DNA of 63,590 nt, the filler included, from Parasitella parasitica NRRL 2501 (lineage: Eukaryota; Fungi; Mucoromycota), in the NCBI GenBank assembly GCA_025201805.1. It is 7 parts of 7 records of this genome, joined end to end, with 100 filler letters (N's around TTAATTAATTAA, not from the genome) between each part and the next. Parts side by side here need not be neighbours in the genome. Positions count along the whole stretch, not along the records: positions 55,151 to 61,061 come from MU619340.1; 6 more parts are not named here. The stretch is one strand, 5' to 3'. Of the stretch, positions 1 through 63,590 are shown in pieces (the stretch's first letter is position 1; the number at the start of each line of letters is the position of its first letter). Made by a program: the position numbers and the translations under genes. The notes under the pieces were generated by a model. It searched no databases. It saw only the letters and a program-made list of their open reading frames with translations, and had not been told where the DNA came from.

Positions 1-751
1 ATCTGAGATTTGTTCTTCTTCATCATTAATAGCAATAAGGCGTCTTTTGCGACCATTAAAAGCGAATGACATAGTTGACACATTATTAACAAGCAAAATA
101 ATGGTTGATATGTATTGTTTTTTAATAGAATAAATTGAAAATCTGAAGGTTTATACATGATTTCTAACTTCAGGGCTCTAATAATAACGAGATTTCGTGG
201 CAAGTCAGGATTTAATTTTACTGTCTCAAATGTAGGGAAATATTCAGTTATTTCCTTCTGAATTAGGAAGGTTTTCGACTTTTTTGCATTTTTAATTGAA
301 GGAAATAAAATATTTTTATTTCTAAAAATATTTTTTTAGTTATGATACTGTATATTAGGGTTTTTGATAAAAACTGAGAAGTTTCTGAGAGAAGAGAAAA
401 AGTAATTGACTACAATCACATTTTTAAATTTCCATGTTAGATTAAAATTGCAAAACGATAGAGAACGTTTTATAATGATATGCGATATTGCGATGCTCTA
501 ATTATTTTATTTTTGATCAAATAGCCATTGTGTAGGAGCAATAGGTGCTTTCATTATTTCATTTTTCAATAGAATGAGAATTCTTTCCCAACACTATCGA
601 CATGCACCTCAGAACCTAAAATTGAACTATTACCAATGGGGCCACAATACAAAATTGTTTGAACTTTATAATGTTTAAATGTTGATAGATTATTTCAGAT
701 ATATAGACAAGTCTATAAAACTGCAAAAGTATTTAAACTAAATTACGAAAC

Positions 752-810
752 CATCAAAGCATCAAAGCATCAAAGCATCAAAGCATCAAAGCATCAAAGC
801 ATCAAAGCAT
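752..810. repeat. (CATCAAAG)x7 octanucleotide tandem repeat
   Basis: Seven perfect CATCAAAG units read directly. Confidence 0.95.
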
Positions 811-3099
811 TAAACTATCAAACTGCATATACCTGTAAGGCATTAAGTTGTACGTATCCATCAAATTATGCTTTTAAACAATGGCAGTTTATCCCTGAAT
901 CTAAGTTTTAACTAATCATTTCATTCTGTTTTCTCTTTTATTTATATGTCTTTTCAAAAATCGTAGCATATTCAAGCAAATGGCAATCTCTAATTTTATA
1001 ACTTCGCATTATCATTTTAAGTTACATCTGTTGAGAAAGTCAGCATGTCCAATATCAAAAATGTGTTTGGCATTGCGAACTATCTTCTATTCAGAATTTG
1101 ATACTCTACAGTACTTCGCCTGCAACTTAGAATATACCAGAAGCTTATTATAAAGCTTAAATTTTGTTAGTAAAATTTCCCTCAACCTCAATCCCAACCT
1201 CTATTTTACTTTTCATGTTGCATGTCTAGTATTAGAATCACAAAAAAAGGGACACCTGAACAGACATTAAGCATTATTACAAGCAACAATGATAATGGGG
1301 CTTCTCTGTCACTAGCAATTAGCAACATATAAATTATTCACAAATAACAAGGGGTTATTGAGGCAAAGTATTCAGGAATTATCCTCTTCTGCTCCCAAAT
1401 AGGTGGGCCACACCTGTTTTATCATATTACTACGAAGAAAAGTATACTTGTGGCATCAGAAATACTTACTTTATAGAGCTGTGTCATATACTAGAGTTGA
1501 TATTGACGTGCTATCATCTCCAGATAGATATTTTTTACAGCTTGTATGCAAGAACTTTAGCTTTACATGCCATTTTTTCATTGATTTTCATAATCAAAAG
1601 TGTCTGAAAACACCAGAAATAGTATCCATTGGGAAAAAACTACATTATATATGATTTTGGTGCAATTTGAGCATGATTTTTTTTTCGTTGCAAAATCACG
1701 GATTTTTTCGATTTTTTCCTTGTATCCACACATCCAAAATCATCGATTATGCATTATCCTCGATTTTGACCCCAAAAATGCAACTTTTTACTATAGCATA
1801 TATTAGAGGAAAATGATCGTAAAAGACCATTCCTTGATCTGAAAGAGTGGAAATGCGCTCTGATTAAGCAAAATATCGACTTTTTCCTCTTAATCTGTTT
1901 TGAGGTTTTCTCGAAATAATTTCTTCCATAAGCATACGGGAATTATGAAATAATACCATCGTGTAGAGCGTCCAAAAACACAGCTATTATCATAGACTGA
2001 CAGCCGGGGTATGCATAGTATCAGGGGTTGATATCTTGCCTTAAAGAAGTAATTTTTTTTTCTAATTGTACAAATTGAGTTTCTGAAAGAATTTTTCCTT
2101 CCTGATTTTGAAAGCGTTTAATCTCCGCTTTCAAAGAAAAATGGCGTTTTTTTGAAGAAAATAATAGCTTCGAGAGGCCATAGCTTACTCAATTCAAAAG
2201 AAAAACAATTGAACCTAGTTCATTTAAATTGTGTGCTTCTTGGCTTTCTAATGGTAGTACTTGCATGGCTGTACCTGGCCTGACGATATCACGCTCCGAT
2301 TTTGAAAAATACTTTGCCGAAAAGTGTTAGAAAAGTCGCTACCTACATCTTATGTCAACTTAAAATGTACAAAAATTTGCTCTAAGCTACGCAAATATGT
2401 TATCAAAAGGTGTCTTATAGTCTAATGCATTACTTCGCATTACTTTTTTTTGTGTTTGAGATTGCTAAACATTGTTTTCTTACAGTTTTTGTCTTTTTTG
2501 TGACAATAGCACACTAAAGTTCGCGTAGACCAAACAAAAAAAACAAGCGCCTAAAACCTACGATGGCTTTGCAAAGGCCCACACTTTTGAACCATTCCAA
2601 TATTATGGAAAAGATGGCACAGGTTTGACTAGCTGTTTTACTATACAACTGGATATAGAGAACCTAGTTTGGTACTTATCTGACAAGACCTTCTACACTA
2701 GAAGACGCAAGATCAATCGAAGGTATAAGAAAATGCCAGAGAAAAGGAAACAACCTGCCACAAGGATAACACACACATTCATAAAAAATTATCTGTATGA
2801 AAATTTATGAAATAACAAGGACATAAATTTGTTTATCTTGAACCTTGCTCTCCGTTACTGAATCTAATCAAAGGTTTTTGAACCAAAGTCAATAGACACA
2901 CTTACACCTAGAATCGCAGATATTTGTCAATAGACAACCGCAAACTTTTAAAGACTACCTTGAACTTAAATAAATTAAAGATATGATGTAGATAGATTAT
3001 TTCACAACTCAGGCGCGATCAGGGCTATCTCATATATATATTAATTTAACAAGGAGATGTGTCTATCATAGGCTATGCGCAAAATCAGTGTTTTTTTTT

Positions 3100-3660
3100 G
3101 GATAATTAAGAACAACATGGCTTATTTGTATTTAATTAGCTAATTATTGTGAATGTTTGAGTCATTATTGATAAGTTTAGAGTATGCAGAACCAAAAATG
3201 GGTGGTTTCTTATATTATAGGACATTATTTCAAGATTAATTCTGTTATTATTTATTAAATTTAGGGTTGCAGATTGATGTGTCAATCTCCCAACTGGAAG
3301 TCAGACCCAAATGAACTCAATACTGAACATAACCCAGGAACATATCCCAATGTACTATGTTCCATATTTTCAGGTCAACATGAAATGTTCATGGACAGTA
3401 GATATACAATCTACCGTCCCATTCTCTAAATCATACCAGGTCTCGCAATTACACCTTATCCTCCCACCAGTCCACTTAGATTCACTAGTATACAAACCAT
3501 GTAATGAACGAGATCTTTACCCGATTAATTCACAACCATTTTGCTTAAATAATTTCTCATTCTGATAGATCTCAAACAACATCTAACACCAAATCCGATC
3601 CAGGAACACTTGTCACAACAACGTGGACGTAGTCAAAATAGTGGTAACCTTTTTATTGGC
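3100..3660 (+). mobile_element. Degenerate copy of the LTR family seen at 50492-50967
   Basis: Collinear shared blocks by eye: TTTAATTAGCTAAT..GTGAATG..GATAAGTT, GGTTTCTTATA..GACATT, and ATCCGATCCAGGAAC..AAATAGTGGTAACC. Ends not defined. Confidence 0.5.
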
Positions 3661-4773
3661 TAATTACTGGAGATCGGTCAACTGCCAGGAAGTCTGTTAC
3701 GTTGTTCCAGAGGAAAATAGGGCCATTTGAGAAGAACTTGTAGTAGTAGGGATGTAGATAAGAATATATCAAATGTTGCCATTATAATCGAGTCAACCGA
3801 TCCATATTAAATTCAAGCATTTAACAAATAACATTATACTCCAGAAAAAACTCTTAATTAGCGTTGTGTTTTGTGAGACAGCCTGCTTCAGACGTAAGCA
3901 GTGCAACTTCTTTAACCATTTGTAAACGAAGGTCGAAATTTTTTTTTACCATATATCGGCGGGCGGAGAACACAGCTCGTCTTATATTTAATTCAAAAGA
4001 AGACAATTGACCCGAAAGCCATAGGACATGATAAAGTTACTTTCAGTAGAACTTTATATGAATACAGTAGTTAATAAAGTCTTTTTTTATTCAAATGAAA
4101 ATACATAACAACACTGATCATATGATTAGATTTGTTACACCCTTCTATTATGTAGTAAGACAATGTCTGCGAACTAACTAAAAATACATTTGGATTGCTG
4201 TATTTGCGAAATACCAACGCAGTAAACTTGCAGAGAATTGTCGCTTATTCGGCATTTGAATCGCTTGGCAATCCTTGAGATCTGCATAATTCTTAATTCA
4301 ACAGTAATTGTCTTGTGTATATAAAATCACTGCGTATCTTGGTGAATTTTTTTGTCTCGCTGTAATATATTGTAGTACCTTGTCATCTACGGAGTCGATG
4401 GAAGGTTCACTAGGGTTGCCAAAAAGTATGGTTGCATAATTGACTACAGATTTTCTACATCTGGGAGAATTCAGGCAGCGTAAAACCCTTCTTACCTTGC
4501 TTGGCGACCCGTTTTTGCTAGCAAAAGCTAAAGCGTGTGTTGGTTGTTTCTATAAAAAAAAAGCAATTCAACCAAAGTTAGGTACCTGTACATATCAGAA
4601 AATCAACATAAATTATAGATACGGTAGATGGTTTGTATTGCTTTGGTTTCCAAAACGTCACATTTGTTACACCACGGCGTTTTTGATATTGTACATTATT
4701 TCAGAAACGACATGTAAAACCTTTTGGTTTCTTCTTATTTTTTCTGTTTGTTTTTTCTTTATTTTTATTTCGT

Positions 4774-7745
4774 ATGAAAAAGAGTAGCCAGCAACATAAA
4801 GTTGTTTGGTCTTCTGAAAACGTAGCAAATTGGCTAACATCAAATGGCTGGAGTTCAGTCATTGATGTATTTAACGGTATTTATTCTCGTAAAACGTTGA
4901 AAATACGATACAAATAAGCTAAATCTCTGGTTGAAGATTACAATATTCATCATGATCGATTTTTAAATCTAAGCGAAGAAAATCTAGATGACTTGTTGAA
5001 GAATATGAATGTATCAACAATTGACAAGCAACATTTAATATTTGGCATTGAAAAGTTAAAGGCAGATGATCAAGTAAGCCAGTCGATATCACGACGGGAA
5101 AGCTGAGCTAACGTTTATCTCATCTTTTCAGGCACTACTACAGCAACAAAAACCTCGAATAGCTATTCCTAGGTATCAACGTAATTCAGATTCATCAATA
5201 GCAACAACCAATTCAGCACATTCGACTTCTGTGCCTTTAATAAATACTTCGACATCTACCGCTAATACTACTAATATTCCAACTGCAGCAACACCAACCA
5301 CACCTATAAATTTCGATATAAGTCAATATATACCCAAAAGAACATCTTCTAGCGACACAAATGTATCGAAAATGCTCGAGAATTTCCATCCCACACTCTG
5401 TAAAATTAGTAGCGGTAAACCGAGAAGCCCTCGAGTCAAAGCAGCTGATCCAGATATACTCTTAAAACTATTTGGGAAACGACTGCCTGTACCAACTCTC
5501 AAACCACAAAATAGTCGCATTCAAGTGACACTGGATGCAGACACATTCGTTCGATTATGGATCAGGCAAGATTCGAGCGCAGCAGATATTAAGCGGTCTA
5601 TTTTACACAAATTGAGTATTAGTGCAGATCATATTTATTTTTATTTTTATCATGAAAATGGCAGGCAATCATGTAAGTAATTAATATTAATACACTTACA
5701 AATACACATACACCAAACATCTCATCACCTCCTTGAAGCAAAACCTCTGGTGGACGAAGAACTAGTTTATATTTGTACAACATCCAATGATAATCAAACC
5801 AATCGAATACTGGTTGTTCCTCATTATGGGCTTGATTTGGTTCGACAGCAGCTACATTCAGGGTAAAAATAGCATGCATGCGATAGTAAACAATTATTAA
5901 TAGCAAAATTACCAGTATGCATTACGTTCTATCAAGCTCGCAAAGTCCACTATCTTATGGCGGTGTTCAGCTTGTTGACCTAGAAACACCCAACGAAGAA
6001 GCGCCATTAATTGATCTTGTACCTACCCTACCGTCCAATGCATTTTGGGCGACACCGCCTTCTACGACAACGGCTGCCAGACGTCCCTCTGCTACATCTC
6101 CATCACTATGGCATATACCACCTTCTATCACGGCAAGTAATGCTGGACCTTCAGCATGGCCAGTAGGAGATCAGCGACAAGAAATGTATGACCCATCACC
6201 CTCGTCGTTTGAACGAGGATTCGAGGGTATATCATTATATGATCCACCTACACCTGTTCACGATGAGCCTCAATCTAAGTTCCCTACAACAACATCATCC
6301 GTCTCGCCCGTTGATTCACCTCCTTCGCCTGTTGGATCAGACAAACGACCAGATTCACACCAAAGTGGTGAAAGTTCTTCGACAACCACTTGGACGGCCA
6401 CGACTGCCACTAAGATGGCCACTCCAAGACGACAAAGCAGCTGTGAAGACGATGTGTTTGGCGAAAGACCTACTGTAGAAAGACTGTATCGAGATATAGA
6501 CAAGTATTTACCTGGCCATGATTTGGATCAGGAAATCCTTGTGGATCAACAGCAGCAGCAGCAGCAATCTTCAGCTATTGCACCTGCTGTATCTCGCCGT
6601 CTTCTAGGTCATCGTCAATCAGTCCGTTTTGTCGCAAAAGAGGCTCACCGTCGTTGGAAGCAGGCAGCCAACAATGTCATGGTAGTCAATAATCTGATGA
6701 TGCGCCGTAAGTCCACCAAGATGTGGGATCAACCTATTGAACGAGTTAAACCTGGAGAGGAAGGCAGCATAGAGATATCACCACATAGTTCTTCATTGGA
6801 GGTTATTCCAAACAAGATGGTTTGGATGCGAGGTAATCTGATCGGACGCGGCTCATTTGGTCGTGTCTACCATGCTTACAATATTGCTACTGGAGAGTGG
6901 TTTGCAGTGAAGCAAGTGGACGCTGTAGTTACACAATCAGATAAACGCAACGTAGCTCTTCAAGAGGCTTCAGACGCACTTTATCGCGAGATTTTGCTGT
7001 TAAAGGATTTGGATCACGTCAATATAGTGCAGTACTTGGGCTACAATCTCAACATGGAAGAGGGCCATATATACATCTTTTTGGAATATGTGCCTGGCGG
7101 AAGCATCTCCAGTTTGCTCAGTGAATACAAGTGCTTGGACGAATCATTGACGAAATTCTTTACCAGACAAATTTTACAAGGTTTGCATTATTTGCATAAA
7201 AGACATATCTTGCACCGCGACATCAAAGGTGGCAATGTGTTGATTGACAACGATGGAGTTTGCAAGATTACGGATTTCGGGTTGTCTAAAAACCAACAAC
7301 AGGACAGCAATGGTGCATACGATGGACATTCTAGCCATACGCAAATGAAGGGAACTCTGTATTGGATGGCGCCCGAGGTGCTTACCAACAAATACAGTGC
7401 CAAGGTGGACGTATGGAGTCTGGGTTGCACCGTATTGGAGATGATCACTGGGGAACATCCTTGGATGGAACTGACAACATTGGCAGCATTGTATCAAATT
7501 GGATTGCATAATGCGCCCGCTATACCTGAGAATATCTCGGATGAAGCCAAGGATTTCCTTGGTCAATGCCTGCGAATGTAAGCCTGATTGTATTCATGAG
7601 TACGGTTTTTGTGTCGTTGACTTTTGTTTTTCATAGTAAACCAGAAGATAGGCCTACGGCCACTGAGTTGCTGGCACATCCGTTTGTGCAGATTGATCCT
7701 TCTTTTGACTTTAAAGAATCTCTCAAACAGCAACGATTGAAATAA
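4774..7745 (+). CDS. BCK1: MAP kinase kinase kinase, Bck1/Mkh1-like (N-terminal SAM-like segment, C-terminal STE11-family kinase); multi-exon
   Basis: Exon 1 MKKSSQQHKVVWSSENVANWL (SAM-like). Kinase motifs GRGSFGRV, AVKQV, HRDIKGGN, DFG, GTLYWMAPE. Bck1-type ERPTVERLY..IDKYLPGHDLD motif. Last exon KPEDRPTATELLAHPF ends TAA at 7743-7745. Confidence 0.85.
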
Positions 7746-8141
7746 GCCTTTACACCTAGTATATGATCATGGCGTAGCTGTGAGGTACAGGCGCTAATAC
7801 TTGTAAAACACATTTCTCTGCTTAGATGTCTTGAGACTAAATAAAAACCAACACGTGTACAACATACGCGTGTGACATGTACGGAGCATCAAAGCGATGA
7901 TATATATTTCATCCATAACAAACACGATTGGCCCACTGTTGAAATGCGATATAGCTTTTGTGCTGTTATCTGGAACGTAAAAGATTACTCTTTTTGTTCT
8001 CCCTTTTTTCTTTTTCGTTACTATTTTTTTTTTTTTTTTGTCCTTTGTCTTTTGTCTTTTTTGTCTTTTTTGTCTTTCTTTGTTATATAGACAGATCCGC
8101 ATACACGTAGACAGCAAGACAAACAAAAGAAGCGATAACTG

Positions 8142-9133
8142 ATGGATGTTCTACTAAACAGCAATGCCACCATGGCATCTACAGATCTCAACTGGGTTGA
8201 ATCCAAATGGGAGCAGATGTATGAAGGCCGCAATCCACTACTTGTAACCGGTGTCTTTGCTTTCCTTATGCACGAATTTGTGTATTTCGGCCGCTTCATC
8301 CCATTCTTGATTTGCGATTTTATTCCATACTTTCAGAAATACAAATTGCAGCAGGTAAATACTCATCTAATGCTGCCGGTAAAATGTCATGCTCACTGCT
8401 TCTTAGAGCAAGACAAACTCAAATGAAGACTACTGGAATTGTACGAAGAAAGTACTCTATGCTCACTTTGTATTCGAAGGCCCCCTGATCTTTTTATTCC
8501 ATCCCTTTGCTACCATTTTAGGAATGAAGGTTTCTGCCCCCTTCCCCGCTTGGTAAGTTCAACTGCAAATATTTGCCCAAAAATCACAATCTGATAAGAA
8601 ACCGTAGGCAGAACATGCTGCCACAACTGGCCGTCTTCTTTATCTTTGAAGATTTCTATCATTATCATATGCATCGTTTTATGCATTGGCCTCCATTTTA
8701 CAAGAAGGTCCACAAGGTTCATCATGAATACGCTGCTCCATTCGGTATTGCTGCCGAGTACGCTCATCCTATTGAAACTATGATTTTAGGCTTTGGTACT
8801 ATCGGTGGCCCTCTTATTTACCATGCCTTGTCTTCCTTGGTATTCAAATTGGATGATTCATGGGGCCTTCATTTAGTCACCATGTTGCTGTGGATTGTTT
8901 TGAGACTTTTCCAAGCTATTGACGCTCACTCAGGCTATGATTTCCCTTGGTCTCTTTGCAACTGGGTTCCTTTCTGGGCTGGCGCCGATCACCATGATTA
9001 TCACCATCAAGCTTTCATTGGAAACTACGCTTCAAGCTTCCGATGGTGGGATTATCTCTTTGGCACAGACGTTAAATATCGAGCTTATCGAAAACGCCAA
9101 GCTGAAGAACGCCGTAAACTAAAGATGAACTAA
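8142..9133 (+). CDS. ERG25: C-4 methylsterol oxidase (2 introns)
   Basis: His boxes HYHMHRFMH, HKVHHEY, HHDYHH; DAHSGYDFPWSL; GNYASSFRWWD. Confidence 0.93.
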
Positions 9134-9366
9134 AAGAAGCCCCCCCCCCCCCCCCCAAAAAAAATTATTTAAACTACTTAATATTTTATACATACAACAG
9201 ATTTTTTTTTTTACTATGCATTATTCTTCTTCATATCGCTTTTACTACTGCTTCCCCTTCTCTTAACCAAACGAAACAATTACAACAATTCTTTTAAAGT
9301 TAAAACCAGTGTTACATAAATTATCGGTGAATAACGCCGCGTATATTGTAACATTATTAACTGAAA

Positions 9367-9630
9367 AATGGTACTGTTGCCGAAACGAAGACAGAGGATG
9401 TGGTGGGATCCCGCCGCAAAAAATTATGGAAGTTCTTATCGTTTAAATAAGTTTTATTAGCTAATTTCCCTCCCTTATGCCACCAATCCATCAAAAGAGT
9501 TGGGTGCTTAGCTTTAGGTATAAAGAGGAGATAGTATTACGAAAAATTTATTAATTATATATGGAAAATAAAGCGTGGCTTGAAGGCCTATAACCACATC
9601 CTCTGTCTTCGTTTCGGCAACAGTACCATT
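9367..9630. mobile_element. 264-bp MITE-like element with perfect 38-bp inverted repeats
   Basis: 9367-9404 AATGGTACTGTTGCCGAAACGAAGACAGAGGATGTGGT is the exact reverse complement of 9593-9630. No clear TSD. Confidence 0.75.
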
Positions 9631-10668
9631 ATATAATAAGATGAATCGATGATTGAATGTCTTAATTAATGTCTGCTAAAATATTCTTTTATTATAAATG
9701 AACTAATACTAACAAGAATACATTTAGCCGAGCATCCTTCATCGTTTATTGCAAGACATTATATGTGATAACAGCTTAAACCAGAGCCTGTATACAACAA
9801 TAGCCTTAATCATAGCCTATTTGAGAACTTATTTCATAATTTATTTCATAACCTATTTCATAGCCTATTTCATTACAAAATTAATTTTTTTTGTAGACAT
9901 TTAAATGTCTACAGCGATAATATAAAATGAGGTCTGTAACTTTTTTCAGCAAGATCAAAAGGGTAAAAATATATTTAATAAACAAAAGAAAATAAATAAT
10001 ATGTTGAAACTTGCTGAGCTAACTATGATGAAGCTGCAAATGGCATGGCCTTTTTCTATTCTTTGATTCATTTTTTTTTTTTTTGTTTGTATGGAGACCT
10101 TGGTCTCGATTTTATGCTATTTTTTGATTCAAAAAAAAAAAACTGTTGCAGCTTAGGTACTGCTTTAGTTTGTAAATTTTGCTGGCCAATGCATTCTTCT
10201 GTCCTGTTGGCACGTAAACAAACCTTATCGAAGACTTGCAAGATTTTTAAAACATTTGAAATCTCAGTGACCAGTTGGGGCAATTTTTGCAAACTGCCTG
10301 GAACCTTGATTTCAGCAAGTTGAAGGAGCACATGTGCGTCAGTAGCAGGCAGGGACAATAGATAAAACTTGATATCTCGGCCAATTGTTTGAATGCCCAG
10401 GCTGCCTCCCAACTGAGTATTTACAGAATTTTTGCAGAACTCAGCAATTTTGTACAAATCTTTGCATATAGGTAGTGATTTTGACCTTTTTTTTTTAATT
10501 TGAATTTGCCGACCTCTGAATAGGCAACAAGCCTCTCTGACACATATAGCATACATGTTATTGATTCCTCATCAGCTCTTGAAACATAATGTTAAAAGTC
10601 CCTCAATCGCACTTGCAAATCCACTCGAAAATCAATGTTCTATACATTAAAATGTTTATTGCTTGGCT

Positions 10669-11827
10669 CTATACAAGAGTACCAGTTGTGTCTAGGCTGA
10701 ACTGAGCATTTATCTTTCCTTTACGATGATGATTGTATTTGGCAGCTTTCTTTCGCAGCCTCTCTTTTTTAGCAATCTTTTCCTCCAAAATTTTTTTAGC
10801 TTTCTTGGTATTAGGTTCATGTTCGTCGTCTTCATCCTCTGACCATTCTATATTGCGCGTCTGTATCATACGCTGACTAATTGTTTTCCAGCTAAATCGC
10901 ATAATGCTAGGAAAACCAAAGAAGTCGTCTTCGTTTTGGTCCATCCATTTGACAGTGTTGGGATCAGAGGGATATCCTGATCCGAAGTTTTTCGGTAGCG
11001 CAAGACCAGTTTCTGTCCATTGCCAGTTTTGCACAAATTGATCTCGGGTCACCTTTGCACAAATGGATGCTGCGCTGACAATAGGATATAAGGAATCGGC
11101 TTTGGGTTCAACTGTGATTGCAATACCAGGGAAATGGGATTGAAGCTTTGATTTGTACCAAGTTGATGGGCCAACAGGGTCAACGTAAATCTGAAGACAG
11201 TGGTGAGTATGTTGATTTCGAGACATTTGAGCTACACACTTACTTCCTCTAAATTGACATTGCTGTCGATGACTTGTCTAATCAATTTGATTGTGGCATC
11301 ATGAGCCATTTCATTCAGATTAAATACAGGTCTAGGTTTGGTCTTTAAGTAAATGTGTTCATCTCTCTCACTGTTTCTTGCACACTTTTATTTACCTTTT
11401 ATGCATGTTGGTCGATATATCTTGTGGCGAGATAACATAAACAGCCCATCCTACCCAATCTTTGCTTGCTTCAATGGTTTGTGCCAGCTGCATTCGTTTT
11501 TCTTCTGTCAGCTTTTTTGAGTCTAATGAAATAAGATTTGAATACAATCATTATAGTGCTTCTTTTCATCTTTTTACCATCAAATCCCAACTTTTTGAAT
11601 TCTTGGTGTCGAGATAGAGGACAATAGCTTACAGCATAAATCATCGGACCCAGGCAAGGACCTCTCCCTGCTTCATCCACACCCAACACACAAGGCTCAT
11701 TCACTTTGTCCAGTCTGTTTTCTATCAGTGCTGGAGGAATGCTGCTAAAGTAAGTGTACGATTTTGTTAATGGTAAAATCACGGATGGTAACAGAAGCGG
11801 TGCAGTTGCTTCTTGCATTGGGTCCAT
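10669..11827 (-). CDS. RNH201: Ribonuclease H2 catalytic subunit A; multi-exon
   Basis: [52 protein letters not shown]. Confidence 0.93.
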
Positions 11828-12040
11828 GATTGATTCGGTAAAGGGGGTGAGCGAGACAAAGGATTTTGCGCATGTTCATCCACGCGAGGATCCGAAATGT
11901 GGAGTCCTACTTTTCTCCTATAGTCACATCCAAGACATGGAAACTGAGGTTTAACCAACGGTTAAGTACAATACTTCAATCTTCCTTGATTAAACAGCCT
12001 TCCTCCCCGCATATCTCTTATTATTGATAAGCAAAAGAAG

Positions 12041-12715
12041 ATGCCTAGACCAACGAGCGCATTATTCTCGAGAATATCTTTAGCAAAATCTTTCAGTCCA
12101 GCCTTATCTAGACCCACAGCGTTACAGCTATGTCCATCGATATTGACAAGGGTGCCTGTGCGTTCGGTACATGCTGCTCCCAAAGAATACAACGGCTTGC
12201 AGTCTGCAGCGCATCATTTCAAAAGACAGCGTCATATGCCTTACTTTCTAGAATACCTCATGTGGGTTGTATTTGGCTCAGAAGCACTGCATCTCATTTG
12301 GCTCAAGATGGATTACAAAGAGTATAAAGAAAAGACAGCGCACAAGACTAAATTACTGCAAGAACTCATCAAGCGCATTGAAAATGGAGAGCAGATTGAC
12401 GACAGCTTACGAGAAGAAATCAAGATGGTATTGATGAGCAATAAAAATCTTAACGATATCGTCAGTGGAGGTGGTGATGATGACATTGATGATGAATATC
12501 TCAATAATTGTGAGTGTTTGTCAATATAAATGTATGCGCCTTTTGTTGACACATTTTTGATAGTAATTGCTTCAACTGAAAATCAACAGGTGACAGAAAA
12601 GAATATGCGACAAAAACCAGCAGTTGATTCCACATGGATCAAAGAAGAGGGCATTTCAGTGGATGCAGACGACATTGAAAAGACAAACACACAAAAGAAG
12701 CCCTTCTTCTTGTAG
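12041..12715 (+). CDS. Hypothetical protein, probably mitochondrial membrane protein (1 intron)
   Basis: Arg/Ser-rich presequence-like N-terminus, hydrophobic YLMWVVFGSEALHLIWL, coiled coil; GTGAGT donor near 12510. Confidence 0.6.
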
Positions 12716-12750
12716 AATTATAAATAAATTTGTATGATAGATGTTTTTAT

Positions 12751-15067
12751 TTAAAATCGACTGATGTCTCTTCCCAATGCAAATGTCAAAAACCAGTGAT
12801 AGGCAATCAACATTTTATTTCTAATGCTTACACTCTTGCTGAGGTAAGCTGATCTCCAGATAAGCCAAGACAAATGTCCAGACATTTTGGCCCAGTTGCG
12901 AACTGCAGACATATCAACCACTGCCTCATAAGAGCCAATGTAAGCCATAATGCCATGGTTTTTGAATTTGAATTCCTTTCCATCAGGAAGCTCATAACCC
13001 TTCTTGGCAATAGCATTCAAATCTATGTGTGCACTCTTAGCACAATATGCTGTCAATTTTTAGCACTATATACATACTTTTGATGAGAAATCCAGCTTTT
13101 TGTGATGCAACTGAGGAAATCATTTGTTATTTTTACAGTAAAAAAAATATGGTTGTAGACTAGGTTACAAACCTTGAGCTGTGGCAGGTAAATCATAGTC
13201 CAAAATAGTTGCGCAATCGCCCAAAGCATAGATATTGGAACAAGGTGTGTTGGATTCTTTGTCAAGGACACGCAATTGTCCGTCAGTTAAAATTCTATCA
13301 ACAACAAAGTCAATTTGAATAGTACTTGACTGTATCCGTATATGATGTAACATACCTTCCTGATTTATCTTTGGCAGCATTGTTAAATGATTCAACCAAG
13401 GGATTTTGAGTTAAACCTGTGGACCAAACCAGTAAACCGTAAGGAACTACATTTTCAGGGTGTTAAGTATATCCAAACTTTAGCATATCTCTTTACGCAA
13501 CATTGTACCTTCTCCCTCATCTTTAATAACTAAATGATTTTTTTCAACTCTATCCACAATGCGTTCTAGATGAGATGGCTCTTCATTAGACTTGTAATAC
13601 CACTATGAAATGTACAGCACGGAGAGCAAAAACTTACGGGTCTTGATTTGAATTCCTTTACGGCTAAATTTTTTGGAAGCATAATCTGATAAGTGAGAAT
13701 CAAACGCACCAAGAATTGTAGGAGCGACATCGTATAGAGTCATGCGAGTCTTTTTCATCAAATCAGGGTAAAGCCTTGATAAATCATCAGAGATAAAATC
13801 GTACAATTCAGCTGAGAACTCGACGCCCTAATTAAACTGTTAATATGCAATGATAGAGCATCGTTTTTACACTTACGGTTGGGCCACCGCCAACAACAAC
13901 AAAATGAAGTCGATCTTCTTTCTCCTTGTCACTAAGGCCAGGCTGAGAAGCATATTCAAAACCTATCTTTGACTCAGTATTTTTTACATATATTATATTG
14001 TCATCAATAGACCTACAGTCGATCAGTCGCTTTCTAATCTTTCTGGCATCATTGACTTCCTTTAGGAAACAAGCATACTCTGTCACACCGGGTATACCAA
14101 ATGTCTTTGTAGAAGCACCAACAGCGATAACCAACTTGTCGTAATCGAGGGTGAATTCCTCTTTTTTAGAAGGATCTTGCTTTTGGTTTAATATAGTTAT
14201 GTATTATATTCAAGACACACTCAAAACATACATGCATCAATATTGGAAGTACAGTGAATGACTTGATTTTCGACGTCAATTTTGTCGCAAAAGGCCTGGT
14301 AAAAGTTTGTGTCTTTCGAAAAAGTTCTTACTGGTTCTGTTATACATCTAAACTCTAAAGTACCAACTGAAGTACTGTATTTGGTGTGAGTATCACTATA
14401 TGAATGCCTCAACATTTACAGACAAACCTGGCTAGTAACGGAGTAAAAACAAAATGGTTTCTGGTATAAAATTAGGATCAGTAAAGATCATCCAGAGTTA
14501 CCCAAGATCAAGCTGGTGCTCCTTACCTGGGAGACACTACAGACACATCGTAGTTTTTCTTGTCTAAATCTCTAATCAATCGAAATCCTTTGATAAATGT
14601 TTGTGTTAATACTCGTATTGCATACCCCACAACAGTGAATATCCACATACCTGCCCATCCTGACCCTGATCGTGCACAAAAAGCAAGCTTTAACCAAAAA
14701 CTTCTATTTTTACTATACGATCTAAATCTTACCCAGAATGATAACTCGACCTATAAATTCAGCAGAAAAGCAGATCAGTTGCTCTGATTTCAATGGTGAG
14801 ATTCAGTTTATATACCTTGAGATTTACTAAGTGTTCTAGTTTTGGTCTGGACTGTAAAGTACTTTGCTGTTGTCAACGCTTAGTGTTTAGTACAAATACT
14901 TGTTCTTGGGTCTTACATTGTTGTTTTGAAATGGGCAACTTCAGTAAATTGTTGGTGATCTTCGATGAATTGGACGCATCAGTCGAAGTACATCTCTTTT
15001 GGATCAATTTCCAACCGTAAAAAGCACGCATTGCTGCATCATAGTTTGACAGCTTTAATGTCACCAT
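12751..15067 (-). CDS. Type II (alternative/external) NADH dehydrogenase, NDE/NDI family; many exons; start may be 15031
   Basis: Spliced RVIILGSGWAG, STSVGTLEFR, HFVVVGGGPT, IYALGDCA, LPATAQ, MAYIG, WLIWRSAYL, GRDISRF. Confidence 0.88.
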
Positions 15068-15641
15068 CCTTGCTGATTATAAAGAGTCGTATAATGTACA
15101 AATATATACAATCAAAGAAAAAAAGACCTTGTATTTATACTACATTTGACAAAATAATGACTTCATTTGCAGGTTTTATTTGATTGGATTGATATCATGG
15201 CTAAATGTTTGGACCATTTGAAGATTTATAATTCAAGATGCTTGCCATGTATTTTTGTACTGACCGTTCATTGAAAAGCACATGTATGTATGGACCCGCC
15301 TCTGCGAATCAACCCATTTTCACAGTGTTTATGTTGCACCACGATTGATAGCATATGTAAATGCATGAGCAGTAGTCTATTCGTACAAAAACTAATCGAT
15401 CCTGAAGCACCTTTTTAAAATAGCGGGAGGTAGCGGAAACACAATGCGGAAAGATGCATAATTTATTGAATAGGCATACAAATGAGTCAAAGTATCGGCA
15501 GGAAACATGGCTTACATCCCGATGTCCATTTAATCCGCAGACAACACAGTGGAATTCGAGATTTCCAGTATTCATGAAGAAAATCCAAGGTGCCTCATCT
15601 ATATTATAAGCACTTTGCAATATTAACTTTCATGATATCAG

Positions 15642-16103
15642 TGTCGTGTCAGTGTCAAAGGGCGCAGCGAAATGTTGTGTAAATATTATATGAAAGAAGT
15701 AATAAAGACTTTTTCTGAATAAAATCAGATACAAAACTGAAGACTTTTATTGACATGAGATATGACCCCTATTTATACTAAAATACAGTATACCCACATA
15801 ACATCTGATGTTGGCCCTGATGTTTGACAAGAAGTGCCAAACATTATTTAATCACAGCATTTTCAGGAACAGGCCTATTCTTCTATTTTACATCAAAGAA
15901 GATGTGAGTAAGATGGCTCCCCAACATCCCGCGACCTGGTCTTGATATAATCTCTTTGGATAAGCCTAAAACCATGCAATAGGTTCAATTACAACTTGTA
16001 GCTTATTCCTTATTTGTAAAAGAATTACCAACAATTAATATCATGATCCGTACATTATAAGCATGTAAGATATGACATATGTAGCCTTTGTATGGATACG
16101 ACA
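15642..16103. mobile_element. Solo LTR, family A (diverged copy)
   Basis: TGTCGT...ACGACA ends; homologous to 52972-53228 and, inverted, to 62936-63406 and 60358-60551. Flanks ATCAG/TTAAG are not a clean TSD. Confidence 0.8.
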
Positions 16104-16249
16104 TTAAGGCAAGGTGTTGCTGATCAAAAGCAACATACACCTCCTCTGTCTCATTTGTATTGCTAAGCGTACATCTTTATATAACATCTACTTATCCACT
16201 ACGACACAGATTGTTTAAATATACACAGTTCAATTTTTATTTGTCGTCA

Positions 16250-17089
16250 TCAAGAATAAGCATCTTCATTATCACCATCATCATCGTCATCGCCTTCACC
16301 ATTATCAAAGTAATTCTCGGCGTAATCGTTATCATCGATCAATTCTTCTTCATCTTCATACTCTTCCTCATTTTCAGCATCCCCATCTTCCTTCTTTTCA
16401 CCATCTTCATCTTCATCTTCGCCATCTTTGCCCTCTGCATTGAGTAATGCTTCAAGTTGGCCGTATTCATCAATAACTATACAAGATTTTTGCTCTAATT
16501 GATACTGTTAACATCTAATATACTTTTAATCGCTACAATATCCGCTTACTCTTCTTTCCACGCTTGGGATCAAGGATGGTTTGAAGTTCTTCAGGGAAAA
16601 AATCTAGATCTAATATGTATATTAATTAATGCCATGTTTGTATATTTATAAAATAAAAAGTGAATAATGCGATTTTTACTTGTGTCTATATCTCGTAAGC
16701 TACGTTTCGGTGCTACCACTTTGTATTTGTCTGAATAACGCTCAATATCGGGCGGTGGCGGCGGTGCAGTCAAATGGAAAGGGGAATCTTTGACCATGTT
16801 GAGATACTCTTTCCTTAACTTCCATTGTTGAATTTCATTAGATGTAGGTTTACGGGGAATAGGCACATCCATTTCCTAGTTCAAAAAAAATGTTGGCATG
16901 GATTGTAATTTTTTTTTTTTTTTTTTTACAAAGCTTACATACAGGGAACAAGGCAGTATTCACATTAAACAAGCTACCAGAACCAAGGTCTTTCAAAAGA
17001 TCAAATGAGACAAGCTGCATAGCTCCACTTTGAGGGCCTGCTCCACCTCCTCCACGGCCAAATCCACCTCCACGTCCTCCTCGAGACAT
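16250..17089 (-). CDS. RPC31: RNA polymerase III subunit Rpc31 (RPC7); multi-exon
   Basis: MSRGGRGG N-terminus, LFP, SPFH...DIERYSDKY, FFPEEL, and a highly acidic tail ending NEDAYS*. Confidence 0.88.
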
Positions 17090-17681
17090 TTTAGTTTATT
17101 AGATGTGAAATGATACGGAAAGAAATATATGATACATTTGATTCCTTTTTTTTTTTCTTCTGCTTGTGACAATAAATTAAGCAGTCAGTAATGCATAATA
17201 CAGTACCGTACCAATCAATCAAATACTGTAGGTTACATGCTGACAAAAGATATCACTATACATCGATGCACGACACTTTCGCAAATTTACCTTAATCAAT
17301 TACTGCGTCAAACACTTCATCCTGTTGCTTTGCAAGAGTATATATACCTCAAGTTACCAAGTGCTCGGCAAAAACAAATTTTGCAGGTCAAAAATTGCTT
17401 GGTTTGAAGACATTAAAATAGTTGTTGAGCAAACATCGCACTTTACAATTCACAAGCATGCTTGTTCTGCACATTCTCAATTATTCTTCACATCCATATA
17501 CACACGAAGTTAAAAAAAAAAATTAGAATAAAGAAGTTACACTATGTGATTGAAAACAGCTCTTAATTGTTGATAAAAGCTCCATACAAGCATACCACAT
17601 ATGTCATGTACTAGATGCTCCTTTAATGTATACGATGATATATATATTTTATTTTATCTCAAAAATCGAAAATTCAAGACC

Positions 17682-20600
17682 CTAGTTCATACGTTGAGGT
17701 GGATACCCCGCGCCCTGTTGAGGTGGGGGAGGTCTTCTAGCTAACGAAGATGGAGGGGTAGCGTTCATGGGAGGAGGAGGAAGTGGATTATTACGAGGAG
17801 GAGGGGGGGTCATACCGACGGGTTGTTGTTGGTAATGATTCATTCCTTGAGGAGGAGCCATTGGACGCTGTTGATATTGTTGCTGCTGTTGCTGTTGCTG
17901 ATGTTGCTGTTGCTGTTGCTGATGGAATTGCTGTTGTTGAGGAGGGCCACGAGGAGGGCCTTGAGGAGGAGGAGGAAGATGGCTAGCCTGTTGCTGCATG
18001 GGACCACGATTCATTGGAGGAGGTACTGCTCCCCCTTGAGGTGGAGGTGGTAGACCAGATTGTTGCTGTGGAACAAAGGAAGTAGCAGATGGTTGATTAG
18101 GGAAGGGAGAGGTAACGCGCTTTGTGGGGGTGGTAGCAATCTTGGGACTCTTCACCTTTGCAACCATGGCTACCATGGGAGGGTCATTCCAAGCACCCTC
18201 GGGTTTCTTTGGTGGCGTAGGTGGTTCTTGCGACTGTGCTCTAGCGATTGGAGCAATGCCTGTTATGGGTGGAGGAGCAGGGATTGTAGGGCGGGCTGTG
18301 GCAGCTGCACCGTAACTATTGTTGTACTGATCACCACCATAACCTTGCACATTGCTACTGCTGTATCCAGTGTTAGTGTTATTGTACCCATTGTAGTTGG
18401 TGGTTTGGTTGTAGCCATAAGATGGGGAAGCGGTTGCGTGTGGGGCTGCATTTGTCTGGGGAGCATAGTTGTTGGTGGGTGCTCCAGTAGTGGTAGTTGA
18501 GGTGTATGTGTTGGTGGTCGGTGGGATTGTGGGTGTGTAAGTATTGACAGGAGCATAATTATTGCTGGTAGTCGTAGCAGTAGTAGCAGCAGCTGGAGCG
18601 TACGTATTGCTAATGGGAGCATAATTTTGGGCAGCTACAGTTTTCTGCTGAGGAATAGTAGAGGGTTGGTAAGGTTGATAGCCTTGTTGTTGGTATTGGG
18701 ATTGATTGTACGACTGTGGCGTTTGGGCCTGGGCTTGGGCTTGGGCTTGGGCTTGGGCTTGGGCTTGAGTTTCAGCAGCAAGTGTATCAGCTTTGGTTTC
18801 GATTATCTTGCTTTCAAAAGGCAACGCAGGCTGAGAAAACTGACTGGCAACATTTACCGGACATGCTTGGTAAACACGATCACGGACAATAGAAAGTTTA
18901 TCAAAAGAAGCCTTGCGATAGACAAGAGGAGTCAAGCTCAGGTAGGTCAACGCCGTAGTCAATTTACCCTGATCTGCCAAGAGTTCGGCATATTCACAAT
19001 ATTTGTCATACAAGGGCGAAAGAGGATACTCGTAGGACATCTTTGTTTCGGAGGTCTCAAAGAGATCAGGATCCTCGAAAGAAATGACCTTACGGAAAAT
19101 AGTGACCTTTTCAATCAAATGTTGAAGACTTGAAGCCTTGACATCTTCCGAGCCATTTTTCTGCTCAACTTCCTCCTCTTGTTCGGTGATCCAAATACGA
19201 GACACCTTTTCGAGGTTACCAGCAGCAAGATAGCAAAGTGTAGCATGACGTCTAAAGTCCTTGGCATTCTCAGGTTCACTACTGGAGCTCCAACCTTCTT
19301 CAAGACGAGCACCCAATGCCTCACAAAGAGGTCTGAAATCTTCAGCCTTGGCAAATGTACATAAAACTACAATAACAGAAGTCCATTCCTCCAATGACAC
19401 ACTCGCAACAATAGAATTGAGGTCCTCGTCAATGATGCTTTCCAACAAGCGCAGGTAAGATGTGGATTTTGATTGTCGCTTGAAATAGGCTTGTTGAGTA
19501 CGAGCTAGCAGATCTCCGCCACCGCAAATGGCAAATAGCAATGCATCAGAGAGTCTATCTGCTGAAAGACACACATTGACAGCAGATTCAAAATCGCCCA
19601 AAACAACAGCACGAGTGATTAAGCGATCTGTTTCCGAGCTGCCTTCGGCGTAAAGTTGAAGGGGCTCGTGACAAATGGCTGACTTCAACGCATTGACAGT
19701 AGCAGCAGCAGCGCTAATACCTCCATCGTCCTGTTCAGTTTCTGTTGCTTGTTCAACAGTGCTGTCGTCCGTTTGAATCAAAAAGTCGTTTCCACTGTCA
19801 TCGCCAGCAAAAAGGCTAGAAGCTGAATTATCAACCTCACTAGACTTAGCTTCTTTGAGCTCAGCGATATCTTTATCGTCTTCAGTAGTAGCCACAGGTT
19901 CAGCCTTGGCCTCGTTCTCTTCCTTCTTTTCTTCAGAGGACTCTTCTGCAGCGGCATCAGCATTTTTGGGGGCAGGGGTGCTTTCTTCCGCTTGGTCTTC
20001 GTGGTTCAACCCGTTCTTAGCGGCAGTGGCCTTGGCAACAGCAGCAATCACCTCTGATTTTTGGAATCCAAGATAATTCATCAGTTGTTCTCTGGCATCA
20101 GCAGCCAAAAGAGTCTTGATAACCTCCCAACTTTGCTTTTCATCTTTCTCCATGACCTGTTGAATACGCTCTTCCACAAGTTGCTCTACGCTCTGTTGTT
20201 CTAACGCGGTTTCCAATTCTACAGAGCGTTGCACGGTGCTTTTATCGGTGACAATGGAATTAATGTGGACGGTACGAGAGACAGACTGTGGGGCAGGTGC
20301 TTGGCCTGGAGGCAATGCAGCAGCAGCTTGTGTTGCAGCTTGCCCAGCCTTGTTATTGAAAGAAACCAATTTTCCACCAAAACCAAAAGTTGCACCGACA
20401 GGGCAGCGAAGCCATTTGGGGGGATGTCTAAGAGCAAAAGTTGATGATGAAGTGTTTCTGCTGGCAGCGGAAGCATTCAATGCAGCAGAAAATGGGTCAT
20501 CGTCGACAATAGACGTAGTTTTCTTTGCAGACTCCTCGGATTCAGCAGAAGCAGAATTTTGAAGTGAATAAACGCCAATCTTTCCATCAAAGGAAGCCGA

Positions 20601-21755
20601 TGCCAAAAGATCAGGGTTGCGAGGACACCATTCAGTTTGGAATGTCCAGTTGGAATCTTGAGCCAATTCACCCAGTAATTCTCCAGAATTAGGATTCCAA
20701 ATAAGTGTCTTACAGTCCTTACCACAAGACATTAAGAGGTCCGAGTCTTGGCGACACCAAGATACACCTAAAACACCCTTTGAATGTCCAGCCAAGGTCT
20801 TTTCAGGAGAATGAGCATGGCGGAGATCCCAAAGTGTTACCACAGGGTTTGAATCATCCTCAGATGCAGTTACCAATTGCGTAGCCTATGTTACAGAAAA
20901 ATTCTCAATATTAAAAGAATATAAAGCCAAACAAATCAATTTTACCACATCAGGATGCCAAACTACAGAGGAAATACTTCTACGGCCGGCGTTGATAGCG
21001 CCTGCATTAGGTGCAGAAAGTGTCATTACTTCCTTACGGTTGCGAAGATCCCAAACAACAGTATGGCCAGTTGATGATGAAGTAGCCAAGATATGTTGCA
21101 CTTGGCCATTCCATCCTACACTAGTGATATCATCCAATTTTTGAGATTTTTGGCCAGGTGTGTATGGTGTGTCAGGTTTAGTAAGATCCCAAATGTATAC
21201 CTCGCTGTTACTGCCAGCCGAGGCCAACAGATTATGCTGGAATTTATTGAAATCGAGACCACGGATTTGGCCAGTGTGAATCGGATTGGACAGAATCTTT
21301 GCCTGTTCGTCACTACTTTATACGATTAAAGACATAAGTCTATCCATCGCCAGTATGAACATTGCTGGTTTTACCTTTTGCCGTCCAGAATCTTGCTAGG
21401 GTCCCAAAGCGATAGCTCACCATTCTCTAAACCGCCAGCAATAATACCATAAGGATTCGAAGAAGACGCATTTCCCCATACTAATGTGTTGAATCTAATA
21501 TTGTGCATTTAGATGACCAGTTTTGATCGTTTATACACATGTGTCGTACCTCGAAGGGCTTGCAATTTTACCAGCAGATTCGATACAGTTGGATGAGGAG
21601 GATAGATCAAGTTTAAACAACTCGAGTTCAGACGCGTTGGAAAAGGAATCATCTAAAGCACCAGCGGCGGTACCTGCGGCGATGATTGGAGCCTGTTGTC
21701 CTGGGCTCCAAGCAAATACTGCCGTTCTATTAATCTCATCAAGTCTCTTTACCAT
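17682..21755 (-). CDS. SEC31: COPII coat subunit Sec31; multi-exon
   Basis: RTAVFAWSP..AGTAAGALDDSFS, WD40 repeats, PKWLRCPVGATFGFGGKL, alpha-solenoid, Pro/Gln-rich tail with WNDPP. Confidence 0.95.
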
Positions 21756-22027
21756 ATCTTCTATAGAAATGCTAGTTAGAGCCTGCGTTGCTATGGAAAC
21801 CAGTTGAGGAATATTACCTAGCAGTCAAGTTAATGTATTTGAAAAGAAAAGCGAGTGGTGGGCTGATACGTGTTGGCTTCTCCAAAGTTCAACTGAGTAC
21901 TAATTGTTGTCGTCACGTCGTTTTTGGGAGGATACAACGCAGGACAAACAATGCCTTGAACCAATTCCATTTTAACATACTTATATTGAAGTGCATTTGA
22001 AGAAGCGGCTCACTTAATATTGAAGTA

Positions 22028-22882
22028 TGTCGGTATTGAGCACTTTTTTTCGACATGCCAGCGACCAGGATGGCTTAGAGTGAGTACAAGTGGTTTTGCA
22101 TGATAGCGGTGGATGTCAATCTTTGAAAACAGATCAACCATCGACCTCATACTGGATATACTAAAAAAACGCTCAGAAGTAGCGCCAAATGAAGATGTCA
22201 AACAAAACTGGGCTCTTGTCATTGCCATAGACGACGAATCAGTCAAAAATGGATTGTCTAAACGATTCTATCAGAAGCCGGATGATCGGATATGGTTCGA
22301 CTCCATTCAAATATGGTAAAAGATAGTCTTTTTTTTTCCTTTTTTTTTTTTTTTTGTAAACTGAAAGGGAAAGACACATGTATCCTACTATAGCCGTATT
22401 GATTCTGTGGGTCAATTAAAAGCCAAGCTGTGTTCGTTACATGTGCCTGCGCAGGAGCAGAAAAACGACATTTTGGATATTATTGAATATGAGAAACATG
22501 GTCACCCACCAAGTATAGTCGTAGTGATTGATCTCTTTGCTTATTTGATGTTGGGTTCAACACAGAATAATGAATTACAATACTTGACCACAAGGTAAAG
22601 AGAAAAAAAATTTTTTTTAAAGAGTATGATACAAATGACTAAACACTCTCTGTTGTGGAACCAAACAGTTTTAATGAATTAAGCAATTTGTTGGCTTGTC
22701 TCTTGGAATCGTGCATCTACTTGAGCACAAAGAATAGAGTCAATATGAATCATTTCATCGAACTGATATTGACCGACTCTCTGCCTTCCAACATGGAGGA
22801 AATGCCAAATGCTTTCCAGAAATCTCATATTGAGAAACTGTACAAGATTTTAAACTATCACTTGAACCATGTATATTCATAA
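22028..22882 (+). CDS. Hypothetical protein, possibly SWSAP1/Shu-type Rad51 paralogue; ~4 exons
   Basis: Spliced frame MSVLSTFFRHASDQDGLE-STIDLILD..WFDSIQI..LKAKLCSLH..PPSIVVVIDLFAYL..LLACLLESCIYLS..LYKILNYHL resembles the SWSAP1 motif order as I recall it. Divergent from SEC31. Confidence 0.5.
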
Positions 22883-23130
22883 ACATTATCCTGGTATAAA
22901 AAATACAGACGGATGATTCGGAAGCGCTGCTTGTATGGCTTATCGAGCCAATTGCAGCTTAACAAAATGATAATCTTTCTGAGAATGCATCTTTTGACAA
23001 GGGACCACCACAGTCTTCATTAAAGTTCGAATGGAGATGGAACTCTAAATCGTATAAATAAACGTCAAATCAAAATGCCTAGCTTTCTACTCTTCCACTT
23101 GATACTAATTATTCCCATATAAAATACAAA

Positions 23131-23892
23131 ATGAACTCTTCAAATACATCGAATAGCAGCTTGGACCTTATTAACCTTGGCTCTCTGGATGACTGGTTAG
23201 AAAGCGATCTTCGCCAATCTGGTATCATACTGCCTGCTCAAAAGATTGACAAGCCTACGACTCCTACTACTCCTGCTGAAATCTTGATGGCTTCTCCTCC
23301 AATCTCTGAATGTACACCTCGCATGGATCCTCTACTTGAATTGTCTACGCCACGAATTAAGTACGAACCACTCTCTCCCATGGAAACACCTAAAATTGAG
23401 CCTCAATACCTCTGTAACAACATAAAACCCTCTATTGATATTCAGCCTTTTATCAAGGCGCTGTCGTTATTAAGTTCAATTCGACACCAAGACACGAAAC
23501 AGCAATCGCAACTACAGGCACAGCAGCAAGCACATTCACAATGCAAGCGTGAAAGAGACGAATCGATAGATCAAGATCAGCCTCAAGATTTGGTAACTTT
23601 AAAACGACAAAGGAACACTGATGCAGCAAGAAGATCTCGCCAACGCAAGGCTTTGAAAATGGAATCATTAGAGAAGCGTGTGATGGATCTGGAAGCAGAG
23701 AATGAGCGTTTAAGGCTGCGCGCTGCCATTGCGGAAAGCGAATGCGCCAACATTGAAGCCAAGGAGAAGAGAAGCAGAGTTAGAATTTTAGAATTGGAGA
23801 AGCAGCTTGCCGACACACATAGATCATTATTGCAACACAACGATAGCAACAACAGCAAAGCATCAACGACAGCAACGGCAGTTAAGGTTTAA
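23131..23892 (+). CDS. GCN4/CpcA-like bZIP transcription factor
   Basis: LKRQRNTDAARRSRQRK basic region plus leucine zipper; intronless. Confidence 0.85.
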   Translation: MNSSNTSNSSLDLINLGSLDDWLESDLRQSGIILPAQKIDKPTTPTTPAEILMASPPISECTPRMDPLLELSTPRIKYEPLSPMETPKIEPQYLCNNIKPSIDIQPFIKALSLLSSIRHQDTKQQSQLQAQQQAHSQCKRERDESIDQDQPQDLVTLKRQRNTDAARRSRQRKALKMESLEKRVMDLEAENERLRLRAAIAESECANIEAKEKRSRVRILELEKQLADTHRSLLQHNDSNNSKASTTATAVKV

Positions 23893-24254
23893 CTTGGATG
23901 ATGTTTGACACACGCACACACGCACACACGCACCTCCTATATAGTCACCGCTCCTTTCCCGTTCATATCAATTTGTTTGTGTTGATATTTGAAACAATAA
24001 CAATACTCTAATGCGATAAACTTTTATACAAACTCACGAAGGTTCTGAACTATCGCACCTTCTTGAACCTCTCACACAAAAGCGTGTACCCCATGACTTA
24101 ATAGTGTCGAAAAAATGTTCTTTTTTTCATGGCTCTTTTTATAGATTGGTCTTCTCGCTAATCCCCCCTTTTTTTTATATTACTCTCTACTTTTTACGAC
24201 AATTTACTAACTAGATTGATTTTTTTTATATATTGTAGGGTGCTTCTTTTTGTT

Positions 24255-24593
24255 TTAATGTTTTAATGAAAAAAGAAACATTAAGATACTTCTCTTCTGG
24301 TTCTTTATGTTTTAATGAGAAAAGAAACATTCAGATATGTCTAGCCGGTTCTTTTAATGTTTTAATGAGAAAAGAAGCATTCAAAGATACATCTTCGGTT
24401 CTTTTTTGAATAATGTTTTAATGAGAAAATAAGCATTATTGAAAAAAGTAGTTCTTCTGGTTCTTTTGGTGGCTTTAATGAGAAAATAAGCACATCAAAG
24501 GTTTCTCTGTAGGATCTCGACATGTTTTAATGAGAAAATAAACATGAGAAAGATGTTGGTTACTTTACATGCTTTAATGAGAAAATAAGCATG
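24255..24593 (+). repeat. Array of 7 stem-loop units (47-57 nt period) with conserved loop TAATGAGAAAA(G/T)
   Basis: Loop starts at 24264, 24313, 24363, 24419, 24476, 24528, 24575; each is flanked by self-complementary arms. Confidence 0.9.
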
Positions 24594-25723
24594 GAAAGAA
24601 GCTTCTGTCTCTGCAGATGTCCTGGCATGTAACTTGAACAAGATCTGTTTCACTGATGGATGGTGCATTTGTCTATGGTTTACTAGGTATCATTCCCTTT
24701 CAATTTATTATATTTTAATATATGTTTCTTTTTCTCTATTTTCTAGATTTTCACCATATTCATCAATGTGTCAGTCAATCAGCAATATGTACACCAAAAT
24801 GCAATATTTGAATCGATTGAGTTTGCTATTGTCTCAACAAAGTACTCATCAACTGTATCTGGAAAGATCTTTCAGTATCACGGTATACGGGCCAGTATAC
24901 GTGGAACTTATTTTTCAAATGAATTTTTTCAAGTCTGACACGGTGGAATGCCATTTTGAGATATTTTGGATGCCTCTAGCCTTGATTGGTGTCGTTTTGA
25001 GTCGATTTGTTAACATTTGGAGAAAAAATTATCATGTACAAGTTTTAAAGTTTGAATGCAGGTCCGAAATCTTCTCTTACTTTGCCGTGCTGTAGGCTAT
25101 AGATATCTTGAACTTGACATCAACGAACAGAACAGAGTCTATTCTTGATTAATTTGTTGAAAGTTTTGACAAGTACGACTTCAAAAATCAGCATTCCCCA
25201 CAGTCTTTTTGATAACGGAACGTTCGGCAAGGATTGCCTGTTGTTACATTAACATATCCGAATATGCGTGCGTAAATTGAAACGTCGGAACCGCATTCAA
25301 ATGATAAGAAATAGCTCTATGCTGAGATCTATACAACATTATCTATTTTTTCCGCTTTGAAACATTTGATAACATATATGAGCTTTATTTGCAGTGTGTC
25401 AAAACTTCATAACTTCTGCACCCCAGATGAATTCGCCAAATAGGAAACGCACGTTTTACCACTCATCAAATCAGACCGTATAACCATAGTTGGGCCATTC
25501 TTGAAAATAAGCATTTAATTGAGCAGGTTTGAGAATTTAATTCAGTGATTTGGGTGCCCAAGGGCACCCAAATTTTAAGGGGTATTTGACATTTTTGAAA
25601 AATTCATTTGGAATAATTATATAAATAAAGAATAGGAATAGAGGTAAAAGAAATTAATTTGCTTATGAATTGTGGAAAATGTATTTAAAGATTTATGCAG
25701 GAATCTTCACCCCTCATTGTTAG

Positions 25724-27524
25724 TTAAAATTTAGCGTTTAAGCATGGTAATGGCTGATAAGAGCTTTGTCTATTTGTTTTGAGCTGCTTAACATGTCTTC
25801 CAGTGCAGCTTTCTTGTCTGCATTTTCCACATTTGTTGATACAAAAAAATCTTTTGGAGCTTCCTGGACATTCGTCGATCTTGCAAACCGTGCAGTGTCT
25901 TTTTCTTTTTTTACTTGCAAAATTAACAGACAAAGAAGAAGTGATGTTACGCGGCAAAGGTAAAGAAAGCGAGCTTGAGATCTGTCTGGAGTGATACAAA
26001 GGTAAAATTTTTGGTAATTTAGAGGTCAAAGGTGAGAGTATACCAGCAGGAAAGTGTTGTTGTTGTGGAGCAGTAGGTGCTGACAAAGTCGAAATCGAAG
26101 TGTCAAACCTTGATGCATCTTCGACAAGCGCACGGACAGATTGAGATATTGCAATATTTTTCAAGACAGTGTTCCCATATTTTTTACGATCTTCTACAAT
26201 GTTGTAGTAGGCTCTTAGATGACCAGGAGTTTTGTAATAAATATTGCTGTTTGCAAGACAATACTTGGTGTTCCATATGAAGGCAAACAAATGGAAGTCT
26301 GGTTTTTTCGCATTGAATGGTTGATATATCTGCGTATCTTCATGGTTTTGTGTTTTCAAAAGTGTTTCAAACAGAAAATTTTCTTCGTTTGTGTGCACTG
26401 CCGCAACTGCGTAAAGTGTACCTTGACAACTGGAAAGAAATTGATACATAAATTTGCTTTTAGAGTATCCGATCGGTGGCAGTCGAATGGTAGACAAGGA
26501 TGCAAGTTCCATAATCCTTTTTTTGTCCGGCCTTTCTTTTGGTATTAGCTGCAATGTTGCAGGCTTTATGCCTATTTCATTGCATAGCACACGAGGCATA
26601 TCTACAATACCGAAGGTTTCATTCGTTTGCTTGAAATTTATAAAATTTCCATAACGCTCACAAGTGTAATCCATTACAGTTCCGTGACCAACCTCTGTTC
26701 TTAACATGTTGATGGCAAGTACGAGCCAAGGGCTATAATGGCTTTGATGCTTTAAGCCATACCGATTAACAGACCCGACCTAAGAAAAAAAGTAAAGTTT
26801 TTAAATTATAAATCATACTAAAAGATAAATCACTTACATTTATATTATGATATAGTCTATAGTCAGCCAAAATAGAATCTGTTAATCGCGTAGATGCATT
26901 ATATGATGCGAATCTGCGAACAATGTTCATATGACAGGCTCCTTCAACAGAACTAGTTCCTCGCGAACACTTGTAGGTCATCAAACCGTCCTTATCCAGG
27001 CCTTTTTCCGTGTAGAGAGCAGGACCACCAACGATATCAGAAACATGCCCTTCTTTTACAGATTTAAGAACATGTAAAGACATTTCCCTAGCTGCATCAT
27101 CAAAAAGCTGGCGGCCAGAATGCTCACATCTTAATGGGCCGTAGCTATCAAATAAGAATTTCAGAGTGGGGTAGAGCTTGGCTGGTTTTGGTATAAATCT
27201 TCTGACTCGTTCAAAAACCCAAGCAGGGTTAGACAGCATCCGTGTGTTCCAGTCGGTCCCTGTGCTCAATAAAAATGTTTCGATGAGAGCTTTATCACCT
27301 TGATCGCAAACATATAAGGCATCACGGAAGCGTCTCATAAAATCTTTATGCATTCCATGGGACTTGGAGATTTTGATCATGTCCATTAAATGAAAGCCAT
27401 CTTTCAAAACACGGGAAGGAATTGGCGTTTCTTCATCTGAATTGTGAATAGTTATGGCAGGTTGGGTAGGTTCGACTGGTTTGGTTGCAGAGTAATAAAC
27501 CCTTTCTGACGCCGTAAATAAATA
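25724..27524 (-). mobile_element. Transposase-like gene, probably Mutator-like DDE; 5' part lost in gap; intron ~26773-26838
   Basis: KDGFHLMD (DxFH), RGTSSVEG (TxxxE) and a C-terminal Cys cluster CTVC..C..C..CGKC..C. Confidence 0.6.
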
Positions 27525-27624
27525 NNNNNNNNNNNNNNNNNNNNNNNNNNNNNNNNNNNNNNNNNNNNTTAATTAATTAANNNNNNNNNNNNNNNNNNNN
27601 NNNNNNNNNNNNNNNNNNNNNNNN
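27525..27624. other. Artificial contig linker N44-TTAATTAATTAA-N44 (also 48061-48160, 52872-52971, 55051-55150, 61062-61161, 62290-62389)
   Basis: Identical 100-nt spacer with six-frame stop core repeated six times. Confidence 0.97.
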
Positions 27625-28249
27625 CGCAAAAGAAAAGCACCATCAAAACCAAAGAAGCCTGCCTCCAAAGGAACTGTCACTGGCCATTATATGAATTTTA
27701 TTCAGAAAACAATGGATGAAATGGATTGCATTCCGGAAATGAAAGGATATTATATAGTTATGGATAATGCACCAATCCATACATCTAACGAGATTGATAC
27801 TATGGTGACAGAGAGAGGATATAAGTGCATTTATCTCCCTCCTTACTCGCCTGAACTTAATCCTATTGAGCAATTTTGGTCCATAGTTAAAAATAAGGTC
27901 AAACGTAGTCAATTTCAAACCAAAGAGGATTTATCAACAAGAATAACTGAGGCTTGCAATAATCTTCCTCCAGAACATCTTCGAGCATTTGTACAACATT
28001 CGGTAAACATATTTGAAGATTGCTTAAAAGGCAATCCTATCTAATAAAATGTCACAAACAACTGTAAAAAATATCTACTGAGGATTGAAGAGACCGCCTT
28101 TTGAGAAAACAGTAACCGCCTTTTGAGAAAATTGTAACCGCCTTTTGAGAAAACAAAAACCGCCCTTTGGAAAAAAAAAATCCGCCTATTGAGAATTTTA
28201 AAAACCGCCCTTTTATTTAAAAAACCGCCCTTTAGTGTTGCGCTAACTG
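27625..28249 (+). mobile_element. Tc1/mariner (IS630-like) transposon 3' end: DDE domain, subterminal repeats and TIR
   Basis: VMDNAPIH and LPPYSPELNPIEQFWS (stop 28044); about 7 (A)CCGCC(C/T)TTT-type repeats 28094-28233; end ...GCGCTAACTG|TA. Confidence 0.88.
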
Positions 28250-28337
28250 TATCTACATCGCGTCCTTTCTTGATCCATGAGGACTAGGCTCACTGCGCCG
28301 GATTACAAACTGACAGATAGGTAATGAGAATGCTTCT

Positions 28338-28646
28338 TCATATAGATAACTTCTCTCTCTTTTCAAACTCTTGCTGTCTCAGTAGCTGCATCGTCTCAAA
28401 TAGCGCCGTGTCCAACTGCTCTCTTAGCCTAATTTCTTTGATTCTGTTTCTTCTTGCTGCTGCAATGTCCAATCTTAGCTTAATCAAATCCTCTTTTCTT
28501 TCCATTGGCTGACACGTATTCATAATGAAGGTATGCTGCTGATCAGCGCTCAAGTCTTTGTCCTCACCATGTGGTAGCAAATTTAGCTCTGCCAAAATGG
28601 ACAGCCTCCAGTCATCCGGTGTGATATCAATGGGTTGAATAGTCAT
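28338..28646 (-). CDS. Small hypothetical coiled-coil protein
   Basis: 102-aa ATG ORF with charged heptad-like C-terminus; no recognised motif. Confidence 0.4.
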   Translation of the reverse strand: MTIQPIDITPDDWRLSILAELNLLPHGEDKDLSADQQHTFIMNTCQPMERKEDLIKLRLDIAAARRNRIKEIRLREQLDTALFETMQLLRQQEFEKREKLSI

Positions 28647-29594
28647 GCCAGCATCAGTATGTTTTCGTTGTTTGTTCGTCGTTTCTGCGGTTTGATTTAG
28701 TCAATGTTTGTTCAGTATCACTAGGTGGGTCTACCTTTTTCAATGTTTGTTGGCTTGTGTTGATTTGCCACCAGAATTGACGTTAATTTTCTACGACATT
28801 TCGCAAATAGCCTTTGTTTATATGTTTCTCAGTACAGCTTTTGTTTGTTATCATACTATAACGCTAATTACCCTTTTCTGTCCGTCACCGTTGTATTTTT
28901 AACGAGTTTCTTCAATAATAGCATTGACTTAGCCAAAGAGGATGGAAAAGAGATAAAGCGAAAGAAAGAGAGAGCGGGAAAGTCCCTAATTAATCTTTCT
29001 TTATTCTTTAGCTAAATGTTTTGTATACGCCATGCTATTTTACTGTACATGGATACTCTTTTAGCTGGGATGCTCTAAGCCGTGAGCATTTCACAGTGTT
29101 ACACATGTTTATTAGATTTCGGATTTCCTCAATCTCGTCTTCCGTCTCTCATTTTTTGTGTCTACATGCACATGTATATTATGCTCGATACAAAGAATCG
29201 ATGTAAACAATTGTATTAAAGGAAAATAAGCAGCAACTGTAGCGTGATACAGCAGAATAAGCTATATAAGATAATCAATGGTATGTATGCATAAATGTTG
29301 CATGCAGGTGGTCCAGTACATGGCTATACGTGTTGATTGAATGTATAAGGGTTTACTGTTTTATTTTACATGATATGAACTATGCTATAATTTATGCTCG
29401 TGTATAATTGTAATTTCTACGACTTTTCGCGCTTAAATAATTGACGAACGGAATTGTTATAAGCGTGTACCTTTGTGTTACAGTCAACCTGTAAATCACA
29501 TCAAAAAAAGGGGAAGAGAGCCCTACATGGTATTAATTACAAATGTCACCGGGAGTTATAGAAAGATCAAAATTTTGTCAAGAGCGCTTTATTA

Positions 29595-31564
29595 TTAAGT
29601 AATGGTTGATATTACGTGTCTCTCCTTTATGATACTACCAACCGGTTCCTGGTTTGGTAGATTATCGCAAAGAGTTACACCTATTACTGATGACAACGAT
29701 TTGGGCAGCTCGGGAACACCGTCTTTATTTTCAATGATCTTCTGCTCCCACGCAGTTGCTTCTGATCTAGCCATTTTCCCGTGAAATACAAAGGACAAAA
29801 GCATGATAACACCTGCAACAGCGGCCTGGAACACCAGCGCCTGTGTCATAGTCCTATCTTGTATACTACGAGTGGTGTCCATAATGATGACAAATATAAA
29901 TCCAAATAACTGGGCTCCTTGCCATAGCAAAGAATTCGTTGTTGCTTCTGCTACAGGATAGGATGCTTTTATCAAAAATGCGTATATGCGCGTGTTACTA
30001 TTGAGATCTGTCATATGTTCATATTTCATAAAACCCCTTACTTTCTGAACCGAGCTCAATAACTACCGGTACTAAAAACGACAAAAAAAACTGATTCAAC
30101 GTTGTAACAAACAAGACTGCTGCGTAAGAGTCCTTGCGCACTAGAAAGAGCGATGTAAATATATAGAGTATGCAAAATCTACAGTTGTATATGAATATAA
30201 ATACCCATAAAGATAAACGCAATGTCTGTAATGAATACCATGGGAGCCACCAGTTTGAGAAATAATTTATGCTGCTTTGTTGCGTCCAACACTGGTCCAG
30301 AAATGGCTATCAAAAAAAGTTTAGCTAATGCAACAAATGTGAGATTAAATACATTACAGCAACCTAATGTACCAGCAAAAAATGCCAGTGCATTCAATTG
30401 CCCCGCTTGTGCATTTGAATAACCATGTGGTGCTAATATTTGTGCAAACAGTGTGCAAAAAGCAATGCTTAATCCGACATTAAAACTATGGATGAGAAAC
30501 AAGATCCAAAAGTTCAGGTTTTTCGAAAGAATACGTAGTCCATCCAAGAAAGATGGTCTATCGGCCTCCTGGACTCTATTTGGTGGTGTTGGGGGTTGGC
30601 AAGGCATAAATAGTAGAGGCAGGAATGCAATAGCAGCAAAGCCTGCGACTAGGTTGACCTATGCCAATAAGTAAGTGCTATATAGCTCATTTTTCAGTTG
30701 TATTAACTCACCACCATGGGGATATATGTCGCATCTAATGCGATGGCAGGAATTACAAACATGACTAGAATGGCACCATAATTTGAAGCTTACATACAAG
30801 AAGCAAAATGAGCCGTTGCATAACGCTATAACTGATATTTTTTTTTTTTTTTTTTTTTTACTCACCTACAAACATGCCAGCTGTTGCGCGTAAATTTTCA
30901 GTAAACCATGTTGATGTAAACTATGGGACAACTCATAAATTGTCATAGTCGTTGACATGTAATCTTACATACCATTGTCATGACATTCAACGCTAATGGA
31001 GCTGCTGATCCACCAACAACTTGTCCCACCATAGTCAATATAAATGAAGGAGGCCTCGTCTTTGCAGCAACACACCGAATCGTACAACCTAGAGCACATA
31101 AAAATCCGGAGGCCATGATCTAGTCAAGTATATAAGGGTTTAGAAAACGAGATCTTTTCATTTTAGGTTTTGGGATATATATAAATTACAGATCTTTTGA
31201 CGCCTAACTTCTCAAATATTATGCCAGTGAAAAAGCTCATAAATACATAAACGATGCATTGAACATTTGCAAGCCAGTTAACCGCTGATAGTGATACACC
31301 AAAGTATTCGCCCGTAATCCCAGGGACTACACTAAATGTAAATTGAAATACGGAAACTGCTGTACGTAATAAAATAAGTAGGAAAAGTGCAATCCATGCT
31401 TGAGGATACGTCTTTAGTTCTAACTGAGTTGTAAGCATTGTTGGCACATTCCTATCATCTTGCTGGATTGTCTTTAGATTGTTTTTACGCAGAAATCGTA
31501 GGAATTTATTGTTGGAAGAGTAATTTAATGTGGTACTGCCATTTTTACCGTCGATATTAGACAT
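29595..31564 (-). CDS. MFS transporter, FLVCR/SLC49-like; multi-exon
   Basis: YPQAWIALF, VSLSAVNWLA, PPTPP loop, YPVAEAT motif; multiple TM segments. Confidence 0.8.
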
Positions 31565-33157
31565 TCTAAGTATATATACAGTGATAGAAGACGAGGTAAA
31601 CTAACATTTCAATTAGTCAATATTTTTATACATCATTTACAAAAAAAAAAAACAGATGTAATCGAAATTCGAAAAGCCTTTAAAATATGCTTTTTGTTTA
31701 TTTACTTTAGTTGTGGTGACTTATTCCACTCAACAAGCGGAACAATGTATTTATGGATGTAAATTTACAAGTTTCAGCATCAAGCACTAGGAAATTAAAA
31801 GCGACGCTTCATAAACAGTAGATGTATACGAGTATTAGGAAATTTCACGTCCTAAGAATTAATAAAACCAATTGTTTATCTGTTTAATTAATTATTTTGC
31901 AGTGCTATTCATAAATAAGGCAGACTACCGAATTCCTTTGCTATTTGTCGATTGTTGAGCAGAATATTTTATTAAAAGTTTTGATCCTTCAAATTCTAGA
32001 ACTATCACATTTTTCTTGAAAAGAGGAGCAAAGTAGATTATATCACATCCTTGAGGTAAAGACTGCATGCAGCAAATTTAGTAAAGATAATAAAACGAAC
32101 CTCAGGAAATGTATGAATTCAACCATTTAATTAAATTCCGTTTCGAGTAAAATTAACGCTCTTGTACACACAATTCTTTGTTTTACTCATCAATTAATTC
32201 TTGATGCTAATATTTACAACAATTTAGTCAGACGTATATTGGTGTACATTCAAACTTGACTTCTGTATTGACATTAGAGTATTATAGACATACGATTTTT
32301 TTCGGTCAACTCATAATGTTTGTAGTAGATAGCGCTGAGCCAACTCTTTATTTTCCAAATTTGATATATATTGTACGCTTTATTTAACAGAAGTTATGAC
32401 CAAATTTCTGTTAATTATCAAAATAAAAACCGTTTTTCTCATAATCGGATCAAGTACTTGTTAGACAGCCTGTGTTAGCCGTACAAAATCCATTCACACT
32501 TTGCTCTTTATCAAAACCTATAGGTGTTTATATGCAATTTTTATACGGAAATTGTTGGTTCTGCGTATTATTCAATTTTATCCGATAGTCTTGAGTCAAT
32601 CCTATGTTATTCAATTTGATATCAATTTCACAGTTCATTTAGCAAGTTTCGGATATCTGATTTCCCCAAGAAAATTGTTGCAAGTCTGCAATTTTATATA
32701 ACCTTTTAGTATGGTGATGATGGCTATCTAAAAAAGCTTAAACATGTAAATGAGATGTAGTAACATAAAAAAAAAGGGCGCTTAGTTTTCTATATGATAT
32801 AACGGAAAACATTTAGAGAGGCTCGCCTTGATGATGGAAAGTCGAATTCCTTACTATTCGCCAATACATTTCGGTGGTCATTGAGATGATGCAAGTCTAT
32901 TGTATTTCAATTGACATTTATAATAACTAGTGTCGTACATTAGTTTTGACACTCAACTTCAAAACAATATAAATAGTAGATCATATGTCAAATTGAATGA
33001 AACTCATCTTTTAACTGATACACATATTTGCCTTATTGAAATTACAATTATCACACACTAGAAGGGCTACACACAAAGTCCGTGTACTTGATAAGAAAGC
33101 CAAGGACAACAAATGAAACTTGAAACGTCTCATGAAAATGAATTTACTGGTAAAAAG

Positions 33158-33231
33158 TGATTCTATCCGGGTTCGAACCGAAGACCTTCGCCGTGTAAAG
33201 GCGACGCGATAACCAACTACGCCACAGAACC
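33158..33231 (-). tRNA. tRNA-Val (anticodon TAC)
   Basis: GGTTCTGTGGCGTAGTTGGTTATCGCG-TCGCC-TTTACAC-GGCGA-AGGTCTTCGGTTCGAACCCGGATAGAATCA forms a cloverleaf; followed by a T5 terminator. Confidence 0.95.
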
Positions 33232-34291
33232 ATTTTGTGATTACAAATGTTTTTAAATATTTTAGTCACTAGGTATTGTTAAGCAGATCACGTGTCAAGT
33301 TGTTAAAATAGTTTCTTCCGTTACTCCCATCTCTAATATAAATGCGAGAATTAAATGTATCTTAAATAGTTTTTCTTGTTTTATATAAAATTTTGACGAT
33401 TTTTTTTTTATTTTATAATCATTATTGCATACACTAATGCATATTTGAAAATTCCGGGATTTTTTTGAACAGAAGCAAGTATCACATTTTAGCGTTAGAT
33501 CAACGGATCATGTGATCAACGGCATGGTCATTAATTATCTGACCAAGAAGAGTATCCAATATGACAGATCTTCTGGGTTAACCAAAATAACTGGCGTGAC
33601 TCTTACAGAGGATCATCGTTGTATTTATGTCAAGAAAAAACCAGCTAACAGGATCATCTATTCACAAAAATGTGATACAAAAGTTATAGCTAGACCTTTG
33701 TGTGCATTAGACGACTAAATGAGACTTAAATATTTCCTATGTATTGTTTATAAACCAATTGCTTATCACTCAATCTAAAGCATTTTTATCAAGTTTACTA
33801 CTTTATTCATGTGTTCTGCTTGAATAAAATAAATTTTTCTAGTTGGAATGGGATCGATCTGATGTCTATTTCATACATTTGAAAGTTAGATCAAATTAAT
33901 TGCATATATTATGTCATTGGATCTTTTTTTGTTCTTTTTTTTTTTTAATATTTTTCTAATGTCAAGTGTAGAAGATTACAATTAAATGCTATTGTTAGCA
34001 CAGATCCAAGAAATTGACACCATATCATTATGAAAAGACGAGATAATTTTCTGATCTACCATACTATCCTGCACAATTCAGGGATAAATATCGGCCACAA
34101 CGGATACAAGCTTCCAGAATTTTGGGTGAAAGTTGCCCCGAAAACTCGAATCAAATTAAAGTAAGATTCTTTGAATTAAAACCCTTTTTTTTTATTATTA
34201 TTAATTCCTTCATTTTTCCTTCTTCATATACTTATATACCATTCGAAAGAGGAATCTGGTAGAACAAATTAGAAGAAACAATAGCTCAAAA

Positions 34292-36208
34292 ATGACAAAA
34301 CCATTGCCTTACAAGCGACTTGCAGTCATTTGCATTTGCCGTTTTGCTGTAACTACTAGGAAAGAAAAGGCATGGCATCATATACTCATTATCATGAAAT
34401 ATAGGAACCAATTTGCTTTACTGTGATTTTCCCATTTATCGTACAGGTAAAAGGTTGCACAAATTATAAGTATAGTATCTTTAATGTCTATGTTTTTGTT
34501 TGTTTGTGCTCGGCAGATGGTTAGAGATTTCAATATTGCGGATGAGAAAAGCGTTGGATATTACGTTGGTCTAATTACTTCATGCTTCGCACTTACTCAA
34601 TTATTGACAGGTAACTCAAGATGAGAGCACAATAAATCAAGACTGATGACCAAAATCGTTGATTAGGTATACATTGGGGCATGCTGTCTGATCGCATTGG
34701 AAGACGACCTGTTATTTTACAAGGCTTGGTTGGCACAATCACAAGTATCTTGTTATTTGGCTTATCAAAATCTTTTATCTGGGCTTTGTTATCTCGTAGC
34801 TTGTGTGGTCTATTGGTAAGTGATTTCGTATTTTTTTCAAATATACCTTGTGCTAACCTGAAGCATAAGAACGGAAATGTTGGGGTCCTCAAAAGCATGG
34901 TATCTGAATTGACAATTGATCATTTACCACATCAAAGAGCGCAGGCATTTTCCTTGCTTCCGTTAATGTATGGCCTTGGCTCTATCATAGGGCCTATGCT
35001 AGGTGGTTTCTTATCCCATCCAGTGACCAACTACCCAAATATATTTGGCCATTTAGGTGCTCTAACTGATTTCTTGACGGAATACCCTTATTTCCTGCCT
35101 TGTTTCATCTCAGCATCTATTTGTATTCTTGGCCTTGTGTTTGGTGTGTTTTATTTGCAAGAAACACATATTGTTAATCATGAGAAACAACATCAGAATC
35201 CAAGCGACGAAGAGGAAGTTTTGCTCACCAGTTCAGCCAGCCGATCCGCTGATCCTCACTATTCTACATTCCAAACAAACTCAATTACAGGTGCAGTCAA
35301 GGTGCAACATTCTCCTACACCAACATTGAACTCTCCACCTACGCTAAGAGAATCGCTAACCCCTTCTGTCATGGCTATCTGCATTACCTACGGTTTCTTT
35401 GCTCTCCAAGCTGTATTCATGGATGAACTGTTCCCTTTATATACTGCAAGTACTAGGGAAAATGGTGGGTTGGGATTCTCTCCAAATGAAATCGGAATTG
35501 CGCTCAGTTTTGCTGGTGTTGTTACTTTGGTAGGTCAATTATTCGTCTTACCCTACCTTACCAAGAAATATGGACTTTTGAGGCTATTCCAAATGGTATT
35601 GTTTATCTGTATATTCCTATACCTCTCACAAGGCATTATTCGCACATTGTATTACGTACCTGATTTCCACGGCGAGACGAACACGAAATTATGGGTTTGG
35701 GTAGGATTGTTGATATCTTTGACTATCAAGACTATTGGCCACACCATCTGTTTTACTGGTTGCACAATTTTAGTAAATAATGCATGCCCTAGAGTAGATG
35801 CACTGGGAGCCGTCAATGGATTTTCTCAATGTAATTATGGCCTTGCATCATGTTACTATGAAGATAACTAACATTTGCGATTGAACTAGGTTGTGCAAGT
35901 GCAATGCGTGCAATTGGGCCTGCAATTTGCGGCGCTGTTTGGTCATTGTAAGTGTGATGATAACAGAATACCATATTTGCTTTGAAGTTGACGTCCGCTT
36001 AAACAGATCATTATCTTCTACTGCGATTCCTTTCACCATTCGAATCAACGTTGCATTTGTCGTTTTAGCAGGAATTGGTACAGTAACATTTCTTTTAAGT
36101 AAGAAACTGGATGCAAAAGACTACGAAACAGCACATGCAAGAGAAGAAGTTGTACACATTAAACAAGATAACCTGCAAACAGACGAAGTCAGCAGTAGTG
36201 GACACTAA
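34292..36208 (+). CDS. MFS transporter (ZIFL/YCR023C-like); multi-exon
   Basis: MTKPLP..ICICRFAEP, WGMLSDRIGRRPVIL (motif A), GNVGVLKSMVSE, IGPMLGG, YPYFLPC. Confidence 0.85.
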
Positions 36209-36385
36209 GCTATATTAGAGATGAGTTAGAAGACTACATATCAGCGTACAATATATAGCTGGTTTTTATATAAATTAGTCAAATATTTAATGAATGTATA
36301 AAGAGGAAAAGTAGGGTATATTTATGTGTATACAATGATATGTTTTGTTCTATATGTGTCTTATGCCTCTATTTCTCTGTATGTA

Positions 36386-38957
36386 TTATATCCATTCTCT
36401 CGACATATTGGGTCTTAAGTCTCCTTCATCAATAATCAATTCGTCTTCAGTCATTAACGCAGACTGATCCATCAACGTCGCATCATTGTTCTTATCAACA
36501 CGATTAATTAGCCAAGCATGTTCTTTGAGTTCAATATCCACCTCATCTTGAGAATCCCGAATAGAGTCGGCCATTTGAAATATATCAAAAGTGTCATTCA
36601 TGCACGGTTGATTTGGATTTGATGCGTAACTTTTAGTGAAATTGTTTAAAAGAGCAGTTTCCAGTAACTCATTGACTAACTCAGCAGCATCTGTGTTGTT
36701 CAGGGCTTCATGATACTCTACAATCGCTCGTGCTATGTTTCCCTTTAATTGATAAATCATGCCTATTGCTGCTCGAGCGTCTGCGTTTTTGGGATTTCGT
36801 GAAAGGGCATTTTCAAAGCATCGTAATGCGCGATCGTACTTTTGAAAACTAATCAGAAATTAATTGAGATGAAGACGTAACGCTTGAAACTTGTTTAACT
36901 TACGGTGGATGGCGATAAACATGTCCTAAATTGCACCAAATTTTTTCCCAAATTGAGCTTCGTTGAGATTGGCGTTTCTTGGCAAGCGATAAAGCAGTAT
37001 GCAGATGTTCTAGAGAGTCTTTATATCTATTCATACCCGATTAGATTTTACAATATACAGTCAATGCGCGATACATGTTCTTACAGTCCTTGTTTATAGT
37101 AATAAACAGCCAATTCGTTAAATAAAAATGGGTCGTGGTTGCATTTATGAAGGCTTTTTGAGAAGTACTCGAAGGCCAAATTCAGTTTATTCTGTTCCAT
37201 GTACTGCATTGCAACATTCATGTATGGCAAATGCGATCTATAAGACGAGCAAAAGTATCAATAACACACTGCATATATAAATGATTTAGCTAATGTTACC
37301 CCGGAATCAATTTACTGCAAGCCAAATACGCATCAATCGCTTGGTCGTGATCCTTCTCCAACGAGAATGAGTGGCCATAACCTAACCATGATTGCTGAAA
37401 AAATCGATTGATAGTCAGCGCTTGACTGAAATAACGCCTCGCTTCCAAATTCTTCTTGATATATAGATAGTACAACCCAACAGCATGCCATGCAACAGCC
37501 TCATCATTCAACCTATCAACTAGTTCTTGTGCATACTCGTACAGTTCGTTCTTCATCCCCATTTCGTATAAACATGACAGGTGGAGAGGAATGGATTCTG
37601 TAAAAAATGCATCTTGGGCTTTGATCTCTTTGCAAACCTCTAAACAATTTTCATATCGACTTTCTGCAAAATAACCTTCTGCAACACTAAGCTGTACGTC
37701 CACGCTTTTTGCAATATTTTCTGAATCCGAATCCATTCTCTTTCCATTTAAAACGTCCTTTTTCAGCTTAAGTCCATATAAATATCGAAAGTAATCCGAG
37801 TCCGCCCCACAATGCTCTTCATAGGGCAGTGTCATCACAAACTCCCATTCTAGTACGCAGTGTCGTTAGCTGCACGTCCTGGATTGATCCGCACCCTTTT
37901 CCTACCTGCTTTCTCTTCCATCATATTGTATTTAACTAGCGCCTCTAATGCATCATAGCACTTGACATCGACCGTCAATGCTTCCTTGAAACATTCCCTT
38001 GCTTTATCAATATCTTTGATCAGTAGATATGCTTTTCCTCGAGCATAGCACATGACAGATTCCAATTTAACGCATCCTTCCATTGTATCGTCCTGAATTA
38101 TGTCTATTTTCATATATTTTCAATAGAAAGAAAAACGGCTACATCAATGGCTATCACCCACCTTTCTTTTGAGAAAACGGGTTTCCATGGCCCAAATAAT
38201 CCAGGGCATCAATTCCATTTTCTAGGGCAAGCTTCATGTTCATTAGTGGACCCATAAATCAAAATTGAATTATGCATAGTTACCGAGCAGAGAGCAGCTA
38301 AATATCGACATTGCACGCTCTTATTCAAGGTGTGTTTCTTATTTAATATTTCAAGGGCTCGCTCATATTGCTGCTGTTGATAATACGATAATGCAATGTA
38401 ATAAATATCATTCATTGTGTCTATTGTTTGTGATGCAGGATAATGAAACTTTGAATATTCAGGAGACTAGTATATACTGGCATCAAACAAATACCTGTAG
38501 AGATCATGAGCTTTTCACCGAAAAATGAAGCAGCGCCTGGCAGGAAATTATTCATAGCATCTTGTCGTAATGTTCTCAGCCGATCTTCTCGAGTATTGTG
38601 TTTTCCTAGGAACGAAGGTTGCTCAGGAGCGAATAAATTCTTTGATATGCCGGATGTGCTCAAAATAGGTTCAGAATCGGTCGAGTCAATGCTGATATGA
38701 TCACCACCATGTTGAGTTGTCGCTGAGAATGTTCGTAAATCTTCGCTTCTGTCAAAAAAAGGACTATCCCCGAGTCCTCCCCCTACCCCTCCTGATTGTC
38801 GACTATGAAAATTGATGGGCGAGGAGGATAAATCGTCAAATTCACTACTTAATGGCCTCGGGGGAGTATTCATTGAACGTGAGCTATCATACGAAGATTC
38901 AGTGCGAAGTGGCGTCGTCCTAGTTCGCGGAGGTGATGATGCGTTTCTAGAGTGCAT
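36386..38957 (-). CDS. CDC16: Anaphase-promoting complex subunit 6 (Cdc16/Cut9), TPR protein; multi-exon
   Basis: LRTLRQDAM..AASFFGEK, ALTVDVKCYDAL, WHAVGLYY..EARRYFS, WLGYGHSFS.E.DHDQAIDAY. Confidence 0.9.
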
Positions 38958-39499
38958 GGATATATATTAAACAATATTCGCGTTGTATTGGAAAAAAGCA
39001 GAAAAAGCAAAACACAACATTAGAGTCACATACCGTCGTATTTAAACCAGTTCAAAGCGAGATCAACAGAACATTCAATCAGCGTTGGGACCAAAAATTT
39101 CATGTTTGTTCCTGAATTTTTGGTTAACATTGAAAATAGGGCCTTTTGAGACATCAAAAGAATAAAAGACATAAATGTTTAAGGCGAACTGGTACATGTA
39201 TACAACCCACAGGTCTACAAGCAACGGTTTCTTTTGAAGATAACTCAATAATGCAGCATCTTGAGAATGGCGCGTGCTCCAAGAAAATAATCATAACAAA
39301 CAATCAAAAATAGAAAGACACTCTTCCAGATCACTCTGCATAGGGGAAAAAAAGGTGTTTATTACGGAATTGTCAAAAAAAAAGGGAGAAAAAAAGAGAA
39401 GAGATATCGCTTGAATAGATGTTTTATGTGCAATGGAATATAATCAACAGATTCCTTTAATGAATGTTGTATTTCTTCTATATATTTTACAAAATCTAA

Positions 39500-41566
39500 T
39501 TACAACTTGGCTTGGGCAGGAACCTCAGTCATCAATAAATCACGCAATTCATTGCAGGCATCTTCAAGACATTGCTTGAATTGATAAGTACCGCCAATAT
39601 ACTTCTTTCCATGAACTTCAAGATCCTTAACACTAGCAACATTAAACTGAAGAGCGTTATTCTTAATCATATAAGCACAACCAAAGCCATCATTCACAAC
39701 TTGACCCCAGCCATAGCCATCGAAATGTTCAGATGATAATTGAGAGGTAGAAAGATACCAGTGAGAAGAGTAAGCGTAGACAGGATCAGCAAATAGCGCA
39801 GGCGTGGATTCCCCTTGCTTCAAACTGTTCTTCAAACCAAACAAATGACGATCGACGCCATGAGCATTGACAGCAGTAGCCATGTACTGGCCTTGTGATT
39901 TAAGAGCAGCACGGAAAGCAGCAATCTTTTGACCAGTGGGCAAATTAGGGTCTTCCATGGCCTTAACAAAGGCAACCGATTCATCAGAGACAGTGCGAGA
40001 TGTCTCTGTGCGGCCACGCTGGAACTTGCGAGTTTGACCAGACTCGTAGGTGGGACGAGATGTGCCAAACATCTTGTAATAGGCAAGTTGAATTGCCATT
40101 TGAGCAAAACCATCAGGAGAGCACTTGAATTTCTTGATTAGATTCTTACCAAATGATTGATAGGCGAGAACGGTCATTTCATGGTTGGCGATCAGCTGAT
40201 CAAAGTCCTTTTCAGCAACTTGGATAGAATCTTCGATATTCTTGTTGGTGACAAAAGAAAGTTGCTCGGGTTGAGGAATGTTGGAGCGAATGCTGTCGCT
40301 ACCATGCTTGATCAGGTTTCTAGCAAGACTAATAATGCAGTATATTAGCTTTTCCAATCTTAAAGATTATGATGAATAATCGGATATGATCCCTTACCCG
40401 TCACAGACATATTCATTCAAACGGCAAGTGGCTGTACCGTCCATACAAGAGTGCTACGAATTCAATTATGTCAGCATAAACGATTTCTTCACATGACTCT
40501 TGGTCTTACCTCTCCCATAAAACCAGCTCTGCCGTTGTCAAACACAATAAATTGAAGAGGCTTGTCGAAATAACGGTTACGACCGTCGCCATGCCAACAA
40601 GCACGGCACAATTCATCACGAGTTTTGGGAGTTAAATCATCAAGACATACAACAAATGACGATGTCTCGATCTTTTCCAAAACTTGCTTGTTGAGAGGAT
40701 TGGCAGCTAGTAATTCATCACGGACCTATTCAAATAATCAATACAAGCCTTTTATACCGTACTTACGACTTACATCAGTCCATGTGTCACGGTTTTCAGA
40801 GGTCAAAACACCAATTGGGAGGCCCTTGATGTCACCGGCTTGATCAATAACGCTTTGGAATTGCTGCTCAAGCTCCTTGGTGCTGAGTTGAACGCCATTG
40901 TAAACGGTATCAATGAAATAAAACTTGTTCTTACGAATAGCAATAATGTGAGTGTTCTTGAAAGGATCATACGAAGCGGCCAAATCGCTAGGCTTCTTGG
41001 CGATACGGCAATTGTTAAACATGTATTTGTATGAATCCATACACAAGGGTTCACCCTTAGCATACTCAGGCTCCAAGTTGTTCTCGACAACGAGCTTCTT
41101 GAATTCGAGAGCAGCAGTAGTGATAGCAGCAGCTCGTTGAGCAGGAATCTTACGGAATTTATCATCCTTGTAAGCGAAAAAGTAAGAGACGTAAATGACA
41201 ACAGGATCACGATAACCCATGTAGGCTTGATCATTCCACCATTCTTCCATCCAATTGACAATTTCCGGATTTTGAGCACGAGCAACAAGACGCTTTTGCA
41301 ACTCTTGGCCTAAACCACCGGGAGCCTCAAATTCCTTGACAGCTTGCTCGGTTTTTCTGTATTCCTCTTCAGTTAAAAGGGGATGAACAGACTTGAGATA
41401 CTTTTGAAGTGTTTCGCTGAGAGCAGGAACAGGGAGCTTGGGAAGATTTTTTTGATAGCGAAGCATAGGGCCAGCAGCGCTGATATCAACAGGAGTTTTG
41501 GGATTCTATGTTCTTGCATGAGTTGGTCGTCTACTAGCAACAGCCCATTATACTTACAGGTGCCAT
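39500..41566 (-). CDS. Carnitine O-acetyltransferase, peroxisomal (C-terminal AKL); multi-exon
   Basis: LPKLPVP, NRYFDK, spliced GEHSCMDGT catalytic His, SPDGFAQMAIQLAYY, GRTET, GVDRHL, LSTSQL; PTS1 -AKL. Confidence 0.92.
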
Positions 41567-44401
41567 TTCGATTATTTTAATCTTTAAAAAGAAGAAGGAA
41601 GAAATACAATTATATCATCTCCCTAAAAGCTAGTCCTAAATAATGCTATTTTTGCGGGGTAATTCATAACTGTCAGCATAAATCAATTGGTTATCTAATG
41701 TCTACTGCCAGGGCAACAACGGTTTGTGTAACCCTTTTAATCTGCTTTAGTCATATTTTAAGAGGTTTTTCTTTTACTACAGTGAGCTCATAAAAATAGT
41801 CGAACAGAAAGAATTTGAACAGGAAAGCTTCTTTCACTTCTTTAGGTGATTCATAAAAGTTTGATATCGTGTGAACTATTTGTTTGAAGAAACAGTGCAT
41901 TTTACACAAGATGGGATCAATTTATTCGTAAACTTGGACCAAATACTACTGTAGATACTGCTGTAAATACTGCTGACACATTATATGTAGTGCTTGTATA
42001 TGAAAATGGGCAGCACTAAAATAATCTTGTCGTGCACTTTTCTATTTCCCACGAACAACATATTTAAGATTTGTAATTTAGAACTTTTTATATAACAAAT
42101 TCATGGAAAAATGTTCTCAAATGTTGACAAAACCCAAAAACAAACAACTTTTTGCATAATGTTATGGTATCACCAAAACGAAAACATCAGTGTAAACTAT
42201 TTACCATTCAACCTCTCTTGCAATAGTTGTATCTATATTTGACAATGATTATTTTACATTAGTATATCCATGAAATGCACACGTAACAAAATTATCTATA
42301 CGATGAAAGCGCCATGATTTCAAGAGAGCTATAAATATCAGTCGTTAGCACATGAAAGCTTGAAAAGGTAAAATTTACTTTTACTCGAAGAATTAAGTTG
42401 TAGCTGGTAGTATAACTAATTGGCGTTAATGATATATAATATAACATGTGTTTGTCTCAAGACACCGAGTATTATTGCATCACATTAGAGTCTTAGAAAT
42501 ATGAATATCTAATACAAAAATTGACTTTTCGAAGAGCCAATTTCGTTACTACCAGCGTCGCTGCTATGGTCTATCTGTCGAATATTTCATTTGCTATGAT
42601 ACACAAAACATTTCAAGAGCGGCGATAGATTCTATACTGGACAGGTCAGGTCCAAGTAAAAATGCTTCTTCAACGTATTTCATTTTCTAACTGACGGTCT
42701 TCTGCGTTTGACATACAACAAATCTCATGGACGATGAAGCACATTTACACTCATAATTGGCTCTAGGCTCTCATTTCGTCAAAAAAATCAAGCATCACAT
42801 TTTATTCAAGGGACATCACTAGACGTGAAGGATTTAATGCTTTTTTGTTGTTTCTCTTTGGTTCAAATTAATTGTTAAAGCTTTCTACAACACGCTGGGC
42901 TATCTGTATCATCGTTTGAAATTGATTTAAAATCTCATTTTATTGGCACAAGCCTGGTTCTTCTAGCTAAGTCGAGAGTTTAGATTTATGACATGAATTC
43001 TACATAAACGGTACAAACATGCATTTGATATTTATTATCACCAATTTTGCGAAATTCGATGCGTATGCAGCTCAAATGATAATTGACAATGTTACACAGC
43101 TGTATAATGAAACATCAAGTGAAATATGAATCACTACATATTGTTCCATTCAGACGGCTTCGACAACTTCGTTACTTCAAATATGAGACACATTCGTAAA
43201 AGTGTCTACGAGTCTAAAAAATTCCACACGTTTTTTTGTAACAATGTTGGTACGATTCTAGCTTCACTTAATGATGATATGGACCCAATAGTAATAAGAT
43301 TATTTCTTTGTGTAAAATACATTATCAAATCACTTCAGATCCATGGAGAACGTAGATTTTATTCATTTATTACAAGTTTACGTAAAAAGAATGAATTAAA
43401 AGCATTCTAACCTTTGATGTAAAAAACTATTTATATTTTTATGCGATCAAACTTCATACGCAGATATATATTTGATGGTCAGGAAGCGTTTTATAGTTAT
43501 TTACAAAAGGAGAGACATAACTATTTACACAAATGCACAAACCCAAGAAAAGCGCAGCATAGTCTTGAATATATGCATGTAAATAAATTGCTCAACAATG
43601 AATGAAAGAATTTATGTTCTCGGCTTATTATCATTCACAAAAGAATATTTAACCTCTTTGTTTAAGAATAGGCTTTCACCACTATATAAATTCATAAGCT
43701 TACTCTAGAAGAAAACATTGATTGATGACTTTCTCGAGCTAATATCGACTCTGGATATAAATATGACAACTATAACAGTTATGCTAGGTTTTTATTATCT
43801 AAGGGTCAATTTGAAAATGCTTTTCGATGCTGAAAGCACTACCAACAAGAGGAGTCATGAAGATCGTCTCGATTAGTAACTTTCGAATTATCGATTCTAG
43901 AACATGTTCTGAACGGATTATTTTTACTCTGAGCAATCTTTTGTCTACAAGTAACAAAAGTTATTTTCATGTGTAAATCAACAAACGACTTTCGCTTTAT
44001 GAATGCGTGCTTGCTCACAATGGCAAATGCTGCTAAAAAAAATTGGTACCCTTCATCTCCAGAACCGCCCCTGAAAATATGTTTGCCCTCCAACCCTTTT
44101 TAATTTCTGCCTACCAAAAATGGGATCAGCATTTCACATGTTTTTATAAACTGCATTGATTATCATTAGGTTTCAATAGAGATACAATGAAAGTATTTAT
44201 TTAGTATGCATAACTGTTGCTCTATTGCTTCAGGGTATTATTTCATTTGTTCAATGATATATAATTGGAAACGGAGTTCGCCAAAAGAGAAGAAAGCGGC
44301 AAATCGGTAAACAAAACAAAACAACATTGAGAAGAATCGAGAGAAGAAGGAGGAGGGAAAAGTGAGGGGGGGGGAGGAGGAGGGGTCATCATCTACCATG
44401 T

Positions 44402-45256
44402 TTATTTTTTTGATCTTCCTAATCTATGAACTCGAAGGTGTCTACGCATGTTACTTTGTACACTGAATTGTCGACCGCAGCCCTCTTCTTGGCAGACAAA
44501 AGGCTTTTCACCGGTATGTGAATAGGTGTGAATGCGAAGCGACGAAGGACGATTGAATGCCTTTTTGCAAAAAGGGCAGTAGTATCTTCCTGTTTGTTCA
44601 TCTCTTGCTACCAAGACATTTTCATAGTCTTCCAACTTTTTTTCATGCTTCTTATCCTCTAATTCATTCAAGAACAGCGTTGGGCCCATGTTGAGTGCAG
44701 CATCTAATTGCTTTTGCTGAGGGGAGTCTTTAAAGTTTGCTGGAGGACTATCGGTATGGGCTCTAACCGTTTGGGGTTGTTGGCACTGTTGCTGCTGCTG
44801 TTCACTGATATGGGGCAGACTATTTGAATATAAATCAGATTGAATTGTGGTATTGGCGGATACAGTGCGACGATGTCGATTCTTTAAAGAAGAAGTCGAA
44901 GAAGTTGAAAGAAAATGCGGAAGAGGTGGTAAAACCACGGAAGAATTGGCAAGAGAGATTGATCTGGTATGACTCGCACCATGCGGCCTTCTAAGGATTT
45001 CTGTTGAGATGTTTCCAGTAGCATTGGCAGGCGGCATCATCATCCAACTCGGTTGAGGATTATCGCTTCCCTCGGGTATAACATTGGTTGCAGGTGCTGA
45101 AAGCGATAATTGCTGCAATTCAGATGGAAGATTACTTATACTTGCGCTTTGTCTATTGTGTTGTCTTTTCGGCTGATCTAGGGAAGTCGAATTTAATAGG
45201 AATTGAATAGACGGTAAGCTTGGTTTTTCGTATGTTTGATGATGATGATGAGACAT
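44402..45256 (-). CDS. C2H2 zinc-finger transcription factor (2 fingers)
   Basis: YYCPFCKKAFNRPSSLRIHTYSHTGEKPFVCQEEGCGRQFSVQSNMRRHLRVH; N-terminal LPSI motif; ATG at 45256. Confidence 0.9.
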   Translation of the reverse strand: MSHHHHQTYEKPSLPSIQFLLNSTSLDQPKRQHNRQSASISNLPSELQQLSLSAPATNVIPEGSDNPQPSWMMMPPANATGNISTEILRRPHGASHTRSISLANSSVVLPPLPHFLSTSSTSSLKNRHRRTVSANTTIQSDLYSNSLPHISEQQQQQCQQPQTVRAHTDSPPANFKDSPQQKQLDAALNMGPTLFLNELEDKKHEKKLEDYENVLVARDEQTGRYYCPFCKKAFNRPSSLRIHTYSHTGEKPFVCQEEGCGRQFSVQSNMRRHLRVHRLGRSKK

Positions 45257-46948
45257 TGGAAGAGAAAGAAATGAAAATGAAATAGAAAGCAAGAGATACC
45301 AAAACTTGCCCTAAATACAGAATCGGAGTCCTACTTATAAGCGGTGATCCTCATTCTTTAATACCTTGATCCCCTTTTGCTCCTATTCATCTCATTCTGG
45401 ACTATACCATTCATACTAGCCATGATTCGAAAGCTTAAAAATGAAGTGAATCAACAAAGAGAGAAATAAATGACAGCATATAGAAGTGAAAGCGTTGAAT
45501 TCCTGAAACATAGAGCATTGAAACTTTTATTTTTGTTTGGATATACGAATATACCAATTGCGCCAGCCTGAAAATTAAAGCCACCATCCAGGATGGTAAG
45601 CAGGTATATAATTAAGGTTGAGTGTACAGCAATTTGGTTTTTTTGCAATCTTCTTACACAAAACGATTTCCTTGGACACCACATTATCATGACACTCTAT
45701 TAAACAACGCCTGCCCAATGTGCATCCTTGAAAAATAGATGTTTGTCTTTAAAAATGATTTTTTATAGCTAAAATAAATGTTCGCTTCTATGAGACTTTA
45801 TAAAATGCATATTAGGTGAGGGCATATCGATAAATAATCTAGTTCAAGATGGTATTTATTTTAAAATATTGAAACGTTGTTCCCAAACAAGTAGCATGAT
45901 ATTTTACAGTAGGTTAAGGCTATTACTGATAAAAATAAGGGTGCCGTCAAAGAAAAACCTATAATTTAAGTTGAGACTAACGAGACGCAATACATATCTC
46001 ACTTTTTCTTGTTAATAGAACTTGAATTGATGCAAGATGTGCAGAGCGTATCGTACCGAAGCTTGTCTTCTATGTATGCGTTTCCGAATACAATTCTGGG
46101 GCAATATTGTAATACAAGATATTGACATGATACATTTATAAAATATACCCTTGATGGTAAGTGCTGATACAGTGAGAAATGCAGCCTCTTTTGCCTGACT
46201 TCCTGTCAAAGTCAGCTTGGTATATAGTAACCATCTTGCTATATTTTCGTTCTAGTTTATACAATGTATGGTCATATTATTCATCTTGTGTGGAGTTGCA
46301 TTGAAATAATACTGATCACATAAATTAGTCATGGTCAGCTCTGCCCATAAACTCGAAAACAGTTCTTGTTTATTTTCTGATGCGAATAAAAAGCAACACG
46401 TCTTGAAAAAAAAAAAGAAAGATCAGGTTACTTAAATCAACGATTGATGATAGCATAACACTGTATCCACAATTTCTGTAGATTGCAATGGCAAATAGAA
46501 ACAATGATTTTTTTTTTTTTGCAAAACTATTGAAGATAGCCATTAAATGAAGCAAATTTTTTCTATCAAAAGATGTGCAAGGTTCTACAAAATATTTTAA
46601 TAACAAATTGCTTGAACGTGATGAATTCTACACCTTTATAAATCTATCAAAGTTGCTTTGTGGCCTTTTCAAGGAAACAGCTTTTAAAATTGGAGCGTGT
46701 ATTTTATAGCAATCCTACAGACGTATAAAAAATATCAATAAAACGCAAAGGATCATACCAATTGGATAATGCTCATAAAAAAAAGCTCATCGGTAATATT
46801 AAAGGTGTTAAAACTACTTAAAGTGGCCATTTTTGCTTTAAAAAGGTTAAAAAAGCCAGCAGTTGTGGCTGAGGTTGAAAACCGGTTGTTCTTCACAAAC
46901 AATAAACGATCCTAATTTCAAGTTTTCTCTTTCCGATAAACAATTATA

Positions 46949-48060
46949 ATGCCTAAAGGAGGGGATCTGATTGGTGGAAACGCCAGCGATTCTCGACATA
47001 ATCCAAACAAACAAAAGGACCAAATGCGATCATATGCACAAATTCTGAAGTCGGATCAAACCAGGGACACCTTTGATCTGAAGTCGCTTACCTCAGTCGA
47101 GCTTGGTCAGCTCACTGAGGGTGGACAACTGTTCGTTCAAGCCAGGGACAAGCACTCGGTGGTGGTTTCAACCGAACAATTTACCGCATTGCAAATTAAT
47201 TTCAAGGATCTAGCATCTGTTCTGCGTACCCAGTTTCCGGATGCATTGGGTCTACGTATTCGAAATGTTAGTCAAACATCCAAGTACTTCGAAATCAACT
47301 TTCGAACTGACGCTGCTAGGGAGGCAGCCCTGAAAAAAGATTTTTCATATGAAGGAAAGAAAGTCATAGTCAGTCGTACCTTTCCCAAGGACACTACTAT
47401 TGTTCGGGTTAGTGTGAGCAACCTACCATATGAAGACGAAGCATACTTGCAGGAGCAAATGTCAAAAATCTTTGCGGCCTATGGTGAAATTCTCGAAATG
47501 GGTCTCTTGCATACGGTCCATGGACACTTCTTTACTGGACGAGGATTTGCTACTCTGAATCTACTTCCGGGTAAACAGTATGCCACTTTGGGACCACAAA
47601 TCGATTCTTGGGAAGCTGGGGAAACGCTCAAGATCACCTTTACTGGTATGAAGCCTACTTGTAGCCGTTGTCATGTCACGGACCACGTTTTCGGTAACTG
47701 CCCTGTCATGAGCCAGCGTTTGAAATGTTGCTATATCTGTCAAAAGTCGGACCACTTGCAGGCTAACTGTCCTGATGCATTTTGGAATCAACGAAAGAAG
47801 GCTGCAAAGTTGAATTCAGCACACACATCAGCACACCAGCAGAAGCCTGTGGCCAAGGCAATTGCACTTAAGACCATCATCACTGCCGAGGCAAATGAGA
47901 ACAAGGTCGACACTACGAAGGAAGCCGCTGCCTTCATTACTGGAATTATTCCAGCAGCCATTGCAACTATGCCTCCCGACTCGACATTAGCTAAGGAAGC
48001 GTCAGACTCCCCATCAGTTCCTACGGTGGAAGGCAAGGAGGTTATGGTGAATGATGAGAT
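46949..48060 (+). mobile_element. Non-LTR retrotransposon (L1/Tx1-like) ORF1, truncated by gap
   Basis: Intronless ORF with RRM-like VSVSNLPY region and two CCHC knuckles (CSRCHVTDHVFGNC, CYICQKSDHLQANC). The next contig starts with A16, a possible tail. Confidence 0.75.
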
Positions 48061-49021
48061 NNNNNNNNNNNNNNNNNNNNNNNNNNNNNNNNNNNNNNNN
48101 NNNNTTAATTAATTAANNNNNNNNNNNNNNNNNNNNNNNNNNNNNNNNNNNNNNNNNNNNAAAAAAAAAAAAAAAAGGCGTAACCAATTTTTTAATACGC
48201 CAGTGACCGTATTTTTGCGTAAGCAGTAAATGCATGCAATATAATAAACAATATTAAGTGAGAAAACTAAGTTAAAAACTATAATCTGGTGAACCAAAGC
48301 TAAATGACAAGATAGACTTGATATTGTGGAATATGATACTTTTTATGTTTTAAAAATTGGTTGCTTGGATGAAAAGTTATTTCAATTTAAAATCTTGACG
48401 AAAAGAGGAAAAAATAAGAAACACAGCTATTTCAAGTCTCATAGCTCTTCTCCAGACTTCTAATTATGACTGCCAAGTTTGAAAGCATTGTAGCATTCGA
48501 ATGGTCTATTGTAATTAACATGTGGGTTGTTTCTCTTGTCTCTGCGCTGCTCAATACAAGCAACCAAAATTGAGAAATCTGCGACATACAGCAGTATCAT
48601 TTTAAAAATATTACGGTTAGAAGGTATATTGTATTTTTTATTGGTATTGTATAAAAATATGATACATATTCTGATCTATCTTGCAGTACTACTGATCTCT
48701 CAAAAGAGAAATGATTCCATGCTGATTTATCTCGGTTAAGTTACCAGCTATACCTCAAGAGCCTTTGATTGAGCACGCAGCTAAATTTAAAAAAGCAAAC
48801 GCATTTTTTTGTTCTGAATAATTCGGTTTGCCAAACAAACCCATTTCGAAACAATTTGATTGCATATTTGATGCCAAATTCAACATAAATTCTCCGATCA
48901 TAATACAACACATTCATACAAGAGTTGGTGCTCTATCTAACTGTGAAAAAATCAAAGTGAATTGTAGTGAAAAATTAATGGATTAAACAGAAAAATCGAA
49001 ACTTTGTTTTTTAGGCCAGAA

Positions 49022-49405
49022 TGTCCGATTTCTCATACTTTATTTATTGTAGTAGGAACAAAGATTGTGGATGTATGACATACTTCTTTCTAAATCTAAT
49101 AATGTAGTTAATGTGCAGTATGCTCTAGGTTTTTTTACTAGTGTCTTTTTACACACTTTATTAACCGAATATTTGTTCATTTTGAGACTTATATGAATAA
49201 CGATTATTTCCAAAGACAATTAAATAAAGAGACTACAAGCGATTATATCACGGAGAACGTAGGGTCTTTATTAAAGATTGAAAAGGAAGCCAGGATTGCT
49301 CTGGTCCTAGTATCTAAAAATCTTTATACAATTCCATTTGAATGTCAGTGTCAATATTGGAATTGAGATGAGATTCAACCTTCAATTAATAGGCGAAAAC
49401 CGACA
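49022..49405 (-). mobile_element. Probable 3' LTR of the Ty3/Gypsy element
   Basis: On the minus strand the PPT GAGTGGGGGAGAA directly precedes TGTCGG at 49405. Far end TGTCCG at 49022 is tentative. Confidence 0.55.
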
Positions 49406-52400
49406 TTCTCCCCCACTCAAACTCAACGCCAGTTCTAGTTGTTGATACACTAGGTTTTCTAAAGTCTATTTTTCTTTGATCTTTCGGTAATTGCATTGGT
49501 TTGGTTTGATTGTCCAAATTTGCGCTTGCCTTGTGGGATGTCAATTGAGTTTGCTAGACTTAGTTGCGGATGACGTTTGCTCATCTGTCTTGTAATGACC
49601 CCACGAGAACTGTGTGAAGCCTGAGTTGAATGAGGAAGGGTGGTGCTGTGCTTAACGGTTGTCGGACTAGAGGTGGAGGAAGAAGGTTTGTTTGTATTAA
49701 CTTTTGACCTATCGTCAAATTCATGTCCAAATTAGGAGCTGCCACAATTTCTCGGTATATATTACTAGGGGTGAAATCATTTTTGATATGGCTTTTGACT
49801 TGTTTTCTTTTGTCATTGTTTATTTTCTTTACTTCTACGGGTTTACCTGCATGATCTTTTTTTACTTTTTTCCAATATTCAATAATAATGAATTCGGTGT
49901 CAGTGAAATCATTTGCTTTGACCCATGAATTATGCTCCTTGCCATAGTTTTTCCACTTTACATTTGATATTCGCGATTTTGAGGGTCTCCGCTATCTTGG
50001 ATTATGGCTTCGACCTCAAACAGCTCGCTCTTGGGAATGATCTCCTCTTGGTTTATTGCTTTTAGCTCTGAAGCCACGTAGTTACGGGACATTAGCATGC
50101 CTTCTTCGTCACGTAAGATATATACGCCACCGTCGTTTTGTCTAATCACTTAGTATGGGCCTACGTACGACGGTGCAAATGCGTTTGTTTTATGTAGGAT
50201 TTTATGCATCACGTATGTCCCTGGTTTAAAGTTGACTTGAACATTTTTCTGATCAATTTTACCATTTAACTTATCAGTGTAACGCTTGTGCTGCTCTGCG
50301 ACCGCTGGGAACACTAATTGACTCATATAGTCGATACGCTTCAAAAGCTCGTCATTTATCATATAACGCTTACTCTTCAACTTGCCGTCCGCATCATAAT
50401 AATTGATTGGAGCGTTCATATTGCGAGCATACATCAGCGAGAATGGGGAGCTTTGTAGCTTCTTCGAAATTTTGTTGTTTATCATCAGTGCTGTTGTGCC
50501 AGGTCTTGAAATTGAGCACAGCAGGTGATTGTATATGATATAAAAATATAAGAATGTAATAAAGACTTCGTTTACCAGATACAAAACTATTGATTTATTG
50601 ATTGACAAGAAGCTGTCTAGTTATATTGGAATAAATCTATCTAAATCAATCTATAAAATACAATCAGGTCATGTTTGACATTTAATTGTCAAACAAGATT
50701 ATAACACAGTAGTAGTCAGAGCAAGACCTATTTCTATATTTAATCAGCTAATCGTTATGAATGTGAATCATTCATCGATAAGTTGAGCTTCGCAATTTAG
50801 AATAAGTAGAACCCAAATAGATGGTTTCTTATACAAGACATTCTATTGAATACTTCTATTTACTAGATAGAATAATCGATGCCATTTAACCTTAGATCCG
50901 ATTAGGAACGGTTGCCATGACAACTGAGTTGAAATAGTGGTAACCATGGTATTCTATGGATACAACAAGTGCACAGATGGGTAAATAATTGTGCCAATCC
51001 TCAATATTTCCATTGAGTAATTTTGCTAACGTTTTCTTTACAGTACCCACGTATCTTTCAGCGATACCGTTTCCTTGCGGGTGGTATTGTGTAGCATAGC
51101 GTTTTTCAATTTGCATGGATTGAAACAACATCGTATGCAATTGATTCGACCATTCTGCACCATGATCCGACACTACGAAGAATCTGGGCAGACCGATGAT
51201 GCCAAAAGCATCAATCATCGCAATAGCTACGCTTTTAGCTGTCTTGTCAACTAGAGGTTTCAGTATGACAAATCGAGTACAAACGTCCACCATTAGTAAT
51301 AAGTATGTGTATAGGTTGGAGTTTGACGAGAAAGAGCCCGCCAGATCCATTACATATCCATCGCCAGGAAGGTTATACACGGAGCGTGAGGGTAAATAAC
51401 CTTTTTTCTTTATGTTGAATTTAACACATAGTGCACAGCCGCTCACAACATCAATTGCATCCTGTAGTAGTCCTGGCCAATTCATGTTTTGGTTCCTTAT
51501 CGACTTTACAATATTGTCAGCCCCAAAATGGCCACTTTCGTGGTGGATCTCTTTCAGTAAAGTTTTTCTACTGGGTTCAGGCACGATCACATAATTTTGG
51601 TCACTATATTTATGAGCACTTTGGACGAATGCAACCATTTTAGTTGAGACATTGTTGGTAAAAGGTTCGACATCTTTTGGGCGGTAGGAGCACTTCCGGT
51701 TGCCGGATGTATTGGCAAATGTAAAACCTTTGCGCTGTTTGTATGATTTAGATTTATTATCCCCATCTCTCCCGTCAGAAGAATCAGCGAAATAGTATAA
51801 GCGCGAGAGGAAGTCAGGCAATACATTTTGTAAACCGCTCAAATGGCGAATTTCAAACGTGTGTCGTAGTAACGTGTCAAAGTAATCGACGAAATGTTCG
51901 TTGATAGGGGTTTGGGTGAACAGAAATGTTAGACTACGATGGTCAGAATAGAGGATAAACTCTCTACCAAAGAGGAAATCGTCGTAAAGCTTCAAGGCCA
52001 TAGTAATGGCAGCGAGCTCCCGGCGTTGTACGTGCCAGTTGCGTTCGCTCTTAGATAAGCTACGGCTGTGGAAAGCAATATAGCGGATTTGTGTGATAGT
52101 GATGGGTGCATCATCACTATTCTGGTTCTTATTGGTTTGAGTATATTGCAGCTCCTGGAACAAACAAGTGCCTAAAGCATGATCACTGGCATCGACAGCT
52201 ACAATCAAAGGTAATTTCGGGTCGAATGGGGATAGCACTAATCTGGAAGCTAATACTTCTTTGATAGTGTCGAAATCGTGTTTTAATTCCGGCGTCCATT
52301 GAATAGGAACTGAATCACCAATATTGCGGAGGGCATCCAAGCGCCAAGTAAGTTTGCTAACCATGGGGCAGTGGTCGTGCATATAGGTAAACATGCCAAG

Positions 52401-52871
52401 GCAAGATTTGAGCGCTTTTGGATGTTCTGGATATGGCACATCGCAGATGTTGGTTAATCGTTTAGTGCAAATGCTACGACCCTGACGGCTAATTGTTTGG
52501 CCCAGTACCACAATAGCTGTCTTAGCAATATGAGCTTTGGCCATGTTCAAGATAAGTTTGTTTTCAGTTAGGCGGTTGATGATGATGCTTAATTGTTTTG
52601 CATGTAGTTCCATATCATCCGAATGTGTTATACAATAAACATCATCAATATATGTCAAACAAAAGGGTAAATCACCTAGGATATCGTCGAGTAAGCGACT
52701 CCAGGCGCTGCCAATAAAAGTAATCCCGTATGGACAGGAGGCAAAGCAGTAAGCAGTATTACGGTGCTGGAAGCTGGTTTTGACCTGATCTGACACATTT
52801 AGGGGTAGTCTCAGGTACGCGGTCGTAACGTCAATACAAGAATAGATTGCAGCACCTGTTGCTTGTTTGAA
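49406..52871 (-). mobile_element. Decayed Ty3/Gypsy (chromovirus) pol: RT, RNase H, integrase, chromodomain
   Basis: RT YIDD; RNase H VDAS..RELAAI..YSDH..DFLSR; HHCC zinc finger; integrase MDL..SDHG..GIAER; GPY; chromo FEVEAII..KWKNY..NSWV. In-frame stop at 50150, frameshift ~49958 and an LTR insertion. Confidence 0.92.
50492..50967. mobile_element. Solo LTR (476 bp) inserted in the Gypsy integrase
   Basis: TGTTGT...ACAACA with perfect TSD AGTGC (50487-50491, 50968-50972). Removal restores LPICA-LMINNK. Confidence 0.9.
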
Positions 52872-52971
52872 NNNNNNNNNNNNNNNNNNNNNNNNNNNNN
52901 NNNNNNNNNNNNNNNTTAATTAATTAANNNNNNNNNNNNNNNNNNNNNNNNNNNNNNNNNNNNNNNNNNNN

Positions 52972-53228
52972 TATTAAATCACAGCATTTCTAGGACAGAC
53001 CTATCTTTCTATTTTACATTAAAGAGAAGATTGGGTAGGATGTCTTCCCGACATCCCGCGATCTGATCTAGATGTATTCTTTGAATAAGCCTGGAACCTT
53101 GCAAGAGGTCCAATTACAACTTGTAGCTTATTCCTTATTTGTAAAAGAATTACCAAGAATTAATATCATGATCCGTGCATTATGACTAAGTTAGATATGA
53201 CATATGCAGCTTTTATATGGATACAACA
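52972..53228. mobile_element. LTR family A, partial (cut by gap)
   Basis: Near-identical reverse complement of part of 62936-63406; ends GGATACAACA. Confidence 0.85.
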
Positions 53229-53260
53229 AATTTGCAACGCGCGAGAAACTACCTATACTT

Positions 53261-54128
53261 CTCTTCGGTAGTATAATTCAAAGTTTTTATTTTTATTAGG
53301 GTACTCTAGTAGCACGCGACCTATGGGCCATTTTTGCTAGTACCTGGGAAACAGCAAGGAAAGCATACTATATAATTGGGAGGAGGAGGGAGGGTAAATA
53401 CTATGTATATAGATAATGAAAGGTGAAGATTTTTTTTTTTAGCTGGGTGTTGAGATCTGCAAGATCGAAATAAGAAAAGTATAATATAAAACGTTGAATT
53501 AACGAGATACGAAAACTTGAGATTACTTTATTAAAGATTCAACTTTGCATCTGCTATTTATACTTTTTGCAACAACATAAATTTTTGGTGACTTATTTAA
53601 AATACTAGTCGATAGTAATCGATAAGAATAATTTGCAAGCAACATCATATCTTTAACAGGGTACGATATACTATTATACTACAAGGTTATTGATCTTTGA
53701 TCTGACAGTACCTTATTGTTTGTCAATCATACAGATCTGTGTTACAGATAACCTTCCCGATTTGAAACAAAGACTTTATTCTCCTGTTTCGACCAGTATA
53801 ACAACACATCATTGGACAATCTCCAATCTTTAATTGAAGTACACTATCATGATCTCCTAACCTACATTATGGCAGATCACTGGGGATACGATACGACTTT
53901 ATTAAAACCTGGGCGGATGCCTGACAAGACCTCAATACTAAACCTACCAACCCGGCAACCGAGAGCCAAGAACATAGCGGCATTAAAACCTTCGCGAGAA
54001 ATTGGAGTTTACTGTAGAGAATTAGTACATGCAACAATTTTTTTTTAGCGGATAGTGAGAATCGAACTTGGGACTTCAAGAAACACGTTTTTTATAGCCT
54101 AGTGTACAAACCACTGAGCTAAAGGACC
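53261..54128 (-). mobile_element. tRNA-headed SINE-like element interrupted by a solo LTR
   Basis: Head GGTCCTTTAGCTCAGTGGT (A box)...AGTTCGATTC (B box) at 54128-54048, without a proper cloverleaf. Tail motif ATAAAAACTTT-N6-TACTACCGAAGAG shared with the upstream element. Confidence 0.55.
53448..53879. mobile_element. Solo LTR, family B (432 bp)
   Basis: TGTTGAG...GATCA with perfect TSD CTGGG; near-identical to 55882-56313. Confidence 0.92.
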
Positions 54129-54135
54129 GTAGCCC

Positions 54136-55050
54136 CTCTTCGGTAGTAGAGACTAAAGTTTTTATATATTTAAATAATGCAGTTATAAAGATCTTCGCTT
54201 ATTAGCCATTTGATCAACTACGATGATAATAAGATAGTGTGTGATAAAATATAAAAAACTATGATTACAAATGAATCGATAGGAAAAAAAAAGAGGATAG
54301 TATGAGTAAAATATGGGTGTGGAACACACAGTTTATGCGTCCAAATCATGGTCTTGAGAGTCTGCTATTTGGTGTGCAGAGTTGGTACGACGATTGAAGA
54401 AGAGAGCTACAATATCATCAGGGATGTGAAATTGCAGATCTTCAGTTTGGTTAAAGTATCTTATGATGGATGATCCCAGATGAGCAGGTTCTAATGTTGA
54501 GCAGATTTTGAGCATTCGATTATAATATATACGAGTAGCCATGTCTTGTTTCTGTTCTACTGATAATGTAGCATGTCTGGGGTCACAAATCACACTTTCA
54601 TGATGAGGATCGAAAGCGAATGGAGTTACTTTGCCTTGTGCAAATATTGTTTTGATTGTTTCGGCATAAGCATTGTGAACTAAGAGGGATACAACTCCTC
54701 TAGTAGGAAAACTAACAGCTAAAACTCGTCTGTTAGAGATGCCCATGATAGCTAAACGCTTTCTAACTATGCGTTGGTTAGTTCGTGTAGAATTTTTGAT
54801 GTGTATAAATTGATAGCCGGTTGGCTCAGTGTTTGCTGTAAACCCACGGTATGCCCAATCCATCATAATTTTAGTGGGAGTTGAGGAGGCAGGTTGTTTT
54901 TTCTGAGTTTTTGATTTTGAAATGCTCTTTTTTTTGCTTTTTGTTTGAGCATGCACAGTTGCGTTTCGTTTAACAACAGTGGTCCATGGTGTTTCCGTTG
55001 TATCCAATGATGGTGCAGCAGTAGGAGGAGGGGGACATTGAGTGTTGTTA
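54136..55050 (-). mobile_element. Probable non-LTR retroelement ORF1-only unit (ORF 54333 to >55050) with ~200-nt 3' UTR
   Basis: Intronless basic ORF open to the gap. GYQFIHI..RKRL..GISNRRVLAVSFP..VVSLLVHNAY recalls a Mucorales repeat-ORF family (from memory). No ORF2 before the tail motif. Confidence 0.5.
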
Positions 55051-55881
55051 NNNNNNNNNNNNNNNNNNNNNNNNNNNNNNNNNNNNNNNNNNNNTTAATT
55101 AATTAANNNNNNNNNNNNNNNNNNNNNNNNNNNNNNNNNNNNNNNNNNNNAATTATCTCTGGAGCTTGAGTTAACGCTAGACTGGTAAATGCAACGTTAG
55201 CGATTAGCTTGACTGTTAAATTTAACACTTTCTTTCGCCATGGTGTTATCAATGCTACTAATTGCTACTCACAAGCGATTATCGTATTTATCACTGGTCA
55301 TCAATTTAGTCTTTGTGATAAAAGCATCACTAGTGATAAAATGGTTTCCCACCAGTCATCCAGTAAAACACCTAATTACTAGTTATTAGAACTGATGATA
55401 AATGTGAAAAAAAATAGCACTGAAGTTAGCCATGGTGCTAATCATTTTAAGGAGTTTAGAAAGCCTATCCATTTTATTTGATTAAAAGAGATACGAAGAA
55501 GAGCTAAATCTATATGATTTGCAAACTAGTTACATCAGTATTATTGGAATGTTCTCATATATATGAAACCAGTTGCAATTTAGATGGAATGGTAGAGTTA
55601 TCCTAGTGTTGCAGTCACCAGGGTATCTGTTTTTTAGAAAGCAATTTAGCTTAACTTTGACGTCTATCTTATTATACTCTCATCCTATCCCTAGAGTAAT
55701 AGATTCATGTTTAAGTTATTTCGTATGAATAAAACTATTTTTTCAATTCCTAACTTGATATGTTCAGTCTTTCGTTATTTTGTATGGTTTAACCTATTTT
55801 TTTTATCCCCAGGTTAATTATTCATTTTTCAGTTATGTTTTCCGCTTTAACCAATTTTTCCTATTCTATCTTGAATATTCA

Positions 55882-56313
55882 TGTTGAGATCTGCAAGATC
55901 GAAATAAGAAAAGTATAATATAAAACGTTGAATTAACGAGATACGAAAACTTGAGATTACTTTATTAAAGATTCAACTTTGTATCTGCTATTTATACTTT
56001 TTACAACAACATAAATTTTTGGTGACTTATTTAAAATACTAGTCGATACTAATCGATAAGAATAATTTGCAAGCAACATCATATCCTTAACAGGGTACGA
56101 TGTATTATTATACTACAAGGCTATTGATCTTTGATCTGACAGTACCTTATTGTTTGTCAATCATACAGACCTGTGTTACAGATAACCTTCCTGATTTGAA
56201 ACAAAGACTTTATTCTCCTGTTTCGACCAGTATAACAACACATCATTGGACAATCTCCAATCTTTAATTGAAGTACACTATCATGATCTCCTAACCTACA
56301 TTATGGCAGATCA
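55882..56313. mobile_element. Solo LTR, family B (432 bp)
   Basis: TG...CA ends with perfect TSD ATTCA. Confidence 0.92.
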
Positions 56314-56881
56314 ATTCATTTTTTAGTTATTTTTTCAAGATTAATCCATTTATTCTATCCCTTATCTAATTTTTCATTACTACTGTCTTTTTTGGGTTTC
56401 TAGGAAAAAAATGACAGGGTTTATGATAATGAATTTCCAGGTTTCTGATAAAGTGTCGGGAGTTTCTGAAAAATCTGAGGGAGATAATGCTAAAAGCTGA
56501 GAAGACTATGGCGAAAAAAGCGTTAAATTCAACAGTCGAACTAATCGCTAACGTTTTATTCACCAGTCTAGCGTTGAATCTAGTTCCAGGGATAATTTAA
56601 CCGTTAAGCGATAAACTGAACGTGAGAGTTCGGGGTAACGGGTTAGCGATAAATACAATGATGGTATTTGAACAAGCTTTAAAGCGCTAGATTTAACGAT
56701 AGCATTAAAACAAGCTCTATAACGATCGATTTAGCGACAGCAATAAAACAAGCCATACAGCAACGGATTTAACGATAGATTTCTAGTAGGAATAAAACTA
56801 GCACTAGCTTTTCATGATATCGCAATAAATCAAGCTTTTCGGTGCTAAATCAATCAAAATTTTTTATATTTTACAGTATAG

Positions 56882-57194
56882 TGTTGAGATCTGCAAGATC
56901 GAAATAAGAAAAGTATAATATAAGACGTTGAATTAACGAGATACGAAAACTAGAGAATACTTTATTAAAGATTCAACTTTGCATCTGCTATTTATACTTT
57001 TTACAACTACATAAATTTTTGGTGACTTTATTTAAAATACTAGTCGATACTAATCGATAAGAATAATTCGCAAGCAACATCATATCCTTAACAGGGTACG
57101 ATGTATTATTATACTACAACAAGGCTATTGATCTTTGATCTGACAGTACCTTATTGTTTGTCAATCATACAGATCTGTATTACAGATAACCTTC
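56882..57194. mobile_element. LTR family B, truncated and fused to the virus-like ORF
   Basis: Matches the first ~310 nt of family B up to ACAGATAACCTTC, then switches to unrelated coding sequence. Confidence 0.88.
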
Positions 57195-60100
57195 GAAACC
57201 AACTAAACGATTTATATACTTTGATAAATCTATATTGTGTGATAAAGTTGTTGAAAGAGCCGATTCCATGTATTTCCTAGTGTTCTTCTTCTCTTTCCAA
57301 GTTCCTGTGATACCCCTCTGCAGTTCCGTTGTAAAATGCTTACCTCCTTTTAACGATACACTAACTTTTTGTGTCTCCCCAGCCTCCATCATTTTAGACC
57401 AATCTCCCATTGCTCCCTCTTGTTCTTCTTCATACATAGCATCTAAGATTTCTTGTAAGCTTTGCTGATTTTCAGCCCTCATACGTCTACCTGTTCTTGC
57501 ATGTACTTCATAATTCATGTAAAGAACATCGTCATCTTCGTTGTTCTCATTATAAAACATAGCATGCTTTCCGCTTTTTATAGCTCTATAATTACTTATT
57601 TGCTTTTGAAGAAACTGTTTTTTATGTGTTCGCGCCTTTCCTGCTGCTTCGGTTATCTTAGTTTTTGTTTTAAACTTTAAATCATGTACCAACTTGTACG
57701 TGAAGACATTACCCGTTATTATCTCCACTTCATTTCTAAAACGAGGATGCACTTCCTTCATAAGCTGCTTTTGTGCTTGTATTAAATCAAATACATTCAT
57801 GCTGTTATAATTTGCTGATATATAATTTATGTACTTTAGCAAAGCCTGAATTTCTCTTTTTTCATAACCTGCTGTGCGTAACTTACCACTGTATCTTTCT
57901 GTGCAAGCTTTTACGAAATCCTGATCTATCTTAATTGTTCCTATTGTTTTTTCCTCTATCTCCTTCATTTTCTTTAAAAGTTCGTACATTGCCATATACA
58001 CTGCATACTTATCTTTTCTGAATAAAGCCAGACTTTTAACTACACCACTTCACTTTCTGTTACGATTTCTCCGTTTATAGTCCCTTCCAACAAATATTCA
58101 TACGTGTTCTTAAGTGCTTGTTTTTCTAGTGTTGTTAAATTATAATAATCATAGCTTGTCGTGCATATGCTCACTATAAGATCATGCAAATACGTTTCGT
58201 TGCTTTTCCTAGTTTTGTATCCTGCGTTATGTGCTAAAAAAATTGATTGCATGACTTTATAAGTCCAGCTGTCATTGTTCTCATCTACATCATGTGCTTT
58301 CATTATTTCCTGTTGTTGCTCCAGACCTAATTCTTCCGTATATTCCTGCAACACATCCATGACTCTCAATAACTTTTCTTGATTTAATGGTTCTATGTTC
58401 AATTCAGATGTTACTAAAGTTATCACATCTTCACCTCTTATCTTACTTTTCTTTTTGTTTTCTTTTGTTACTACTTCCTCCAACTTATCTTTACGATCCA
58501 CTGTTTCAGGTAGCTTTCGGCCACTCTTATTTGTATTAAAACAAAAGTTATATACCTTGCTTAGCAAACCGTACCTTTTGGTAAGAGCAAACAACACAAC
58601 TAAAATGGTTACTAGTAAGAAAATTAATAAATACTTACTTCTATACAAAGTTTGCAAATTCCATTTCTTCCCAGGATACTTAGCTTTTAACTTTTCTAAA
58701 TCTGCCATAGCTTGCCTAAGATTTCCATTTGGTAATTGTCTACCGTTCTCCGTAAAATATCTTTTGTATGCTTCGTAACCTTCTCTACTAATTCCTAAAT
58801 TATTTTGAGGTATCTTATAACCTTTGAGCTTTGCTATCTTTGCCTCTAAAATTCGTATCATTGTTTTACGAGTGTTTATTTGTTCATCCAGTTTTTTCAT
58901 CTCTTCTTGTTCCATTGCAATTGCTCGTTCAAATGCTTGTTCTCTAAAGATTTTTGATATAGCACTAGAGGCCATCTCTCTCATGTTGTCCATTTGGTTC
59001 CGTGATGAATTGTATTGATCTTCAAGTATTTGTATTTCAGTTTTCTTTATTTTCCTAAACATTTCTAAATAGTCGATCCGATCAGTGTCCATCGCCTGCA
59101 CTGTTTCTGTCATAGCTGCTATTTCTATTGCAATAGTTTCACCTATTTGTTCTTGAATTTTCTTTACATGTTCCGGACTGATAGTTTTCTCAAATAATGC
59201 ATATAATGTATTACGATCCATCATATAGTCTGATAACGGTACATTTATGAGTACGTCTTTTGATATGTTGCCATCTTTAATTGTTATATTCATCCTCTCA
59301 AAATTTGATATCATTCCTCTAGGTATTAAACTTTTATTAAAAACCTTACTGCAGCGAAACGCAGTAAAAAAAGTGTAAAAAAGCAAGATACGATTAAAAT
59401 CCTTCTTTATTTTGAAAGTAGATTGAATGTGCAATAAGCTGTTATTTTATATCTCTATTTATATTATTTGAGTGTCGTCTTACTAGCAGACAATTGTTTC
59501 GTTATTTCTTAACCGTTCCATTATTCTTTATATGTTGTGTTATGAATTCTAATCAGCCGTTCTGGCTTAGTAGTAAACTATCATACTACTTGTTGGGTTG
59601 ATTAGAGATGGTCATTCATCAGGTCAATAGGATAATTCTATCGTAGCTATTCTAATCTTACGTGAGTGTGAATATTATTGAGTTGTTTATTGACGTTGTT
59701 GATCTAACGATGGATCAAGGACGGCATTTGAAACATAATTCTTATTTATGCGATTAGGAAGCTTTCATTGTTTGATGAATTGTTCCTTTTCAGGCTTTAG
59801 TTTGTGGCACAACATGCTATTTTGACATAATATGTCGATTTCTATCCCTGCTATATTTGTTTATCTTTGTAGTCATAGCTTCTATTGTTGGGAAGATGAC
59901 AATATTTTATGATGGGAATCTAGTCTCGTTCACTTCACTTACTTTCCATATCCATTTCTGTCATATATTGTCGGAACTCAAAATAGTTGTAATAAAAGGC
60001 CCCTTGCTCATCCAACATACCTAAAGTCATGAGTGGATGTAGAGTACTTGCTAAGATATTTTTGATTTTAATATCTGTTATTCTCCCTACTAGTTGCGCT

Positions 60101-60357
60101 TCTTCATAAAAATAGTCATGTACTATTAACTTACATTTAAGACAACGCACATAGGCAGCAAATCGCTCTATTTGATCTAAACTTTCATGAGCGGTATAAT
60201 TTACTGGGTTGAAAACATAATTACCACTGCGCGTTCTACCCACTTTTCCTCTGCGCTGCAATGATTCCTGTTCGCTGATTGGTACTGTCGTTGTCAGTAT
60301 CGCTTTGTCAATATAATTAATTACAGGTTTCATTTTCATACTTGTATCGAAGATGTT
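57195..60357 (-). pseudogene. Endogenous viral element: poty-like (+)ssRNA virus polyprotein fragment (SF2 helicase C-terminus, TM segment, further domains)
   Basis: FDTSMKMKPVI..ISEQESLQRRGKVGR (viral DExH motif VI) followed by a CI-like tail. Intronless, A-rich coding strand. Frames join after removing 59350-59937 plus one TSD and one AAGTG duplicate near 58050. Confidence 0.72.
59350..59937. mobile_element. Solo LTR (588 bp) inserted in the viral ORF
   Basis: TGCAGCGAAACG...CGTTCACTTCA imperfect inverted ends; perfect TSD CTTAC (59345-59349, 59938-59942). Confidence 0.85.
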
Positions 60358-60551
60358 TGTTGTATCCATATAAGGGCTACATATGTCATATCTAACTTAG
60401 TCATAATGCACGGATCATGATATTAATTGTTGGTAATTCTTTTACAAATAAGGAATAAGCTACAAGTTGTAATTGGACCTCTTGCAAGGTTCCAGGCTTA
60501 TTCAAAGAATACATCTAGATCAGATCGCGGGATGTCGGGAAGACATCCTAC
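60358..60551. mobile_element. LTR family A, partial; truncates the viral ORF upstream
   Basis: TGTTGTATCCATATAAGGGCTAC... matches 62936 onward and is cut at ~60551 by a CACCATGG-ended element. Confidence 0.88.
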
Positions 60552-61482
60552 ACCATGGCCAACTTGTGTGATAAAATCCTAACTACTGGTGATGCTTTAG
60601 CAACTAGGTGTCCAAAATAAGCACCAGTGATTAGATTTTACACACAAAATGTAGAACTCAATCACTCAAACATCGTAAGCTTCAATTAGAACTCCCTTTT
60701 AGTCTTTCGCGAACCATTTTCCACTGACGTTATGCTCAAAAAATTGCAATCAGACGTTTATTCATCACTAAACTTTAAAAACAATCACTAAAAATAGAAT
60801 AAGTGATTGATTCATCACCAAGCATTTAAGAGTATCACTGTGAATAAGAAGAGTGATTAATTCGTCACCAAGAACTCAAAAAAATCACTGAAAAGGTAAC
60901 ACCACAAGGCAATAATAAAGATGTTCTTCAGTTAATAGGAAATTTTCTTCATATACATACTACATCACATAAAAATAACTAGTAGAATACTTGATATTTT
61001 GCACAGAATGCAATTGATCCATATTGATACAGTTATTATTAATGTATTTTCTATAGAAAATNNNNNNNNNNNNNNNNNNNNNNNNNNNNNNNNNNNNNNN
61101 NNNNNTTAATTAATTAANNNNNNNNNNNNNNNNNNNNNNNNNNNNNNNNNNNNNNNNNNNNGGATTCGAACTATTGACCTTCCCTGTCATAAGCCGAAGC
61201 TCTAACCGGGCAGGACAAAAGAGACACTACGTTTTGCTATTTTCTTATCTTATCCTTACTCTACTCTCTTTTATTTTATTTTTTCTTCTTCTTACCCTTA
61301 CTCTACTCTCTTTTACTCTACTCTCTTTTATATACGCCCTTCTTATTCTTTGACCTCCTTGTCTTAAGCTTACGATGTTTGAGTGTTTGTGTGTAAAATC
61401 TAATCACTGGTGCTTGTTTTGGACACCTAGTTGCTAAAGCATCACCAGTAGTTAGGATTTTATCACACAAGTTGGCCATGGT
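60551..61482. mobile_element. ~120-bp near-identical inverted repeats (60551-~60681 and ~61366-61482) on either side of a gap; DNA-transposon termini
   Basis: ACCATGGCCAACTTGTGTGATAAAATCC...AAACATCGTAAGCTT and its reverse complement. Confidence 0.7.
61162..61216 (-). pseudogene. tRNA-derived fragment (Ile-TAT-like or SINE head)
   Basis: Minus strand GGTTAGAGCTTCGGCTTATGAC..AGGTC..AGTTCGAATCC; broken stems; cut by gap. Confidence 0.45.
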
Positions 61483-62935
61483 TGGTGTATTTTTTCTATT
61501 CGTTCATCAACAGTGACAACATACTATCACATTATTCTATTGGTTATTACAGGTACCATCTCAGTTGTAGTAAATAATTGAAGATATAAATACCCTGTAC
61601 TTATATCATAATAAACGATATATTTCTTTTATTGTTCGGATATAGTTGAAAGCTGTGAATTCTTACAATTCTCTTTTTCTTGTATTGAAATATCTGAAAT
61701 ATACATCACAAATTTTGCAAAACATCCGGACCATTAATCCACCTACTGTATGCATAATAGCAGTTATATGCAAATGCATTGAGGTGGATATATAAAACGT
61801 TTTGCCCTTGATTATAGCATATTGCGCCATTTCATGTACATTCACGATCTCAAGTTACCAACGCTTGACGCTCTTCGCTAGATCCTCTTCTCGATAAAAT
61901 AAATGTTTGCATGCAAATTTTCAATAACAAATTTTCTTTCTTATTTTGCTTTCTATAAAAAATTTTAAATGCTTCTGGGAGAGTTAACAGATTCACAGCC
62001 ACTGAATGACAGGAACTTCTTTCGGATTATTGGGAGAAGCTTGAGCCTGCAGGCCAAGTGTATGGATAGTGGACTTTGTCCAAATTTATTCATTCAGAAC
62101 TATGCATTAATGTACTATTTTATTCGTTTTTTTAAAAAAAAAAACTCGCCATCATTTCATTGGTATGTATGATATTAAAGCTTTATTCAGCACATCATAG
62201 CTGACTAATTTCTAAAATTAAGGTGCTTTAAACGCGTACGCCTACACCAATGAAGACGACACGAGAGCGTTCATTAATTTGCGCTTGAANNNNNNNNNNN
62301 NNNNNNNNNNNNNNNNNNNNNNNNNNNNNNNNNTTAATTAATTAANNNNNNNNNNNNNNNNNNNNNNNNNNNNNNNNNNNNNNNNNNNNCATATAATAGA
62401 TTTTGATCTCTCATGATATCAAAGCGGCTCATCATAAAAGCAAGATCCCTTGAGATCAGTAACTTGAATATTTTTGGTGAGAAGCTATATGGTATATAAG
62501 CACATACAGTATGTAGGTATATGTTTTATAATTAAAAATCATATTTCTTCGATTGTTCTCTTTTTAATTATATATAATGATGCATATCAAAATTGAAGAG
62601 AAATCCACGTAAAAAATTAACTGGATAAATCTAGAAGTGGAATGCAGATCATCATAGTAAATGTATTTCACAAATAGATGAATTCCGAGACTAATTTAAT
62701 TTTTTTACTGCTGTTTAAGTGCATATTTTTTCGAATAATTAAGATGGTATGGTGGTATCTCAGCAATAGAACATTAGCAATTATGTTTATATAGTACAGA
62801 ACTTAATTCAATATATATTTAAGATGAGACGTTCCCAGTTTTCAACGTCAGATTTAGGAACATGGTTTCTGTTGGCTCAAACTTCAATCACTCGTGCGAA
62901 TTACTGATCTGCACTACATAATAAATTTACATTAT

Positions 62936-63406
62936 TGTTGTATCCATATAAAGGCTACATATGTCATATCTAACTTAGTCATAATGCGCGGATCATGATA
63001 TTAATTGTTGTTGGTAATTCTTTTACAAATAAGGAGGAATAAAAGCTACAAGTTGTAATTGGACCTCTTGCAAAGTTCCAGGCTTATTCAAAGAATACAT
63101 CTAGATCAGATCGCGGGATGTCGGGAGGATATCCTACCCAGTCTTCTCTTTGATGTAAAATAGAAAGATAGGTCTGTCCTGGAAATGCTGTGATTTAATA
63201 AGGTTTGACACTTCTTGTCAAACATCAGATGTCATGTGGACAAACATCGATTAGGATATATTTTAGTATAAGTAGCGATCATATCTTATGTCAATAAAAG
63301 TCTTTAGGTTTGTATCTGGTTTTATTCAGAAAGTCTTTTTTATTACTTTATACAAATCTTATTTACATAATAACATTACGCAGCGCCCTTTGACACTGGC
63401 ACAACA
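62936..63406. mobile_element. Full-length LTR family A (~470 bp)
   Basis: TGTTGT...ACAACA ends; homologous to 15642-16103. Another copy begins at ~63548 and runs off the window. Confidence 0.88.
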
Positions 63407-63590
63407 TACATTTTCATCATTATTAATGATATGCTTGTTCGTGAAATATACATATAAATTTTGGCTACTTTTTAACAAAAATACAAGGTGTACGAGGAAT
63501 TGCCTAATATATTTAGTGTATTTTGCAATAATGTTCTTGATATGAATTGTTGTATCCATATAAAGGCTACATATGTCATATCTAACTTAG

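Follow-up and report, generated by a model that had tools for sequence, protein, structure and literature searches.

Fungal and oomycete poty-like viruses, among them Switchgrass poty-like virus 1, have a short CI helicase without Poty-PP (PMC13580087); the accessible part of that paper contains no mention of Mucor or Rhizopus. Elsewhere the fungal poty-like viruses have been treated as Potyliviridae, and a fungal origin of the Patatavirales has been argued (bioRxiv 10.64898/2026.08.03.742603). This preprint reports RdRp-bearing endogenous viral elements (EVEs) of the Potyliviridae in six species, mostly Tolypocladium; as far as it is accessible, its main text names ascomycete hosts only and does not contain the word 'Mucor', and its Table S4, with 15 fungal EVE hosts, may include Mucorales.

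CI-like helicases are also found on segments of viviviruses and of AfVlV1 (PMC12282112). RmVV1, which infects Rhizopus microsporus, carries a 3.8-kb DEAD-like helicase segment resembling a genomic protein of Circinella minor, and proteins encoded in the genomes of R. arrhizus, Mucor plumbeus and Circinella minor are similar to RmVV1 segments (PMC11351042). A potyvirus-like sequence from Rhizophagus has been described together with Mucoromycota EVEs (PMC7482067), and a further study lists durna-like Mucoromycota EVEs and, in its accessible part, no poty-like ones (PMC12548735). The Hel1 helicase of fusariviruses is poty-related, and ORF1 of the fusarivirus RsFV4 comprises 825 aa without a membrane helix (PMC9243621). 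The helicases of celaviruses group with flavi-like helicases, and HrpB-type helicases are known relatives of viral S2H domains (bioRxiv 10.64898/2026.08.03.742603). In the literature searched, which covered a minority of subscription journals, we came across no potylivirid-type polyprotein EVE reported from Mucorales.

The sequence analysed here, called the window, is a stretch of 63,590 nucleotides in which short contigs are joined by N spacers. We conclude that its positions 57195-60356 very probably hold a genuine endogenous fragment derived from a poty-related RNA virus.

Architecture of the locus and its presence in genomic DNA

The locus lies within the contig at positions 55151-61061. 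Three anonymous open reading frames on the minus strand, already noted in the first-pass annotation, were found there; from stop to stop ORF1 extends over 59935-60396, ORF2 over 58040-59446 and ORF3 over 57180-58049. Taken from stop to stop, ORF1 begins with approximately 13 codons of LTR sequence, and ORF3 ends with 5 such codons. Between the bounding repeats the viral part extends over 3.2 kb (57195-60356); outside repeats it consists of an ORF1 piece of 138 codons (59938-60356), an ORF2 piece of 435 codons (58043-59349) and an ORF3 piece of 285 codons (57195-58049), all on the minus strand and with 858 residues in total.

ORF1 and ORF2 are split by a 588-bp insertion of the solo-LTR type with TG..CA ends (59350-59937), which is flanked by an intact CTTAC target-site duplication at 59345-59349 and 59938-59942. 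A diverged copy of this element is found at the end of a 7-kb contig. Between ORF2 and ORF3 the frame is shifted at a 5-bp direct repeat (58046-58055, minus strand). The reading frames on either side of both breaks are in register with one interrupted gene, and the earlier proposal of a single polyprotein fragment of about 850 aa, split by these two lesions, agrees with what we found. At its 5' end the viral sequence is truncated by a high-copy LTR-like repeat of about 200 bp (60357-60552, minus strand), whose flanks show no target-site duplication. The 3' end is fused to the 3' part of a 432-bp LTR family (56882-57194, minus strand); the fusion point lies some 120 nt into the LTR, at a word of 5 nt that both sequences share. 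An intact solo copy of the same family with its own target-site duplication is present at 55882-56313. The locus is LTR-dense, and in the joined window a contig with a Ty3-type pol adjoins the locus contig.

ORF1 to ORF3 are intronless and have a common foreign codon profile. Stop-free runs of these lengths are expected by chance at the local composition with probabilities of 6e-6 (ORF1), 3e-17 (ORF2) and 2e-11 (ORF3). The coding strand of the ORFs contains 37-42% A compared with 27-29% in two host genes, so that the A-richness claimed earlier holds against these two genes, and the proportion of C at codon position 3 is 0.09-0.13 in the three ORFs versus 0.18-0.28 in 9 host or transposable-element frames of the window.

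Six of 16 listed sequencing runs (5 studies) contain 91-96% of the sampled words of the locus, and none of the six is recorded as RNA. The other 10 runs contain next to no sampled words. Neither finding bears on expression or absence. Read support was assessed in four runs from four studies, taken as DNA by a guess at the run type, one of which may be the window's own source. In these runs the depth was 22-39 over the ORFs, 25-37 over the unique flanks and about 900-1800 in bins within the 588-bp insertion; the ORFs are single-copy in 4/4 runs, whereas the insertion and both bounding repeats are high-copy. One contig per run (4/4) spans the frameshift site without a gap together with the 3' LTR junction, and in all four runs a second contig spans the insertion/ORF1 junction and the junction of ORF1 with the 5' LTR. 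At the ORF2/insertion junction the contigs enter by 28-29 letters only; because the bridging threshold was 31 letters, this junction was not scored as bridged. The frameshift is present in the genome and is no assembly error, and depth and junction contigs show that the viral fragment is integrated in host DNA. The first-pass annotation had named a lack of DNA reads across the LTR junctions as an argument against its reading; contigs cross three of these junctions. Virus-derived coding sequence is joined to host sequence at genomic depth in 4/4 runs, and decay after integration is seen as a transposon insertion, a frameshift and a truncation.

Within ORF2, a 58-bp tract (58967-59024, minus strand) differs at 12 sites between the window and all four DNA runs. 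Ten of these 12 sites are at codon position 3 (binomial p 0.0005), and 9 of the 10 changed codons are synonymous. This tract shows purifying selection on the ORF2 frame and is independent evidence for a real coding frame.

Homology and placement of the ORF1 helicase

The ORF1 piece is the C-terminal end of a CI-like superfamily-2 helicase and contains motif VI (approximately 60258-60235) and about 95 residues downstream of it. An unfiltered phmmer search with ORF1 against 1.84 billion protein representatives gave five matches, of which four are real (P0001-P0004, E 2e-7 to 8e-4). The fifth, a bacterial protein, was rejected as a repeat artefact. Three of the four real matches, 2375-2479 aa long, are polyproteins in which DEAD, Helicase_C, Peptidase_C4 and RdRP_1 domains are found; a Poty_coat domain is present in one as well, and one falls into a cluster with Switchgrass poty-like virus 1. 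The remaining match, P0002, is a 989-aa protein consisting of a helicase and a trypsin-like protease. The alignments cover residues 2-126 of ORF1, well beyond motif VI, and the matches persist with motif VI deleted. Identity to Potyliviridae and to fungal and oomycete poty-like viruses is 25-33%. Best matches to cellular DEAH helicases, which according to the first-pass annotation would speak against a virus, were absent from this search: no cellular helicase was found at E 0.001 among the 1.84 billion proteins.

Other searches gave few or no relatives. An alignment-based protein search returned 3 matches of 7993, a word-based search no relative among 90 candidates, locus scans with ORF1 alone, P0002 or P0001 as query none, and scans of IMG/VR and JGI no close relative. 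The domain searches suggested earlier for Helicase_C, Poty_PP and Peptidase_C4 had a negative outcome, since no Pfam family including HA2 and OB-fold matched ORF1-ORF3 above the cut-off; Flav_NS3-hel_C, the C-terminal helical domain of NS3, was likewise absent from ORF1-ORF3 and was found in a pestivirus control. The fold models had low confidence (pLDDT 55 and 41), and the proposed Foldseek comparison gave nothing significant on them; its top row, a fragment of Sisal-associated Virgavirus D, had an E of 0.016 and came from the pLDDT-55 model.

We further compared ORF1 with 200 motif-VI regions taken from retrieved loci and proteins (the motif was present in 204, of which 4 were short of flank), in which the potyvirid and flavi reference sets were drawn by motif patterns. 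ORF1 reached 34-49 bits with 13 poty-like regions, which are partly redundant, and 38 and 43 bits with two segment-type regions; it did not exceed 24.7 bits with the 120 potyvirid regions or 21.9 bits with a set of mostly flavi- and pestiviruses. The label segment-type is itself an assignment, made for P0002 from its architecture and for P0018 from its grouping with P0002. With a profile of the poty-like regions ORF1 ranked top with 58 bits, and the best of 187 other regions reached 47.7 bits. As the poty-like set had been picked by similarity to ORF1, these region scores favour ORF1. After deletion of motif VI, the two segment-type proteins score highest (26.9 and 17.4 bits), followed by the poty-like ones (9.7-16 bits). 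The earlier preference for a poty-like over a flavi-like virus is in line with these scores.

A first tree of 40 rows gave no resolution, and cellular and pestivirus rows stood beside ORF1. The second tree (27 rows, 132 columns) comprised 7 poty-like and 2 segment-type sequences, 14 of the 120 potyvirids and 3 pestiviruses; viviviruses, jiviviruses, celaviruses, fusarivirus Hel1 and RmVV1 lay outside its sampling. In this tree ORF1 sits on a branch of length 2.37. It falls outside the Potyviridae (100/97) and likewise outside the clade of 7 poty-like members (95/98), grouping loosely with the two segment-type helicases P0002 and P0018 (79/75). The AU tests rejected none of the constrained placements (ORF1 with poty-like viruses, p 0.19; with Potyviridae, p 0.35; with pestiviruses, p 0.28). 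Thus the helicase tree called for in the first-pass annotation puts ORF1 outside Potyviridae and loosely near the segment-type proteins in its best topology, but leaves every tested placement acceptable. On sequence comparison, the nearest relatives of the donor appear to be viruses other than the plant potyvirids.

Predicted domain order downstream of the helicase

ORF2 likely encodes the remainder of the helicase protein, followed by a helical stretch, a single membrane helix and a further region. A hydropathy scan predicted the single transmembrane helix at 58592-58648 (minus strand), about 340 residues after motif VI, and this helix is likely a 6K2-like membrane anchor. In poty-like polyproteins the corresponding helix follows at +259 to +273 or at +604, and P0002 has none. 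ORF3 is predicted to consist of about 130 helical residues, a VPg-like region (approximately 57650-57264, minus strand) and the first approximately 20 residues of a protease. The resemblance of the ORF3 end to the VPg/protease junction of the ORF1 matches had been picked by eye before the profile test.

A profile of six whole poty-like polyproteins was run against all 1122 ORFs of the window of at least 30 aa. ORF1 ranked first (E 4e-15), ORF3 second (E 0.023), and ORF2 had an E of 0.15, tied with a host frame. The profile positions are colinear: 949-1072 for ORF1, 1223-1314 for ORF2 (residues 212-304) and 1324-1424 for ORF3 (residues 134-267). The ORF3 match stops at the E/S junction of the profile, 144 positions before the catalytic GDCG; its 7.6 bits were equalled by 1/1000 residue shuffles and by 0/1000 block shuffles. 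The ORF2 match was equalled by 1/1000 shuffles of either kind and is partly an effect of the hydrophobic helix. No remnant of an RdRp, a protease or a capsid was found with this profile in the 1122 window ORFs; of the traits that mark Potyliviridae, the filamentous capsid and the tandem papain-like leader proteases are absent from both the fragment and the window.

The region-specific profiles failed. A four-sequence profile of the VPg-like region gave below 0 bits for ORF3 with shuffles reaching up to 10 bits, profiles of the helicase C-terminus on ORF2 and ORF3 were equalled by 609 and 527 of 1000 shuffles, three potyvirid profiles (CI end, 6K2 and VPg) matched neither ORF2 nor ORF3, and the same was found for a two-protein segment-type profile. 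The colinear match thus stands as a single success, with 5-8 bits, out of about eight profiles tried. A word-based search with ORF2 gave no homologue among 6900 candidates, all of them longer proteins; ORF3 had no usable match in the ESM Atlas and no usable fold, and Rfam gave no match in 52972-63590. The strict form of the cleavage motif published for Potyliviridae, (R/K)-X-(F/Y/W)-(Q/E)/(A/G/S/N/M), which is described as loosely conserved, does not occur in the 858 residues, and a looser form occurs 6 times, two of these at the predicted VPg ends.

Taken as sequence evidence, the colinear match gives moderate support for a domain order of ORF1-ORF3 like that of the poty-like polyproteins. 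The most likely content of the polyprotein would be a helicase end, a likely membrane anchor, about 250 residues, a predicted VPg and a predicted protease start. If the colinear match is right, these approximately 250 residues between the membrane region and the VPg-like region would be without counterpart. The order CI-6K2-VPg-NIaPro proposed earlier is also the one predicted from the weak colinear match and the membrane helix; the potyvirid CI-end, 6K2 and VPg profiles gave no match.

We compared the fragment with Potyliviridae, represented by fungal and oomycete poty-like viruses such as Macrophomina phaseolina poty-like virus as well as Switchgrass poty-like virus 1, and with the Tolypocladium EVEs. 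It shares with Potyliviridae a CI-like superfamily-2 helicase without Poty_PP, of which only the end is present here, and a membrane helix, a weakly matching VPg-like region and a predicted protease junction following in the same order; a fungal host and the endogenous state are shared with the Tolypocladium EVEs as well. It differs in its long branch outside the sampled clade in the best tree, in a host that, judged from the neighbouring genes, is likely of the Mucorales rather than an ascomycete, and in the extra residues between membrane helix and VPg-like region. The distance from motif VI to the protease site is 575 residues in most sampled Potyliviridae and 949 in one, whereas the fragment stops before any protease catalytic motif at least 826 residues after motif VI. 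The fragment seems to behave like the CI-to-VPg block of Potyliviridae, a family of which it is a candidate member. With the CI-6K2-VPg-NIaPro block of Potyviridae it shares the predicted order and the type of motif VI; in contrast to that family it has no Poty_PP, no recognisable 6K2 or VPg by the potyvirid profiles and a non-plant host.

Origin of the fragment and its meaning

We considered several donors. On balance we favour a monopartite potylivirid-like virus, from the middle of whose single polyprotein the fragment would derive. A different donor would be a multi-segment virga-like mycovirus, from which a helicase or helicase-protease segment like RNA3 of AfVlV1 or RmVV1 would have been integrated; in such viruses the alphavirus-like replicase, with methyltransferase, SF1 helicase and RdRP, lies on companion segments, and segment termini are shared. 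Poty-related superfamily-2 helicases are indeed present on such segments (RmVV1 RNA3, AfVlV1 RNA3, vivivirus VP5, jiviviruses), RmVV1 has a Mucorales host and similar proteins in Mucorales assemblies (PMC11351042), P0002 is the top match once motif VI is deleted, and both the best tree and the Virgavirus D row of Foldseek point the same way, the latter with the E value and model confidence given above. However, in the complete segment-type protein P0002, which is much shorter after the helicase and has no membrane helix, the protease follows 547 residues after motif VI, and here none is reached by +826; moreover, the segment-type profile finds nothing in ORF2 or ORF3, and the VPg-like match is to polyproteins. 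RmVV1 and AfVlV1 themselves were compared by description. Integration of such a segment is in our view unlikely, though to be reckoned with.

Other viruses with a superfamily-2 helicase, namely those with a flavi-, pesti- or jingmen-like NS3, celaviruses, or fusari- and hypoviruses with an accessory helicase, are quite improbable donors. The top matches of a PDB sequence search were NS3 helicases (6m40, E 0.043), and the pestivirus placement is among those accepted by the AU test; celaviruses, with their flavi-like helicases (bioRxiv 10.64898/2026.08.03.742603), and fusariviruses, with their poty-related Hel1 (PMC9243621), were outside the reference set. Against such donors, where profiles match solved NS3 structures the match is centred on motif VI, the flavi- and pestivirus-type regions score far below the poty-like ones, none of these viruses appeared in the unfiltered search, and RsFV4 ORF1 has no membrane helix (PMC9243621). 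That the ORFs are a decayed retrocopy of a cellular DEAH helicase or a transposon protein, with ORF2 and ORF3 unrelated to ORF1, is largely refuted and hardly credible. The region is transposon-dense, a fission-yeast DEAH helicase was the second PDB match (E 0.085), and the ESM Atlas feature search gave cellular clusters, an unnamed one at 0.91 followed by WHD_HA2/HA2_C clusters at 0.87-0.90. But an Atlas score of about 0.9 is no more than a lead, and a relationship of viral S2H domains to HrpB-type helicases is known (bioRxiv 10.64898/2026.08.03.742603); the phmmer and Pfam searches gave no cellular helicase, HA2 or OB-fold, and the ORFs are single-copy, in register and uniform in their foreign codon profile.

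An RNA virus without a reverse transcriptase requires a host retroelement for being copied into DNA. Starting from the favoured potylivirid-like donor, the virus likely infected this fungus, and the reverse transcriptase of a resident retroelement likely copied the viral RNA to DNA, which would have been inserted into the transposon-dense region. Later on LTRs would have cut both ends, and one LTR would have split the frame; for the fusion of the viral 3' end with the LTR at the shared 5-nt word, a template switch and a later deletion both fit. With two disabling lesions but not one in-frame stop in 858 codons, the insertion appears to be young. At present the fragment is likely an inert young pseudogene, which might yield small RNAs. 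It likely records that a likely Mucorales mould was infected in the recent past by a relative of the plant potyviruses that has yet to be described.

The first-pass annotation had regarded a host outside the plants as the novelty. This is less surprising than claimed, because fungal poty-like viruses, ascomycete EVEs in Tolypocladium and a Mucorales helicase gene (Circinella minor) are already published; what is new is the divergent lineage with its approximately 250 extra residues in a likely Mucorales host. Mucoromycota RNA-virus EVEs are already known (PMC7482067, PMC11351042, PMC12548735), and the locus implies no new mechanism. The current proposal that potyviruses had fungal viruses as ancestors is weakest where hosts have to be assigned, and an integrated fragment found in the genome of a likely Mucorales fungus provides direct evidence of the host. 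Since the fragment has no RdRp, EVE surveys based on RdRp would miss it. ORF1-ORF3 can be used as baits for the living virus in Mucorales RNA data.

As a tentative and rather doubtful extension, the fragment may represent a third, family-level branch of the Patatavirales infecting Mucorales, situated between the potylivirid polyproteins and the virga-like helicase-protease segments, with an approximately 250-residue domain that separates the membrane anchor from VPg. If this were true, at least two variants about 80% identical, as judged from the 58-bp tract, would have been captured in this species, and therefore the living virus may still circulate. Relatives of potyviruses would then reach the early-diverging fungi, and a fungal origin of the plant potyviruses would be strengthened.

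Read evidence within and around the viral fragment

Within ORF2 of the integrated poty-like fragment, a tract of 58 bp (58967-59024) contains 12 sites, mostly synonymous, at which the window differs from all four DNA read sets. A 2.2-kb contig spanning this tract is identical to the window outside it in the four runs, and part of the tract is also covered by a second contig in one run. The tract may derive from a second viral copy, about 80% identical, by gene conversion or as an assembly mosaic.

Each of the four runs also contains a contig in which the 432-bp LTR, at its start, is directly connected with the 200-bp LTR, at its end (56313 / 60357), so that 4043 bp are skipped. This contig has a depth of 51-66, and its shorter side comprises only 28 letters; it could represent another locus or a virus-free arrangement.

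A further high-copy repeat is located at 60660-61058 (depth about 1100-2000 in the four runs), over which an Rfam search gave no match. A 131-bp part of it recurs in inverted orientation at 61366-61482.

Other mobile-element-like sequences in the window

A neighbouring contig carries a Ty3/gypsy-type pol fragment (50892-52919) with reverse transcriptase, RNase H and integrase, and a copy of the 200-bp LTR is situated just over the spacer from it (53035-53230). Two ORFs (46940-48112 and 54333-55094) resemble gag/ORF1 proteins of non-LTR retroelements, and the former contains two CCHC-type knuckles; a Pfam search found no match in either. The region 25724-28044 comprises two transposase-like ORFs, likewise without a Pfam match, and, on the other side of a spacer, a fragment of DDE_3 (IS630/Tc1-type).

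Relatives of the ORF1 protein

The JGI protein P0002, a match of ORF1, is encoded by a complete 989-aa ORF with helicase and trypsin-like protease on a 3183-nt contig. Compared by description, this layout is that of RNA3, the helicase segment of the virga-like mycovirus AfVlV1. A second JGI protein, P0018, is a related partial helicase.

The poty-like polyprotein P0004, also matched by ORF1, has about 340 additional residues between the helicase and the membrane helix; motif VI and the protease are 949 residues apart, versus 575 in the other poty-like polyproteins compared. Such poty-like viruses tolerate large inserts in this region.
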